From positions 15,792 to 79,621 of the forward strand of contig NW_019218428.1 of the NCBI RefSeq assembly GCF_002571385.2: a stretch of 63,830 nt of DNA, given 5' to 3'. Source of the stretch: Stylophora pistillata. Lineage: Eukaryota. Under the pieces are notes generated by a model. That model searched no databases, had not been told where the DNA came from, and saw only the letters and a list, made by a program, of their open reading frames with translations. The stretch's first letter is position 1. Every line of letters begins with the position of its first letter. The translations under genes and the position numbers were made by a program. This document shows positions 1 through 63,830 of the stretch, in pieces.

Positions 1-242
1 CCATTATTATCAATCAAATTAGAAGATGTTTAAAAAAGTTGTGTGTAATTAAAGAATGCTTGTTTTGAAAGGTGTCTCTCAAATGATTAATTATCTCTTA
101 CTTGGCTTATACATTGTATAAAATTTGACAATTTCCTTTTGATGACTTATAAGTTAAGCTAGTGGTTACTATGACTAAGTTTTTTTATAAGTAAATTATT
201 TATAAATTTATACTTTATTAATATGTGATGTGGCTCATGTAC

Positions 243-4359
<4,117 letters not shown>

Positions 4360-4979
4360 ACGGGATTCTAAATCTTAAGAGCTCACTGTAATTTGACGAC
4401 CATTAAAAGCAAGATCCTTAAAATTCCAATATACTTCCTTTCAGTTTCTACTATGCAATTTTTCATCAAATACAGCAAGGCGTTCGTATGGCTCTATCAT
4501 TCTACTGACCGCGCAAAAGCCTGGAACCCTATTTTCCATGTAGGGAAAACATTGAAAGATTTGGAAAAATGGCGGACCGTGATCAGAGGGAAGTTGATAA
4601 TCCGGAGAAAGGAAACAGAAAAATTTCTCATCACAGCGAAAAGTCTCGATGATTTTTAAGCCAAAGGTCAGGATGCTGCTTTGAGAGTTGTAAAGATTTC
4701 GTGATAGAGTGTGATTATGTACATTTTCAAACAGCTGACTTGGTTGTCTGAACACCTTGCCATAGCAACCCTCAATCGAATCGAAGCTGAACTTGGCTGA
4801 GCTATCATTTGTGATTTTCTCGCTGAATGTTAGATCGATCAAATTTTTGAACTTTTAATGAAAAATTTTCTACTGTTGCATTTTCTGTTGTGCTGTATCG
4901 TTTTAGTAGCAAGCATAAGTCAAAATACCGATCAATCTTCAAAGTGGTGATTTAACTGACCTGCTGCAGATGTCATAGG
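4360..4979. promoter_or_regulatory. Putative bidirectional promoter SIRT2/KIZ
   Basis: Head-to-head start codons at 4359 (-) and 4569/4980 (+). YY1-like AAAATGGCGG at about 4566. Confidence 0.5.
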
Positions 4980-7900
4980 ATGAAGGTATCCACTTCAGCT
5001 GATAAGTCACGTTCACTCGATACCAAGTTTATGTCACAGCCTAGCTCCAGCCAAAAAATGTAAGTGAAGTGAGAAGGTTTGTCTGAGGTTGTAGTGACTC
5101 AATACTTGTGGATCTTACGTATACTTCGTATATAGAAACCGTCGACAGTTACCACCGACTTCAGTTTTCTTTACGTTTCCATGGCCGTGTATTGATACAC
5201 GTGAGGATTCCTGAGAGGGGAGTACTGACTGAGAAGTCCTTAGAAAGTAATTTGTCCTGACTAAGAACATAACACAAACGACCTGTTCAAGTATTAGTGT
5301 TTAACTACATTGAACCGAAAGGTCATTGTGCTGTCACATTAAATAAATTGCCAAACACTTGGAAAATATGTTCTGGCAGTGTCTTTGAGATCTGAACAAT
5401 GGTCACATTGAGTGTGATGCATGACAGATCTAAACAAACTCTGCATCATACTAACCACAAGTTAAGCACTACAGTGTATGATATGTAACTGCCTCCTGGT
5501 TACTAACCGCCTTCCGGTTAGCTCAATGGATAGAATGCTAGACTGTTGTGGGGGAGGGTGGGGGTTCAAGCCCCAGCCAGACCAACACTCAAGGTCTTAA
5601 AATAATTGAGAAGAATATGCTACCTTTTTATAACATCAAGAAATGGGTAGATATTCGAGTCTTCTCTGATAGGGACCTATGTCCTATTGTTTGTGGTCCA
5701 GTACTTGGTACAAATCCTTAAATACTCAAATACTAATAGTATTGGTTAGCTGCTCAAAAAACTAAAAGCCTTACCAAAATTGAAAGTTTCCCCATGTTTG
5801 TACTAATACTTAGCTCAACTCTGGCTTTCTTTTTCTTTCATAATAAAGGAGTAAAATGGAAGCAAACAGACTAGAAATTCAGTGGAAAAAAATTTGCGAT
5901 CATGAGAAGAGGAGCAAAGAAAGAAATAGAGAACTATTGAAGGATTTTGAAAGGGTAGAACAACATGCTGCTATGTTGGCTGTGAAAACTGAGAGGCTTA
6001 AAGCTTATAAGGTGACACTTGAGTGTGGTGCTGTTTTAGTATCATTTTATACTGTGATCTCTTGGAGCGTAAATGTATATATGAGTGATTCCCATTTGTA
6101 GTCACTATTTCACAATTTATTTCTAAGATCCAAACAATCAGAATCAGTTATATGATTTGAATATGTCTGAGCTTTAGGGAATCTGCAGTAAGGTTAAACA
6201 AGAAACTACAGCAAAAACATGTCCAACTCATTCCTTCCACATGTTTTCTGAGCCCGCTATGCCTTATCGGAGGCACATGCCTCCCAACACCACAACAAGA
6301 AATTCCTTTTTTTTTAGAAACAAAATGTTCAGCAAAAGGTAATGACACCATTCTTTAAGAATAATACTCTCTAATACAAATAATTACACTTTTCTTTGTG
6401 AACAATTGTGGAACATTTAAGTAACTTTTGGAGTATCTTTCACATTGTTAGGAGCAATAGGAAAACTACATCAACAAGATGTATCCAAGGTGGAAAGAAG
6501 AATTGGAGAATTATAGACTAGGTCAACAGCAAGACATAAACGACCCAGTGAGAAATGTAAGTTACTCTTAAAATAAATTCACAGTTATTTAAGCTCTGGG
6601 TGAGCTTGAAATGTTGTTGAATATTTATTTTTTTGCAGGGACCTAGCACTACACCTTTGACCTCTTCCTTAAAAGATTCTAGACTTCAGCCACATTTTCC
6701 TGTGAACACTCCAGTATATGCAAGCACACGGACTAACCAGCACAGTTCAGTTTCAGCAGTTTACAGCAGATCACCACCAACAACAAATCACCCAGCTGAC
6801 CATCGCTATCCTCACGACCATTTTTCTTATCTTGGGTCCTCCCACCCAAATGGCAGTGGTCCACCACCATCTGGATATTATGCCTCTGACAGTAGATGGC
6901 AAAGTCCTGGATATTATGACTCACAAAGACCTTTGGATAGTAGAATGCATCAAGGTCACTTGTCAGAAAGCAGTAGAGGACCTGTTAATGTACAGTACAG
7001 GTCACCAGATCACTATTATGGCTCACCAGGTGATCAGTTTTATGACAGACGACCACACCCAGGAGAGATTGGCATCTCTAGAAATGGTCCACTTGCATCA
7101 TGTTTTATGTATTCAGATATTCCACATCCACGGTTGCAGGAAGCAACTCCTTATGAACCAAGAATGGAGCTGCAAAGGACACACATGGGGTACAGAAACC
7201 ATCTAGGACTTTATGAACAGAATGGATACCCTGAGCAATACAATCAGGGTGGAATGCGACAGGGTTACGGAGGTCCAAGAGATCACAGGGCAGCTGAATT
7301 TGAACCAAATGTAATGAGTCGAAAGGTTTTCAATGGGGAAGACAATTCATTTGATGATAAGGTGAGCTTAATGGCCAATTGGAACTAAGGTAAATTCATT
7401 ACAAGGAGACTGCGAGAACCCAAAATATAAACTGTGGAAATCACAGATTAAGTCAAGCTTGATTTCAGTTTTATATCTGATTGGCTGCTAGATGTAGACC
7501 TATGAAAAAGCCCCAAAGTGAAGTGGAAGCTGTTTAATCCCAGATTTAAGTCAATGCTCAGTGCAACCTCGTTCCCAGGGTCTCTCATCTTTGCCCTTCC
7601 CCCTGGAGCGAGAGCCTTTCTCTTGCCACAGGGGGCAGACAGATGAGAGACCCTGGGAACGAGGTTGTGCTCAGTGTAGAATCTCCACACTGTAACGTTA
7701 GTTTCATTTAGTAATTATTTACTACTATTGTTCTGCAATAAGATATTTGATGTAACGTTTTCAGGCTTTTGATGGTGGTTTACCCAAAAGACCAGTCATG
7801 GAAAAAAGTCTGGAGTCTGCTCAAGATACCAAACCCTCAGAGAGTTACACCACTGGTCAGCCATTTGTTACTCCTGAAAAACCTTTGGAGAGGAGCAATC

Positions 7901-10900
7901 CAATGACGAGTTTGAAAAATCCTCCTCTTTCATCACCAGTCAGTGGTACCTCTGTAGTAAATACTAATCAAGAACATCACTTTGAGACTAGAGAGGATGA
8001 CACTGCCATTTCACCAATGTCGTCCCAAGCCACTTCAAATGTTTTAACAGATAAACCAGAGAAGGAATCTGTGCTGAAAAATGAAAGCTTGCCGGCAGAG
8101 GGATCAGCTGATTTGGAGACAGCTTCGAAGCCTAAGGTTGAACCAGTAAAGGCAGTGGAGATATCAAACGGAAGGCCACAAGAACAGAAGGAAGGCAAGT
8201 CAGTTGATACAAAGATTGAGGAAAGAATTGCTGAAGCGCCTGGTACGCCTCAAGAGTTACATAAAGTCAGAGAGCAAAGCGATGACGAGGAAAGCTTGGA
8301 TTTAAGTGATCTTAGCCTTCCAGATGGAGGTGACGCAGGTGGAACATTTTACGTTCCTTCACAGATAGAACACAAAAATGTTAATGAACCCAACAAAAAC
8401 GCTACCTTGAGCGGGGATTTGGAAATTTCTGCGAGTGTAAGTAAACCTGCTGTTATACCCGACTATAGCAAGAGCTTCACTGAAGACATCAGTGAGGATA
8501 TCCCAGAGTCCGTGCTATCGGAAAACGAGCGTGACGCTGCCGATGTTCCTGTGCATGAAGAGAAAGAGAAACTTCCAAGCACTGTTGCAAAAGTCACTGA
8601 ACAATCTGGGAGGTTAGATACTAGTGACAATACAAAAAAAGGAGATGATACGGATGGAGATGAAGTTGTGGATGATGTTAAAACAGAGGTTCAGGCAGAG
8701 ATGACACACGAAGAGATAAAACCATCCGTAAGCTTAGATGGATTCTTGTGTCTTTTGCAAGCTGTTGACGCTGATGTTGAGGTGTCATTCAGCCCAGAAA
8801 CCTTGTATCATTCACCTAGCTGCAGTTCCGACATGCGAGCAGAGATAACAAAGTGAGCATTTGGAGAGAAGTATTTACTTAACATTTAAACTCCAAGCAC
8901 ACAGAGCTACTATCTTTCTCATTTATTTGGAAAGAAATACCCGAGAAAGAAAACCCGAAAACTATCATGTACCAAAAGCCATGTCGCCCAACACGTTAGC
9001 ATCTCCTTCGTCTTGTTTATACTTCGAAAAATATGCGCGTAGAACTGACAGTTACAATCTCTTTATTGAACGTTTCTTGATTTGAACCAGAGTCTCGTAT
9101 GGTGGGAAGAGAGCCTTCTTTATCTCGAGACGAGGCTCTCGTCGCACGAGAGATTGGTTACTTACTTTATTAGCGGTACTTAACTGGAATTCTGATCACC
9201 CTTAAGTGTTAATAACGTGAATATAGAATGATGGGAGACGGAAAATTTTTTTGGGGGAAAGCTCTATTCTTTCACGGCTGCCATTTCGCAAATATCTCAC
9301 TACACTTTAAAATGTTTTACAATTTATTTACTCATTATAATGTTATGTATTGTTTTGTCAAAGAGCTGTTGAGGTTGGCAGTAGTCTCCAGTCTCTTGAC
9401 CCAAACACCATCAGCATGATTGTTCTTGAAGAGTTACCACTTTTGGTATCTAGTTCCCCTGCCGGTTGCCTTATTCCAGACCGAGTGTTTTCCCAAGGAC
9501 TGTCCTGTGAAACGGAGAAAGAGTTAAGGTAACTTAATTTAACACGCGAAACGAGTTGAAGTGTACCTGTTTAACTTCAAGTTATGTAGGCTTTTTGCCT
9601 TCAACCAGTGTTACAGTTGGCGTAGGGATTACTTCCTTACATGGAGGCTTATTACGTTTCGTTCCCGCCAAAAATTTACAACCGACGTTCAATTCCTGCC
9701 AAATGTGTTGCAGCCGCGTCTTGACTCCAACCATAGCGCGGTGAAGACGACAGCGAAGACTACTTTGAAGTTTAATTTTTTCTTACTTTTCTGGCGAGTC
9801 GACGAAGCCATCTCCCTTTATCCTCTCTAGTCCTCAAGACGCTATTTTTGTCCGGTTACATGCAGTCGTGCTCTTACTTTTTTACAAGTGAATCTAACGA
9901 AAATTTTCTGGTATAGACACGCCGCACAAAATGTTATTAATGTTACGTTGGATCTAACTGTTCTTTAAAAGCATTGCCACCTATGTCATAGACTGAGTTG
10001 AATGGATGGTAAATATTTATAAATGCTGTACATAAAGCTTTCTAAAAAACACTTATTTACATACAGTGAAAGCTTATCTTTGCTTAGTACAAGTATCTGA
10101 TTAAGCTTACATGTAAAACTTTTTTTATCTCGACCATCTTCATTCGTCGCATCCATTCAGTTGGTTTTAATTTAAAACTCTCTTACTGTCGTTTCAAATA
10201 TTTTGCTAGGCCCTTGGTGGAAGCTTCACTGATGAAATTGTGGAAAGAGCTATTTTCTCATCTTGTTAATGTGGTTAAAAACAATGTGATGAGTGCAGAG
10301 GAAGTCGGAGATACATTCGGATCGCTTCTGATCACTCAGTCTTCAAAGTACTGGAGAGAGGTACGGCTTTACTTTGCATTTTTAACAAAAAAGTTGAAGG
10401 TCAATTTATAGTAGTTGAATGGGAAAGCATTTCCGCTGATTACCAGCTTGATTATTAGTATATTTTATCGAATTTGATTACTTTTGCGATAAAATTAAGG
10501 CTAACCGCTGCGGGCCATTCATTGTACAAAGTTCATGGTTGTTGCTTTTGCATGGAATTGTGATCCCATCAAATTTGAGAACTGTGCTCGTAAAGGAAAA
10601 GGTGGAGACAGACAATTTATTTGTGTGCAAAATTAAAGATAAATGAAGGACTCCTTTCTGCGACTTTGGTTGTCAAAAAAAGAAAAACGATTTACCGCCC
10701 CTTAGTCGGGAATAGCATGTTTACATTGAACTTTAGTGTCGTGTGATGTTTTTTTTTTATGCCCATTCTTCCATCGCCGGAGTGCATTTCGTCATCCTGT
10801 TAAAGGTACTCTAGATTTCTTCACTTACAAAGCAGATATTTGAAACATTCCTTCATAGTGCACACGTATCATTGTATGTGAAAATCTCCGCTCATAAGAA

Positions 10901-13900
10901 GGCGACTGATAGGTCAAGGAAAGTCAACACGGAGATAAAAAAAATCAGAAAACAATTACTTCCCAAAAATATGTATTCTACACTGGAAGGTTTTTGGTTG
11001 CTCTTTAGTGGGCATTGCTATACGCAAAGCAAGTTCGACGAAAAAATCCACACTGGCTTTAATCTGTTAGATTTTTTCCCCAGAAATCCGGCATTCTCTT
11101 TTATTATACCGGCGACTTTGACGTAATAAATAAATAAATAAATAAATAACTTTATTTGCGGGGGAAGCACTTCACAGTCTGAGAAGCCTGTGGCCCTCAC
11201 CTAAATTACAATAAGAAAAGTTACAAACAATTGCAATAATTTAGAAATTTCTAACTATAGTTATTACAATAATAGGAAATGACCTAACGATCAACATGCA
11301 ATAAAAGAATAAAATTTAAGAATATTAGGATATTCGAAAATGATCAATATTAGCACACCCCTCCATTATGTGCTCAATACATTTGCGTTTAAAAGAGTTG
11401 ATAGTTTCGCTAGATCTTATTTTAACAGGTTAAGAGTTCCATAGTAGAATTGATGATACTAAAAAGGTTGCACTCCCTTCTGTTTTCTTGTTTTACTTGG
11501 GGTAGCGTAGTGTTATGTGCCCATAACGCGAAGAGCTTTCCAATGTATCAATTACAAGGACTAACTTAGTGCGTAGATATTCTGGGCATTGCCCCTGTAT
11601 ACATTTAAAAATAAGACATAGGTTGTTAACGTTAATTTCATCGTAAAAAGGCATCCAGTTTAGTTTCTTAAATAAGCTAAATGCAATGGCCGCTGTCTTA
11701 ATAACATTTCAAACGTTATGGATGCATGCGTGCTAACAATTGTTTTTTGAATCAAGGAAAGCACTCATTATTATTAATTTAATGGACCTGGCAGGCTGCC
11801 ATTCGAGAGACAACTGTGAAAATTTGTCATACTCACTGCGAGATAAGTGCATGTTTTTGTTTTCTGAAATATTCAAGGTAGGAACAAAAATGAAAGAATG
11901 TCGCGTTGTTTTTATGATAAGAGGGATACTGTGTGTGTCTCTTGACACATTATTAGAACTATTCATGGAGTTGAGTGATGTGTTCAAATTTAGGTTTCTT
12001 TGACTTAGCATCGGAAATAGAGGATTACCGAGTACGAAAGATACGAGTAATGAAATCAATACCTTAAAAGCTTCACCCTCATGGGTTTTTAGCGATTATG
12101 CATCCTTCTTTTTCGTGACGTCTTGTTTTCTGTCTTTAAAGGTATCGATTCTACTACTACAAGAAACATAGGTAAAAATCGGCATTGCTGGTACCATAAG
12201 AGGCTGGTTTCTAATACTTTTCACTAAACAAAAAACAAAAATTGATTATCGAAATGCTTCCGTCTGTTTTCGGATCTCAACGCAGGATGTAATCTGTACG
12301 TGTAACTTAAGTCATCCCTCCCCTATAATGACGTTTGGAGCGGTGGATGCGCTGAGGAAAGAAAATCAGCTTTCTTGGTCCCGGAAAGGTTCTTTTCAAG
12401 CTCTTAACAAAGTATGTCTTTTGGGGACTTAGTTTGGGACGTGTTAGATCAAGGACTTACTAGAATGACGATTACTATTCACTGCAGTTGTTCTAAGGGC
12501 TTGTATTTGACAATTACAATTAGGTTAAGAGCTATAACTCTTGACAGTGAGTGGGTTTATCTTTGGTAACTTCCGTAAACTGATGATATCGGCACTTACA
12601 AATCTTGGACTAAACACAGGCTTTTTAAGTGCATCTGATATTCAAATATCACATAACATTCTTCACACGTATTTAGAAATTGTCTTGAGACAAGCTGTGG
12701 TCGGATATCTTTTCAACTGCGGGTGGTTGGAAACTTTTTTTGGTTTTTCTAGAAACCACATTGTCAACAGTGATGAATGCGACAAATTCTGGTTTTTAAC
12801 TTTTTTCGTGAAAATTGTCTTTTGTCTCGTCTTAGTTGATGCTTCACCTTTCTTTAAAGATGGTACCCAAAGTTCAGTTTTGTTTTACCATAAGTGTGCC
12901 ATATATGTATCTCATCTCAAATAAATTCAACCATCAAGTTAGAGTTCACTAGTGTTTTTAAAAAGAGTAAAATGAGCGCCTGGAAGTACATGTTGCTTTT
13001 CGGCAAACCACTATCAATCAGTCACCACATCACTCGAGCTCATAGCTAAATATATTCCTCGTGAAAAGCTGGGTGACTACATTATACTTTTTTAGCCAGA
13101 GTTAAGGTCAAGATGAATGGGCGAAGTTCCTTGCGAAAACGGAATAGGAGAGTATTTCTAATCATCTTGTAACAACAGGCTTGGAAGACATCGAACGATT
13201 TTTTTGATTCCCAAATACACCTCAAAATTTACTTTCTGATGCATGAAACCGATAAAACTTTTTGTTTCTGTATTTTGATTGTCTGCATAACTTGCAGTTG
13301 TTGTTTTTGGCTCCCGTAATGCTGTAAAAAAAAAAAAAAAAAAAAGATACTCAGAGTTTAAATACAGTCCAGGTCGGCTTCAAGTATTTGCTGCATTGAT
13401 CAGAATTAGAGCAGGCGGTAATCTCAAACGGGAAAGACATAGGCTTATCTTTCCTAGTTATGGAGCCAGTCGTGGAAAAGGTGGCACCAACGCCGAATAG
13501 TTTCATCCATGAACGAGTGGCGTAGGCATCATTGGCCAATTTTTTTTTTTATCCCGGCTTTGTAAGGACACTCCTACAGGACGTTTTTCATCTCTATACT
13601 ACAGAAACGCAGGTTGTTGAAAGGAATTTACATGCGGTTGATGTTGTGGGGAAAAAAACCTTTTTAAGTTGTTTTTTTCTGAAATTTTACCTCTGATCTC
13701 AATCATCACCACCTTGAAAGAGAGGAGGGGTGTATTTATTCCTGTTGAATACCTTCACGGAATCTAGATTAAAGATAGGTGCAATATTTTAAGCTCAAAA
13801 CGAGGAAACAGTATGAGAGCAAATCGTTAATCGACGATGACTGCTAGCTACAACAGATCCACAGATTGTTGCCGATAAGCTAATTAAAACGATTATTTTT

Positions 13901-16900
13901 GACCCTTCATTGAGTCGTTTTCTCATCAGCCCCATTTGAAACATCAACCACTTTCCTGCTTGTTCTTTTTACATGATCTGCCTATGATAAATAAAAGGCG
14001 CAGATCCATCAGATGTTTTTGCTGGTACATTTCGTTGAGTCATAATCATATCGTATGATGTCACTTATGAACGCGCGAAATTAGACTAATATGATAAGAC
14101 AATTTTCAAGGTTTCTTTCTTTTTCAGCCGAATTGTTTTGAAAATATTTCAGTACTCTTGTCCAAGTAAAATATATCAGTGTGAAAACACTATATGTTTT
14201 AGTGTTCTGATAAATCTACGAAGACATCATCCGCACTAAACTTCTAATTTCAGGTAAACGTAAAGCAGAGGCACTTCAAATTTCATCTGCCCGATCAATT
14301 TTTTGAAACCGAGTTTTATCGTTTCAACTTTTCAAAGCTGAATGTGACACAAGAACTACAGGAGACTGGTTGATTCAGTTCTTTTTATTGTTCCACCTCT
14401 TTCTATGCAGGAAATAGTTATAGTTGGTAATGAAGTCAGCTTTTGAAAGGCTGACTCTGTTTGTGACAATTTTAGTATATTTCAAGCTTAACAATTAAGA
14501 AGCGCGTTAAATTGTTAAGACGCTCTATGCCTGAAGCTTTTCCTTTATGCAGCTATTTTGTGGCTTCTTTGAGCGCTAAGGCATTGTTCCAAGAAAATGA
14601 ACCTGTCGTCTCCAGCCACCTCTGCACGCCACTGGTTCAGGCTTGATTCCGTAGCATTCTATTCAGCCATGAGTGGCTCATGTATTCCTTTATGCGATGC
14701 CACGGGGGAATCATTCTCACCACACGGATGAGTCCATTGACATCGGCCACACGATAGAGATGCGCATCTGTAGAGCTTGCGAGTCCAACAATCTCAGAGA
14801 TTCCTTTTATGTACTTTCCGATGGCAATGACAAAGATTTGCGTGCCTGTCATCTTGAGCTGGAACGCACGAAACAAAGTCTTGTGTTTTTCAACATTTGA
14901 TTGTCCGTCAGTGATGATAAGGACTCGCTTTCTGACTCCAGGTCTAGCGCCTGTTTTGCGGTTTAATATCAGCTCCTTTCGGCACATTTCAAGCGCATCT
15001 TGAGTGTTCGTCTTGCCGCGTTCAAAAGGTATCTTCCGTAAATTGTTTACGGCCTCTTTTCTTTCTGTAAAGTCAAAACGGATAGTGGCATTGTTCGAGA
15101 ATGTTATTGCTGCATACCGTCTGCTATGCTGGGCTTTTCCTGTCAAAATCTGCAGGGCTTTAATTGTACGATAGTAATCTCTTCGCCGTATCGATCCCGA
15201 AGAGTCGATGATGAATATTGCGTCAAACTGGGCGTAAAGCTGAGGCATGGATCTGCGATGCCTTCTTCTCATCAGTCGTAGCACTGTGTCATCAATGCCC
15301 ATAAAATACCTCATTAGCTTGTCGGCAGTTTCCCGGGCAGGTGGAATTCTCTGGTATCCTGTCGTGACAAAGGCAATTCAATTTTACCATTTTTCTACAG
15401 GAAAAAGGTTTCTATTTTCAGTGTTGTTGCCACTCGACCAGTAATCTCTGGCACATTCCGTTATTGAGTAAGTGGAAAGTGCATGACTTGTTTCACAGCG
15501 TCCAAGTAATTTTAATGGAAATGAAAATTCGAAATTTTCGTAAAGTGAATAACAGAGAACTCGCGCCGGTAAAGTCTGTAGAGTAAACAAAATTTTGTTT
15601 ACCCGTTGATTGAGGTAGGCATTAGATGCTAACACTTACCCCATGCGTGGCTGTTAACTTGTAGCGGAAAATGGAGTTTGCATACGAATGTACAACCATT
15701 AATAGTTTACTCTATGCAAGATTGTAAAAACTGAGAAATTGCCTTTTCTACTTACTTGTCCAAGGATTCACTTTTGTGTTCTTAGTTCTTTCCCAGATGA
15801 AGGCAGATGAATCCTGCCAAAAAAACAGGGACAAAACCAGAGCCATAATGAATGTCCACATGTCCAAAACGTTCGTTTGCCGGTGAGATATTTTCTTGTT
15901 GGTTGACACGCGCAACTGGTGGTGTAACTCTTGAACGTCGACCTCTAAAGTTTCGTCAACTTTCCTCTCACGGTCGAATTGTGCTCATTATTCGCCAGCA
16001 CTTCTGGAATCAATTGTCATTTTACCTTTTGAACAGCAGGGGAGGTGGGTCAGAGAAAACTCTAGGCAGGAGGCGTGGAATGACGTAAGTCACTTGACAC
16101 GTCATTTCATTCCATTTTAACGAGAACCATCTTAGTGTTTACTAACAAGATTTAAGTTCGAAGTTGGCAAAATGTGAGTAAACCAAAATATCTTAGAACA
16201 ATGTCAACTCCCAAAATAAAGTTGTCAACAGCTGAAATTTTTCCATTTTAAAGAAAAAATTTGACTGTTACTGAAATTTTGGTTTTTTGTGTGTATTTTT
16301 ATGCCATGATGTGGTTTTGTTTTGTATAGTTTCCAGCATAAACACCATTCACTAAAGTTGACCACTAGAGAGGGTGGTGTATCGACAGAGGGGTTTAACT
16401 ATTAATAGACTTCTTTAAGCTTAATCGTGTTTATTGTCAATATTACCGTAACATGTTGCTGTGTTTATGTGGGGTGTTTCCTTTTCACTCTTCTGTTACC
16501 GTTCGTTGTTGAAGGCTTGTCGCCTTATGGCTGGTTTGAAAGATTCTAGAAAGTTGTAAAGTTGTCATGTTTGGTGTGACTGATTTTCTTGCATGTCATC
16601 TACTGGTTTACGCATAATAGAACTGAAAAGAAATCTTTATTTCTCCATAATCATCGCCCCTAACAGTCTAAAAGAAATTCTCTTGTATTTTTAAAAGGGT
16701 TTCGTGATGCATCATTCGCTTCCACCAAACATCCACCATTACGAACATTCGATACCTGTCTTTTTTGTATGTTTATTTTCATTTTTGTAATCGACCATTT
16801 TCGGTCATTTTACAGTTTCAAATATGTGCCATGGCCTCGTTTATAATGCACTACTTTGAAAATGAGTAATTACCCGCTGTGCCACTACCGCTATTATCAG

Positions 16901-19900
16901 TTACAACTTAACTGCTTTCGATTTAATTAGCATGGCCGTTTTTCTACTTTAACAACGAGAGGCCATCACTTTCGCGTTGGTTAAAACAACTATGTCGCCT
17001 CATCAGTAATCCAAGTGATTGTTTTTTAATCTTTTTGCCAGGCACTTTTTTTATACTTTATACTTGTAATCTTGATGTTTCCAGCTGATAGTCAGATCAG
17101 ATTGCGTGATTTGTCACTATTAGGGCTATTAGATTAAGACGACATTAACTGTTGATTGATAATAATGTGACTGTCAGTACACTGAACATTTTTGATCGGT
17201 CAAATTCAGGTGGTTCTTTAGGGGCACTTGCAGCGCAGCTCGCAAAGAAAACGTCTACTGTTTGATTCTTGGTTCGTTTACCAGCCTTTAAGAAATACTC
17301 TGTTTGTAGTCGGTATACAATTTAATGAATACCAACAGGTGTTTTTGGATAATTGCTGTAGGTCATTTTCGTTCACAATTGCGTTTTTGTCAGTTGAGTG
17401 ATTCCAAGTAGTGGTCGGCTTCTTTTTTAAGTACTTATTTATTTATCATTTTGAAACTAATTGAGTGGTTTTATTTAGGGTCAGCATTAAAAAAAAAAAA
17501 AAAACATTCAGCACGGTTCTTCCGTAAGGCTTTCTAAGGCTGCTACTGATGAAAATGATGTCTGAGTCAGAGCGTCATAACTCGTGGCAAATAGATAAAA
17601 GTTTTCTTGTCCTACAGCCATTTACCCCGAAGATCAAGCTCATTACCATAGACGTAACCATACAGCTTAAATAGTTTATAAATTTCTATGGAAAAATGCG
17701 GTTTTATTTTACAAATCCTTTTTCTTTTCAGAAAAGTTTCTGAATTTTGACTCCAATCGTTGATAAGCTTGCCTTTTTTTATGGTTAACGGTTGAGAAAA
17801 TACTGGAGTGGAAATGTTGAGTGACTTGAGACGACGAGCGCATTTAGTATGTCAGCGGTTTGGAAAAAGAAACCTGAAAACTTGCTTCTTTCTTAAACAC
17901 AGTAATTAACCCAAAATGTTAAAGAGTTTTTCTCACGTACGGTAGCACTGACTCATCAACAAGCCACGTAAAAATACCATTAAAATCCTTCCAATCGCGA
18001 ATTTTAATTATTCTGTGTTTCTGTTCATCATCGCTATTATACCGATCACGACGAGTTATTGGGCTGTAAATCAATGTCGGCAAAGCGCAATCCTTTAGTC
18101 GTGATCCAATTTTGTTAGCGCATCAGGTTGCGTTTACGTCGACCCCATCCTTTACTGGAATAAAGTTGCACAGGACCAAAGTCCAGAGTTGAAATAAACT
18201 TTCGAGAAACCTTTTTTGTAGAAAGTGACTTAAAACAGTATCCTTTCTTTAAAGAACCATACGTTTATGGATCGATGCTACCATGCTTTTCAGTTGTTTC
18301 CTTGAAACCGATGTAGAAAAAAATTCCAAATTATCATTCAAGAAGTTTCGATTATTTTGCAAAATAAACTGAAGTTACCGCAGTTACTATGACAGCAAAA
18401 CTGCGGTATCCTACACTCAATCTCAAATGTAGCTTTAATTGTAATGTTCCTGCAACTTTATAACGAGTTCGTGACCCTGTAGTTAGCTGAGTATCAAGCA
18501 GTATAGCAAGATTTGGTTGCAAACTTTGTCTCAGGGTTGGCAGTTTTGTCTTTATTCAGAGCGGTGCACATGGTATATGGATCGAAGTATAGATAACGTT
18601 AATTCGTGGTTGTTTGTTTCAGCTTTCCTCCATCGTTTTTCACGTTTCACGCGCCCGATATACCTTTTTTCCTCTCCCTCTTTAAAATTAGTTTTCTGTT
18701 TAGGTGTACAAGTGCTACTTGAGCTTTTGAGGGCAGCAATTTCCTTTTAACCTATGAAGTACGAATTGTTGTCAGCTGTATTCAAGGGCCCTGATAAATG
18801 TTCATGTACTTTCAGGAAACTTTAATATGGTACACTGTTATAGGTGATAGCCGAACAAAGCTGTCTGCGACAATGTTTGAGACTCCTGTAATCGTGTGTG
18901 TTTTTCCAGTTGTTTACAAAGTACCATAACGATCCTTTGATAAACACTCGAATATAAGTATCCTTTATGAGAAATTTCTGTTTGGATGTACCTTTTAACC
19001 CTATCAGAACACCTAAAATTGTCATTTCCAAGTCGTTATTTGGCTCACTAAAACTTATGCGGCTGTTGATGACTTATGTTGTTAGTGCTACTGAAAGATT
19101 ATTGATGGTCATTTTTGCTGACAGTAATCTTGTTGAATTTACACGGAGAGTAAAGCCCTTAATTCCGTAAAAAGTCAAAGAACGGTTAGATAAACCACCA
19201 CTGTTTCATTATGGCTTCTGTAATATTCGGGCTTCTTGGGTCTAGAATTCCTCTGTGGCCACTGATGAGTCTCTAAAGATTATTCTCACGCAGTTATATC
19301 TAATCAGTTTTCCTTTAAACTGAAAGAGGGCGTTGAAGTGCTGGCTTTACAAAGTTATTTTTAACTGATGATGGCCATTTGACAAACTTAAATTTGAAAC
19401 CACAAGTCATTACACGAGCAAAGAGAACCGATAGTGATAGCATTTTTTGTATTTTATGATTCTTTCGCTGCTTTGGGTGTTACCAAGCTTTCATCGCCGT
19501 TATTTACCTTGATGTAATTGGGACGTGAATTATGGTCGATGGTATTTGGTGGTATATTTATCAGAGTTTCGGGGTTACAAGGATAACCCTTAAGTTCGCG
19601 GTATCTGTTTTACGTATTAATTTCATTCTGGACGCAGAAATCCTCCTAAACACATAGACAGGGAGAGGCATTCCTTTAACTCTAAAACATAATTGAATCG
19701 TATGCTGTGATTATTTAACTTATTCTTAAGTAGTACATATCTTATCTTACCACAGTACGAAATGAAGATTATTGCTTTAGAATTGTGTACAGATGTTTAT
19801 TGATTGAAACGAACTGTGTTAAAAAAGAAGAAAATGACAGTTCGAGATTACACACGTTTGGGTACTTTTTTTTACAATGTTACAGAGTGTTTATCAGGTA

Positions 19901-22900
19901 GAGTGTAACAAGCTTCAAGGTATTACATCTTGACATCTTTTCAGTTTTGGTAAACGATCTTCAATGTGCTCCTCGAAGGAGGAGCATATCCAAGAATAGT
20001 TGAATTATTTACTTCGATTACTTAACTGACTTTTAAGGAGGGCTTATCACTATCTCAGCATGATACAAAGTGAATAGAAAGTTGATAATCCAGTGAAACA
20101 CTGTCAAGATGTTTTTTGATTGAAACGAGCTGTGTCAAAGAAATAACCTCTAGCGATTGTGTCTCTAGCAGTTATTGTCTACGACCAATCCTAGTAGGCT
20201 TTATTGCGATACCCATAAGCTAACAGTTTTTTCTCTCAAATCACATATTTTTTTACAAAAACACTGCTGCTGCTCAACAGCGAATCACACTACTCTACGA
20301 ATATTACTCTTGTATGGATACTCAATTCTTATCGTTTTACCAAAGGTTACTGTTATCTTCAACTAGAAAACCAGATGTGACTTACGAGTCTACGCTTAAC
20401 ATCATTTAATTAAATACAAAGCTGAGGAATAAGGAATGTGAACTTTGAAGTCTTACATAAATCATTCGAGTTTTTGTAAAGTAAGCTCAGATCCATATGT
20501 GCACGAAGTCTGCGTTTGTCTACACCGTAATGCTCTAATTTGCTCCCTAGGTCCAGAATCGCGGACAAACATATCGTTTTTTGAGTTATTAGGTCTAAGC
20601 GTGGACAACTACTTAAACTGTGTATACATGTACAAAGCTGATCCTAAACTTCCCATAACGGGCCAGTAGTTATTCTTAATTCTTTCCTCAATTCTTACAG
20701 ACTGTGAAAGGTATTAGTGTAAGAGAACGTGTTATTCGAGGATTTACGGTATTGATGATGTTCTAGGTATTAATGTCATCATACTCTTGGTTGTACCTAT
20801 TCGTACGCCAAGGTAGCTGGTGTTGGTGCATGTATCTCCACGGTGGAATGAGCCGTGCAATGTCCAGTAATGACAAGGCGTTCCTCACGCGATACAGATG
20901 TTTGTCTGTGCTGCTAGCAATACCAACCAACTCTTGTATACCAGGCATGTAATTCCCAACACCAATAGCAAAGATTTCCACTCCAAGGATTTTCAGTTGA
21001 AAGGCCCGGTACAGAGTGAGGTGGATGTGCATGTTGGAACTCCCATCAGTGAGAAGAAGAACGCGTTTTTTGGCTCGTGGACGTAAATTCGATTTTTTGT
21101 TCTGAAAGAGCTTTGTCCGGCAATTGAGGAGTGCGTCTTGTGTGTTTGTCTTTTCGCCGACGAAACGCACTCTAGTGCGCAGATAATGCTTAGCAGTTCT
21201 TTGATCGGTGAAGTCAAAGGCGACGGTTGCTTTGTCAGAGTACACGATACCTGCATAATGCGTGTTCGGGTCTGCTTTGTCGATCAGAGTCTGCAGAGCT
21301 TTGATGCCTCGATGAAAATCCCGTTTTCGAATGGAATTGGAGGCGTCGACCACGAGAACGACTTCGTACTCAGTTTGATCGATATCTCTTCGGTGGCGTC
21401 TCTTGTTTTGGATGAAAAACTGTTCAATTTTCCTGGCGGTGACTCGTTCTTTTGGCACCATCTGTATTCCTGTAAAAATAATTGCAATTTCGTCATACTC
21501 TAGGTCTTTGAGGCTATTTTTTTTTTTTTGTTAAAATTTCAAACGATGTTTATTATAAAGACACTTTACAAAATTCAGAACCTTGGATTCCTTTTTTTTT
21601 TTTTGTACAATGCAGTATTTTGTGGTTTGGTACTTTGTACTTTATGAGATGAGTGTCTGATCTGTGGATGATTACGAAGCATTCACCTGTATTTAATTCA
21701 GGTAATAGTCAACTTATGGCAATCTGCTTTACTACTTTGATGCTTTTATATATGTTTGGTAATCGTAAACATTCAGAGTTTGAGTGATCACCCTTTCAAA
21801 GGGTCTACCGTCAAAGAATTCAATTGCCGTGTTTTGAATCGCATAATGAACCAGTTCGGGAGAACTGGAAGGAGTATTAACCGCTAGGGCTTCAAATAGG
21901 TAACACTGACACTTACGAGAGAAAAAAAACATGCCACTTTTCTTCGTTCGTTCCCAGACAAAACACTGCGAGAGGGTTCCCGCTCATAGCAATAGAAATA
22001 CTTTCGCGGCAATCATCTGTGAGAATTGTCCCTCGGAAGTTTGTTGCCTCTGCAGTTTTTACACCTTGAGTCGGTACGACCTCCTGTCTCGCAGTGTTTC
22101 TAGTCCAATGATGTTTACCGCCGGGAGACAAATTGTTTTTCTGATCTGATGTGTGTTAACAGGGTAGTTTCACTCGATACAATTTTTTAAATTTGGTGTA
22201 TATTTCACACCCTTAATTGTTGAAAATTGATTTTCGGCTGTAGTTCTAGAAACTGTCGATTTTCTCTTGATAACTCCCTACGAAAATAGCTAAACTTTAG
22301 TGTGACACGGTCAGCTATATCCCGCAAAAAATGTTTCGTATTTCTCTCACGGGAAGAATTCTGGGAGAAATGATATGAACGGTTGTGTTGTCAGGATCCA
22401 TTACAAAAACGGCTGTTAATTTTTTTTCTTATTGTTCTTACTTTTATCGATTGTTTGCCACATGGTAGCGCATTTGACACTTGTAGAATTCTAATATATA
22501 ACCATCGAATTAAAACAAGTATAAATTAAGAAACTTATGCTCAACTTAAAGGAAAAATCGTTCCGTTTTACTTTAAGTGTGAGAAGTCAAATCGTAACAT
22601 ATACCAGAAACAGGATAAAGGTAATTTGAAAGGTTAAATTTTTATATTCCTTTTAAACTATCGCCTTTTTATCCGATGTGATAAAATTTATATCATACAG
22701 CTGCCTTTAGCTTGTTTGATATAACCGTACGTCGCCTCTAGATAAAAGCATAAGTTTCCTTGATCTGATATTATCACAACCAGATTTTAGTATTGTTAAT
22801 CCTTTTTGACTGCAATTTGAATCAGGCTCTTTATTTACCTCCTGACTATCTAATATCTACCAGGTGGGAATTTCTACGTCCACCAGCATAAAAACATTAA

Positions 22901-25900
22901 TGAATTTAGCTCGCTCCTAAAATGTTTGAAACATCTTCTTTTTGACTCAATGTTTGCGTGTAGCAACTAGCTGTGAGACGCAGCTCAGTGCGTAATAGCA
23001 GGTCGTGTGGTCATGGGAGGTCACAGATCATACTTAGCCGTGGTTTTCGATTCTTCGAGAAGACGGTATTTCTAAGTTCTCCCTTTCCGAATTTCCGGGT
23101 TACCTGTCAGCGTAACGTTTTTTTTTTTGGGTGCGTTTTTTAATTTTCCGTTTTCTACCTCATTCGAGTTTTCTAAGATTTGATGAAAACCTTGGGATAT
23201 TTTACTTAACATTCTTTTTCTTAAGCAGTTATGACAAGTTGCAATAAATTTTATCATATATCTTTTTCATCTATTTATCTTTTTTAAGTGAGGCCATGAA
23301 GTAGTCGAGTTTGTTATCTTAGATTTATCACCGTTTCTAAATTCTCTGAACTCATTTGGCATGTGTACTGAACTCGATCAAATGACCTACTTCAAAGTTC
23401 GGCGGAGTGCATATTTTCTAGATTATTTTTAAACTTATTCTGTCACTTGAATTCGTTTACGACTCGTTCTTTTTTTTTGTCTGTAGCTAGCATGGTTGCT
23501 GAATTTTTTTTTTTCCCATGAGAGAAATAGCACGTATAAGCAATTTTTTTTTTTTTATGTGCCTTTTTTTGTCTTCAGTGGCGACTGTTTCGTGTGACCT
23601 ATAGAGTTCAATGTAAGTGATTCCGGAATAGTGCTGACAAACATTTTAAAACGCAAATGGATGTTGAAAGGGCTTTTATTGTGGATTATTCCATTCGTGA
23701 TGTTATGAGAATCTCTTTAAAGTATCTCTCTCCCTTTGATGATGAATGATGAAAGTATCCTTGACACTATTCCTATCAAAGGAAATGTTTTTTGGCTTTG
23801 AAAACCAATCTTGAACGCACGTTTCCGTGTTAAATGCTCATGAGAGCGCTGCTGGAGGTATTTTGCTGTTTTAGAGTTCAAATGTTTTAAAAAGTGATGC
23901 CCCGTGGTATTATTTCCGCTGATTACTTTTGCAGGTGAAGTGGGATTAACTCACCATTGTGTGTTGGTAGTTGTCGTTTTTAAGCGCTCTTAATGTGCAC
24001 AATACTGTTAAGTACTAATCCTGTTGGACTCGGTAAATTCGATAATTATTGGACCGATTACTATGCAAACATTCTCAAAATCTGTAAATAAATATCTACT
24101 TGGTTAAAAGATAACAATATTCGTCAATGACCGACCAAGGAACGTAAATATTTTCTATGGTGCAGTATGACGTCAATATCATCTTCTCCTCGGCACTCAT
24201 ATTGACAGTGCCCTTTCGCCCTGTGAGGGTGTTAGTATTTCCTTCGTAAATCAAATAAAATGAACACAAGTAAAAAAATTAAGTTAGACGAAGAGAAGGA
24301 ATTTTCCGTTTATTTTCTTGTTGTTATCTTTTTTTTATCGCTACTCCACCGACAACATGATCACATCCGCTTCTTGTAGTAAATTCACCGTTAATTTTGA
24401 CAGTTTCCCTTTCATTATACACAAGGAAAGATTGAGAACAATTAAGGACAAAGGATGCGTATAGTCTCTTTAACTCATCAAAGTTTTCCTTGATTTCAAA
24501 AAAAAGTCGATGTAGCTAATTTTACCTAACATGTTCACTGAACTATTTTTAATAACGAAGCAATTATTGCGTGCAATAAGAATGTCGGATAACCAAGTAC
24601 GTTTCTTGGAATCGCCACTAATTAAGAGGTAAAACCCACTGCCTAACTAGGGCATGAAGACTGTTAAAGAACTCGTATTGTTCTAGTTTGGCAGCCTATG
24701 TCTTGATATACTTAGTCCTGTTTTCTCTTCTTTTTTTTTTTTTTTATTTCGCATTCCTTGTTGCAGTTATTAGCTTATTTCACACTTTCCTTGTTGACTT
24801 TCCTCAGTAGATCAACGTTCCAATTTTTCTTTTACGCATGGTATTGGTAATGTAAAAAGAACCGAAATATTACAGTCGATTCCCTGTTTGTTGTATAATG
24901 TCCTGCTTATACCTATATTTGAAGTTGGCAGCATTTTCTTCGGAATTATTATCTTGTTAAGACTTTCTCGTTTGTGGCGTCTTCTAGACCCATCACACTG
25001 CTAATTCTCTTAATTGGGATTCAGTTATTTCGTAGTTTCCATGTTCAAAATAAAGAAAATCTTAGCCACTTTTCTAAAGTTAGTCAGACATCAAGACGAT
25101 TGATAGCGCTAAAATGATTAAGGTGTTATGTATTGCTAGCTCTCAGTTGATGCACCATATCTTTAAAAGTCATTTCCGAAACCAACCCTTTAAAGGAGCG
25201 TGTCAAAGTCGTTGTCCACCTCTATGAAAATTAATCTCAAAGTAGAGGAATAAAAAAGATATAAGTTTTAAAAGATAGAAAAGTAACTTAAAATGGTTTT
25301 GAATGCACTTAAGCGGAACAAGTATGGAGAACGATAGAGACGTTTGAGAGTAATTTTATGTATCTTAAAATGGTTTAAAAAAAAGTCAATACTCGTTTCG
25401 TAAACTATAATTAGAGGCTGACACTTTCTATTGGCGCCTACCATTGGGGACAACTAACTTGCTGGAAAGGTCAATTTTCAAATTGAACGATAATCTTTCT
25501 ATTCGAGAGAGAGTGAATTAGTTTAGACATTTGCTGATCTGGCGATCTAAACTTGAAAAATTATGTTAGTGAAAGGACTGGTCTGGCCGGTATAGTTACT
25601 GTCTACGATGTTTCACAAATTTTTTTCTGCTGGAATTCGAGACTTACTCCGATTTTGTTGTTTAAATTTAGAAAAAGGTTTTCGTGACTATCGCATTCAT
25701 TCGTTTGACATTCGAATGCACTCCAGACAATTCGATGGGCATAGATTGCATCTGAGATCACGCAAAAGAATTAAGAAAATGCCACTTCTTCTTTCCAAAA
25801 GAATGCACTTCATATGGTTTAAAAGAACGAGGCATGATCCAAACGATAATAACACTGTTCCATAACTCTTTGTGACTGCAACAGAACTTAATATGGATTG

Positions 25901-28900
25901 TAATTATGACTACATTCTATTTTTTTCATGAACGATCAGTTTGCAAACAAACAGCTAGGATGCTGGATATTTCTTAGAATCTGTTAAAGAAATCATGAGC
26001 TTATTGAAATAATTCTCTTTTTTGTTCAAAGTTCCATGTGTAGAATTGTGTCAAGTATACGGCAAATGCGCACTATTTTTCTTTCAACGCCAATATACGA
26101 GAAACGTAACCTCCAGGAAGGAAGACTCACTGATAATTAGCGCGCAAGTGAAAGTGACAGTTTTGTCTAGGCACCATGAGCGGTGCAAAGCGCGAACGAC
26201 GGCTGTCACCACATGGGTGGCTTGAATGGTAATCTGCCGCTAGATGAACTCAAACATTTAAGGGTTAAATTAATCTTTTATCCCTTTGGAGCGTAATCGT
26301 TCTTTGAATACACGGCTCTCTATGTTGCCCTTCTCTCTCTTTTTCCCCTTGCGTTGTGTCCCTTTTCTTTTGCAGGGAGCTGGGAGTCGGTGAGTCATCA
26401 ATTATGCTTCAAGGGCCAAAGGTCGAGCTATTTGGTGTTTTATTTTTACGCCTTCGCGCGAGCCAGTTTACAAAATAACTCAATAATGGAGAAGACTCAC
26501 GTAACACCGATTTTGAATTCCTCACTTAATTCATTTTGCGAATGTTCCAATTCACCGGCAGCGAGATAATTAGTGAACCAGTCTGTGACCGGCTTCAGTT
26601 CCGAAGGTGATAAAAGGAGCTCCAGAAAATGAAAGAACTCTTCCTTTCCGTTTTCAGGTAAATCGCAGTCTCTTGATTGGCAAAGTCTTTCCTCGTCTTC
26701 TTGCTCACGTTGAAATTTACCAACCTTCTGGCAAAAAGCTTGTTGCACAGGTCATAGCTTGGTACAGCTGTCTGTTGCATAGGCGAGACTGCCATGAATT
26801 AAATTAATCAGAGTCATATCTCAAACGTTTCCTTACCAAGTTGTGGATTGATTAAACACAAATCATTTATGGTGCACATACCAAGGACATACCAAGGACA
26901 TACCAAGCAGAGGACTTGATATGTGGGTGTTAACGATAGTAAAACGGTTAAATTTTGACGTCCTTAGGAATGTGAATTTCCTTCATATTACCGGCCGGTA
27001 AATTTGTTAAGCCTCGTTGTAGGAAATTTCATATTTTATTTTGTCGTCTGCCCAGATCCTGAGGACATATTTTCCCCAGAAGTAGCAGAAACGATACACT
27101 GTCACTTTGTTAGAAGAGTTTTTAACTCGTCGTGGCGACTTGTAAAATCATTTGAAATTAAGATGGAGATGATTATGCCCATAAGTGGAACAAAGTCAAA
27201 TATGTGCACAGTTGGATACGTGTGTATTAAGGATAACTAGCAGAAAGAATTACTTTTTGTAATTGTTTTTACCCCTGTCGCTTTGTTATCTGTAGTGGTG
27301 ACTTGTGCGTTATAGATAACAAAGCGACTCCAAAGAACTACATTGGATTGACTGAAGGAACTTTTAAACAAAGATTTAACCGACACAAGGTCACATTCCG
27401 ACACAGAAAATACACTAACAGCACTGAATTATCTAAATACATCTGGAAACTGAAAGAAAACTCTGTAAACTTCAGCATAAAATGGTCCATTATTGCAAGA
27501 GCAAGGCCCTACAACAACACAACGAAAAGATGCCGCGACCATTGCCTTACCGAAAAACTCATGATTATTAAGTCTAACAGCAGCAATTTATTGAATAAAA
27601 GATCTGAACTTATATCCAAGTGCCGCCACGAAAACAAGTTTTATCCAAAGAACAGTGAACGGTCCCCTGCTACAATAGACTTCTGCTAATACACTCACAC
27701 CCATTTTCTCATTATCCTTTATATATCCACATTAACTGTAATTTTCGCTTTATCTCACCTATTGTGCATATTAGATAACAACGGCCTATTGTAATCAGCA
27801 CCTATCCTTTTGAATATGGATCAGCATATATAAATTAGCCCACAGAAATGTTTGCCATTAAATCTGTTTGACGAGTGCGAAAGCACGAAACTCAGAGTAA
27901 CAGGGAATCATGACACNNNNNNNNNNNCTATCATTTTTATTTTCACATCGGTAAGCATGTCTGCCGTCCCCGGAGGACCACTCTTCATTCTTCATTCAAA
28001 ACTACAAATTGATTTCCATCCAGCCCCTTCAGGGAAGCGCTACCTCCCAGCGAGAGAGGGAGTTGACAAAAAGGACTTCTGGGAGTGGGATGGTTTAAGT
28101 GTCGACTAATCGATTAATGAACGTACTCTAAGAATAAACAAATGAATAAATAAATATATACTTATATAATATACCTTAGTTAAAGAATCAAAGAGGACAC
28201 ATCGATTCTCTGTTACGCTGACGAGCGCTTCGGCGCGAAACTCAGAGTAACAGAGAATCGATGCGTCCTCTTTGATTCTTTAACTAAAGTATAATTAGCT
28301 CTGCTAACACAGCATTGAGCACTTTATGCCAAGGCAGACTCTACCCTCACACTATAGGCAACGTAGGATCCAGGACAGTGCTCCACAATAAAAGAGCGAT
28401 TACAGCAAATGGACTACTCAAGTTATGCACATATGGATTTTAATACAGCCTGTTTCGTAGACCAACAAAAGTTGATCCACTCATCAGTCAAACTCCATAC
28501 ACACCAATTTTGACTGATGAGTGGATCAACTTTTGTTGGTCTACGAAACAGGCTGTATTAAAATCCATATGTGCATAACTTGAGTAGTCCATTTGCTGTA
28601 ATCGCTCTTTTATTGTGGAGCACTGTCCTGGATCCTACGTTGCCTATAGTGTGAGGGTAGAGTCTGCCTTGGCATAAAGTGCTCAATGCTGTGTTAGCAG
28701 AGCTAATTATACTTTAGTTAAAGAATCAAAGAGGACGCATCGATTCTCTGTTACTCTGAGTTTCGCGCCGAAGCGCTCGTCAGCGTAACAGAGAATCGAT
28801 GTGTCCTCTTTGATTCTTTAACTAAGGTATATTATATAAGTATATATTTATTTATTCATTTGTTTATTCTTAGAGTACGTTCATTAATCGATTAGTCGAC

Positions 28901-31900
28901 ACTTAAACCATCCCACTCCCAGAAGTCCTTTTTGTCAACTCCCTCTCTCGCTGGGAGGTAGCGCTTCCCTGAAGGGGCTGGATGGAAATCAATTTGTAGT
29001 TTTGAATGAAGAATGAAGAGTGGTCCTCCGGGGACGGCAGACATGCTTACCGATGTGAAAATAAAAATGATAGCAGCTACTGAGTACAATTATTCTGAAC
29101 TTGCAGGAATGAGACAAAAAATCTTCCTCTCAGCAATCCGCTGTGATCCTATTGATATTAAGGCATCTCTGTTTTTTTGTGTTTCTGTTATTTATTTTTC
29201 TACATTAATATGTTGACATTTCGTCAGTTCACTCCATTTTGAGTAAACTTTTTGAAATCAAGAAACTATCTGAAATGTTGTCAAAGCACTGAAAATGGCA
29301 CCCTTTTTCAAACAAAGTCAGATACAGCTCACTTTGATTAAAAAAAAAAAACAAGTTTGAAAGAACTACTGCCATGCATTTATAACTGATAATAAGGTTG
29401 ATGCTCCGAATGAGATGCCACAACCTACATGTAGAGATCACATTTCGAGAGGTGATTGTGTTAGTGAATTACTTAGGTTGTATCGCTTTTTGGTTGTATC
29501 GCCTTTTTATTGTTTTTGTATTGCTTGCTGTGTAAACAGCAACTCGGCAAGACTATGTTGTTCTAGAATGCACTCTGAATTTTTGTTTAATCTGCAGAGC
29601 AGATGGGCACAGTTCGGTGCAGTGATGCATTTAATTTTATTTCCAAGACTATCAATTTTGCTGAACTTCTAGAAAATGTTGCTATTTCGTTGACGTGGAC
29701 GTGGAATTTGGTGTGTCAATTATTGTAAAGGAAGTATATTAAGCCAAAAAAAATAGAAGAGGAAGCAACTTGGGGGTAAAATAAAAGAGCCACTTCAGTA
29801 AAAAAAAAAAAAACGCACGTTACAGTTTACTGGTACATTTTGAAACATTTCAGTCTTTGTTTGTCTAGGTTTTGATCGCCGTTTTATCCATCCAAAATAC
29901 ATGTTAACCTCCACCATCTTTTGTAATACTTGGACCCTCTTAGTGTCTGTACATCAAGTAAAAATGACGTTTTTGGGATTACCTTATTTTAAAAGTTGAA
30001 AGTTACTTTAAGCGCAGTGGATGTAGATCAGACAACGGTAACAAAGCCGCTTAAATCAAAAACGAACAAACTTACGGTCTTGATGTCTGAGTTGTCCTTT
30101 CTGCTCCTTCCATATGAATCCCGTGGCAATCTGACAAAACGCGTAGAATATGAGATAGTGAACGAACCGGGTTGCCATTCTTCCAGGTGTAACTGAGAAA
30201 GCTGTTTGGTTTTTTAACTGAAGGGTTCAGTTGTCACGCTTCTTTCTATCTGCACCCTGCACCAGAAATTAATCAGAAGGTAGCCTTGCTTGAGGTAGTG
30301 TCAGTTGAGCGAGTAGTATGCCTGTCAATCAAAGCGAACCAAGTGACCCGTAAAACCATCAACTGTCTCTTAAAACGTGACGAAAGTATTTTCTAAATGT
30401 CAAAAGGCTTAACAAAAGGACAAACATTACAATAGAGTGCCACATCTTGTCGCATTTTTGAAGTGCTTTTCAGACGCCTTCCACTTGCTCTTGGTCTTGT
30501 TTGCTTTCGTTTATTTTCATGCTTTTTCAGAACTCGGTCGTTCTTCTTAGGAATCCTTATTAGATAAACGACCATCAACGATATCAAAGTTTGCAACATA
30601 GGAAATAAAACTTATCACAGTATTCAAAGCTTATTAAAACTTAGAAGGTGCAACGAGGGTAAAACGAAACTTTGTTTGCGAAAGAGTGAGAGGGAGGCTC
30701 TGAGAGCACACACTATTTTGTTCCCAAATTTTTAAACCTATCGACCAGAAATAGCGAGGAAGAGAGCTTACCTTTCCTAGTGAAGCGTTAACGATTTTGC
30801 TGTCTGTTAGTGAAAAAATGGAAGACGAGAGAAACGTTACGGGTTGGACTTTCCAGTAGTTATAAATTGTCAAAGAAAATGTTCAAGTCCTTTCTGTGTT
30901 CTAAGAACTAATTGATTAAGGGTTCAATGCATTTCAATTTAGTAGAAATTATTAGCATATCGTTGAGTTTTGTGAACTTTCTGTTTTTCTCACCGCACCA
31001 ACTGGTTCTTGTTTAAAGATAAGATCTTGACGAAATCGCTTAAATGAAATGAAATGATGTGACATTTTATTTCCAGAATATTCTGCACTTATTCTTTATG
31101 CTTATAATTTCTCGAAACCTTAAAAAAACAACATTGAACTAATCAGTGCTTATCAGTATTAATCAAATGTAAATCCACGACCATTTTTATGCAAATCTGT
31201 GTAAAGAATTTTTCTCAACATCAAATTCCAGCGTAGAAGGTACGAGAACAGGGCAAGGAACAGATTAAACGTCTAACCTTGTCAAAGTGATTTATGCAAT
31301 CCATGTCTGTAAAGATAATTACCTTTGGATTTTGGCCTTAAGCTTTACAGTTTAGAAGTGTTATTCTTACAGTTTTCGGTCCTTGTACAAATAATTTGTT
31401 TGTTCAGTAGAACTTTGCGACTTATAACTATCAAAGGTCAGCATTGTGTTCACCCAGATTGAAATTGAAGGCCCTTGTCAATTTATTGTTGCGAATTCCT
31501 CAACTCAGTTGGAAAGTGTAATTGTCTAAATGATGATTACAAAACATCGCCAACTGATGTAATTTTCGACTTAAAGCAATTTGCATTGCTCATCTTGTAC
31601 AGGCCGAGCCATCATCGGTTTTTATTTTGCCGGCCGAGGCCTGTGGCGTAATCTTCATTCTTTACTTTGAGTAGGACAATTAGAAAACTGTTCAGAAGCC
31701 GATGTGTTTAGTTATTTTCTTTAGGGTAGATAGATATTTGAATATTTCTTTGCCTATTTTCTTCGTCGATTATTGTGTTATCACTTTTTATAAGTCGTTG
31801 TTGTGGCGCTGCATATAGTCTGAAAAGAGAGACCTGCTGTGATGCGGAATCGATTACTAACAGCATTACTCCCTACAGCTTTCATTCTGACTTTTGTCTG

Positions 31901-34605
31901 CTGAATGACCCTATGAAAGAGAAATTTCACAATAAACATAGGCAGAAAGAAGCTAACGGTACGGCTTAATTCTGCTGGTATAGAAAGGTTGCGTATATTT
32001 TTCCTTTGACTTGAAGATGCCTTGTCAACTGTTTTGACTTTGACTTCCTCTACTTCATTGGTTTATTGTAATCTCTGTTAAGTTAGACGATTCTTGAATT
32101 GCAGAGAAGTTTTCTTGTTAAGTTTGTGGTTCAAGTTGTAAAACAAGAATTTTACGCTAAGACAAAGCCAACCAGCTTTCTATCACTAGAGAATTGTTAA
32201 GTTCTCGGTAATTTTGCCACTTAAGACGTTTGACTGTGCTCCTTATTAATATACGCCTACTTTTAATTATCTCACAAAATTTACACAAGTGACACATTCG
32301 AGAACAAAACAAGACTTCATTCTAGAAATATTTAGATGAGAGAGACGTTTGTTTATGATGTGTCCCTCCCATTTGTTCAATTGAAAGACGCCTAATTTGT
32401 TATTTGAAAAACCGTCAGGCAGACCTATTTTGTTTGCATTTCAAACAAAGTAATGTCGATTAATCAAGTGTGGAGAGAGTGTTGTTTTGTTTCTTAAATT
32501 TAACCCTTTCACTCCCCCAAGATCTCATTAGTAATTCTTTTCACTGTCTGCCATACAATTCTTATGATGTTAGTTTGGAGAATTTGGTATTGGATCAACT
32601 GATGATCCCCTAAAATATGTTTTTCTTTATTCTCATCAATTGTCTGCTTGATATTGTATTAAAGGTGTAAGGAGAAATTCTGTCTCGGTCACTCATCGGT
32701 GTGAAAGGGTTAAGCGCCAGCCTTACTTTTTCTGCATGCCCTGGCAAACTTCTAAATTTGATTAATTCGATCACCTACTTTGCTTCTGAAATGTGACTTT
32801 TTTTAATTTGTCACATTTTTTGTCTTTCAGAGTCAACAGCTTCTGCGTAGAATACTTGAAGCAGCAGTTTCAGATGTCAGCAGTCGCTCGACTTCTCCTC
32901 CTGCCTCCACTCTTGACGAGTTGGATCATGAGCCTCAATTTGAAAATGAGGCGCCGGCTAAGCAGGATGATGATGAAGTGTCAATCGCAACCGAAGCTTC
33001 TAGCAGTACATTGGGTTCTACTCCACCTAAAATTGAACCAAAGTAAGTGATAACGTGCAAGGCATACCTCATTCCAAGGCAAGAAATATTTAACATGCAT
33101 GCGCTTTACAAAGTGCAAAAATCTAATTGGCTAAACAATGTGTGTTCTTGACCTTTATGGCACGATATATGTGCGTCAGTCGCGGTTTTCCACACTCCCA
33201 ACCTAAAAGGGTAATTTTACTTTCTTGGAAAACTTATTTCGATTTATTGTTATCACGCTTTTTAAAAAGAGGTTGTAAATCGTCGTTTTATCAATGCCAA
33301 ACAATCCAATGGTTGAATTCAAAAAGGGTGAGGGACTAGGGTTAGTAGGAACCGAGTCTTTATTTTTCATATTCCGCTTATTCTGCTGCCATTTTATCAT
33401 CGGCAAAGAATGTTAAAGCAATTTTTTCAAAGCCTGACATAATTCTTTATGATTGTTTTTTTTTTCGTTGGGCCCGCGATTACACTATGTTCAATGGCAC
33501 CTATTTTGCGTCCACTTCTCTCGCTGGATATCTGGAAAAAAATAGATCATTAACGTCATAACAAACGTTTTTTTTTAGTAAATCCAAGGAAGAGAATCGC
33601 CAACCAACACCAGACCCGACGGTCTCTTACGAAGATGATTTTGAAGATGAAGTTCCCCTAACTGAAACCCCTGCGTACCTTAAAATGATGAGCAGTGCCC
33701 ACTCTGAGCCTGACGATGATATAAGTGATCCTCTGGCCAAGACTAACCCGCAAAAACAAGAAAGCGAGGCTGACGAAGACGTTGAGAGGGAACTGGCACG
33801 GAGTATATCCCCGCCTATGACGTCACCTAGTCAGAAATCACACAATCATTCAAAGAGTGGGAGGCAGAAACCAAAACTTTCTTTGTTTGAAACTGATGTA
33901 AATAAAAAAACTGACAAAGACTTGAGTGATAGCTGGGGAGGAACATCTCTGAAGTCTGCTCCATCCAACATTTCCGATTCCGACTCAGTAGCATCGCCTC
34001 CGTTATCACCGGATGATGTAATTGGATACACACCAACTGCTTTGGAAAACCAGCAAAAGAATGATAAAGTTGACAAGGAAAACGACAAGAGCGAGCCTAA
34101 GTCCGTTACTGACTCCAAAGCCAAACGAAAAACAGGTATTTCATTTGAATGATCCTCACTAGCTTACTTGATAACTTGTAATGTTCATCTGGAGAAGTTT
34201 GTCTTACAATAGGCAAAACAAACGGTTTTTATTCCACGACTTAAGAACAGACGAACACATTTTATCAATTTTTGAATGATAGGCAAACATGACGAGAAAC
34301 ATGTTATTTTTCTCCGTGAGTCCCGGGTGTATGAATCCCATGAAAGGAAATTTCAGGTGGGGATTCTTCATAAAATATCGTAACCCAAGAAACTGAACGA
34401 TGAGACTGAACGACGGACGCGGTAGTAATTTTAAGCTGTTACTGACGTTTCGTTGTTTGCCACTACCATTAGGAATATTTCTTGTATTTTTTCCTAAATA
34501 GATTTCTGGAATGCCTCAGACACGGAGTCCGAAGTGGATTTACAGCTGAGTACCGGGGGAATGGACCAGGAGGATGACGATGATGATTTTGATTTCTACG
34601 GTTAA
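4980..34605 (+). CDS. KIZ: Centrosomal protein kizuna-like (10 exons; 22.5-kb intron 10361-32830)
   Basis: Exons: 4980-5059 (start uncertain), 5849-6011, 6452/6461-6556, 6639-7361, 7765-8852, 9364-9528, 10210-10360, 32831-33042, 33579-34135, 34502-34605; phases join consistently. The N-terminal coiled coil ICDHEKRSKERNRELLKDFERV, the PLTETPAY motif and the C-terminus FWNASDTESE...DDFDFYG* resemble kizuna as I recall it. Confidence 0.8.
5507..5680 (+). mobile_element. tRNA-derived SINE (degenerate)
   Basis: A-box-like TAGCTCAATGG and B-box-like GGTTCAAGCCC followed by a non-tRNA body (AGACCAACACTCAAGGTCTTAAAATAA). No complete cloverleaf. Confidence 0.6.
7564..7667. mobile_element. MITE with 27-bp TIRs and 9-bp target-site duplication
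   Basis: CAACCTCGTTCCCAGGGTCTCTCATCT ... AGATGAGAGACCCTGGGAACGAGGTTG, flanked by direct repeat TGCTCAGTG (7555-7563 and 7668-7676). Confidence 0.85.
11125..11700 (-). mobile_element. 3' fragment of a LINE (L2/CR1-like), 5'-truncated
   Basis: Minus-strand remnant reads approximately TFLVSSILLWN.L...IRSSETINSFKRKC, typical of a LINE ORF2 C-terminus, with a (TTTA)n tail at 11125-11149. Boundaries approximate. Confidence 0.6.
14637..15861 (-). CDS. Secreted single-VWA-domain protein A, nested antisense in KIZ intron (275 aa)
   Basis: Exon 1 15756-15861 (MWTFIMALVLSLFFWQDSSA-FIWERTK..., signal peptide, phase-1 GTAAGT donor) and exon 2 14637-15358. Furin-type RRRHRR, then VWA with MIDAS DSSGS, TNT and IITDGQSN. 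Confidence 0.85.
20763..22016 (-). CDS. Secreted single-VWA-domain protein B (paralog of A); leader exon has an in-frame TGA
   Basis: Exon 1 21917-22016 (MIAAKVFLLL*AGTLSQC-FVWERTKK...) and intact exon 2 20763-21469. KRRHRR site; MIDAS DASNS, TNT and LLTDGSSN. Shares TNTQDAL, RAFQLK, ASSTDxHLYRV and IPPW with A. Confidence 0.8.
27303..27903 (+). mobile_element. Penelope-like retroelement 3' remnant: GIY-YIG endonuclease fragment plus downstream pLTR-like sequence
   Basis: ORF 27303-27689 NYIGLTEGTFKQRFNRH...TELSKYIW...CLTEK...LLNKRSELISKCRH matches the PLE GIY-YIG C-terminal pattern. It is followed by a hammerhead-like motif. Confidence 0.85.
27864..27903 (+). ncRNA. Minimal type I hammerhead ribozyme motif (C3-to-U variant)
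   Basis: CTGT-[T]TGACGA-GTGC-GAAA-GCAC-GAA-ACTC-A-GAGT-A-ACAG: stem I CTGT/ACAG, stem II GTGC/GCAC, stem III ACTC/GAGT, GUA cleavage triplet. Confidence 0.7.
27928..29073. repeat. Large inverted repeat, apparently perfect (565-bp arms, 16-bp spacer)
   Basis: 27928-28492 is the reverse complement of 28509-29073. It starts immediately after the 11-N gap. Confidence 0.95.
28206..28256 (+). ncRNA. Hammerhead ribozyme core in PLE-derived hairpin (mirror copy at 28745-28795, - strand)
   Basis: CTGACGA-GCGC-TTCG-GCGC-GAA-ACTC-A-GAGT-A-ACAGAG, closed by a long stem (28176-28290). Confidence 0.65.
30076..30178 (-). CDS. Orphan leader exon C of the VWA family (signal peptide plus FIW motif)
   Basis: MATRFVHYLIFYAFCQIATG-FIWKEQKGQLRHQD, 103 nt, phase-1 GTAAGT donor. 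Size, phase and F(I/V)W motif match leader exons A and B. No dedicated VWA exon is visible downstream. Confidence 0.65.
32500..32713. mobile_element. piggyBac-like MITE (TTAA ends)
   Basis: TTAACCCTTTCAC ... GTGAAAGGGTTAA. Related degenerate copies near 1415-1540, 39700-39835, 44590-44780 and 53670-53925. Confidence 0.7.
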
Positions 34606-35303
34606 GACACGAATAACAAAGATTCGCGCATTTGGTGGTTCATGGGTGTCCAATGCAAGGGGAGAAAGTGACTTGTCGAAAAGAAAGCGCGGCAAACCGT
34701 CTGGAATTGATGTATCTGTGACTAATTAAAAGGAATTTATCGTGGCATTTCATACTTAAAAATTCGATGCAGGCGGCGTTAACTTGCATCATTTTCTTAC
34801 CTTTAAATCATTTTAATAGCATGGTAAAGTTTCATTTCACTTGAAATCTGACGTTACTTTTATTTGTGCATCAGTGTTACCATAAAGTGAATTACGTTTG
34901 GAAATAAATCTGCACGAAGCTCTTTGTATGCCTTGTTTGTACATAAATATAGCACGAGACAGCTGATTTCTCAACTGCTAATTTTCGTTCGATCATCTTA
35001 TTTATTAACATTTCCTTCTTCATAATATTTACCCTTTTTCTGAGAAAATAGCAAAAACTAATTACGATCATATCTGTGTGTAAAGTGACTAAATTACCTC
35101 GATCATCGGGGTCATTAAATATTTGAATTTTCAAGAAATATTTACTTCAAACTAGAATTCTGTTACGGGCAGAATTGCATGTTACTGTAGGTGAGTTAAT
35201 AGAAAGAAATGATCTAAATAAACTTTAAAATTTTTGTTATTGCGATTGATTCCACGTACAGACGTCTTCGGGATCTTTTTGTTAGAAGTGACTTGTTTGG
35301 AAG

Positions 35304-38300
35304 TTATTCTTTTACATCATTAGCTTGTAAGGAATAATATACAGAATTGTACCAAGCTGGATTTGTTAGTGGTACAGCCAAGATGAGAAACATCACCAGT
35401 CCGGCCACAAATGACACGCTTATGACTGCAACAGACAAAACAAAGTTTCAGGATCAATCAGGAAAATCTTTCTGCCAAACTACATCACATGCATAAAGGG
35501 AACGAGCATGTTTAGATTAACCAAAAACTTTTTCTTCACACTGCAGTCTCTTGGTAACTTCAGAAGGATTGAAAACCTGTCGACTCTCCGAGTTTATCAC
35601 CAATCCGGTGAATTTGTTGTCGACCACACGGCAACAATTTGGGTTTTGTGTAAGACAAAAAAAAAGTATCCTAATTATGTGCTTTAAAAGCTTGTTTCAA
35701 GAACTGTTTTCCTTTTTAGTCACAACCAGTTAAAGACTATATTAATACACTTTCCGAACGAGTCATATCTAATACTAATTAAAAGTATCCACAACGAAAG
35801 AACAACACATCCCAAGAAACACGTGAAAACTCAAAGCAAAAACAAACAAATGTCCATAGCGCACGAAAACACTAGTTACCAAGTCGTGGTTGATTTTAGT
35901 TTTGCATCGGATTGATTAAGAGGATCGGACAACTATTATAGTCCGATCAGAATTAAGTAAGCAAAACCAAAAGGAATCCTTGATATCTTATTACACTCAA
36001 TTTAAAGGTACTCTGACGATCTCATTGAGATTTAATCTTCAGTGTGTTTTGGAAACTGACTCACTTCGTGGATACTTGGAGCTTGGTACTTGATCAAGAG
36101 GTGGAAATCCCATGAAATTACAAAAACTATGGCACAGAACTGGACCAATTAGATGACCTTCAAGGGAGTGAGAATACCAAACAAAATTCATTGTGATTAC
36201 TGCCATGAGGACAAAAAGATCAGTGGGATGACTGACTGACTGACTGACTGGCTGATATGCTGAGTGAGTAAACAACCATCAGGTGTATCTGTAACAGCTG
36301 ACCAACTGAACAACTGTGTGACTTCCAGATTAGCTGACTGACCACTAACTGTCTGACTTAAGATTGAATGACCGGCTAGGTGAATGGCTGGCTAACTATC
36401 CTGCCAATTCTACAATTCCTCCATTTGCTCTGACAGAGGGCTAATGCTCAAAACATAAGCTTTTTAAATCTTTACGGTGGCCACTTTACATTATCATTAA
36501 CCAAATTACCTTGTTACCCCAACTGATGCAGCACCACAATTTCTTTAGAAACTCACCCCCTTTGCCCTGCCAATTAGCTGGGTATATGATTGAGTAACAG
36601 CTCCATTGACCCAGCTCAATGATTAATCAAGTGAATATTCTAATGGGTAACTTCAGGTGTCACTGACTTTATAACTCACCAGTTCTTAAAAACAAGAAAG
36701 CTGTATAGCCTCCAAAGACCGTTGTGTAACCAAACTGAAAAACTGAAAGACAAAAAGCAGCAATATACTAGAGCAAAATGAACAGATTACGTGTTTTTGA
36801 TAGCAATGAACAGAATTGATTTTGCATAAAATTCCTCAAGGTTTACATCATCATCAATGCAGTCTGTAATTCCCTATGCCTCAGGAAACCACTCTTGTAA
36901 TGATTTTGTCATCGTTGGGTTTTCTACAACACACCTAGGCAAAATTTTATCACCAAACAACTCGTTTATTGCTCTTTTTTGCAGAAATTTTAAACATTGC
37001 CTCTACTACAATGAATTAATAACGATAATAAGACTGAGTAAAGTCTAAATTCATTCTAATTTATTAGCTTCCTAGCTTTGCTAAGCCCCTATGGTTATTC
37101 CAGGCTGCTAATACTCCAATTTTATTTCTAATAATTTCTTTCAATTTTGTAACTTTTTTGCTTAGAGCAAGTATGAATGCGAGTACAAATAAAGATTATC
37201 CATTATCCATTATCCATATCCATTGTGTAATCATACAAGGGGTTGATGGTCCAATTTGTTAATCATAGGTATAATTACCAACAGAGTTGGATGACACAAA
37301 GTCCTGTTACCAATTTATCAAAACTAAAACTACAACAAAATTTGAAAAAAAAAACGACATGGGTTATACTTTTTCATAGAAAAACAATAGTTAACTCAGT
37401 GAAATGAGCCCCAAAAGTACACACACTTGATGCATACAGTCCATTTACTCCAGCATGAGGTGTCAACTGTGTTTCGTTGAGAAAAGTATTTAATTAGATA
37501 TGAGTCATAATTGATTGACAATTTAATTTCCCTTTTCATTAAGTTCATGATACACTTGGGATTAGTAACTTCGTAAGATCGCGCAACGTGTTCAAAGTTC
37601 ATTTTAGAAGGAATCGTTCCGTGCTAAATTGTTCTCTCGCTGACCAGTGTTTCATATGATTTTGCCAACCAGATCCCCAATTGAACTGCCACCCCATGTT
37701 TACGAGTGATTAGGAATAATCTGCTGGATATCGTTACAGATTAAGTAAGCGGTCAACAATATGCGACTAGTCACTGTAGTTCGTTTATGTTGTGGTTTGC
37801 CCTATCTAATATTATGCAATGTTTTCCTTTATAGATCGGAAAAAAAAACAGAAATCATTCTCCCCGGATCAAACTGTCTTATTACACTGTCCAGTTACAA
37901 GCATGACGAGCACACTTTCCTATTAGCACTCAAATTGGGCTGGTGATAACCAATCCTGTTTGAGAATCTTGTTATAGTTTTGATCAATTAATCAATTAAT
38001 TAATCAGTTGATCTCTTACTTGCAGTTGACCATACATCTTTAGGGTTCTCTCCTTGTTGCAATCTCTCAATTACATGGTGAATATGAGCTGATGACAACA
38101 TAAATTATATTAATTTTATTACATAATTGTTTAAGACAAAAAATTCTATTTTCTGAACACAAATATGGAAGCTGAAGAAAACACAATGCAGAAAAAATGT
38201 AAGTAAATAGCTCCTAATATGGTTAATAATGTTATTGGCTGAAAGTTCACTCTTGAGCCTCATTTTTTCCTTTTTTTTGCCTCAAATCTCTGCTACTTTG

Positions 38301-41300
38301 TTGTGTTCATTAGATTTCTGATTTATCTCTGTTTTGGAAGAGTATATTCTTAACAAAGTCCACCTTTCTCATTAAATCTCAACAGTTCACAACTCGGTCA
38401 CACCAGAAAGAAAATGACCATTCAAAACAAAAAATGCACAAAGATGATTGCTGTTTTAACTGAAGTTCTGGAGAATCTGACTCTAAACTCACTTTCAGTG
38501 CTTGTAATAAACCTTACCTACTCCAAAGAATAATGGAGAAATAAAAATTGGCATCACATTTCCAAATCCAGGAACCAACAGAGGAATAAGACATGCTCTG
38601 TATACAAGCTCTTCTGTGAGGGGGGCCTATAGAAATGAATTTAAAACTTGAGAAAAATCATACATAAATTAGTCTCTGAGTAATCTGCACACAGTTCACT
38701 TCTCAGAATGTAACCAAATGCATTAATTATACAGCAAAAATCCTAGTCTTTATTTTGGTATTGTTCAGAGTTGATCAAACCTTCCTAATGCGCAAGCAAT
38801 TGACTGACTGACTTATTTATAAAAATGAAATCAATTAGAAAAAATAACTGAATATGTTAAGAACTTGAAAACTGGTTTAACCTACCACAAGGTAGTTCCT
38901 CAAGTTAATGGCATTAACCCAACTGGATGGATATTCAAGAAAGCCTGGCAAAAAAAAAAAAACAATTAAAATTACTCCCCACCCATTCCTGTGACTGAGG
39001 TAACATAGTTAGAAGCCATACACACTAACATGAATTACTGAATATGTTACACAGAAATTCACCTTTCACATTCTCAGAGTCCCCACTGAAATAAAGCAAT
39101 GTAATGGGTCCTAAAAATAAAATCTACAGTGGAGAAATAAAAGCAAATATGTTATAAGTTTGAAATAAATTGCACTTCTTTTTTTCAAAAAATTGCTTAA
39201 ACTGTTAAGAAAAACTAAATAGAATAATAAATAACATTACATCTTACCACTGTTAAAACCAAAGGAAAAATAATTGATATAATTATATTTTCCACATGAA
39301 TCCCTAAATATTTCCAAAGGGAGATACCCTAAAAAGCAATACAACAGAGATGTTATTTCAATCTGAAATAAAACATAGAATTTACAATAACCTAAAGAAG
39401 GAGAGATTTTTGATACACACAGAAACAAATACTTCAAGTTGGTGGGGTTGCTTTCTTTAAGTTTGTAGCCATATATGAAGTGTTTAGACTCAATTCCATT
39501 GATATACTGTACCTCTCTCTAAGGGGATCCCACTACAAACTGCAATATCACTGCAGACCTCTTAAAAGAGATGCAGGTCGGTGCAAACTCAAGTGCTAAT
39601 GATGGTGAAATTTAAGAATCTTCATACAATTTTCACACTTATTTCTCAAGTCAGTTTCATATGTAGGTGAAAGGCACAGTGAAGAGTATATAAAAAATGA
39701 TAACACAATAGAACAAGTTGCCCTTTTAGAAAGAAGCTCTTGATTGTTAAACAAATTCTCCTTGTCAGCACCTTACTAAGTGTATAGAGAACAGTATGGA
39801 GAATATGCATGCTGATGTTAGGGTGTTCAGGTTAAGAGTGCCTGTCAGTGAGAAATATAGATACACTTACATTGTAATCTAAAGATCCATCAGCCCACAG
39901 CCAAACATATAGTGGAGCCAACAAAGATATGAAAAAGACACTTCTGAATCTTTGCTTGATGGTTTTAGGATGATCCCTGCAGATAAATAATTGAGCAAGA
40001 TTAATAAAATTTAAGTCCATAATTACAGAACAATCATGGAATAGTTTCTCACTAAAAGACTGCCTCAGATATTAATTAATTCAACAGTTTTTCTGAATAG
40101 GCCGGGTGTTCTGCAAGAAAAATGCAAGAGGTAATCCACTTACACAAAATGCAATATGTTCAGCCCATAATTTTACATTGATAATATATATCACTTAGAT
40201 TCTCAAGATTCTGCATTTTTCTAACTCAGAATAATTAAAAAATGCCAGCGCTGTGTGACAAATATGGTAATTACCAAATAAGAAACACTCACTCTGGTAC
40301 GCTGCCTGATTAAGGTGGTACCGAAGGCTAAATTTGGTGACTTCTATCTCAATTTGTGAATACAGTGGAACCTGTATAATGAGCAGTTACCCACAGGGAA
40401 AGGCACAGGGTCACCACTTAACACAGGTAAACCACTTAACACAGGTTGACCACTTAACACAGGTTGACCACTTAACACAGGTTGACCACTTAACACAGGT
40501 TGACCACTTGACACAGGGTAACCACTTAACACAGGTTCACCACTTAATACAGGTTTCACAGAAGAGGGGTATTAATAAACTATAAAAAAAGCTATTTTGG
40601 GTCATTATTGTTGACCCAATGTACAAAACCAGTTACTCAAAAACATGCTCAAAAATACAACTGGCGTTGATTTCAGGAGAGAAACATGAGCTAAAAGTTA
40701 CTTGAAATATTTTGTTTTTGGTTTTCTTTAAGTAGACATTGAATTCAAGTGGAAGACAATTCAAACAGTCAGTTGGGACTAAGTAATGGATGACCATGTC
40801 TGCTTGTCATAGAGGTGACTGCCTAACAGAAGTGAAAACTGTTGCATAATCAGCAATTCATTTGAGCAATCATTAATCCTATTCATTCCCCCATTCACGC
40901 CTTGTCACGATATAAATACTTGTTAATTAGTGCCCATTGTCCCAACCGTAATATATGCAGAAATGCTACCAAATAATTATATAAACTCGTGAGTTTAGTT
41001 CTACTGAGAGGATTATTACTTTGATTAGTGTGTGTATGAATGAAAAAACTTTTTTTGCAGAACCAAGTACTTAACAAAAACTACAGTAATTGAGGGGAAA
41101 CAAATTCGAGACTTTGACAACTGACCATCTAATACGGTGCAGATCAATACAAGTTTGACTGAATAATTATATCTTTACTGACAGATTTGTTACGATGACT
41201 TGAAATTTTCACAAGGGATATATGATTATACACATAATTTGAAAAAAAAATTTTAATTTACTCAGTGCTATGGAATTTGTGGTATTTTATGGAAATAAAG

Positions 41301-42980
41301 GTGTGTTCAAAAGGCCATTTTGGAGAAAAACTTCTCTAAATCCTGGCTTATTTCAAATTTCTCAAAATAGTTTGTCACATGAACAAAGATTAAGTAATGA
41401 TTAGGATTTTTGGTGCAGTCCACCAAATAATTAACAATTATTCGCTGAAGGCAAGGTGAATATCGTCGAATAATCCCTGAGACAAAGTCGAGGATTTTAT
41501 TCGAGAATATTCACTGAACCTGAGGCGAATAATTGTTTTAGTCTAATTTGAGAGCTGAACAACAAAGAAATTTCTAAAATCATAACATTTTAGTAACATT
41601 TGTGACCTCTCACACGAAAAAAGTTCCTTAGGAATGAACGCACAGCCAGCGAATGCACGGCAACTGAACGGATGAGAAACTGATAGCCAAGCCGTTTGAA
41701 ACGGAAAGGCCAAACGGATGCACGGATGAAGAAAATATTCACACGGATGAAGTCAAACAGAGACACGGTTGAAAAAAATATTCGCACAGATGAAGTCAAA
41801 CGGATACACGGATGAAGAAAATTCTTGCACGGATGAAGTGAAACGGACACACGGCTGACAAAAATTTTTGAACGGGTGCAGTCAAATGGATACAAGGCTG
41901 ACAAAAATTTTTGAATGGGTGCACTCAAACGGATACACAGTTGACAAAAACGGAATGGAAGCAAATTTTTTATGCACGGATAGTCCGAGCCGTTCAAACA
42001 GAAGCAAATCTTTTTCGCACGGATAGCCCGACCCGTTCAAACGGATGCAAATTTTTTTCGCACGGATAGCCCGAGCCGTTTGAATGGATGCAATTTTTTT
42101 TCGCGCATGGATAGCCCGAGCCATTCGAACGGATGCCCAATCCATTCGCACGGCTAGTGCACAGCATACACACGGCATCCGTGCATAAACGGCAAACCAT
42201 TAGGAACGGTTTCGCCTGAGAGGTCACATTTATTAACATTTTATTTTAACATTTTATATAAACCGCGTGGAGCGGTTTGTATAGCGTCATATATTAGGAA
42301 CCGCTCGACCAATCAGATTGCTGGAAACTCTTTGTTCAGCTCTGAAATTATACTAATATTCAATATTGACAATCAAGTCATACAACTGGCATATTTGGAC
42401 CTGTTTCATCACTAAGCGTAATTTGAATTGTTCTTACATTGGGTTGGGGACTCTCTTATACAGATTATCCAAATTTCTTTTTGTTTTTTATGTTATTTTC
42501 ATTTAATTTTCATCATGGCAAACCACAAATTTTCATAGAAAAATGATATGATAATTATAGTCCCCTCTATTAACTATCATGGCTTAGATTTCCTATTGAA
42601 ACATTAAATATTTCAATCATTTATCGATTTTAAGTCTGCAAAGTGAAAACCACCAACCACACGTAAACCTCTATTGCATAAGAATTATAAGGATTCAATT
42701 GATTATCACCGCGGGATCGATAAGAAAATTAACTTTACCATATCAGTGCATTTCAAGTCGTGGACAGGTGGTATTAAAAGTCAAAGTTTCGCATTCTTAA
42801 CTGTCCTGATTAGCTATTTCGGTTCATAACTAATTAAACTCACCTGGGATAAGGCGATTTCAAAACATACAAGCTTGCAACATAGGCTACTGAAAGAACC
42901 AAACAAGCCATAATACCTCTAAAGCGAGTCATCGTGTTGAAACTTACAAACGGACCAAAGTGATCCATTACGCCCGCCAT
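35304..42980 (-). CDS. RCE1: CAAX prenyl protease 2 (10 exons)
   Basis: Exons 42844-42980, 39871-39976, 39248-39328, 39063-39123, 38886-38944, 38518-38626, 38020-38088, 36680-36742, 36065-36157, 35304-35425, all phase-consistent. Motifs [43 protein letters not shown] and [19 protein letters not shown]. Confidence 0.95.
36425..36563 (+). repeat. Degenerate interspersed repeat with decayed hammerhead-like head (PLE-derived)
   Basis: CTGACAGAGGGCTAATGCTCAAAAC...GGTGGCCACTTTAC...GCAGCACCACAATTTCTTTAGAAACTCACCCCC. Fragments of the same family at 3658-3688 and, inverted, at about 45103-45130. Confidence 0.5.
40361..41163. mobile_element. Non-autonomous Tc1/mariner-like element with internal 18-bp tandem array
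   Basis: Begins TACAGTGGAACCTGTA and ends TACAAGTTTGACTGAA. GACCACTTAACACAGGTT occurs about 8 times at 40412-40555, with degenerate units further in. Confidence 0.55.
41428..42356. mobile_element. Repeat element: hairpin end plus degenerate AACGGAT/CACGGAT minisatellite
   Basis: Hairpin AACAATTATTCGC...GCGAATAATTGTT (41434-41537), followed by about 40-bp degenerate tandem units to about 42210. Confidence 0.55.
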
Positions 42981-43580
42981 GTTTATATCAACGTATAACT
43001 GCTGACCACCTTTGAACGCTGGCCTTATAAATAATTGACAAAAGGGGAGGGGCTGGGGAGGAGTCGGGGTCAGGCATGATACTAACCCTCTTTTTTCGAA
43101 AAAGATCCCATACGAATATTTTTCTTGTGAAAATTATCTTAATTTGAGTGAGAATTATGCTTCATTTTCAGGCCAAATACTTCCCTGCATTTCTCGTTTT
43201 TGGAAAAGGTATTGAGCACTCCCCAAACGATCTGTTCTACTTAGCAAGAGCGAAAAAAACATTTAAGCATACTCTAGCATTGATCTAAAATATATGCTCC
43301 TTTCCGCTCATCGTGTCATTTCAACAAAATGAAACAGGGAATTCCACAGTCCACAGTCCCCTTTCCCGCAGTCCTCAGTATATATTTCCGGAATATCACT
43401 GTCGCGATCATCTGACCTTCGAGAAAACAATAGTCACGCCACATGGACAATGCGTGAACACTTCTGTACGTGCGCGAAGTGAGCAGTAGTTTTTCTGTGA
43501 TCTTTTCCTATGACGTTGTTGTGGTAGAGGATTTGTTTTTGGAAAAGAATGTAATTTGTTTGTTGACAGCAGTTCAAAGT
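42981..43580. promoter_or_regulatory. Putative bidirectional promoter RCE1/GNPAT
   Basis: Head-to-head ATGs 600 bp apart. CCGCCATGTT (YY1-like) at the RCE1 start, a G-rich tract at 43044-43070 and TTCCGGAA at about 43387. Confidence 0.5.
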
Positions 43581-46500
43581 ATGGAACCGTTTGACTTGGA
43601 TTTGCTGAAGGAAGGAAGCTGGAGCAATGTTTTGTTCAGCTTGAGGCGTTACTCAGCTCAAGGATACAAATTCGCCCGAACGAGAACTCCTCAAGAGATT
43701 AAGTCAGATGTTCTGAGCTCCAGGAGAGTTCAGCATGTTATCGAAAAGGTATGGATTTCTCGGATTTTATTATTTATTCACGTAGTTTATCGTAGTTTTG
43801 CCTGTTATATATCGCATATTACCTCTAAACAGCTTTGTCCAACTGTCTGACGGACCTATTATTGTTAGCTGGGAAACTCCTAAGCACAAATTCGTAGTGG
43901 GAACGTCGGCCTAGTATTTTGATCTTGTGGAGGGAAATGGACACAGGAGAAATATATGCAACGATACCTTATGACTTTGTATTGACACATCTGAACATAC
44001 AGCTGACTGTTTGACAAACAACTTGATGCGTCCTCTTATGAAGTTCGACTCAATTAAACATACATGCACAACCTAGTTGGCAATTATCTTACAGGGCACT
44101 TCAATCATATAATAATATGGAAGTTGGCGTTTTTATGCCAGGCGTGGGAAGAATAAACTTGACTACGCCAGATTATTATGAGCTAACACTAAACAGCTGT
44201 TTCGAAACTGACCAACTCTGAGGTCCAATCACTGAGTGATTGCACCTCAAACCTCGCTGAATTTAACTCAGGCTCATGCAGTTTTGCGATCATAATCAGA
44301 ATAAAGATCGACATCGTTCACTTTGATGCCATAAACCTTAGGGTTAGAATAGAGTTTTCTTCCAATCATTCCATTCCTTGATTAGAAGCGAAAATAAGGC
44401 TTGCAAATTAATGATTGTAGCAAATTGTTTATAAATATATTTGTGTGTCCAAAGAAACCCTCTGTTCCCAATGTAAAGCAGCTTTGAAGATAATTCGGTT
44501 CTATCTTGCAGAAAATTCTTGAATTTTTATTTCAGTCCCATTACAATTTGTGAAAATGTTATTGAAAGATGATTTGCCCATTTTCACTTTTAAGGAGTGA
44601 TCAATGTATAATTTCCTCCTACATTATCATTATATTACCAGGAAGAAGGGTGATCCTAAGTTAAAAAGCAAATTTAAACTGGAAAATTACAGTTTGATTT
44701 GATAACAAATTCAGAGTTCAAATTATTTGAAAGGGAGAGTACATTTAGAGAGAATTACTCCAGTTGTGGGAGTTAAATCAGATAATGGTTCATTACTTTA
44801 AATTATGTTTGCAGACTACTGAGGAAAGAAATACAACAGTTGAAAACATCACTGATGAAGTAAAAGCAATTCTAGAAGAGATGGGTCATAACTTCAATCT
44901 TAATAGCATCAGGTTAATGGCTATGATGTTGCGTAAAATACTTTGCACACTTTTCCGCCGAGTTCTAATCAATAGGGAAGGCCTAGAGAGGGTGAGTAAA
45001 TTGTTAAGTAGATTTGTCTATAAAATAATCTTAGCCTCTTTTTAACACTTTGTTTAGCCCTGCAAGGAAAAGAGAGTTGCCACTAGACAAATTTTTGAGT
45101 TTAGGGGGTAAGTTTCTAAAGAAAAATGTGGACATTTTTCTTCACTCAGTTATTTAGCCAGGTGTTGTCCGCCTGCATTGTCACAAGATACAGGAACACT
45201 TAATTAAATCAGACCTAGGTGCTATTAGTTCAGTACAAGTTCAAGTTGTTTCCTGTTTTAGCATTGTCTTTCCACCAAATATTCTCTCTGCCTCTCTTTC
45301 TCCCTTCCTATAAAGCGCCATTCTTGAATGACTTGTGTTGTGCTGGTGATCTTGAAATGTACTAAATTTTAATGGCTGATTGTTTATCAGTAAAAATCAG
45401 TAAAAGCAATATATTAATCATTTCTGTCTTAAAGATGTCTTGGCAAAACAATGTACGTGCTGGAAGCACAAATAAGGAAACGTTTGGATGACTGGGTTTT
45501 ATACACATAGCACTCAATCAAAACATGTGTCAAAAGTTAATTTTTAACATAAAGCTACTGTTCATGTCTTTTTTTTTTAGTTTATCGTAATCAGACATGA
45601 CATGACACTTAGCATATTGATGCACTACCTACAAATAGCAGAGCTAGTCTTGGCGGGCAGTTTGTGGATGCTAAAACATCTTAAATAAAATTCGGCTCAA
45701 CAAAAGATTCAATAAATATGCAAGAAACAGAAATTAAAATATTAAATTAGTAACGCAGAAATGACAGTATGAGATAAAAATACAGAAACAGAAACACATG
45801 ACAATATATAGAAGAATACATAAGTTATACCATACTATATTAACTGGATTTAACTTTTGACACATCATTGATTATTCGTTCTACGTCAACATAACTGTCC
45901 TCAACTTGAAGATTTTAAAATAATATTGTTGTTATCTTTTTCTTGAAAATATGTTTTGGAAGATTCCTTAAGTTTCCTGGGATGCTATTCCAAATCTTAC
46001 AACCAATCCTTGAGAATGCATGAGTTTTTATGTTGATTTAGCCTAGAACAGTTTACGTAATAGTTACCGGCTATTGTATGATTTTATTGAAAATCTTAAT
46101 CCCTCTCTCTCCTCCACCAGCCTCAACCCCAAAGCCTTGCTACCCCTTTGCAGTTGGTCCTTGTTTTTTAACTGGCTAGGTTCTTATTCTTTTTAGCTCT
46201 CACATGGTAATTACATATAGCAGTTTTTCAGACCACTTCTTTTAGATTTTTATTGTTAGTTTTCAAATGATTCTTGTCCATTAATGGTCATGTTTTATTT
46301 TTATTTAGTTACGAGATGCTCCAAAGAACAACCCAGTTGTATTTATCCCTTCTCATCGCAGCTACATGGATTTTCTTCTTGTGTCATTCATCTGTTTCAC
46401 TATGGACATTCCATTGCCTTTTATTGCAGCTGCTGCAGATTTCATGAACATGCGGGTCATCCGCACATTGTTCAGAAACAGTGGAGCATTTTACATGCGT

Positions 46501-49500
46501 CGTTCTTTCATGTCAGACCCGTTATATTGGGTTGTGTTCACAGAGTACATACAGAATCAACTTCAGATTGGGGATCAACCTCTAGAGTTCTTTTTAGAAG
46601 GAACAAGAAGTCGAACAGGAAAATTTCTGCAACCTAAACTTGGTAAGTGTTCTTTTATTTATGTAAAGCTGGAAATATTAGAGATCATTTGTATTGAGTT
46701 AAAAAAATGTATATGAAAAGTCAGTCTGGTGTTGTCACATCTGACCAAATGAATCAAACATTACAGGACTTTCTTCACAATTTTCTCTTACAGTAGAACT
46801 ATTTAGTTGTTGTAAAGACAGAATGAACATCAAACCATTGATTTTACCTCCAATGAGGTTTGTATTTTAAGAGAAAAGCATCCTACAACTGTTACAATAA
46901 CAATGGCAGCTCTGAAAAGCTTGAAGAAGTACCATTTGTTCCTTGTGTGGGACACACGAGCATGAAAGATTTAAAGAAACTGCCAACAGGATCTATAACA
47001 AGTTAACTATAATGCAAAACAAATGTCTAACTCAAAATGTCAGTTATTCATTCTAAACTCTGTTCAACATCAGTTGTATGGATCATCACCAGTTGCATAA
47101 ATTCCTCTGCCATAAACTTCAAGTAGGTCACTTTGTATAAAAAAAAAATTTCCTACCTAAAGGAGAGAGGTAGCAGAACATGTTGAATCATTATGCTGAA
47201 GTTTCCCCTCACAAACAAAATTCCCATGCAAAATTCCCATGCAAAATTCCTAAAGCCTACAAATGAATTGATATCTAATTCAACACCTGCGCATAATGTT
47301 TAATTCAGTAGAATCATTATCACAAATCAGCTGACAAAGATAACAACAAATTATTTACCAGGTGTCCTTTCCATGGTAGTGGATGCCTACACAAATGCTC
47401 GTGTGCCAGACATTATAATTTGTCCGATCAGTATAAGTTATGACAGAATTCTGGAAGAATCACCTTATGCTTATGAGCTTCTGGGAATACCCAAACCAAA
47501 GGAATCGCTCAGAGTGAGTACTACTTATAATTGGAACAAATTTAGTCACAATGAACTCATGCCAACCCCTGGAAGGAGCTTTGTGGAATCAGTGTGACTT
47601 AGGGTAACAATTTCCAAAGATCTTGATGAAGGGGAAAACTGCATACAAAAACTGATAATCCCTTCATGGCTAGACCATACATGTACATCCCAATATCTTA
47701 CTTGCATGTACATGTAATTTTTCATAGGTGCCCTTTTTCACAAGTTTTTTATTTTTTTTTTTTGAACTCAGGTTTGTTCAGTTCCGTTACAAATCATTTC
47801 ATCAGTCCAAAGCATATACCTGAATGCAATATTTGAGCTTCAAGAACAAGTTGAAAAGCATGTGGAAACAATGTTAAATGGAATGACTTTTCGCAAGCTT
47901 TTTGAGTTGCTTGCATTACCATGGATTTAGTACAAACATATTAATTTACCAGTAATCAGTATTATGGCTTACTGCATGACTATATAACAATATGTTATAA
48001 ATAACTTACTTGGTTAAAAAAATCAATCAAGGTTAAATCAAAATTAACCTGAAATCGAATTTGACCTGTAACATACATTTTGCAACTCCTCTACTTTAGA
48101 ATTTTGCAAAAGTCTTGTACTTAGAATCATTTAATTTTGCAGTTTTGAGTGAGGCAGAATGTTTCCGAGTAGATCTTAAATTTCTTTCAAGAAATTCTTA
48201 ATCACAGTTAATCAAGAATGTTCCTCCATACCTTCAAGGTAACAGATGAAATCCAGATCCCTAGCTTTAATTTTAATAAACATTTTTTTCCAAAATATCT
48301 AATAATTTAGGGTTTGATCAGAAGCAGATCTGTCCTGACAGAGGACTATGGAAGTATTCATGTTCACATTGGAGAGCTTATACCACTGAGTAGATTCACA
48401 GAAGGAAAAATTAACAGGGCAGATAATGCAGCTATACCAAGGTAATTGTAAGGAGACTGCTAGGAAATTTTTTTTGAAGGAATGCTAATTCTGTTGCCAC
48501 TTCATTGTCACCGTGATCTTCAGTACTCCATATTCTGTTATGAAGAGCAGAGTTGAGGGCATTTATTAGCCACCTCAGCACATATGAATCAACCCCGATC
48601 TGAGGGACCAAGAAATTGCTCTTTGTCTTGCCAAAGCATGCGACATAATTATGGAGGTTAAAACTCCTGTTTGGGTCAACTGAATTTAGAGGGCCTTAAA
48701 AGAGTATGCAAGCCACCCCACTACAAGGTAGGGATCTCATGGAATATTTCCACTGTGCCAGAAAGAAAAGCTTCAGGTAAAACAAAAGGAGTTCCATAAG
48801 AATCACCCCTTAATTGATTTTTGTCACACTTGATTGTTACAATTGAGGATTGAGCCATTTGAGTATCTGAAGTAGTTGAGTTAGGCTAATAAACTTAGAT
48901 ACAAGTACATGTACGTTTACAAATTTGCTTTACCCATAAAGTCAAATCTGGAAATGTCATGATTGTTACCTTAAGAGTCATGAATATCTCTGCATTTATC
49001 GCTGGAATATGCAGCACCAACACTACAATGTGGCTCTAAAAATTGTCAATTAAACAATTGTTTTCTTTACCAGACATTTGTTTCATTATTTGTCCAATGA
49101 AGAGAAGAAAGTGGTAAAGTCTCTGGGATACAAAGTGCTGCATGATCTACAGAAAGGAATGATTCATTCTCCTAGTGTTCTTGTGGCTTCCATTATGCTA
49201 CAAAACTTACAAGGACTCCATTTTGGTGAGTTAGATTAGAGAGGAATGGTAGTTGGTGGATGTTTTCCTTGACTGTGTGATAGCTCAGTGCTTATCACAA
49301 AGTATTAACCCCAAGCAGGTCTTGTAGGATAAGAGATCACAATCAACCTCTCAAATGTTGCCCATTGACAAAGGGTTCTAACATGATGGTAAAAATCCTG
49401 TTTTGGTGGAATTAATCGCTGAGACCGAGACCCTAACTTGCATGTAGATGGAGTCAACTGTTTTGTTTTTGGTTTTGGTTCATTTGTTATGTTTCTTGTT

Positions 49501-49924
49501 TTGTTTTTGGGTTTTTTATTTTTCTTGTCTCTTGTTTTTGTTTTGTTGTTGGCTTTTTGTGTGTTTGTTTACTTATCTGTTTTATTTTGTTGTTTTTCTT
49601 ATCGCTGCATACATATAGCTCCATGTTTTTTTTTTTAATTTTCTCGTTTCATAACATTGCAGATGAGCTGTTAGAAAAATTTACCTGGTTGAGAGAGTTG
49701 TGTCACTTGTGGAATATTTCCATCAAGTCTGCAGGTTTGTTTGATTAAAAAAATAATAATAAAAAATAAAAAACAGAGTAGATTGAAATGCATTCTTGGC
49801 ATTTTATATGAGAAGCAATAAGAAGAAATAAAAATATCATTCTTTCCCAAATGAATACAAATTTCTCAAAGTTGATGAAAAGTTTTGACCTGAAAAGGAT
49901 TTAAAATAATACTAAATCATCGCC

Positions 49925-49977
<53 letters not shown>

Positions 49978-52900
49978 ACGCAGTAGGCCCGTGGAGGCAC
50001 ACACTTTGTGACTGGACTGAAAACGTGAATACAGCTTTGAATCGCTGGAAATTTTATATCTCGTTTTTCCTCATTTTTCGCAACTCCACTTTCTTCAAAA
50101 ATTCTTAAAAAACATCAATTGAAAAAGAAACACATTTTAGTAACTGTGATGTGGAATTCTGAAGTGTAAAATGTACTTTTTATCTTTAGAGAGTTGGACG
50201 AGTTATTCGTGTAGGTGTACTGAACTCATTTTTCCTTGGTTTGTTGATCTAGGTAACACGGACAGTGTAGTTTTGGTAAACGAGAGTATTGATTTCTTAA
50301 AATCGTCTTTGGAGAAAACCAAGGAGGGATTTGTGAAAATCCGAGACATAACCACAAATGCAATTGAAGGAGCCAGTTCTTCAGGGCAAGGTGCAAAGGA
50401 GCGCGAACACCTCGCCAAGTCCGTAAGAAATGTCAAAGATGAGGCAGCCATACACATGATGTTAGCGTGTAAACGAAATGTTATTTTGTGTGATTTCTTC
50501 AGAACTGGCTTGTTTTCCTTATGTGCGTACAAACAGCCTTCTTCAGAAAAGCACTTAGGTAAGTTAATGACGTTGTCACTAAGGTAAGTTAATGACGTTG
50601 TGAAATCGTTTTCCCCGTATTTTTTCTTTTCGTTTTTTTTTTTTGTTACTTGTGTAAATAAGTTGTTTTACCGTTCTCATTTCCAAGGCCTTTTTTTTTT
50701 TTCGATTAAGAAAGAGATCTGATTTGTTATTGCATTCGGGTAAAACAACCAATCAGCGAAAGCTCGCGCATCTCTGTTAAGTGACGTCGTCAGTAAAGGA
50801 TTATCACGCAGCACGTGATAGCCTTAGCCTGTAAAACAGTCTCCGGTTGCAATGGCCTAGGAGGTACCGGCTTCAAGTGATGCGGCCGGTGCGGGGGAGG
50901 GGAGGGGGGAGGGGGAAGAGGTTCTTCTCCCCCTCGTTCTTTAATTCTCCCTTTTCTGTAAGCTCTATTCTCTCTTGAAGAGCCTGTGCACAGACCAGAT
51001 GGCCTGAGCAGGGCCAGGTACTTTGTGACCTCGAGTCTGTTACTCTCACATCCAGCCGTCCCGTCAATAAGTGCACAGTATTCGATCCCGCACCTCAGAT
51101 ATTTTTTCAGTGTTAAATGCTACCTGATTGCATTGCTCCAGAATTTATCTAACCGAAGTTGTCTGACTCTTTGCTCCATGAAAATGTTTTTAAGTGTGAC
51201 TGTTGGCCATGGTTCCACCTTTCGAAAATGTTTGGGCCGAAATTTTCACCGGAATGACGAGGTGCTATCAAGGTTATGTCTAATGTTGTTCTAAACATTT
51301 TCCTGTTTTCTGTTAGTTCAACTGTTTGCTGATTTTGAATTTTTGATGAAACTGCTGGTGAAAGAAGTTCCTCCAGTCACTGAACAAATTCTCGAGGTAA
51401 CGACCAATGTCTCCTGAGAATTTGTCTGCTGTTTGTTGGAGTGAAATAGTTTTGATTTTCATTTCAAAGTTAAATGCCTTTCTTTTATAAGTTGTTTTGT
51501 TTTACCCCATCCCCAGAATTTTGAGTACTTTCGGGAGACTGTTCAGTCACTAGAACACCATGGCTCCATAAATAATCGAAATGGGAAAGTAAAGATACTT
51601 CAGGAGAAGGACATAGCTTTCAGTGCGAACATATGGAGACCTATTTTGACAGCGTACTGGGTGAGTCAAAGACTAAATTTTTTATGTCAGATCGTCTCCA
51701 TTTCGAATTTAGACTGAAGATTGCTTTCTTTTTATGGGGGGAGGGGAAGACTTTAGCCTGAAAACGTTCTTTAAGTTACATTTTATAGAATAAATCAACC
51801 CCTATTTTTCTCTCGTATCTTAAGGTTGTTGTAAGTATATTGAGTACAGACTAAGGTAGGTAAGGATGCACTTCAAAAAATTACGCACTTATGGTAGGCT
51901 GAAAAAGAGTGCATTTTTCAGATAACACGAGTGCAAATTATAACTAGCGCGCACACTATCAAAACTTCGTCTGTCTTCACTTTCTGTGATGCTTTATTCA
52001 ATTATTAATAAATAATAACATGATTTCTTGCGCAATCTGTAACCTACGTGTAACCGTACCCCCCCTGTCCCAGGAGTAAGGGGGAGAGGGTACAGCTACA
52101 CATAGGCTTTGCAATTTGGTGTAGATAAACACTTGCAAGTGCTATAACTGCTTCATATAAACGAAATGATGACCAACTCTCACCTAAAGGCGTCAGTCCT
52201 GGTACATACTTTACAGTTCGGTTAATCGCAACCGAGATTCTCTTAAAAAAAAAAAAAAAAAAAATTTAACAACATTCACACATAAAACAGGGGGACAAAA
52301 ATGACTCGCAGAAATATTTCTTGATTCTACGTCTATCAACTAAAGGTAATTTTGAGGTGTGTTGTTACCATCTTTAGATTACATGTCAGTTTTTTGCCAA
52401 CTACCCTGATAGAAATCGCGAACGACCACTGTCAGAGATGGTAAAACAAATTCAGAACAAGGCAGCTGAGCTTGTGCTCACTGGTGAGTGGTACATGTGT
52501 TAAAACACCAACCGGACAACTCAAGGGATAGCCCTCGGGATAGACTTTGTCATTACCCTCGAGACAATAATTGCAAGTTCAGCCGCCAATTTAGTCGACA
52601 ACCGCAGCTTGGAGCGTCTGGAATTGAGTATCAGAGAGGAGAATTTGAGCTTGTAACTCCATGTTTTAAAAGACTCGTCCTGGGTTTGTTATGTCCACTC
52701 ATGGTCGACCATACTGCATGCATATTTCGAGCGTGTAAATGTGTTTTGTAATCCAGTAGCCGAACTATTTTTCATTTCGACTCAGTAGAGACAAGGCGGG
52801 GAGGGGCGTGGTCACGTGGTCTGAATTATCATGCATTACTTCGTTCTGCAGGTGATGTGAAGTTCTACGAGGTCCTTTCGCTTGATTTGTTAAGGAATTC

Positions 52901-53550
52901 TGTTATGGCTCTGGTCGATTTGCGGGTCGTTGATGCATCTAAAAGGTAAAGGTATTTTAAACTGTCATTTGTTTGCATCCATGAGCTAACCTGTTGGTGC
53001 TGATACAATTTTTTTGTCTTATAGCGTTGATGGCGCTGTTGTTGTTTCAGTTCCAAGCAGTTCAAAGGTCACGGAAACCTTGCACAAAATAGGTAAGTCG
53101 ATAATGGAGGTTTCCTTACCGCGCATCGTTGCTTAAAAAAAAGTCATTGAGGTGGCTGGAAACGGTTTTCCAAGACACCTGTTGACTATACTCACAGCCC
53201 TCAAAAAACCAACTTTCCCTCTTCGCAGTTGAACTATTTTCGCACAATTGTTGATCAAAGGATTGAAGTGTGAAATAGTGGACGCGGCATGGCAGTCGTT
53301 ATGGGGAAACCCCGCTAAGCAGTTTTTGGGGAGGATATCAGAATTTCCTCGATAGCTTTTTTCTCACAACGTCTCGCTGCTGAGTGTTTGTCACAGAAGT
53401 GGCGAGATGCACGTCCTTCTTTGTGGCTTTCATGGGGAGTATCAAATAAGAATTGAACCCAAGAATCTTTTTCTATTTTTTGTAGGCGAATATCTCGACC
53501 TGCCATGTTCGACTTTGACTTTGACCTTGCCTCAATTATCAAAGCTGTGA
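43581..53550 (+). CDS. GNPAT: Dihydroxyacetone phosphate acyltransferase, peroxisomal (14 exons)
   Basis: Exons 43581-43748, 44815-44991, 46309-46642, 47362-47513, 48311-48441, 49074-49225, 49663-49734, 50253-50558, 51317-51396, 51517-51660, 52378-52483, 52852-52945, 53025-53092, 53486-53550. Acyltransferase motifs [27 protein letters not shown] and PISISYD. The C-terminal SKL* PTS1 distinguishes it from mitochondrial GPAT. Confidence 0.93.
49929..49976. repeat. Long poly-T tract
   Basis: Homopolymer run in a GNPAT intron. Confidence 0.9.
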
Positions 53551-53671
53551 GCGAAAAGTGCTTAACAAGCAGTAATAATGACAGCGATTTGCAACAGGAG
53601 CTAAAGATGGAAACAACAAGATACCTCTGGAGTCAATACTTGAACTAAATGCTTCCAAGTTTTCTTTAACC

Positions 53672-53701
53672 CCCCTCTCTCTCTCTTTCTCTCACTCCCT
53701 C

Positions 53702-53728
<27 letters not shown>
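53672..53728. repeat. (CT)n microsatellite
   Basis: Imperfect CT dinucleotide run. Confidence 0.9.
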
Positions 53729-53732
<4 letters not shown>

Positions 53733-54114
53733 GGCCCCCAAGAGTCACTGGCACCTTACAATATCACCCCTTAATCAAACAGTGAGGTCAGGGGAATAAA
53801 GCAAATGATCACCATTAGAAGAAGCTTTTGGTTGTTAGACGAATTCTCCTTGTCAGCACCTCAGGATATGTATAGACAACAGTATGGAGAATATGCATAT
53901 TGATGTTAGGGTGTATGGGGTTAGAAGACTGGTGCTCCCTCACCCATGATCAAGTGAGAATGATGCTAAAAGTCCTTTTTGATTGCCGTTTTATCCAACT
54001 GGCGTAAAAGGAAAAAAATTAAATTTGCAGTGAGCTTTTAAAAAAAGAGCAATTGCACAAACAATTGAGCTTTGGAGTTGAAATGCACTTACCACTCCTT
54101 CCTCTGTAGAAAAC

Positions 54115-54264
54115 CTATTTTCATTATCTCATTTTTCTATTTTCATTATCTCATTTTTCTATTTTCATTATCTCATTTTTCTATTTTCATTATCTCATTT
54201 TCTATTTTCATTATCTCATTTTTCTATTTTCATTATCTCATTTTTCTATTTTCATTATCTCATT
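54115..54264. repeat. 22-bp minisatellite, about 7 copies
   Basis: Unit CTATTTTCATTATCTCATTTTT. Confidence 0.9.
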
Positions 54265-55191
54265 TAGTAGAAAAAATCGGGTAGATAGGATGTTTTAATT
54301 AGCTCCAACCGGCGTAAAAATCAGATCTGTGAAGAGCCAATCTTTCTCGTGCACTGGGAAAGTGAATCGCGTGATAGAATGATCTTCAATTTGTTTTCTG
54401 CATTATGAAGTCTGAGAAGTGCATCGTTTGAAACGACTAAGGTGACAATAAGTTTTAAACAAATTTCTAGAATCAGTGAGGCAATTATTGCTATTCACTA
54501 TCATTCGTTCAGCTATTATTGTCAACCAATGTTGACAACTTGACTTTGTGGAACTAAATATCAAGAGAAAAGAATTAAACGGCGAAGAGGTAACCAAATA
54601 AACAAAGAACTGCTAAATATATCGTAACGTTTTATTGCAGTAAATGTTAATAATTACTGCCCCCCAGTATCGACGGTAACTGTTCGATGTACAATTAAAA
54701 GTAAACCTTAAAAAGTGTGACGTTCTTCACTTGGGGAAAGGGAGCCCGAGATACAGCGATTTGGGTAAGGGGGGGTGGTGGCAGGGAAGGGGGTTGAAAT
54801 AATGAACTTGGGGCTCTAGTTATAAGCTTGTACCATCTGCTATGAGCTCACTGTCTCAATTTTTAGGAGTAAACGAGTTGTCATGTTGAGTTGAAGGAGG
54901 AGCATCAAAGGTGATGATGTTTGGGGGGAGGGGGAGGGGAAGAGCTGAAATTTTCAAGTCATTCTAAATCTGCAAATCCGCTCAATTAACCGTAAAAATC
55001 ACATTCCTCACGTTTTTGAAAGCCAAACCCGCCGATTCGCAAACCTATCCATCTCTCTGTACAGTGAGTGTGGCGATGTTGAATCAAGGCCTCATTACCA
55101 CTCACGCTGTCGATACATAGCGCGCGCGCATTTTGTTTCGTGTCGCGCGCGAAACTCATTATGACGCGTCCATTTGAAGGGTCGGTTAATT

Positions 55192-55380
55192 AACAAATGG
55201 TAAACACCACAGCGTACACTATTGAGTTATGGATGCACGCGGGAGGTTTCTAAGCACGAAAGAAGGGTAAGAGTCGCTCGAGGCGATAGCCGAGAGCGAC
55301 TCTAGCTTCTTGAGTGCTTAGCAAACCTCCCAAGTGCAACCATAACTCAATAGTGTACGCTGTGGTGTTTACCATTTGTT
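55192..55380. mobile_element. Foldback/MITE hairpin element
   Basis: AACAAATGGTAAACACCACAGCGTACACTATTGAGTTATGG ... CCATAACTCAATAGTGTACGCTGTGGTGTTTACCATTTGTT, with a near-palindromic interior. Confidence 0.8.
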
Positions 55381-57808
55381 TTACAACATAGCATTGATAC
55401 ATTGTAGTTAAAGAGTTTTCTTTTATTTAACAAATCTTATGTGACCAGAGAGAACAAGCGCGCGGAAAAATAGTCTTTGCATATGCTCACGTCAGCAGCG
55501 TACACCCATGGGCAAATGGGGGACGCTAAATTGACCAATCAGAGCGCGCGCTTTACTTTGGTTATGTTCTAAAATGATCTCACGTCCACAAGGAACTTTC
55601 TAACTTAGAGATACCATGCAGTTCTCCTTGAGTTGGATTTTTTATTCATTGTTTCGCTCCTTGCAGCCTTCCCCGGTCATGGTCCAGGTATAGTGAAAAA
55701 AAAAACCTTGTTCTCTTTCTTTTTGCAATTTAAATTTAGTTTTGAACAGAAATGGTGTCAGTACGAGTTTTACGAAGCGTGCCTACCGTCTTTTGCACTT
55801 GATCTAAAGGTCTTCAAGACATCCACAAGGCTTTTCCGGTGTTGTTCGGGACATATTGCAGCACCACTCAAGCTCGCTAGTAAGTAGAATGCCATCAAAC
55901 GTTATACAGTGAGCCGAATGATTCGCGTCCTCTGATTCGTGTCGTATAAAAGTTTTAGTAGCGTGGACGGGTCTCGATTCCATCACAGAGTTAAGAGGCA
56001 GTCAAAATAGGTTGAGAGCAAGAGCGATAGACCCGCTTAAAGCTGTTGCACCACTTTTCCTTGTTCTCGTCACACGTTTTTGAGTAATAAGTGATCTTTA
56101 ATTTGACAGACTCAATGACAGCAAACTGAAAGCTATTGGTTAATTTTCATTTGGCTTCCAAAAATGATTGGGACGACAGGGCCAAATAACGAAATTCTTA
56201 GGGGTTGTACAAAGTTTCAGTGGAGGTTGTTGTGTAAAAGAAAAGCGGCAAGGAAAACGACGCCTCGAGACAACAGAGTAGGAAATCAACCATGCGAACG
56301 ATTGAAAATCCGTTTCCGCTGCAAAACCTAGCGCATGCGCATACGTTATTCAGCTCTGTCGATCTGGGCGACATTTTCGAAGCAGGTGATGGCAAAAAGA
56401 TAAAAGCTGAAGCTATTTTCTTTTCCTGTTGTTTCGAAAAGCAAATATTTTTGGTATGTTGAGAACTGCATTCGAGATGTTGCCTCTGCCCTTACTTGGA
56501 CTATAAATATGATTCACAGCGGATTAGAAGATGAACAAGGTCGGTTAAAAATGAAAAAAATGATAATAAATTTATTTACCGATACCTCTTTATTTCAAAA
56601 ATTATTCGATAGTTTGTTCAGTTTACTTCTCTGTCAACTCTTCTTTTCCCTTCTGTCGCCCTTTTCTCAAACTCCTTTTCCCAATTAAATGCTTTTGAAC
56701 TAGGCCTTGATCCTTTACACGACATTTAGAACAAGTTCTTCAGAAGCTTCCTTTTGAAATATATTTAAACTCATCAGAACTGTCACCCAAAATTCGTCCA
56801 ATGAAGTTCCGAACCATCATTTCTTCAGACAACGTTAGAAGTTTGCGATCCAAATAAATCCAACAACATTTTAAGAGTCAGTTTGGATTCTCACAACAGT
56901 GTGTATTTAATGAGGTAGAATATATAACTAAGTATAAATGACCCTATTTCAACTTTTCGAAACAGATCTCAATTATCCAACTGAGGTTCTCCGCGAACAG
57001 CGCTTGAAGAAAGTCACAGAGCTTCTGACCATTGTTATAATGTCGGCTGTTTGTCTCACAATAAATCACTCGACTCTGAGCCGGAAAAACTTCCTGTCGT
57101 AAATAGGTGAAAAGAACTCTTTGAACGGGTTTGGAAGGGAGCTTAAAGAACTGGGGAGAGAAAGTGAAGTGGAGGCTCCGGATAATTGATTTGAGAATAA
57201 AAACCACTACCACTTTTAAACTACTGTTTTTTTGTAAAGCTCGTTTACACAGCCACAAATAGTTCTGTTTGGAACTTACAATAAGAGAGGGAAAGTTTAA
57301 CAGGACAATTCAAATCGTAAAATAATCTTCTCTTGCTTGTATATTTACTTTTTCACGAAAAGTTATCGAGATAATATGCATGACCCAGTGTATCGAGCTC
57401 GCTTTCAAGCATATTGAACTTCTGCTATTCGCAGCTTTTTTTCTCATTCTGGAACATCGTTTTATTTAAGGTACATCGACGTTGAGAGTTTTGCTTACAT
57501 CTTTCCACAAGAAGAAAGTGGCAAATCGTATTCACAAGCAAACTTTCACCAGAAGACAAAACGACAGTTAAACCTAAAATGTTAAACGACATCATTAACT
57601 TTATTAGCAAAGCCGTGTGCTTGTTTTTTAGTTCGAACTAGAAAAGCTTAGAAATATCAGTTTACAAATATCAACTCCATGGAATAAAAAAGTAATTTTC
57701 TTCTTCGTTTCCCCATTGACTAGCGCGGACCAGCTTGTAAAGCGAAATAAAATTAAAAGTATCTCCGTAGATGCCTTAGACATTTAGATTTGCCACTGAA
57801 GCATAGCA

Positions 57809-60081
57809 TTAAAAGATCAAAGGGATCTGTTCGTCCTCATTGAATGTGATGGATGCTTGCTTAGGATCCAGGGTCCAATCACTCTTGACCGATGTGCCAT
57901 TCACCTCTTGAATTTTCTGCAAGACAGGTATAATTGAATTGAGGGGATTAAACAACTTTACCTACGAGTCATAGCAATACGGCCAGGATATGAAAGTGGA
58001 AGCTAAACAGGTGTAACTACTGTTCAAAGATATCGACCTTTTTTGTTTTTGTTTTTGTTTTTATTTCTCTTTTGAGATCAGGCTAATTTAAGCAGATTAA
58101 CTTTGTTTTTTCCGAACAGTTCTTGTATTACTAGGTGTTGTACATCGACAATATACACATACTTTGTGATCTGGTTTCAGGCCTTTCGCTGGGACCTTCT
58201 TCTCCTTCCCGACTCCTGGATTTTGGACCTGCTCGTTCCCGTTGACTCTGATGGATGCATCTTTCACCACTTGAATTTTCTACAATTCAGATGCAAGTCA
58301 CTTTAATAGGAAATTTGAAAAGTAAGCCTTACTTTTCATTATGGAATAATTACCCTAACTGTTTAAATCTCTCTGGTGCAAGCAAATCGACCACATTGAC
58401 CGTCGATCTTTTTAAAGCATACACTGACAATGTAAACATACTTTCTGTCCTGGGGCCAGGGGTTTTGATGGGGGGTACGTCTTCCTTTTCTCGTCTGAAG
58501 CCTCTAGTGTCTCCTCTTCCGTTACAGATATTGGTAGTATTGGTTGAATCTGCTCTTCACAACAGATACAAATCAAGTTAATGGGAAATTAAATGGGATA
58601 ACAAAGTTATGAGTTACAAGAAAGCTAGCACAGCCTGGAAAATGGAGCTGAAGCTCGATCAAATGCACATTTAAACACCTTAAAAGACCGTACAGCATAC
58701 AATGACAATGTAAACATACTTTGTGTCCTGGTCTCAGGGGTGTTGCTGGGGGGTACGTCTTCCTTTTCTCGTCTGAAGCCTCTAGTGCCTCCTCTTCCGT
58801 TATTGGTATCGGCAGTATTGCTTGGGCCTGCTTGTCAACGCAGATACAAATCAAGTCATTGGGAAATTGAATGAGATAATAAAGCTTTGAGTTGCAACAA
58901 AAACAGCGCAGCCTGTAAAATGGAGCTGAAGCTCCCTCTAATGCACAGTTTCGTACTTCTAAAGACCGAATAAAACACTATGACAACGTAAACATACTTT
59001 GTATCCTGGGGCCTGTGGTGTTGATGGGCGGTACGTCTTCTTTTTATCGTCTAAAATTTTCCGTGTCTCTTCTTCCATTAATGTTGGATGGCCCTGCTCG
59101 TCAAGGAAGATACAAATAAATTATATTGAAATTTTTAATACGATGAATTAACCTATGATGACTCATAATAACAATAAAAAAACACAGCTTGGAATATGGA
59201 GCTGAAGTTCGATCAAACTCACATTTACGGGCTTCAAAAGACGATACAGCTTGCAATGACAATGTAAACATACTTTGTGTCCTGGTCTCAGGGGTGTTGC
59301 TGGGGGGTACGTCTTCCTTTTCTCGTCTGAAGCCTCTAGTGCCTCCTCTTCCGTTATTGGTATCGGCAGTATTGCTTGGGCCTGCTTGTCAACGCAGATA
59401 CAAATCAAGTCATTGGGAAATTGAATGAGATAATAAAGCTTTGAGTTGCAACAAAAACAGCGCAGCCTGTAAAATGGAGCTGAAGCTCCCTCGAATGCAC
59501 AGTTTCGTACTTCAAAAGACAAAATAAAACACGATGACAATGTAAACATACTTTGTATCCTGGGGCCTGTGGTGTTGATGGGGGGTACGTCTTCTTTTTC
59601 TCGTCCGAAGCCCTTAGTGTCTCCTCTTCCGTTACTGGTATTAGCGGTATTGCTTGGATCTGCTCGTCAACGCAGATACAAATTAAATTAAATGGAAATT
59701 AAACAAAATGAGATAATAAAGCTATGAGTTCCAAAAAAAAAGAACAACAGCACAGCCTGGCAATTAGAGTAGAAGTTCAATCAAATGCACAGATACGCAC
59801 TTCGAAAGACGATATAGTGTACATCGACAAAATACACATACTTTGTATCCTGGTTTTAGGGGTTCTGCTGGGATCGCCTTTTTTTCTCCGGCTATAGATT
59901 GCAGTGTCCTTGCTTCATTGACTGATGTCAGCCATTCTTCTGCATCTTGGATCTCCTCGTAAAGGTTCGTAGTTATGTGTTCTCCATGTTGTAACAGGGT
60001 CTTCTCTTGAGAGTTCACCGCACTGGAGAACGTTGCATGACTGCACACCAATATAAACATTAAAACAGCATAGCACATCAT
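57809..60081 (-). CDS. Uncharacterised secreted multi-repeat precursor (330 aa, 8 coding exons, all introns phase 0); candidate peptide prohormone
   Basis: Exons 59842-60081 (signal peptide MMCYAVLMFILVCSHATFSS...), 59552-59659, 59274-59381, 58998-59093, 58720-58827, 58442-58549, 58163-58279, 57809-57916. Every donor is AAA|GTATGT and all exon lengths are multiples of 3, with no internal stops. Confidence 0.8.
58400..59860. repeat. Tandem duplication of about 277-bp exon+intron units, with a 554-bp higher-order duplication
   Basis: Exons 58720-58827 and 59274-59381 appear identical and are offset by 554 bp. The flanking introns are near-identical. Confidence 0.9.
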
Positions 60082-62525
60082 CTGTATACAACCGATAAAA
60101 AATGAAATTGAGAGCTTTCCAAAACCACAAGAAAAGAAATAAAGAGGAACGAATCTTTATTATTAAAGTTCACCTAAATTTCGATAAGTTCTCGGAAGAA
60201 GTAATCTTTGATATCATGTTTGGTAGCGTCTTTTTTCCCAAGTTCCCAAGAAAACCTAGTTTTTTCCCCATTCTGAAGGATAGAAATCCCAAACACTTTT
60301 CCATTTGGATTTACTCTATTATCCACGCGATCTTTTAAAGACTTATTGAATGCCATGATGTCCTACATTATTTGATCACCATGGCCATGGTCAGCAATCA
60401 TTTCAGACCGTTTGATTTTGTCCCTTATTATATCTCAGAGAAATTTAAAAAGCAAATCATTTATTTCTTTTAACGATTTGAAACGTAGACATACTGATGA
60501 CATACTACAGACCAATTGGAAAGGCAGTTAGCGTCTTTATAATTGTAATCCTTCCAGGAAGCGTTAATCTCTTGTTTTGCTTTTTGTTCAGATATTTGAA
60601 AGCAATTTTTTAGTCAGTTTTGGGAAGGCCAGTGTTGTATATGGCAAGGTTTTTAGGATTTCTAAATGGCTTCTCTTGACCAGTGATTCTCGTGACCACT
60701 ATGTCGCGTCTTCCCGCACTATGATAGGATAACGCAAATAAAAAGATGCTAAGAAACCCGCGTTTTTTCTATTTCATCTTGTTTTTTAAAAGCTCTCGAT
60801 AAGGAACTTTGTCTATTTCAATGTTCAGTGTTTGGACTCCCCAGTTTTCATCAGTTTCTACCGCTTATCACGATTTCTCTTGACTCGACGATCCGAATGA
60901 TTCGATCAGTTAATCGAAAAATCGATGTAAAATCGAAACACATTTTTACTATTAACATCTAGCTATTTAGGATGTGCACCCTCTGCAAATAAAACAGAGA
61001 TTTTCTGGATGCGAGAGTGGCTTCCTGACGATAATACGTCATAGTAGAACAGCTTACCCTTTCTTATGCTGTCGCTTCCACCAGGGGTAGTAGCAAACGA
61101 AAAATAGATTTCGCGGAAAGGAAGAAACATTTTTGTTCGTGAAAGAAAACTCGTGACTCTTCGTGACAACAATGTGACTGGGTACACGTATCTTTTACTT
61201 ATTTAAATTACACATGAGAAAAATACGCGCGTCTGATTGGCTGAAAAGAGTGCAGTGAAATTTAATCGTTCATGGTTACCTCAAAAGGAAAAAAAGGTGG
61301 GGAAACTAAGACTAGAGACTTTTCGAACAAAAGTTTATTCTATATAACGACTATTCCGTTGATCAACCTTTTTTTTTAAGTTTTATCAAGAGTTATAAGC
61401 GTTAAAAACACCGCGACTAAGACTCAAAGCATGTCGGAGCACACGTGATGGGGTCAATGATCGGTCGTTGTTTAGTAAATCAGCTCACACTATACTCCCC
61501 AAAGATCGCGCCTTTCCCCACAACACAACCGCAAGGTATATGTATTTTATTATCTGTAGAGGAAATACTGTGCTACTGGAAACTGTTAATTACCACGTAG
61601 CCTCAAAAGGGCATGGCTCTGACTGCCTGAAAAACGATCAAGTTCAGTCTAAGCTGTTCACAGGAATCAGCAGTGCAGTTACTTCGCGGTTGAAATTTTG
61701 AACGCGTAAATAAACGCGGTTATAGAATGAAGACACCAAATTCACCCCAAATGTCTCATATCTATTAAGGACATTATTTGTTTTGAAAAAAATCTATTAA
61801 AGGTAGATCTAGAAATAATCGTGACAAACTGTTATTTATTTCAATTTCAAAACTAGCCGACTACAATTATCTGTGACTAAAATATATATTTATTCATTCG
61901 TGTTAGTTAATTTGAAGCTAACCTTGGTAACGGAAAATTGCCTCGAGCGATCATTCAAATTGACTTTGAATTATTCTTTAATTTAAAAGCCTAATGATTT
62001 GTTTCTGTGTAATATAATATTTCGATCAATATTACTCATATTTTCGCCATGCTGCATAAACGCGACACCAAATTGATTTGCTTTCGCGGGGGCTGTTTCA
62101 TCTTGATAAACATAATTAAAAACCATTGAATATAAATGTTCACTGATTAAATTTTCTTTAGGAGGATTAAAATCAGATATTGAAATTTTAGCTAACCCTG
62201 ATAAACGAACTCCTTTTACTAAACACATCACATGAAAAGCACAAAAGCTCGATCACGCAGAGTTTGATTGCCGCGATCAAAAGGTTGTGGTCTCCCCAAT
62301 CATTCTGTATAAATCAATAAATATATATTTTTCATTTCCGTTTTGAGCCTTTTTACCTGCGGCAAAACCACTAGTTATTCGTGGAATGGCTAACGGTGTC
62401 AACAATGTACGTATTTAAGTAAATATTTGATCTGTCGGTGCTTTCGACGTGAATTCGATAAATACAGCCGTCGAAAATACTTCCATACCTTAAGCAAACG
62501 ATCTAAGTCGGCAAACGTTCCTGCT

Positions 62526-62903
62526 TTACATTGCACTGATTCCCGAGTCAAAGCTTTCTGTCGCCTCCGAATCGTTCAGGATGTCATCTCCATCGACCCT
62601 TGTCATGTTTTTAATCCTTTGCCGAAGAGCTATGAGCTGACGTGCTAGATTTTTGTCTTGTAATTGTAGTTCTTGAAGTTCCTTACGTACCCATGTAATA
62701 GCGTTCTGTAGATCTTCTTGTCTTTCGGCTATGGTTGCTCCCTCGCGCTGTATTACGGGAGCTTTGTTGCCCCTTTCACTGACCATTTTTTCTCCATTGA
62801 CCGCGCTGTCATTAAAATACTCCCTCGTTTCTGGCTCGTCGGTAAAATTAACACGGCGTTGTTGTTCGAGTTTCGCATCATCAGTTTCATTCGATCTGTT
62901 CAT
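62526..62903 (-). CDS. FAM167-like protein (single coding exon, 125 aa)
   Basis: AITWVRKELQELQLQDKNLARQLIALRQRI matches the FAM167 coiled-coil signature (WLRKELxEMRLQDQQLARQL) as I recall it. Confidence 0.75.
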   Translation of the reverse strand: MNRSNETDDAKLEQQRRVNFTDEPETREYFNDSAVNGEKMVSERGNKAPVIQREGATIAERQEDLQNAITWVRKELQELQLQDKNLARQLIALRQRIKNMTRVDGDDILNDSEATESFDSGISAM

Positions 62904-63471
62904 CTTAAAGATGGGTTATACGAAGAGATAAGTCTTTGGAATAGTTTCTCGGTGACCTGTCGAATATTGCTCATCAAATGATTCTTTTTCGAGTAGGTTG
63001 TGAAATGTTCGCTTTTGACTGGGGTCTACTATCACTTCCTGCGAGAGTCACGAACTCGTGTGATTTATGACTTCGGCATGTTTTGATTCTTTGCAAATGT
63101 AAATATTAACCGCTATCAGAGGCCTCTATTATTTCCTGCCAATCACATCGTCGGAATGTTGTTTGCGTGCGCATTTTAAATAAAGTTCTTCGTCACGAAA
63201 AAGTTTAATGTCTCGTGCTCCATTCTTTTCTTTCAATCGCATTTGCTGATATTCTTCACATATAACAAGTGAAACACAGAAAAAAGAATAATTGGGACTT
63301 AATTATAAGTCTAGTTTGTCGCAGCCATGTTGGTTAGCGGTCATTAAAATGGAGTGTGCGCAGCAATACCTGAAAATGAACATGGCGGACGGAGGCTAAA
63401 TCTTCCGATCTTTATCTAAGTAAACTCGTGTATCCATTTGCAGTGCGTTAGCTGCCCTGGTCTAGGAAAAA

Positions 63472-63662
63472 ATGAAGTAATTTATTTTAATGTGTATTTT
63501 CTTAAATCAGCTGATTTTTTTAAAAAAAGGAATCAGCTGTTTTTTTGCATCCTTTTTCTTAGGCTAAACATAGACGGCCTCCTGGTGTACTTTCCTTACG
63601 ACTATATCTATCCTGAACATTATTCGTACATGATGGAATTGAAAAGAACTCTTGATGCTAAG
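63472..63662 (+). CDS. ERCC2: TFIIH helicase subunit XPD, first two coding exons (continues beyond window)
   Basis: Micro-exon ATG AA at 63472-63476 plus exon 63563-63662 give [35 protein letters not shown], nearly identical to the XPD N-terminus. Confidence 0.9.
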
Positions 63663-63830
63663 GTACGCCATTTCAGATAGCTTTGAGTTTATTTCCAGCA
63701 TACTGCGCCAGTCACCCCGAATATCTTCGGTGTAGGTTTCACAGTTGTGTGACGTAACCAAACGTAAGATTTTCAGTTCGAAGAATGCATACAGTGATGC
63801 GTCGTGCAGCACCTGTATCATGTTTGAGGA

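What the first reader, a model, noticed from the sequence alone, without database searches (positions are those of the whole stretch)
57809..60081. Candidate novel peptide precursor: acidic spacer + K(R/K)K + Pro-rich peptide repeats
After a signal peptide, each unit reads …EEEx(L/R)xxxD(E/D)-K(R/K)K-peptide. The peptides are TYPPSTPQAPGYK, TYPPATPLRPGHK (twice), TYRPSTPQAPGYK and TYPPSKPLAPGQK, plus the divergent AIPAEPLKPGYK and VPAKGLKPDHK. Acidic spacers, basic cleavage sites and repeated Pro-rich cores are hallmarks of neuropeptide and antimicrobial polyproteins. TYPPATPLRP-G recalls sea anemone Antho-RPamide I (LPPGPLPRPamide). However, Gly is followed by H/Y/Q and then K rather than directly by K/R, so amidation would be non-canonical and the products may end in PG-Y/H/Q. 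The ORF track does not reveal this protein.
Basis: partly seen in the sequence, partly recalled or inferred. Interest (0 to 1): 0.85.

Follow-up and report, generated by a model that had tools for sequence, protein, structure and literature searches.

The report
Coral-specific secreted repeat protein, one module per exon
This is a real, spliced and well-expressed gene found only in the coral Stylophora pistillata; it encodes a secreted, disordered protein of seven duplicated exon modules (acidic block, lysine cluster, proline-rich block) that may be cut into small peptides, but it is not a classical amidated neuropeptide gene and NCBI already annotates it.

Summary
Window 60081..57809 (minus strand) holds an 8-exon, all-phase-0 gene for a 330-aa protein. 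It has a signal-peptide-like N-terminus and seven modules: acidic block, KK or K(K/R)K, then a Pro-rich block ending in K. RNA joints in four runs from four studies confirm all seven introns, and stranded reads show minus-strand RNA.

The modules arose by exon-plus-intron duplication with a 278-bp period and a recent 554-bp two-unit copy. The organism is Stylophora pistillata. NCBI already models the gene as LOC111343498, "adhesive plaque matrix protein-like", so the locus is not new, but I found no paper on it.

No paralog exists in the genome, and no homolog outside S. pistillata turned up among 1.84 and 5.8 billion proteins. There is no Pfam domain, and the fold prediction is mostly disordered.

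The amidated-neuropeptide and Antho-RPamide reading fails the published criteria. There is one G-K/R site, Gly is not invariant, the C-termini vary, and S. pistillata has a separate canonical RPamide gene.

- **Best reading (0.4):** a pre-pro-polyprotein releasing non-amidated Pro-rich peptides, apidaecin-like in design.
- **Close rival (0.35):** an intact polyampholyte matrix or adhesive-type protein.

Processing is untested. This scan noted the same stretch before (s1-777851).

The parts
59842..60081 (-). Coding exon 1 (240 nt, 80 aa). It holds the start ATG at 60081, a hydrophobic signal-peptide-like N-terminus (h-region CYAVLMFILVC, then SHA), a helix-prone N-terminal region, and the first, divergent module ...GEKK-AIPAEPLKPGYK.
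   Evidence: Kyte-Doolittle 9-residue mean 2.2-3.3 over residues 1-14. Acceptor AG at 60083-60082 and donor GT at 59841-59840. Joint 59659/59842 was seen in X1, X4, X21 and X24. The AF2 helix 5-66 has pLDDT up to 90 in residues 41-60.
59552..59659 (-). Coding exon 2 (108 nt, phase 0): acidic block, KKK, TYPPSTPQAPGYK.
   Evidence: joints 59659/59842 and 59380-59384/59551-59552.
59274..59381 (-). Coding exon 3 (108 nt): acidic block, KRK, TYPPATPLRPGHK. A NAGNAG alternative acceptor 3 nt upstream (59384) adds one Gln.
   Evidence: joints 59380/59551 (13+6 reads) and 59384/59552 (6+7 reads).
58998..59093 (-). Coding exon 4 (96 nt): shorter acidic block, KKK, TYRPSTPQAPGYK. Its 3' half and the following intron are the recent copy of exon 2's.
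   Evidence: the introns after exons 2 and 4 are 96% identical; joints 59092/59273 and 58826-58830/58997-58998.
58720..58827 (-). Coding exon 5 (108 nt), 100% identical to exon 3; a NAGNAG acceptor at 58830.
   Evidence: joints. Joints to exons 3 and 5 cannot be told apart, which explains the 'goes back' and 'skips 724' rows.
58442..58549 (-). Coding exon 6 (108 nt): acidic block, KRK, TYPPSKPLAPGQK.
   Evidence: joints 58549/58720 and 58279/58442.
58163..58279 (-). Coding exon 7 (117 nt): old, divergent module KIQVV...GKEKK-VPAKGLKPDHK.
   Evidence: Joints 58279/58442 and 57916/58163. The 3' end of this exon plus its intron start is 76% identical to that of exon 1 (family D4).
57809..57916 (-). 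Coding exon 8 (105 nt plus TAA): C-terminal tail KIQEV...IPLIF, a truncated module without a Pro-rich block; it holds one NGT sequon.
   Evidence: joint 57916/58163 in all four runs.
57585..57808 (-). Main 3' UTR. AATAAA signals lie at 57605 and 57466. Depth falls stepwise below about 57690 and about 57590. One contig runs on to about 56974, where an ATTAAA lies at 56911.
   Evidence: depth table and record 1 of X1.
61058..61130 (-). Non-coding leader exon A, with donor GT at 61057-61056, spliced to the acceptor at 60082. A CCAAT-like and a TTTAAAT-like element lie at about 61245-61200. The ATG at 61130 is out of frame and would open a 79-codon overlapping uORF if it is transcribed. The transcription start was not mapped.
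   Evidence: Loose ends at 60082 in X21 (6 reads), located in the window; sequence; frame.
62489..62526 (-). Alternative leader B. This is the 3' UTR of the upstream 125-aa gene, with donor GT at 62488-62487, joined to the same acceptor in one RNA contig (a conjoined or read-through transcript).
   Evidence: Loose end at 60083 in X1, located; sequence.
58139..59893 (-). Tandem exon-plus-intron duplication array: period 278 bp, a recent 554-bp two-unit copy, introns of 162-182 nt.

Best explanation
Shown: this is an expressed, correctly spliced protein-coding gene of Stylophora pistillata (NCBI LOC111343498) on the minus strand. It encodes a protein of about 330 aa that is Cys-free after the leader, largely disordered, and begins with a signal-peptide-like segment. 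The protein was built by serial duplication of one phase-0 exon. Each module is an acidic, helix-prone block (net -3 to -6 in the five core units, with an S-D-E in four of them), then a Lys-rich basic cluster (KK or K-K/R-K), then an 11-13-residue Pro-rich cationic block ending in Lys.

Inferred, and my preferred mechanism: it acts as a pre-pro-polyprotein. After signal-peptide removal in a secretory cell, convertase or trypsin-like proteases cut at the basic clusters and possibly at the terminal Lys. This would release a small family of related, protease-resistant Pro-rich peptides (TYPP..P..PG-Y/H/Q, with or without K). The acidic blocks would serve as charge-neutralising pro-pieces. One gene would then yield several peptide isoforms, and exon copy number and sequence would vary between individuals. 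That design matches insect apidaecin polyproteins. The products would be non-amidated. They are more likely secretory, host-defence or epithelial peptides than classical neuropeptides.
For: - **Gene model:** eight phase-0 exons with GT..AG introns. All seven joints appear in RNA, exon depth is 20-80 against intron depth 0-2, and stranded mates lie almost only on one strand. This amounts to about 15-30 reads per kb per million reads in X21 and X24 (my arithmetic).
- **Secretion:** a hydrophobic N-terminus followed by S-H-A.
- **Basic clusters:** every one of the seven modules, including the two old divergent ones, keeps a basic cluster exactly at the junction of acidic and Pro-rich blocks, and a terminal K. 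None of 23 expressed exonic variants touches these residues; the one variant in a cluster is synonymous, AGG>AGA.
- **Charge:** charge alternates between -4 to -6 and +4 to +5 per block in the five core units (exon 4's acidic block is -3).
- **Protease resistance:** inside the Pro-rich blocks of the six best-conserved units, every internal K/R is followed by Pro (K-P, R-P), so it resists tryptic or convertase cleavage. Basic substitutions occupy 3 of 3 variable positions that precede an invariant Pro and 0 of 3 others (read; chance about 1 in 20).
- **Constraint:** against a 96.8%-identical relative contig, exons differ at 5 of 456 sites and non-coding sequence at 28 of 587 (Fisher p = 6e-4). 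Among the similar units 2, 3, 5 and 6, exons are 83-100% identical and their flanking introns 54-78% outside the recent two-unit copy, where the intron before exons 3 and 5 is 96% identical.
- **Precedent:** the honey-bee apidaecin gene also has several exons, each encoding one peptide, with high variation between individuals (PMC3415428; PMC11549390). Loose ends show extra variant repeat exons in other individuals, for example ...PSAPLKPGQK.
- **Weak lead:** the nearest clusters by protein-language-model features are apidaecin polyprotein, semenogelin and polysialoglycoprotein, all proteins cut into repeats. Scores are 0.76-0.78, which is chance level.
Against: - No peptide product has been observed, so processing is pure inference.
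- The residue before the Pro-rich block is always Lys. Known convertase sites usually end in Arg (KR, RR), and the published cnidarian criteria list KR, RR and R only. There is no furin R-x-K/R-R motif.
- The C-terminal single Lys is followed by Ile, Ala or Gly and has no basic residue at -4 or -6, so monobasic cleavage is not predicted (my knowledge of the monobasic rules).
- The acidic block is at least as constrained as the Pro-rich block: dN/dS is about 0.45 in the spacer for two of three comparisons and at least 1 in the Pro-rich part (very few sites). That is the opposite of typical peptide precursors.
- The Pro-rich blocks carry only +1 to +3 charge without the lysine cluster, which is weak for antimicrobial peptides.
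- They lack the apidaecin pharmacophore, and PF00807 is not hit.
Confidence: 0.4

Rival explanations
1. An intact, or only trimmed, secreted block-polyampholyte. The protein would stay in one piece and work extracellularly as a matrix, mucus or adhesive-type protein. Alternating anionic blocks (possibly phosphorylated at S-D-E) and cationic Lys/Pro/Tyr blocks would drive self-association or coacervation. The [ST]-Y-P-P-[ST] and Y-K motifs would be hydroxylated or cross-linked, as in mussel foot protein 1.
For: - NCBI's automatic name is 'adhesive plaque matrix protein-like'.
- Composition is E 10.9%, P 10.9% and K 10.6%, against R 3.0%.
- Lys rather than Arg is used at every conserved basic position.
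- Tyr sits next to Lys (KTY, GYK). An X-P-G triplet occurs in 6 of the 7 Pro-rich blocks (PDH in exon 7), with a further NPG outside the block in exon 7, and S-x-E occurs in four spacers.
- One module per symmetric phase-0 exon is common in modular extracellular proteins.
- The acidic block is as conserved as the Pro-rich block.
- The prediction is disordered, with a short helix per spacer.
Against: - There are only 5-7 motifs, separated by 20-residue acidic spacers, and the pI is 6.2. Mussel foot protein 1 has long uninterrupted decapeptide arrays and is very basic (my knowledge).
- Tyr is missing from the two old modules, and the second Tyr is often His or Gln.
- The protein is absent from the 60-protein S. 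pistillata skeletal proteome, in both the main table and the held supplements.
- No Pfam or structural domain was found.
- The pattern of K-P and R-P inside the blocks with cleavable Lys at the flanks is unexplained by this reading.
Confidence: 0.35
2. A classical amidated neuropeptide preprohormone related to Antho-RPamide. Neurons would release ...PLRP-amide or similar peptides.
For: A signal peptide and repeated similar peptides are present. Y-P-P resembles the X-P-P N-terminal protecting group of cnidarian neuropeptides. YPPATPLRPG matches LPPGPLPRPG at 5 of 10 positions (my comparison with the sequence quoted in PMC7523074).
Against: - The published criteria need at least three GKR/GRR/GR sites; this protein has one G-K, and it lies outside the peptides.
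- Gly is followed by H/Y/Q and then K, so no C-terminal Gly would be exposed.
- RPG occurs in 2 of 7 units only.
- Gly is Asp in exon 7 and Arg in an expressed variant.
- The C-terminal residues, normally the pharmacophore, vary.
- S. pistillata already has a canonical RPamide preprohormone, giving pQKNPWRPamide and three others.
- No orthologue was found in any other cnidarian, which is unusual for a receptor-coupled neuropeptide.
Confidence: 0.04
3. Another role for a young orphan secreted protein, such as gland-cell or cnidocyst content or a digestive-cavity protein. The repeat pattern would mainly reflect recent duplication and charge balance, not a specific processing or adhesive mechanism.
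For: - It is a lineage-restricted single locus.
- About 13 of 23 expressed variants are non-synonymous, so constraint is only moderate.
- The inner units are recent copies, so their shared motifs are not independent evidence.
Against: - Exons are about four times more conserved than flanking non-coding DNA.
- The basic cluster and terminal Lys also survive in the old divergent modules.
- Expression is robust and splicing clean.
Confidence: 0.17
4. Not a real protein-coding gene: a repeat artefact, pseudogene or non-coding RNA.
For: None beyond the absence of homologues.
Against: - A 993-nt open frame runs across eight exons, all in phase 0.
- All splice joints are seen in poly(A) RNA from several studies.
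- Exon conservation exceeds intron conservation.
- There are independent NCBI and GenBank models.
Confidence: 0.02

Closest known systems
Insect apidaecin-type pre-pro-polyproteins (proline-rich antimicrobial peptides; Pfam PF00807)
   Same: Both have a signal peptide and pro-region followed by several copies of a short Pro-rich cationic peptide, each flanked by an acidic spacer and a basic site. In Apis mellifera the gene has several exons, each encoding one peptide, with high variation between individuals (PMC3415428; PMC11549390). It is the nearest cluster by language-model features, at a chance-level score of 0.78.
   Different: There is no sequence homology: PF00807 is not hit, and Api-like peptides were found only in insects. 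The spacer here is 20 residues and helix-prone, not EAEPEAEP. The basic site is K-K/R-K placed before the peptide, not RR after it. The conserved PRPPHPRL pharmacophore is absent. Charge is lower. Processing is unproven.
Mussel adhesive plaque matrix protein (foot protein 1), the source of NCBI's automatic name
   Same: Shared short motifs [ST]-Y-P-P-[ST], K-P and Y-K; both are rich in Lys, Pro and Tyr, secreted and disordered (the motif comparison is from my memory of the AKPSYPPTYK decapeptide, so it is a lead only).
   Different: There are only 5-7 motifs, each separated by an acidic 20-residue block. The pI is 6.2, not strongly basic. The organisation is one module per exon. No homology beyond composition. 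No evidence for DOPA or Hyp.
Cnidarian Antho-RPamide and other amidated neuropeptide preprohormones
   Same: A signal peptide, several related short Pro-containing peptides, and an X-P-P-like start.
   Different: It lacks G-K/R amidation and cleavage sites. The basic residues sit on the N-terminal rather than the C-terminal side. The C-termini vary. The peptides are 12-13 residues, against about 6 for most established cnidarian neuropeptides (PMC7523074). S. pistillata has a separate genuine RPamide gene.
Coral skeletal organic matrix proteins (acidic SOMPs)
   Same: Secreted, Glu-rich, disordered and lineage-restricted, with S-x-E motifs.
   Different: It is not among the 60 proteins of the S. 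pistillata skeletal proteome. It is not Asp-rich and has no known SOMP domain.

Membership tests
Cnidarian amidated neuropeptide preprohormone (criteria of PMC7523074) | Signal peptide for ER entry | tested here: met
   Hydrophobic core CYAVLMFILVC followed by S-H-A; 9-residue hydropathy 2.2-3.3. This is heuristic only, because SignalP was not available.
Cnidarian amidated neuropeptide preprohormone (criteria of PMC7523074) | At least three GKR/GRR/GR processing and amidation sites | tested here: not met
   There is one G-[KR] in 330 residues (position 280, in exon 7, outside the peptides). The units end in G-Y/H/Q-K or D-H-K.
Cnidarian amidated neuropeptide preprohormone (criteria of PMC7523074) | At least three highly similar peptides directly preceding those sites | tested here: not met
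   Five similar peptides exist, but they precede no G-basic site.
Antho-RPamide family | C-terminal Arg-Pro-amide, encoded as R-P-G followed by basic residue(s) | tested here: not met
   R-P-G occurs only in exons 3 and 5 and is followed by H-K. The other units read A-P-G, K-P-G or K-P-D. An expressed variant has R in place of G.
Apidaecin-type PrAMP polyprotein (PF00807) | Sequence match to the apidaecin family, or the conserved C-terminal PRPPHPRL | tested here: not met
   The Pfam scan at E up to 10 gives no PF00807 hit, and the motif is absent from the translation.
Apidaecin-type PrAMP polyprotein (PF00807) | Repeated peptide, acidic spacer and basic site after a signal and pro-region; proteolytic release of the peptides | tested here: inconclusive
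   The architecture is present. Release of peptides is not testable with these tools.
Mussel adhesive plaque matrix protein (foot protein 1) | Long uninterrupted tandem array of a Lys/Pro/Tyr decapeptide; strongly basic protein | tested here: not met
   Five to seven motifs are interrupted by acidic blocks, and the pI is 6.24. No relative other than S. pistillata proteins was found.
Mussel adhesive plaque matrix protein (foot protein 1) | Tyr to DOPA and Pro to Hyp modification | not testable with these tools
   This needs protein chemistry.
Coral skeletal organic matrix proteins | Detected in cleaned skeleton by mass spectrometry | tested here: not met
   XP_022806420-23 and PFX15487.1 are absent from Table 1 and from the held supplements of the 60-protein S. 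pistillata skeletal proteome. Absence from one proteome is weak evidence.

The most novel reading that the evidence does not exclude
The gene is a Stylophora-specific, exon-modular pre-pro-polyprotein that evolved independently of insect apidaecins. It would release a new class of short Lys-flanked, Pro-rich peptides (TYPP..P..PG-X), possibly hydroxylated or O-glycosylated, that act in host defence or microbiome control at the coral surface or in the gut cavity. Peptide number and sequence would be tuned by exon duplication, gene conversion and copy-number variation between individuals.
Probability: 0.2. Interest if true: 0.7.

Novelty: new variant of a known kind. Interest (0 to 1): 0.45.

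Why it matters
Reef corals have few characterised secreted effector peptides, and lineage-restricted secreted genes are thought to underlie species-specific traits such as mucus, defence, attachment and calcification. This is a clean, well-expressed orphan gene with a transparent origin: one exon duplicated seven times, and still varying between individuals.

If the modules are released as peptides, it would be a convergent, non-insect example of the "one gene, many Pro-rich peptides" amplification design, and a candidate coral defence or signalling peptide family. If the protein stays intact, it is a compact natural block-polyampholyte with mussel-like Y-P-P and Y-K motifs. Either outcome is directly testable with peptidomics and a cell-atlas look-up.

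The work also corrects the public models. All four NCBI isoforms carry a 17-residue intron-derived insert that reads barely support, and the GenBank model fuses the gene to its upstream neighbour.

Tried and rejected
- **Paralogs in the same genome:** a six-frame search with one repeat exon found only this locus; the next hit had E = 4.3.
- **Homologues elsewhere:**
  - An HMM of the four distinct repeat exons against 1.84 billion representatives gave only S. pistillata sequences plus one unrelated 890-aa repeat protein that matches part of the spacer.
  - Exon 1 against 5.8 billion proteins found one 96%-identical ORF fragment.
  - The NCBI model P0002 found only its own isoforms.
  - JGI metagenome contigs gave 594 pattern matches, none confirmed.
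- **Limits of the cross-species search:** I could not search Pocillopora, Seriatopora or other coral assemblies directly, and a single diverged 36-aa exon would fall below threshold. "Restricted to S. pistillata" therefore means no detectable homologue in these collections.
- **Domains and fold:** Pfam gave only sub-threshold noise. The AlphaFold2 single-sequence model had mean pLDDT 53 and was too poor for a fold search, so none was run.
- **Literature:** the peptide strings, the accessions, the LOC number and "adhesive plaque matrix protein" plus "coral" gave nothing relevant. The cell-atlas paper's held supplements do not contain the accession, so the cell type stays unknown.
- **Leader exon A:** I first read its ATG as an in-frame N-terminal extension. 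Placing the GT donor correctly (exon ends at 61058) shows it is out of frame.
- **Odd joints:** the "goes back" and "skips 724" joints are ambiguous placements between the identical exons 3 and 5, not back-splicing or exon skipping.
- **Joined model not searched:** I sent no self-joined spliced model to any search tool. Exons were searched by reference. Whole-protein searches, the Pfam scan, the atlas search and the fold used NCBI's models as returned by the tools (P0002, P0008), which contain the 17-residue insert. A joined translation was made only inside local scripts, for composition, motif counts and the uORF frame check.
- the single read-laying run did not cover the leader exons, so the transcription start is unmapped.
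Full report
**What is there**

Reading the minus strand of window 57700-60200 and translating by script gives an eight-exon gene:
- Exon 1: 60081-59842
- Exon 2: 59659-59552
- Exon 3: 59381-59274
- Exon 4: 59093-58998
- Exon 5: 58827-58720
- Exon 6: 58549-58442
- Exon 7: 58279-58163
- Exon 8: 57916-57809

All exons are multiples of three, so every intron is phase 0. Every intron starts with GTATGT and ends with a pyrimidine-rich ..CAG or ..TAG. Introns are 162-246 nt. The joined frame is 993 nt, or 330 aa.

Exon 1 encodes a hydrophobic leader (MMCYAVLMFILVCSHA...) plus a first divergent module. Exons 2-6 each encode one full module. Exon 7 is an old divergent module, and exon 8 is a truncated module forming the C-terminus.

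**It is transcribed and spliced as modelled**

A k-mer search found the stretch in poly(A) RNA-seq runs from several studies labelled coral metagenome or organism A. They share 0.30-0.45 of the sampled words, which is close to the exonic share of the stretch.

Laying two contig sets and two raw-read sets gave the following:
- All seven introns appear as joints with CT..AC ends on the plus strand, that is GT..AG on the minus strand.
- Each joint is supported by several independent read starts.
- Exon depth is 20-80 and intron depth 0-2.
- Almost all first mates lie on one strand.
- From the read counts I estimate roughly 15-30 reads per kb per million reads, which is solid expression.

Both acceptors of a CAG-CAG (NAGNAG) pair at exons 3 and 5 are used about equally, adding or omitting one Gln. 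The "goes back" and "skips 724" joints are ambiguous placements between exons 3 and 5, which are 100% identical.

Loose ends reveal extra variant repeat exons in other individuals, for example ...PSAPLKPGQK. The array therefore varies in content within the species.

**5' and 3' ends**

Reads run from the acceptor at 60082 into sequence found at 61058 and upward (leader A). One contig runs instead into 62489 and upward (leader B).

With the GT donor placed properly, the ATG at 61130 in leader A is out of frame. It would open a 79-codon overlapping uORF if transcribed. Leader B is the 3' UTR of the upstream 125-aa gene, so that contig is a conjoined transcript.

The transcription start was not covered by my single reads call. 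Depth steps and AATAAA signals at 57605 and 57466 mark the main poly(A) sites.

**Origin**

Tandem Repeats Finder reports a 278-bp unit, 5.1 copies, score 1432. The repeat finder shows copies in register at 276-290 bp and a recent 554-bp two-unit duplication at 95% identity.

Exons are better conserved than their introns. Among the similar units 2, 3, 5 and 6, exons are 83-100% identical and introns mostly 54-78%; within the recent two-unit copy the introns reach 96%. The 3' ends of exons 1 and 7, with the starts of their introns, are each other's closest relatives at 76%. The outer modules are therefore old and the inner five young.

**Identity and distribution**

The repeat profile found only three proteins among 1.84 billion representatives. 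Two are from this locus and one is an unrelated repeat protein.

A search with the hit P0002 returned only its isoforms, named by NCBI "adhesive plaque matrix protein-like" and "uncharacterized protein LOC111343498" of Stylophora pistillata. The accessions are XP_022806420-23, and the GenBank model is PFX15487.1. The gene is therefore already annotated.

None of the public models equals the major transcript:
- The four NCBI isoforms carry a 17-residue insert from intron 3, where depth is under 5% of exon depth.
- PFX15487.1 is fused to the upstream gene.

There is no paralog in the 398-Mb assembly. No hit came from exon 1 except a 96%-identical fragment, none from JGI metagenomes, and there is no Pfam domain. 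The literature held here has nothing on the peptides, accessions or gene name.

**Constraint**

A 1068-bp contig from a related sample is 96.8% identical. It differs at 5 of 456 exonic sites against 28 of 587 non-coding sites (p = 6e-4).

Of 23 expressed exonic variants, 10 are synonymous. None alters a basic cluster or the terminal Lys. Changes do hit the Pro-rich core (Q>L, A>S, R>K, G>R) and the spacer (E>Q, T>A, E>G, L>P).

Between paralogous units, dN/dS is about 0.45 in the spacer for two of three comparisons and at least 1 in the Pro-rich part. The site counts are tiny.

**Protein properties**

- Composition: E, P and K each about 11%, R 3%; pI 6.2; no Cys after the leader.
- Charge: core modules alternate between net -3 to -6 and +4 to +5.
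- Motifs: four spacers carry S-D-E, X-P-G lies in 6 of the 7 Pro-rich blocks (exon 7 reads P-D-H there and has an NPG outside its block), and there is one G-K site.
- Fold: AlphaFold2 without an alignment is low-confidence (mean pLDDT 53). It predicts a helix in each acidic block and disorder in the Pro-rich blocks.
- Protease pattern: in the six best-conserved units every internal Lys or Arg of the Pro-rich block precedes Pro, while the flanking Lys residues do not (read).

**Interpretation**

The amidated-neuropeptide reading fails the field's own criteria (PMC7523074):
- At least three GKR/GRR/GR sites are required; this protein has one G-K, outside the peptides.
- Gly is not invariant.
- The C-termini vary.
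- S. pistillata has a separate canonical RPamide preprohormone.

Two readings remain close.

I slightly prefer the polyprotein reading (0.4). Points in its favour:
- Basic clusters are placed invariably at module junctions, even in the old modules.
- The charge-neutralising acidic blocks fit a pro-piece role.
- The core is protease-resistant while the flanks are cleavable.
- Repeat exons vary between individuals.
- The honey-bee apidaecin gene is a precedent, with separate exons each encoding one Pro-rich peptide (PMC3415428; PMC11549390).

Points against it:
- The residue before the Pro-rich block is always Lys rather than Arg.
- No predicted site lies on the C-terminal side.
- The spacer is well conserved.

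The intact polyampholyte or adhesive-like reading (0.35) explains the Lys preference, the Y-P-P and Y-K motifs, the S-x-E sites and the conserved spacers. It does not explain the small number of interrupted motifs or the neutral pI. The protein is also absent from the published 60-protein skeletal proteome.

The language-model neighbours (apidaecin polyprotein, semenogelin, polysialoglycoprotein) score at chance level and are only a lead.

**Limits**

- There was no SignalP, no cross-species coral genome search, no cell-type data and no proteomics.
- I sent no self-joined spliced model to any search tool. Exons were searched by reference, and whole-protein searches, the Pfam scan, the atlas search and the fold used NCBI's models as returned by the tools.
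My tests agree with it.

**Verdict**

The gene is real, expressed, restricted to this lineage and already annotated, but uncharacterised. Its architecture resembles a polyprotein, processing is unproven, and the neuropeptide and RPamide link is not supported.

Noticed in passing
window 62527-62904, minus strand: The upstream neighbour is a single-exon ORF of 125 aa (MNRSNETDD...GISAM). It is coiled-coil-like, with only sub-threshold Pfam hits (FAM167, CENPU). Identical copies occur on dozens of Logan contigs. Its 3' UTR holds a splice donor (62488-62487) that one RNA contig joins to the first coding exon of the repeat gene. The GenBank model PFX15487.1 fuses the two genes.
   Followed up: partly
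window 61128-61130, minus strand (leader exon A): An upstream ATG in good context (acaaaaATGt) lies out of frame with the main start. If transcribed, it opens a 79-codon uORF that overlaps the main ATG, which could throttle translation. The transcription start is not mapped.
   Followed up: partly
window 58828-58830 and 59382-59384: NAGNAG (CAG-CAG) tandem acceptors at exons 5 and 3 are both used at similar levels, adding or omitting one Gln at the start of the acidic block.
   Followed up: yes
window 59223-59273: All four NCBI isoforms include a 17-residue extension of exon 3 (VCLHCHCKLYRLLKPVN) from an alternative GTGAGT donor inside intron 3. Read depth there is under 5% of exon depth, so it is at most a minor form.
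   Followed up: partly
window 58549-59274 (loose ends at 58720, 59093, 59274): RNA reads from other individuals continue into repeat-exon variants that are not in this assembly, for example ...PSAPLKPGQK and a unit starting IRPILPIPV. A linked set of variants at about 20% frequency maps onto exon 3 (L>P, A>S, R>K, G>R). This points to copy-number or allelic variation of the array.
   Followed up: partly
window 58033-58075: A (TTTTG)n microsatellite lies inside intron 7; the reads tool skipped it as a repeat.
   Followed up: no
window 40334-40585: A short tandem repeat is open on both strands (HLTQVD... on plus, PVLSGQ... on minus). It is probably a minisatellite, not a gene.
   Followed up: no
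P0004 (890-aa protein from the representative library): An unrelated, highly repetitive protein whose repeat QPIPVICVREE matches positions 2-16 of the acidic block in eight places (E = 2e-4). I judge this compositional, not homology.
   Followed up: no
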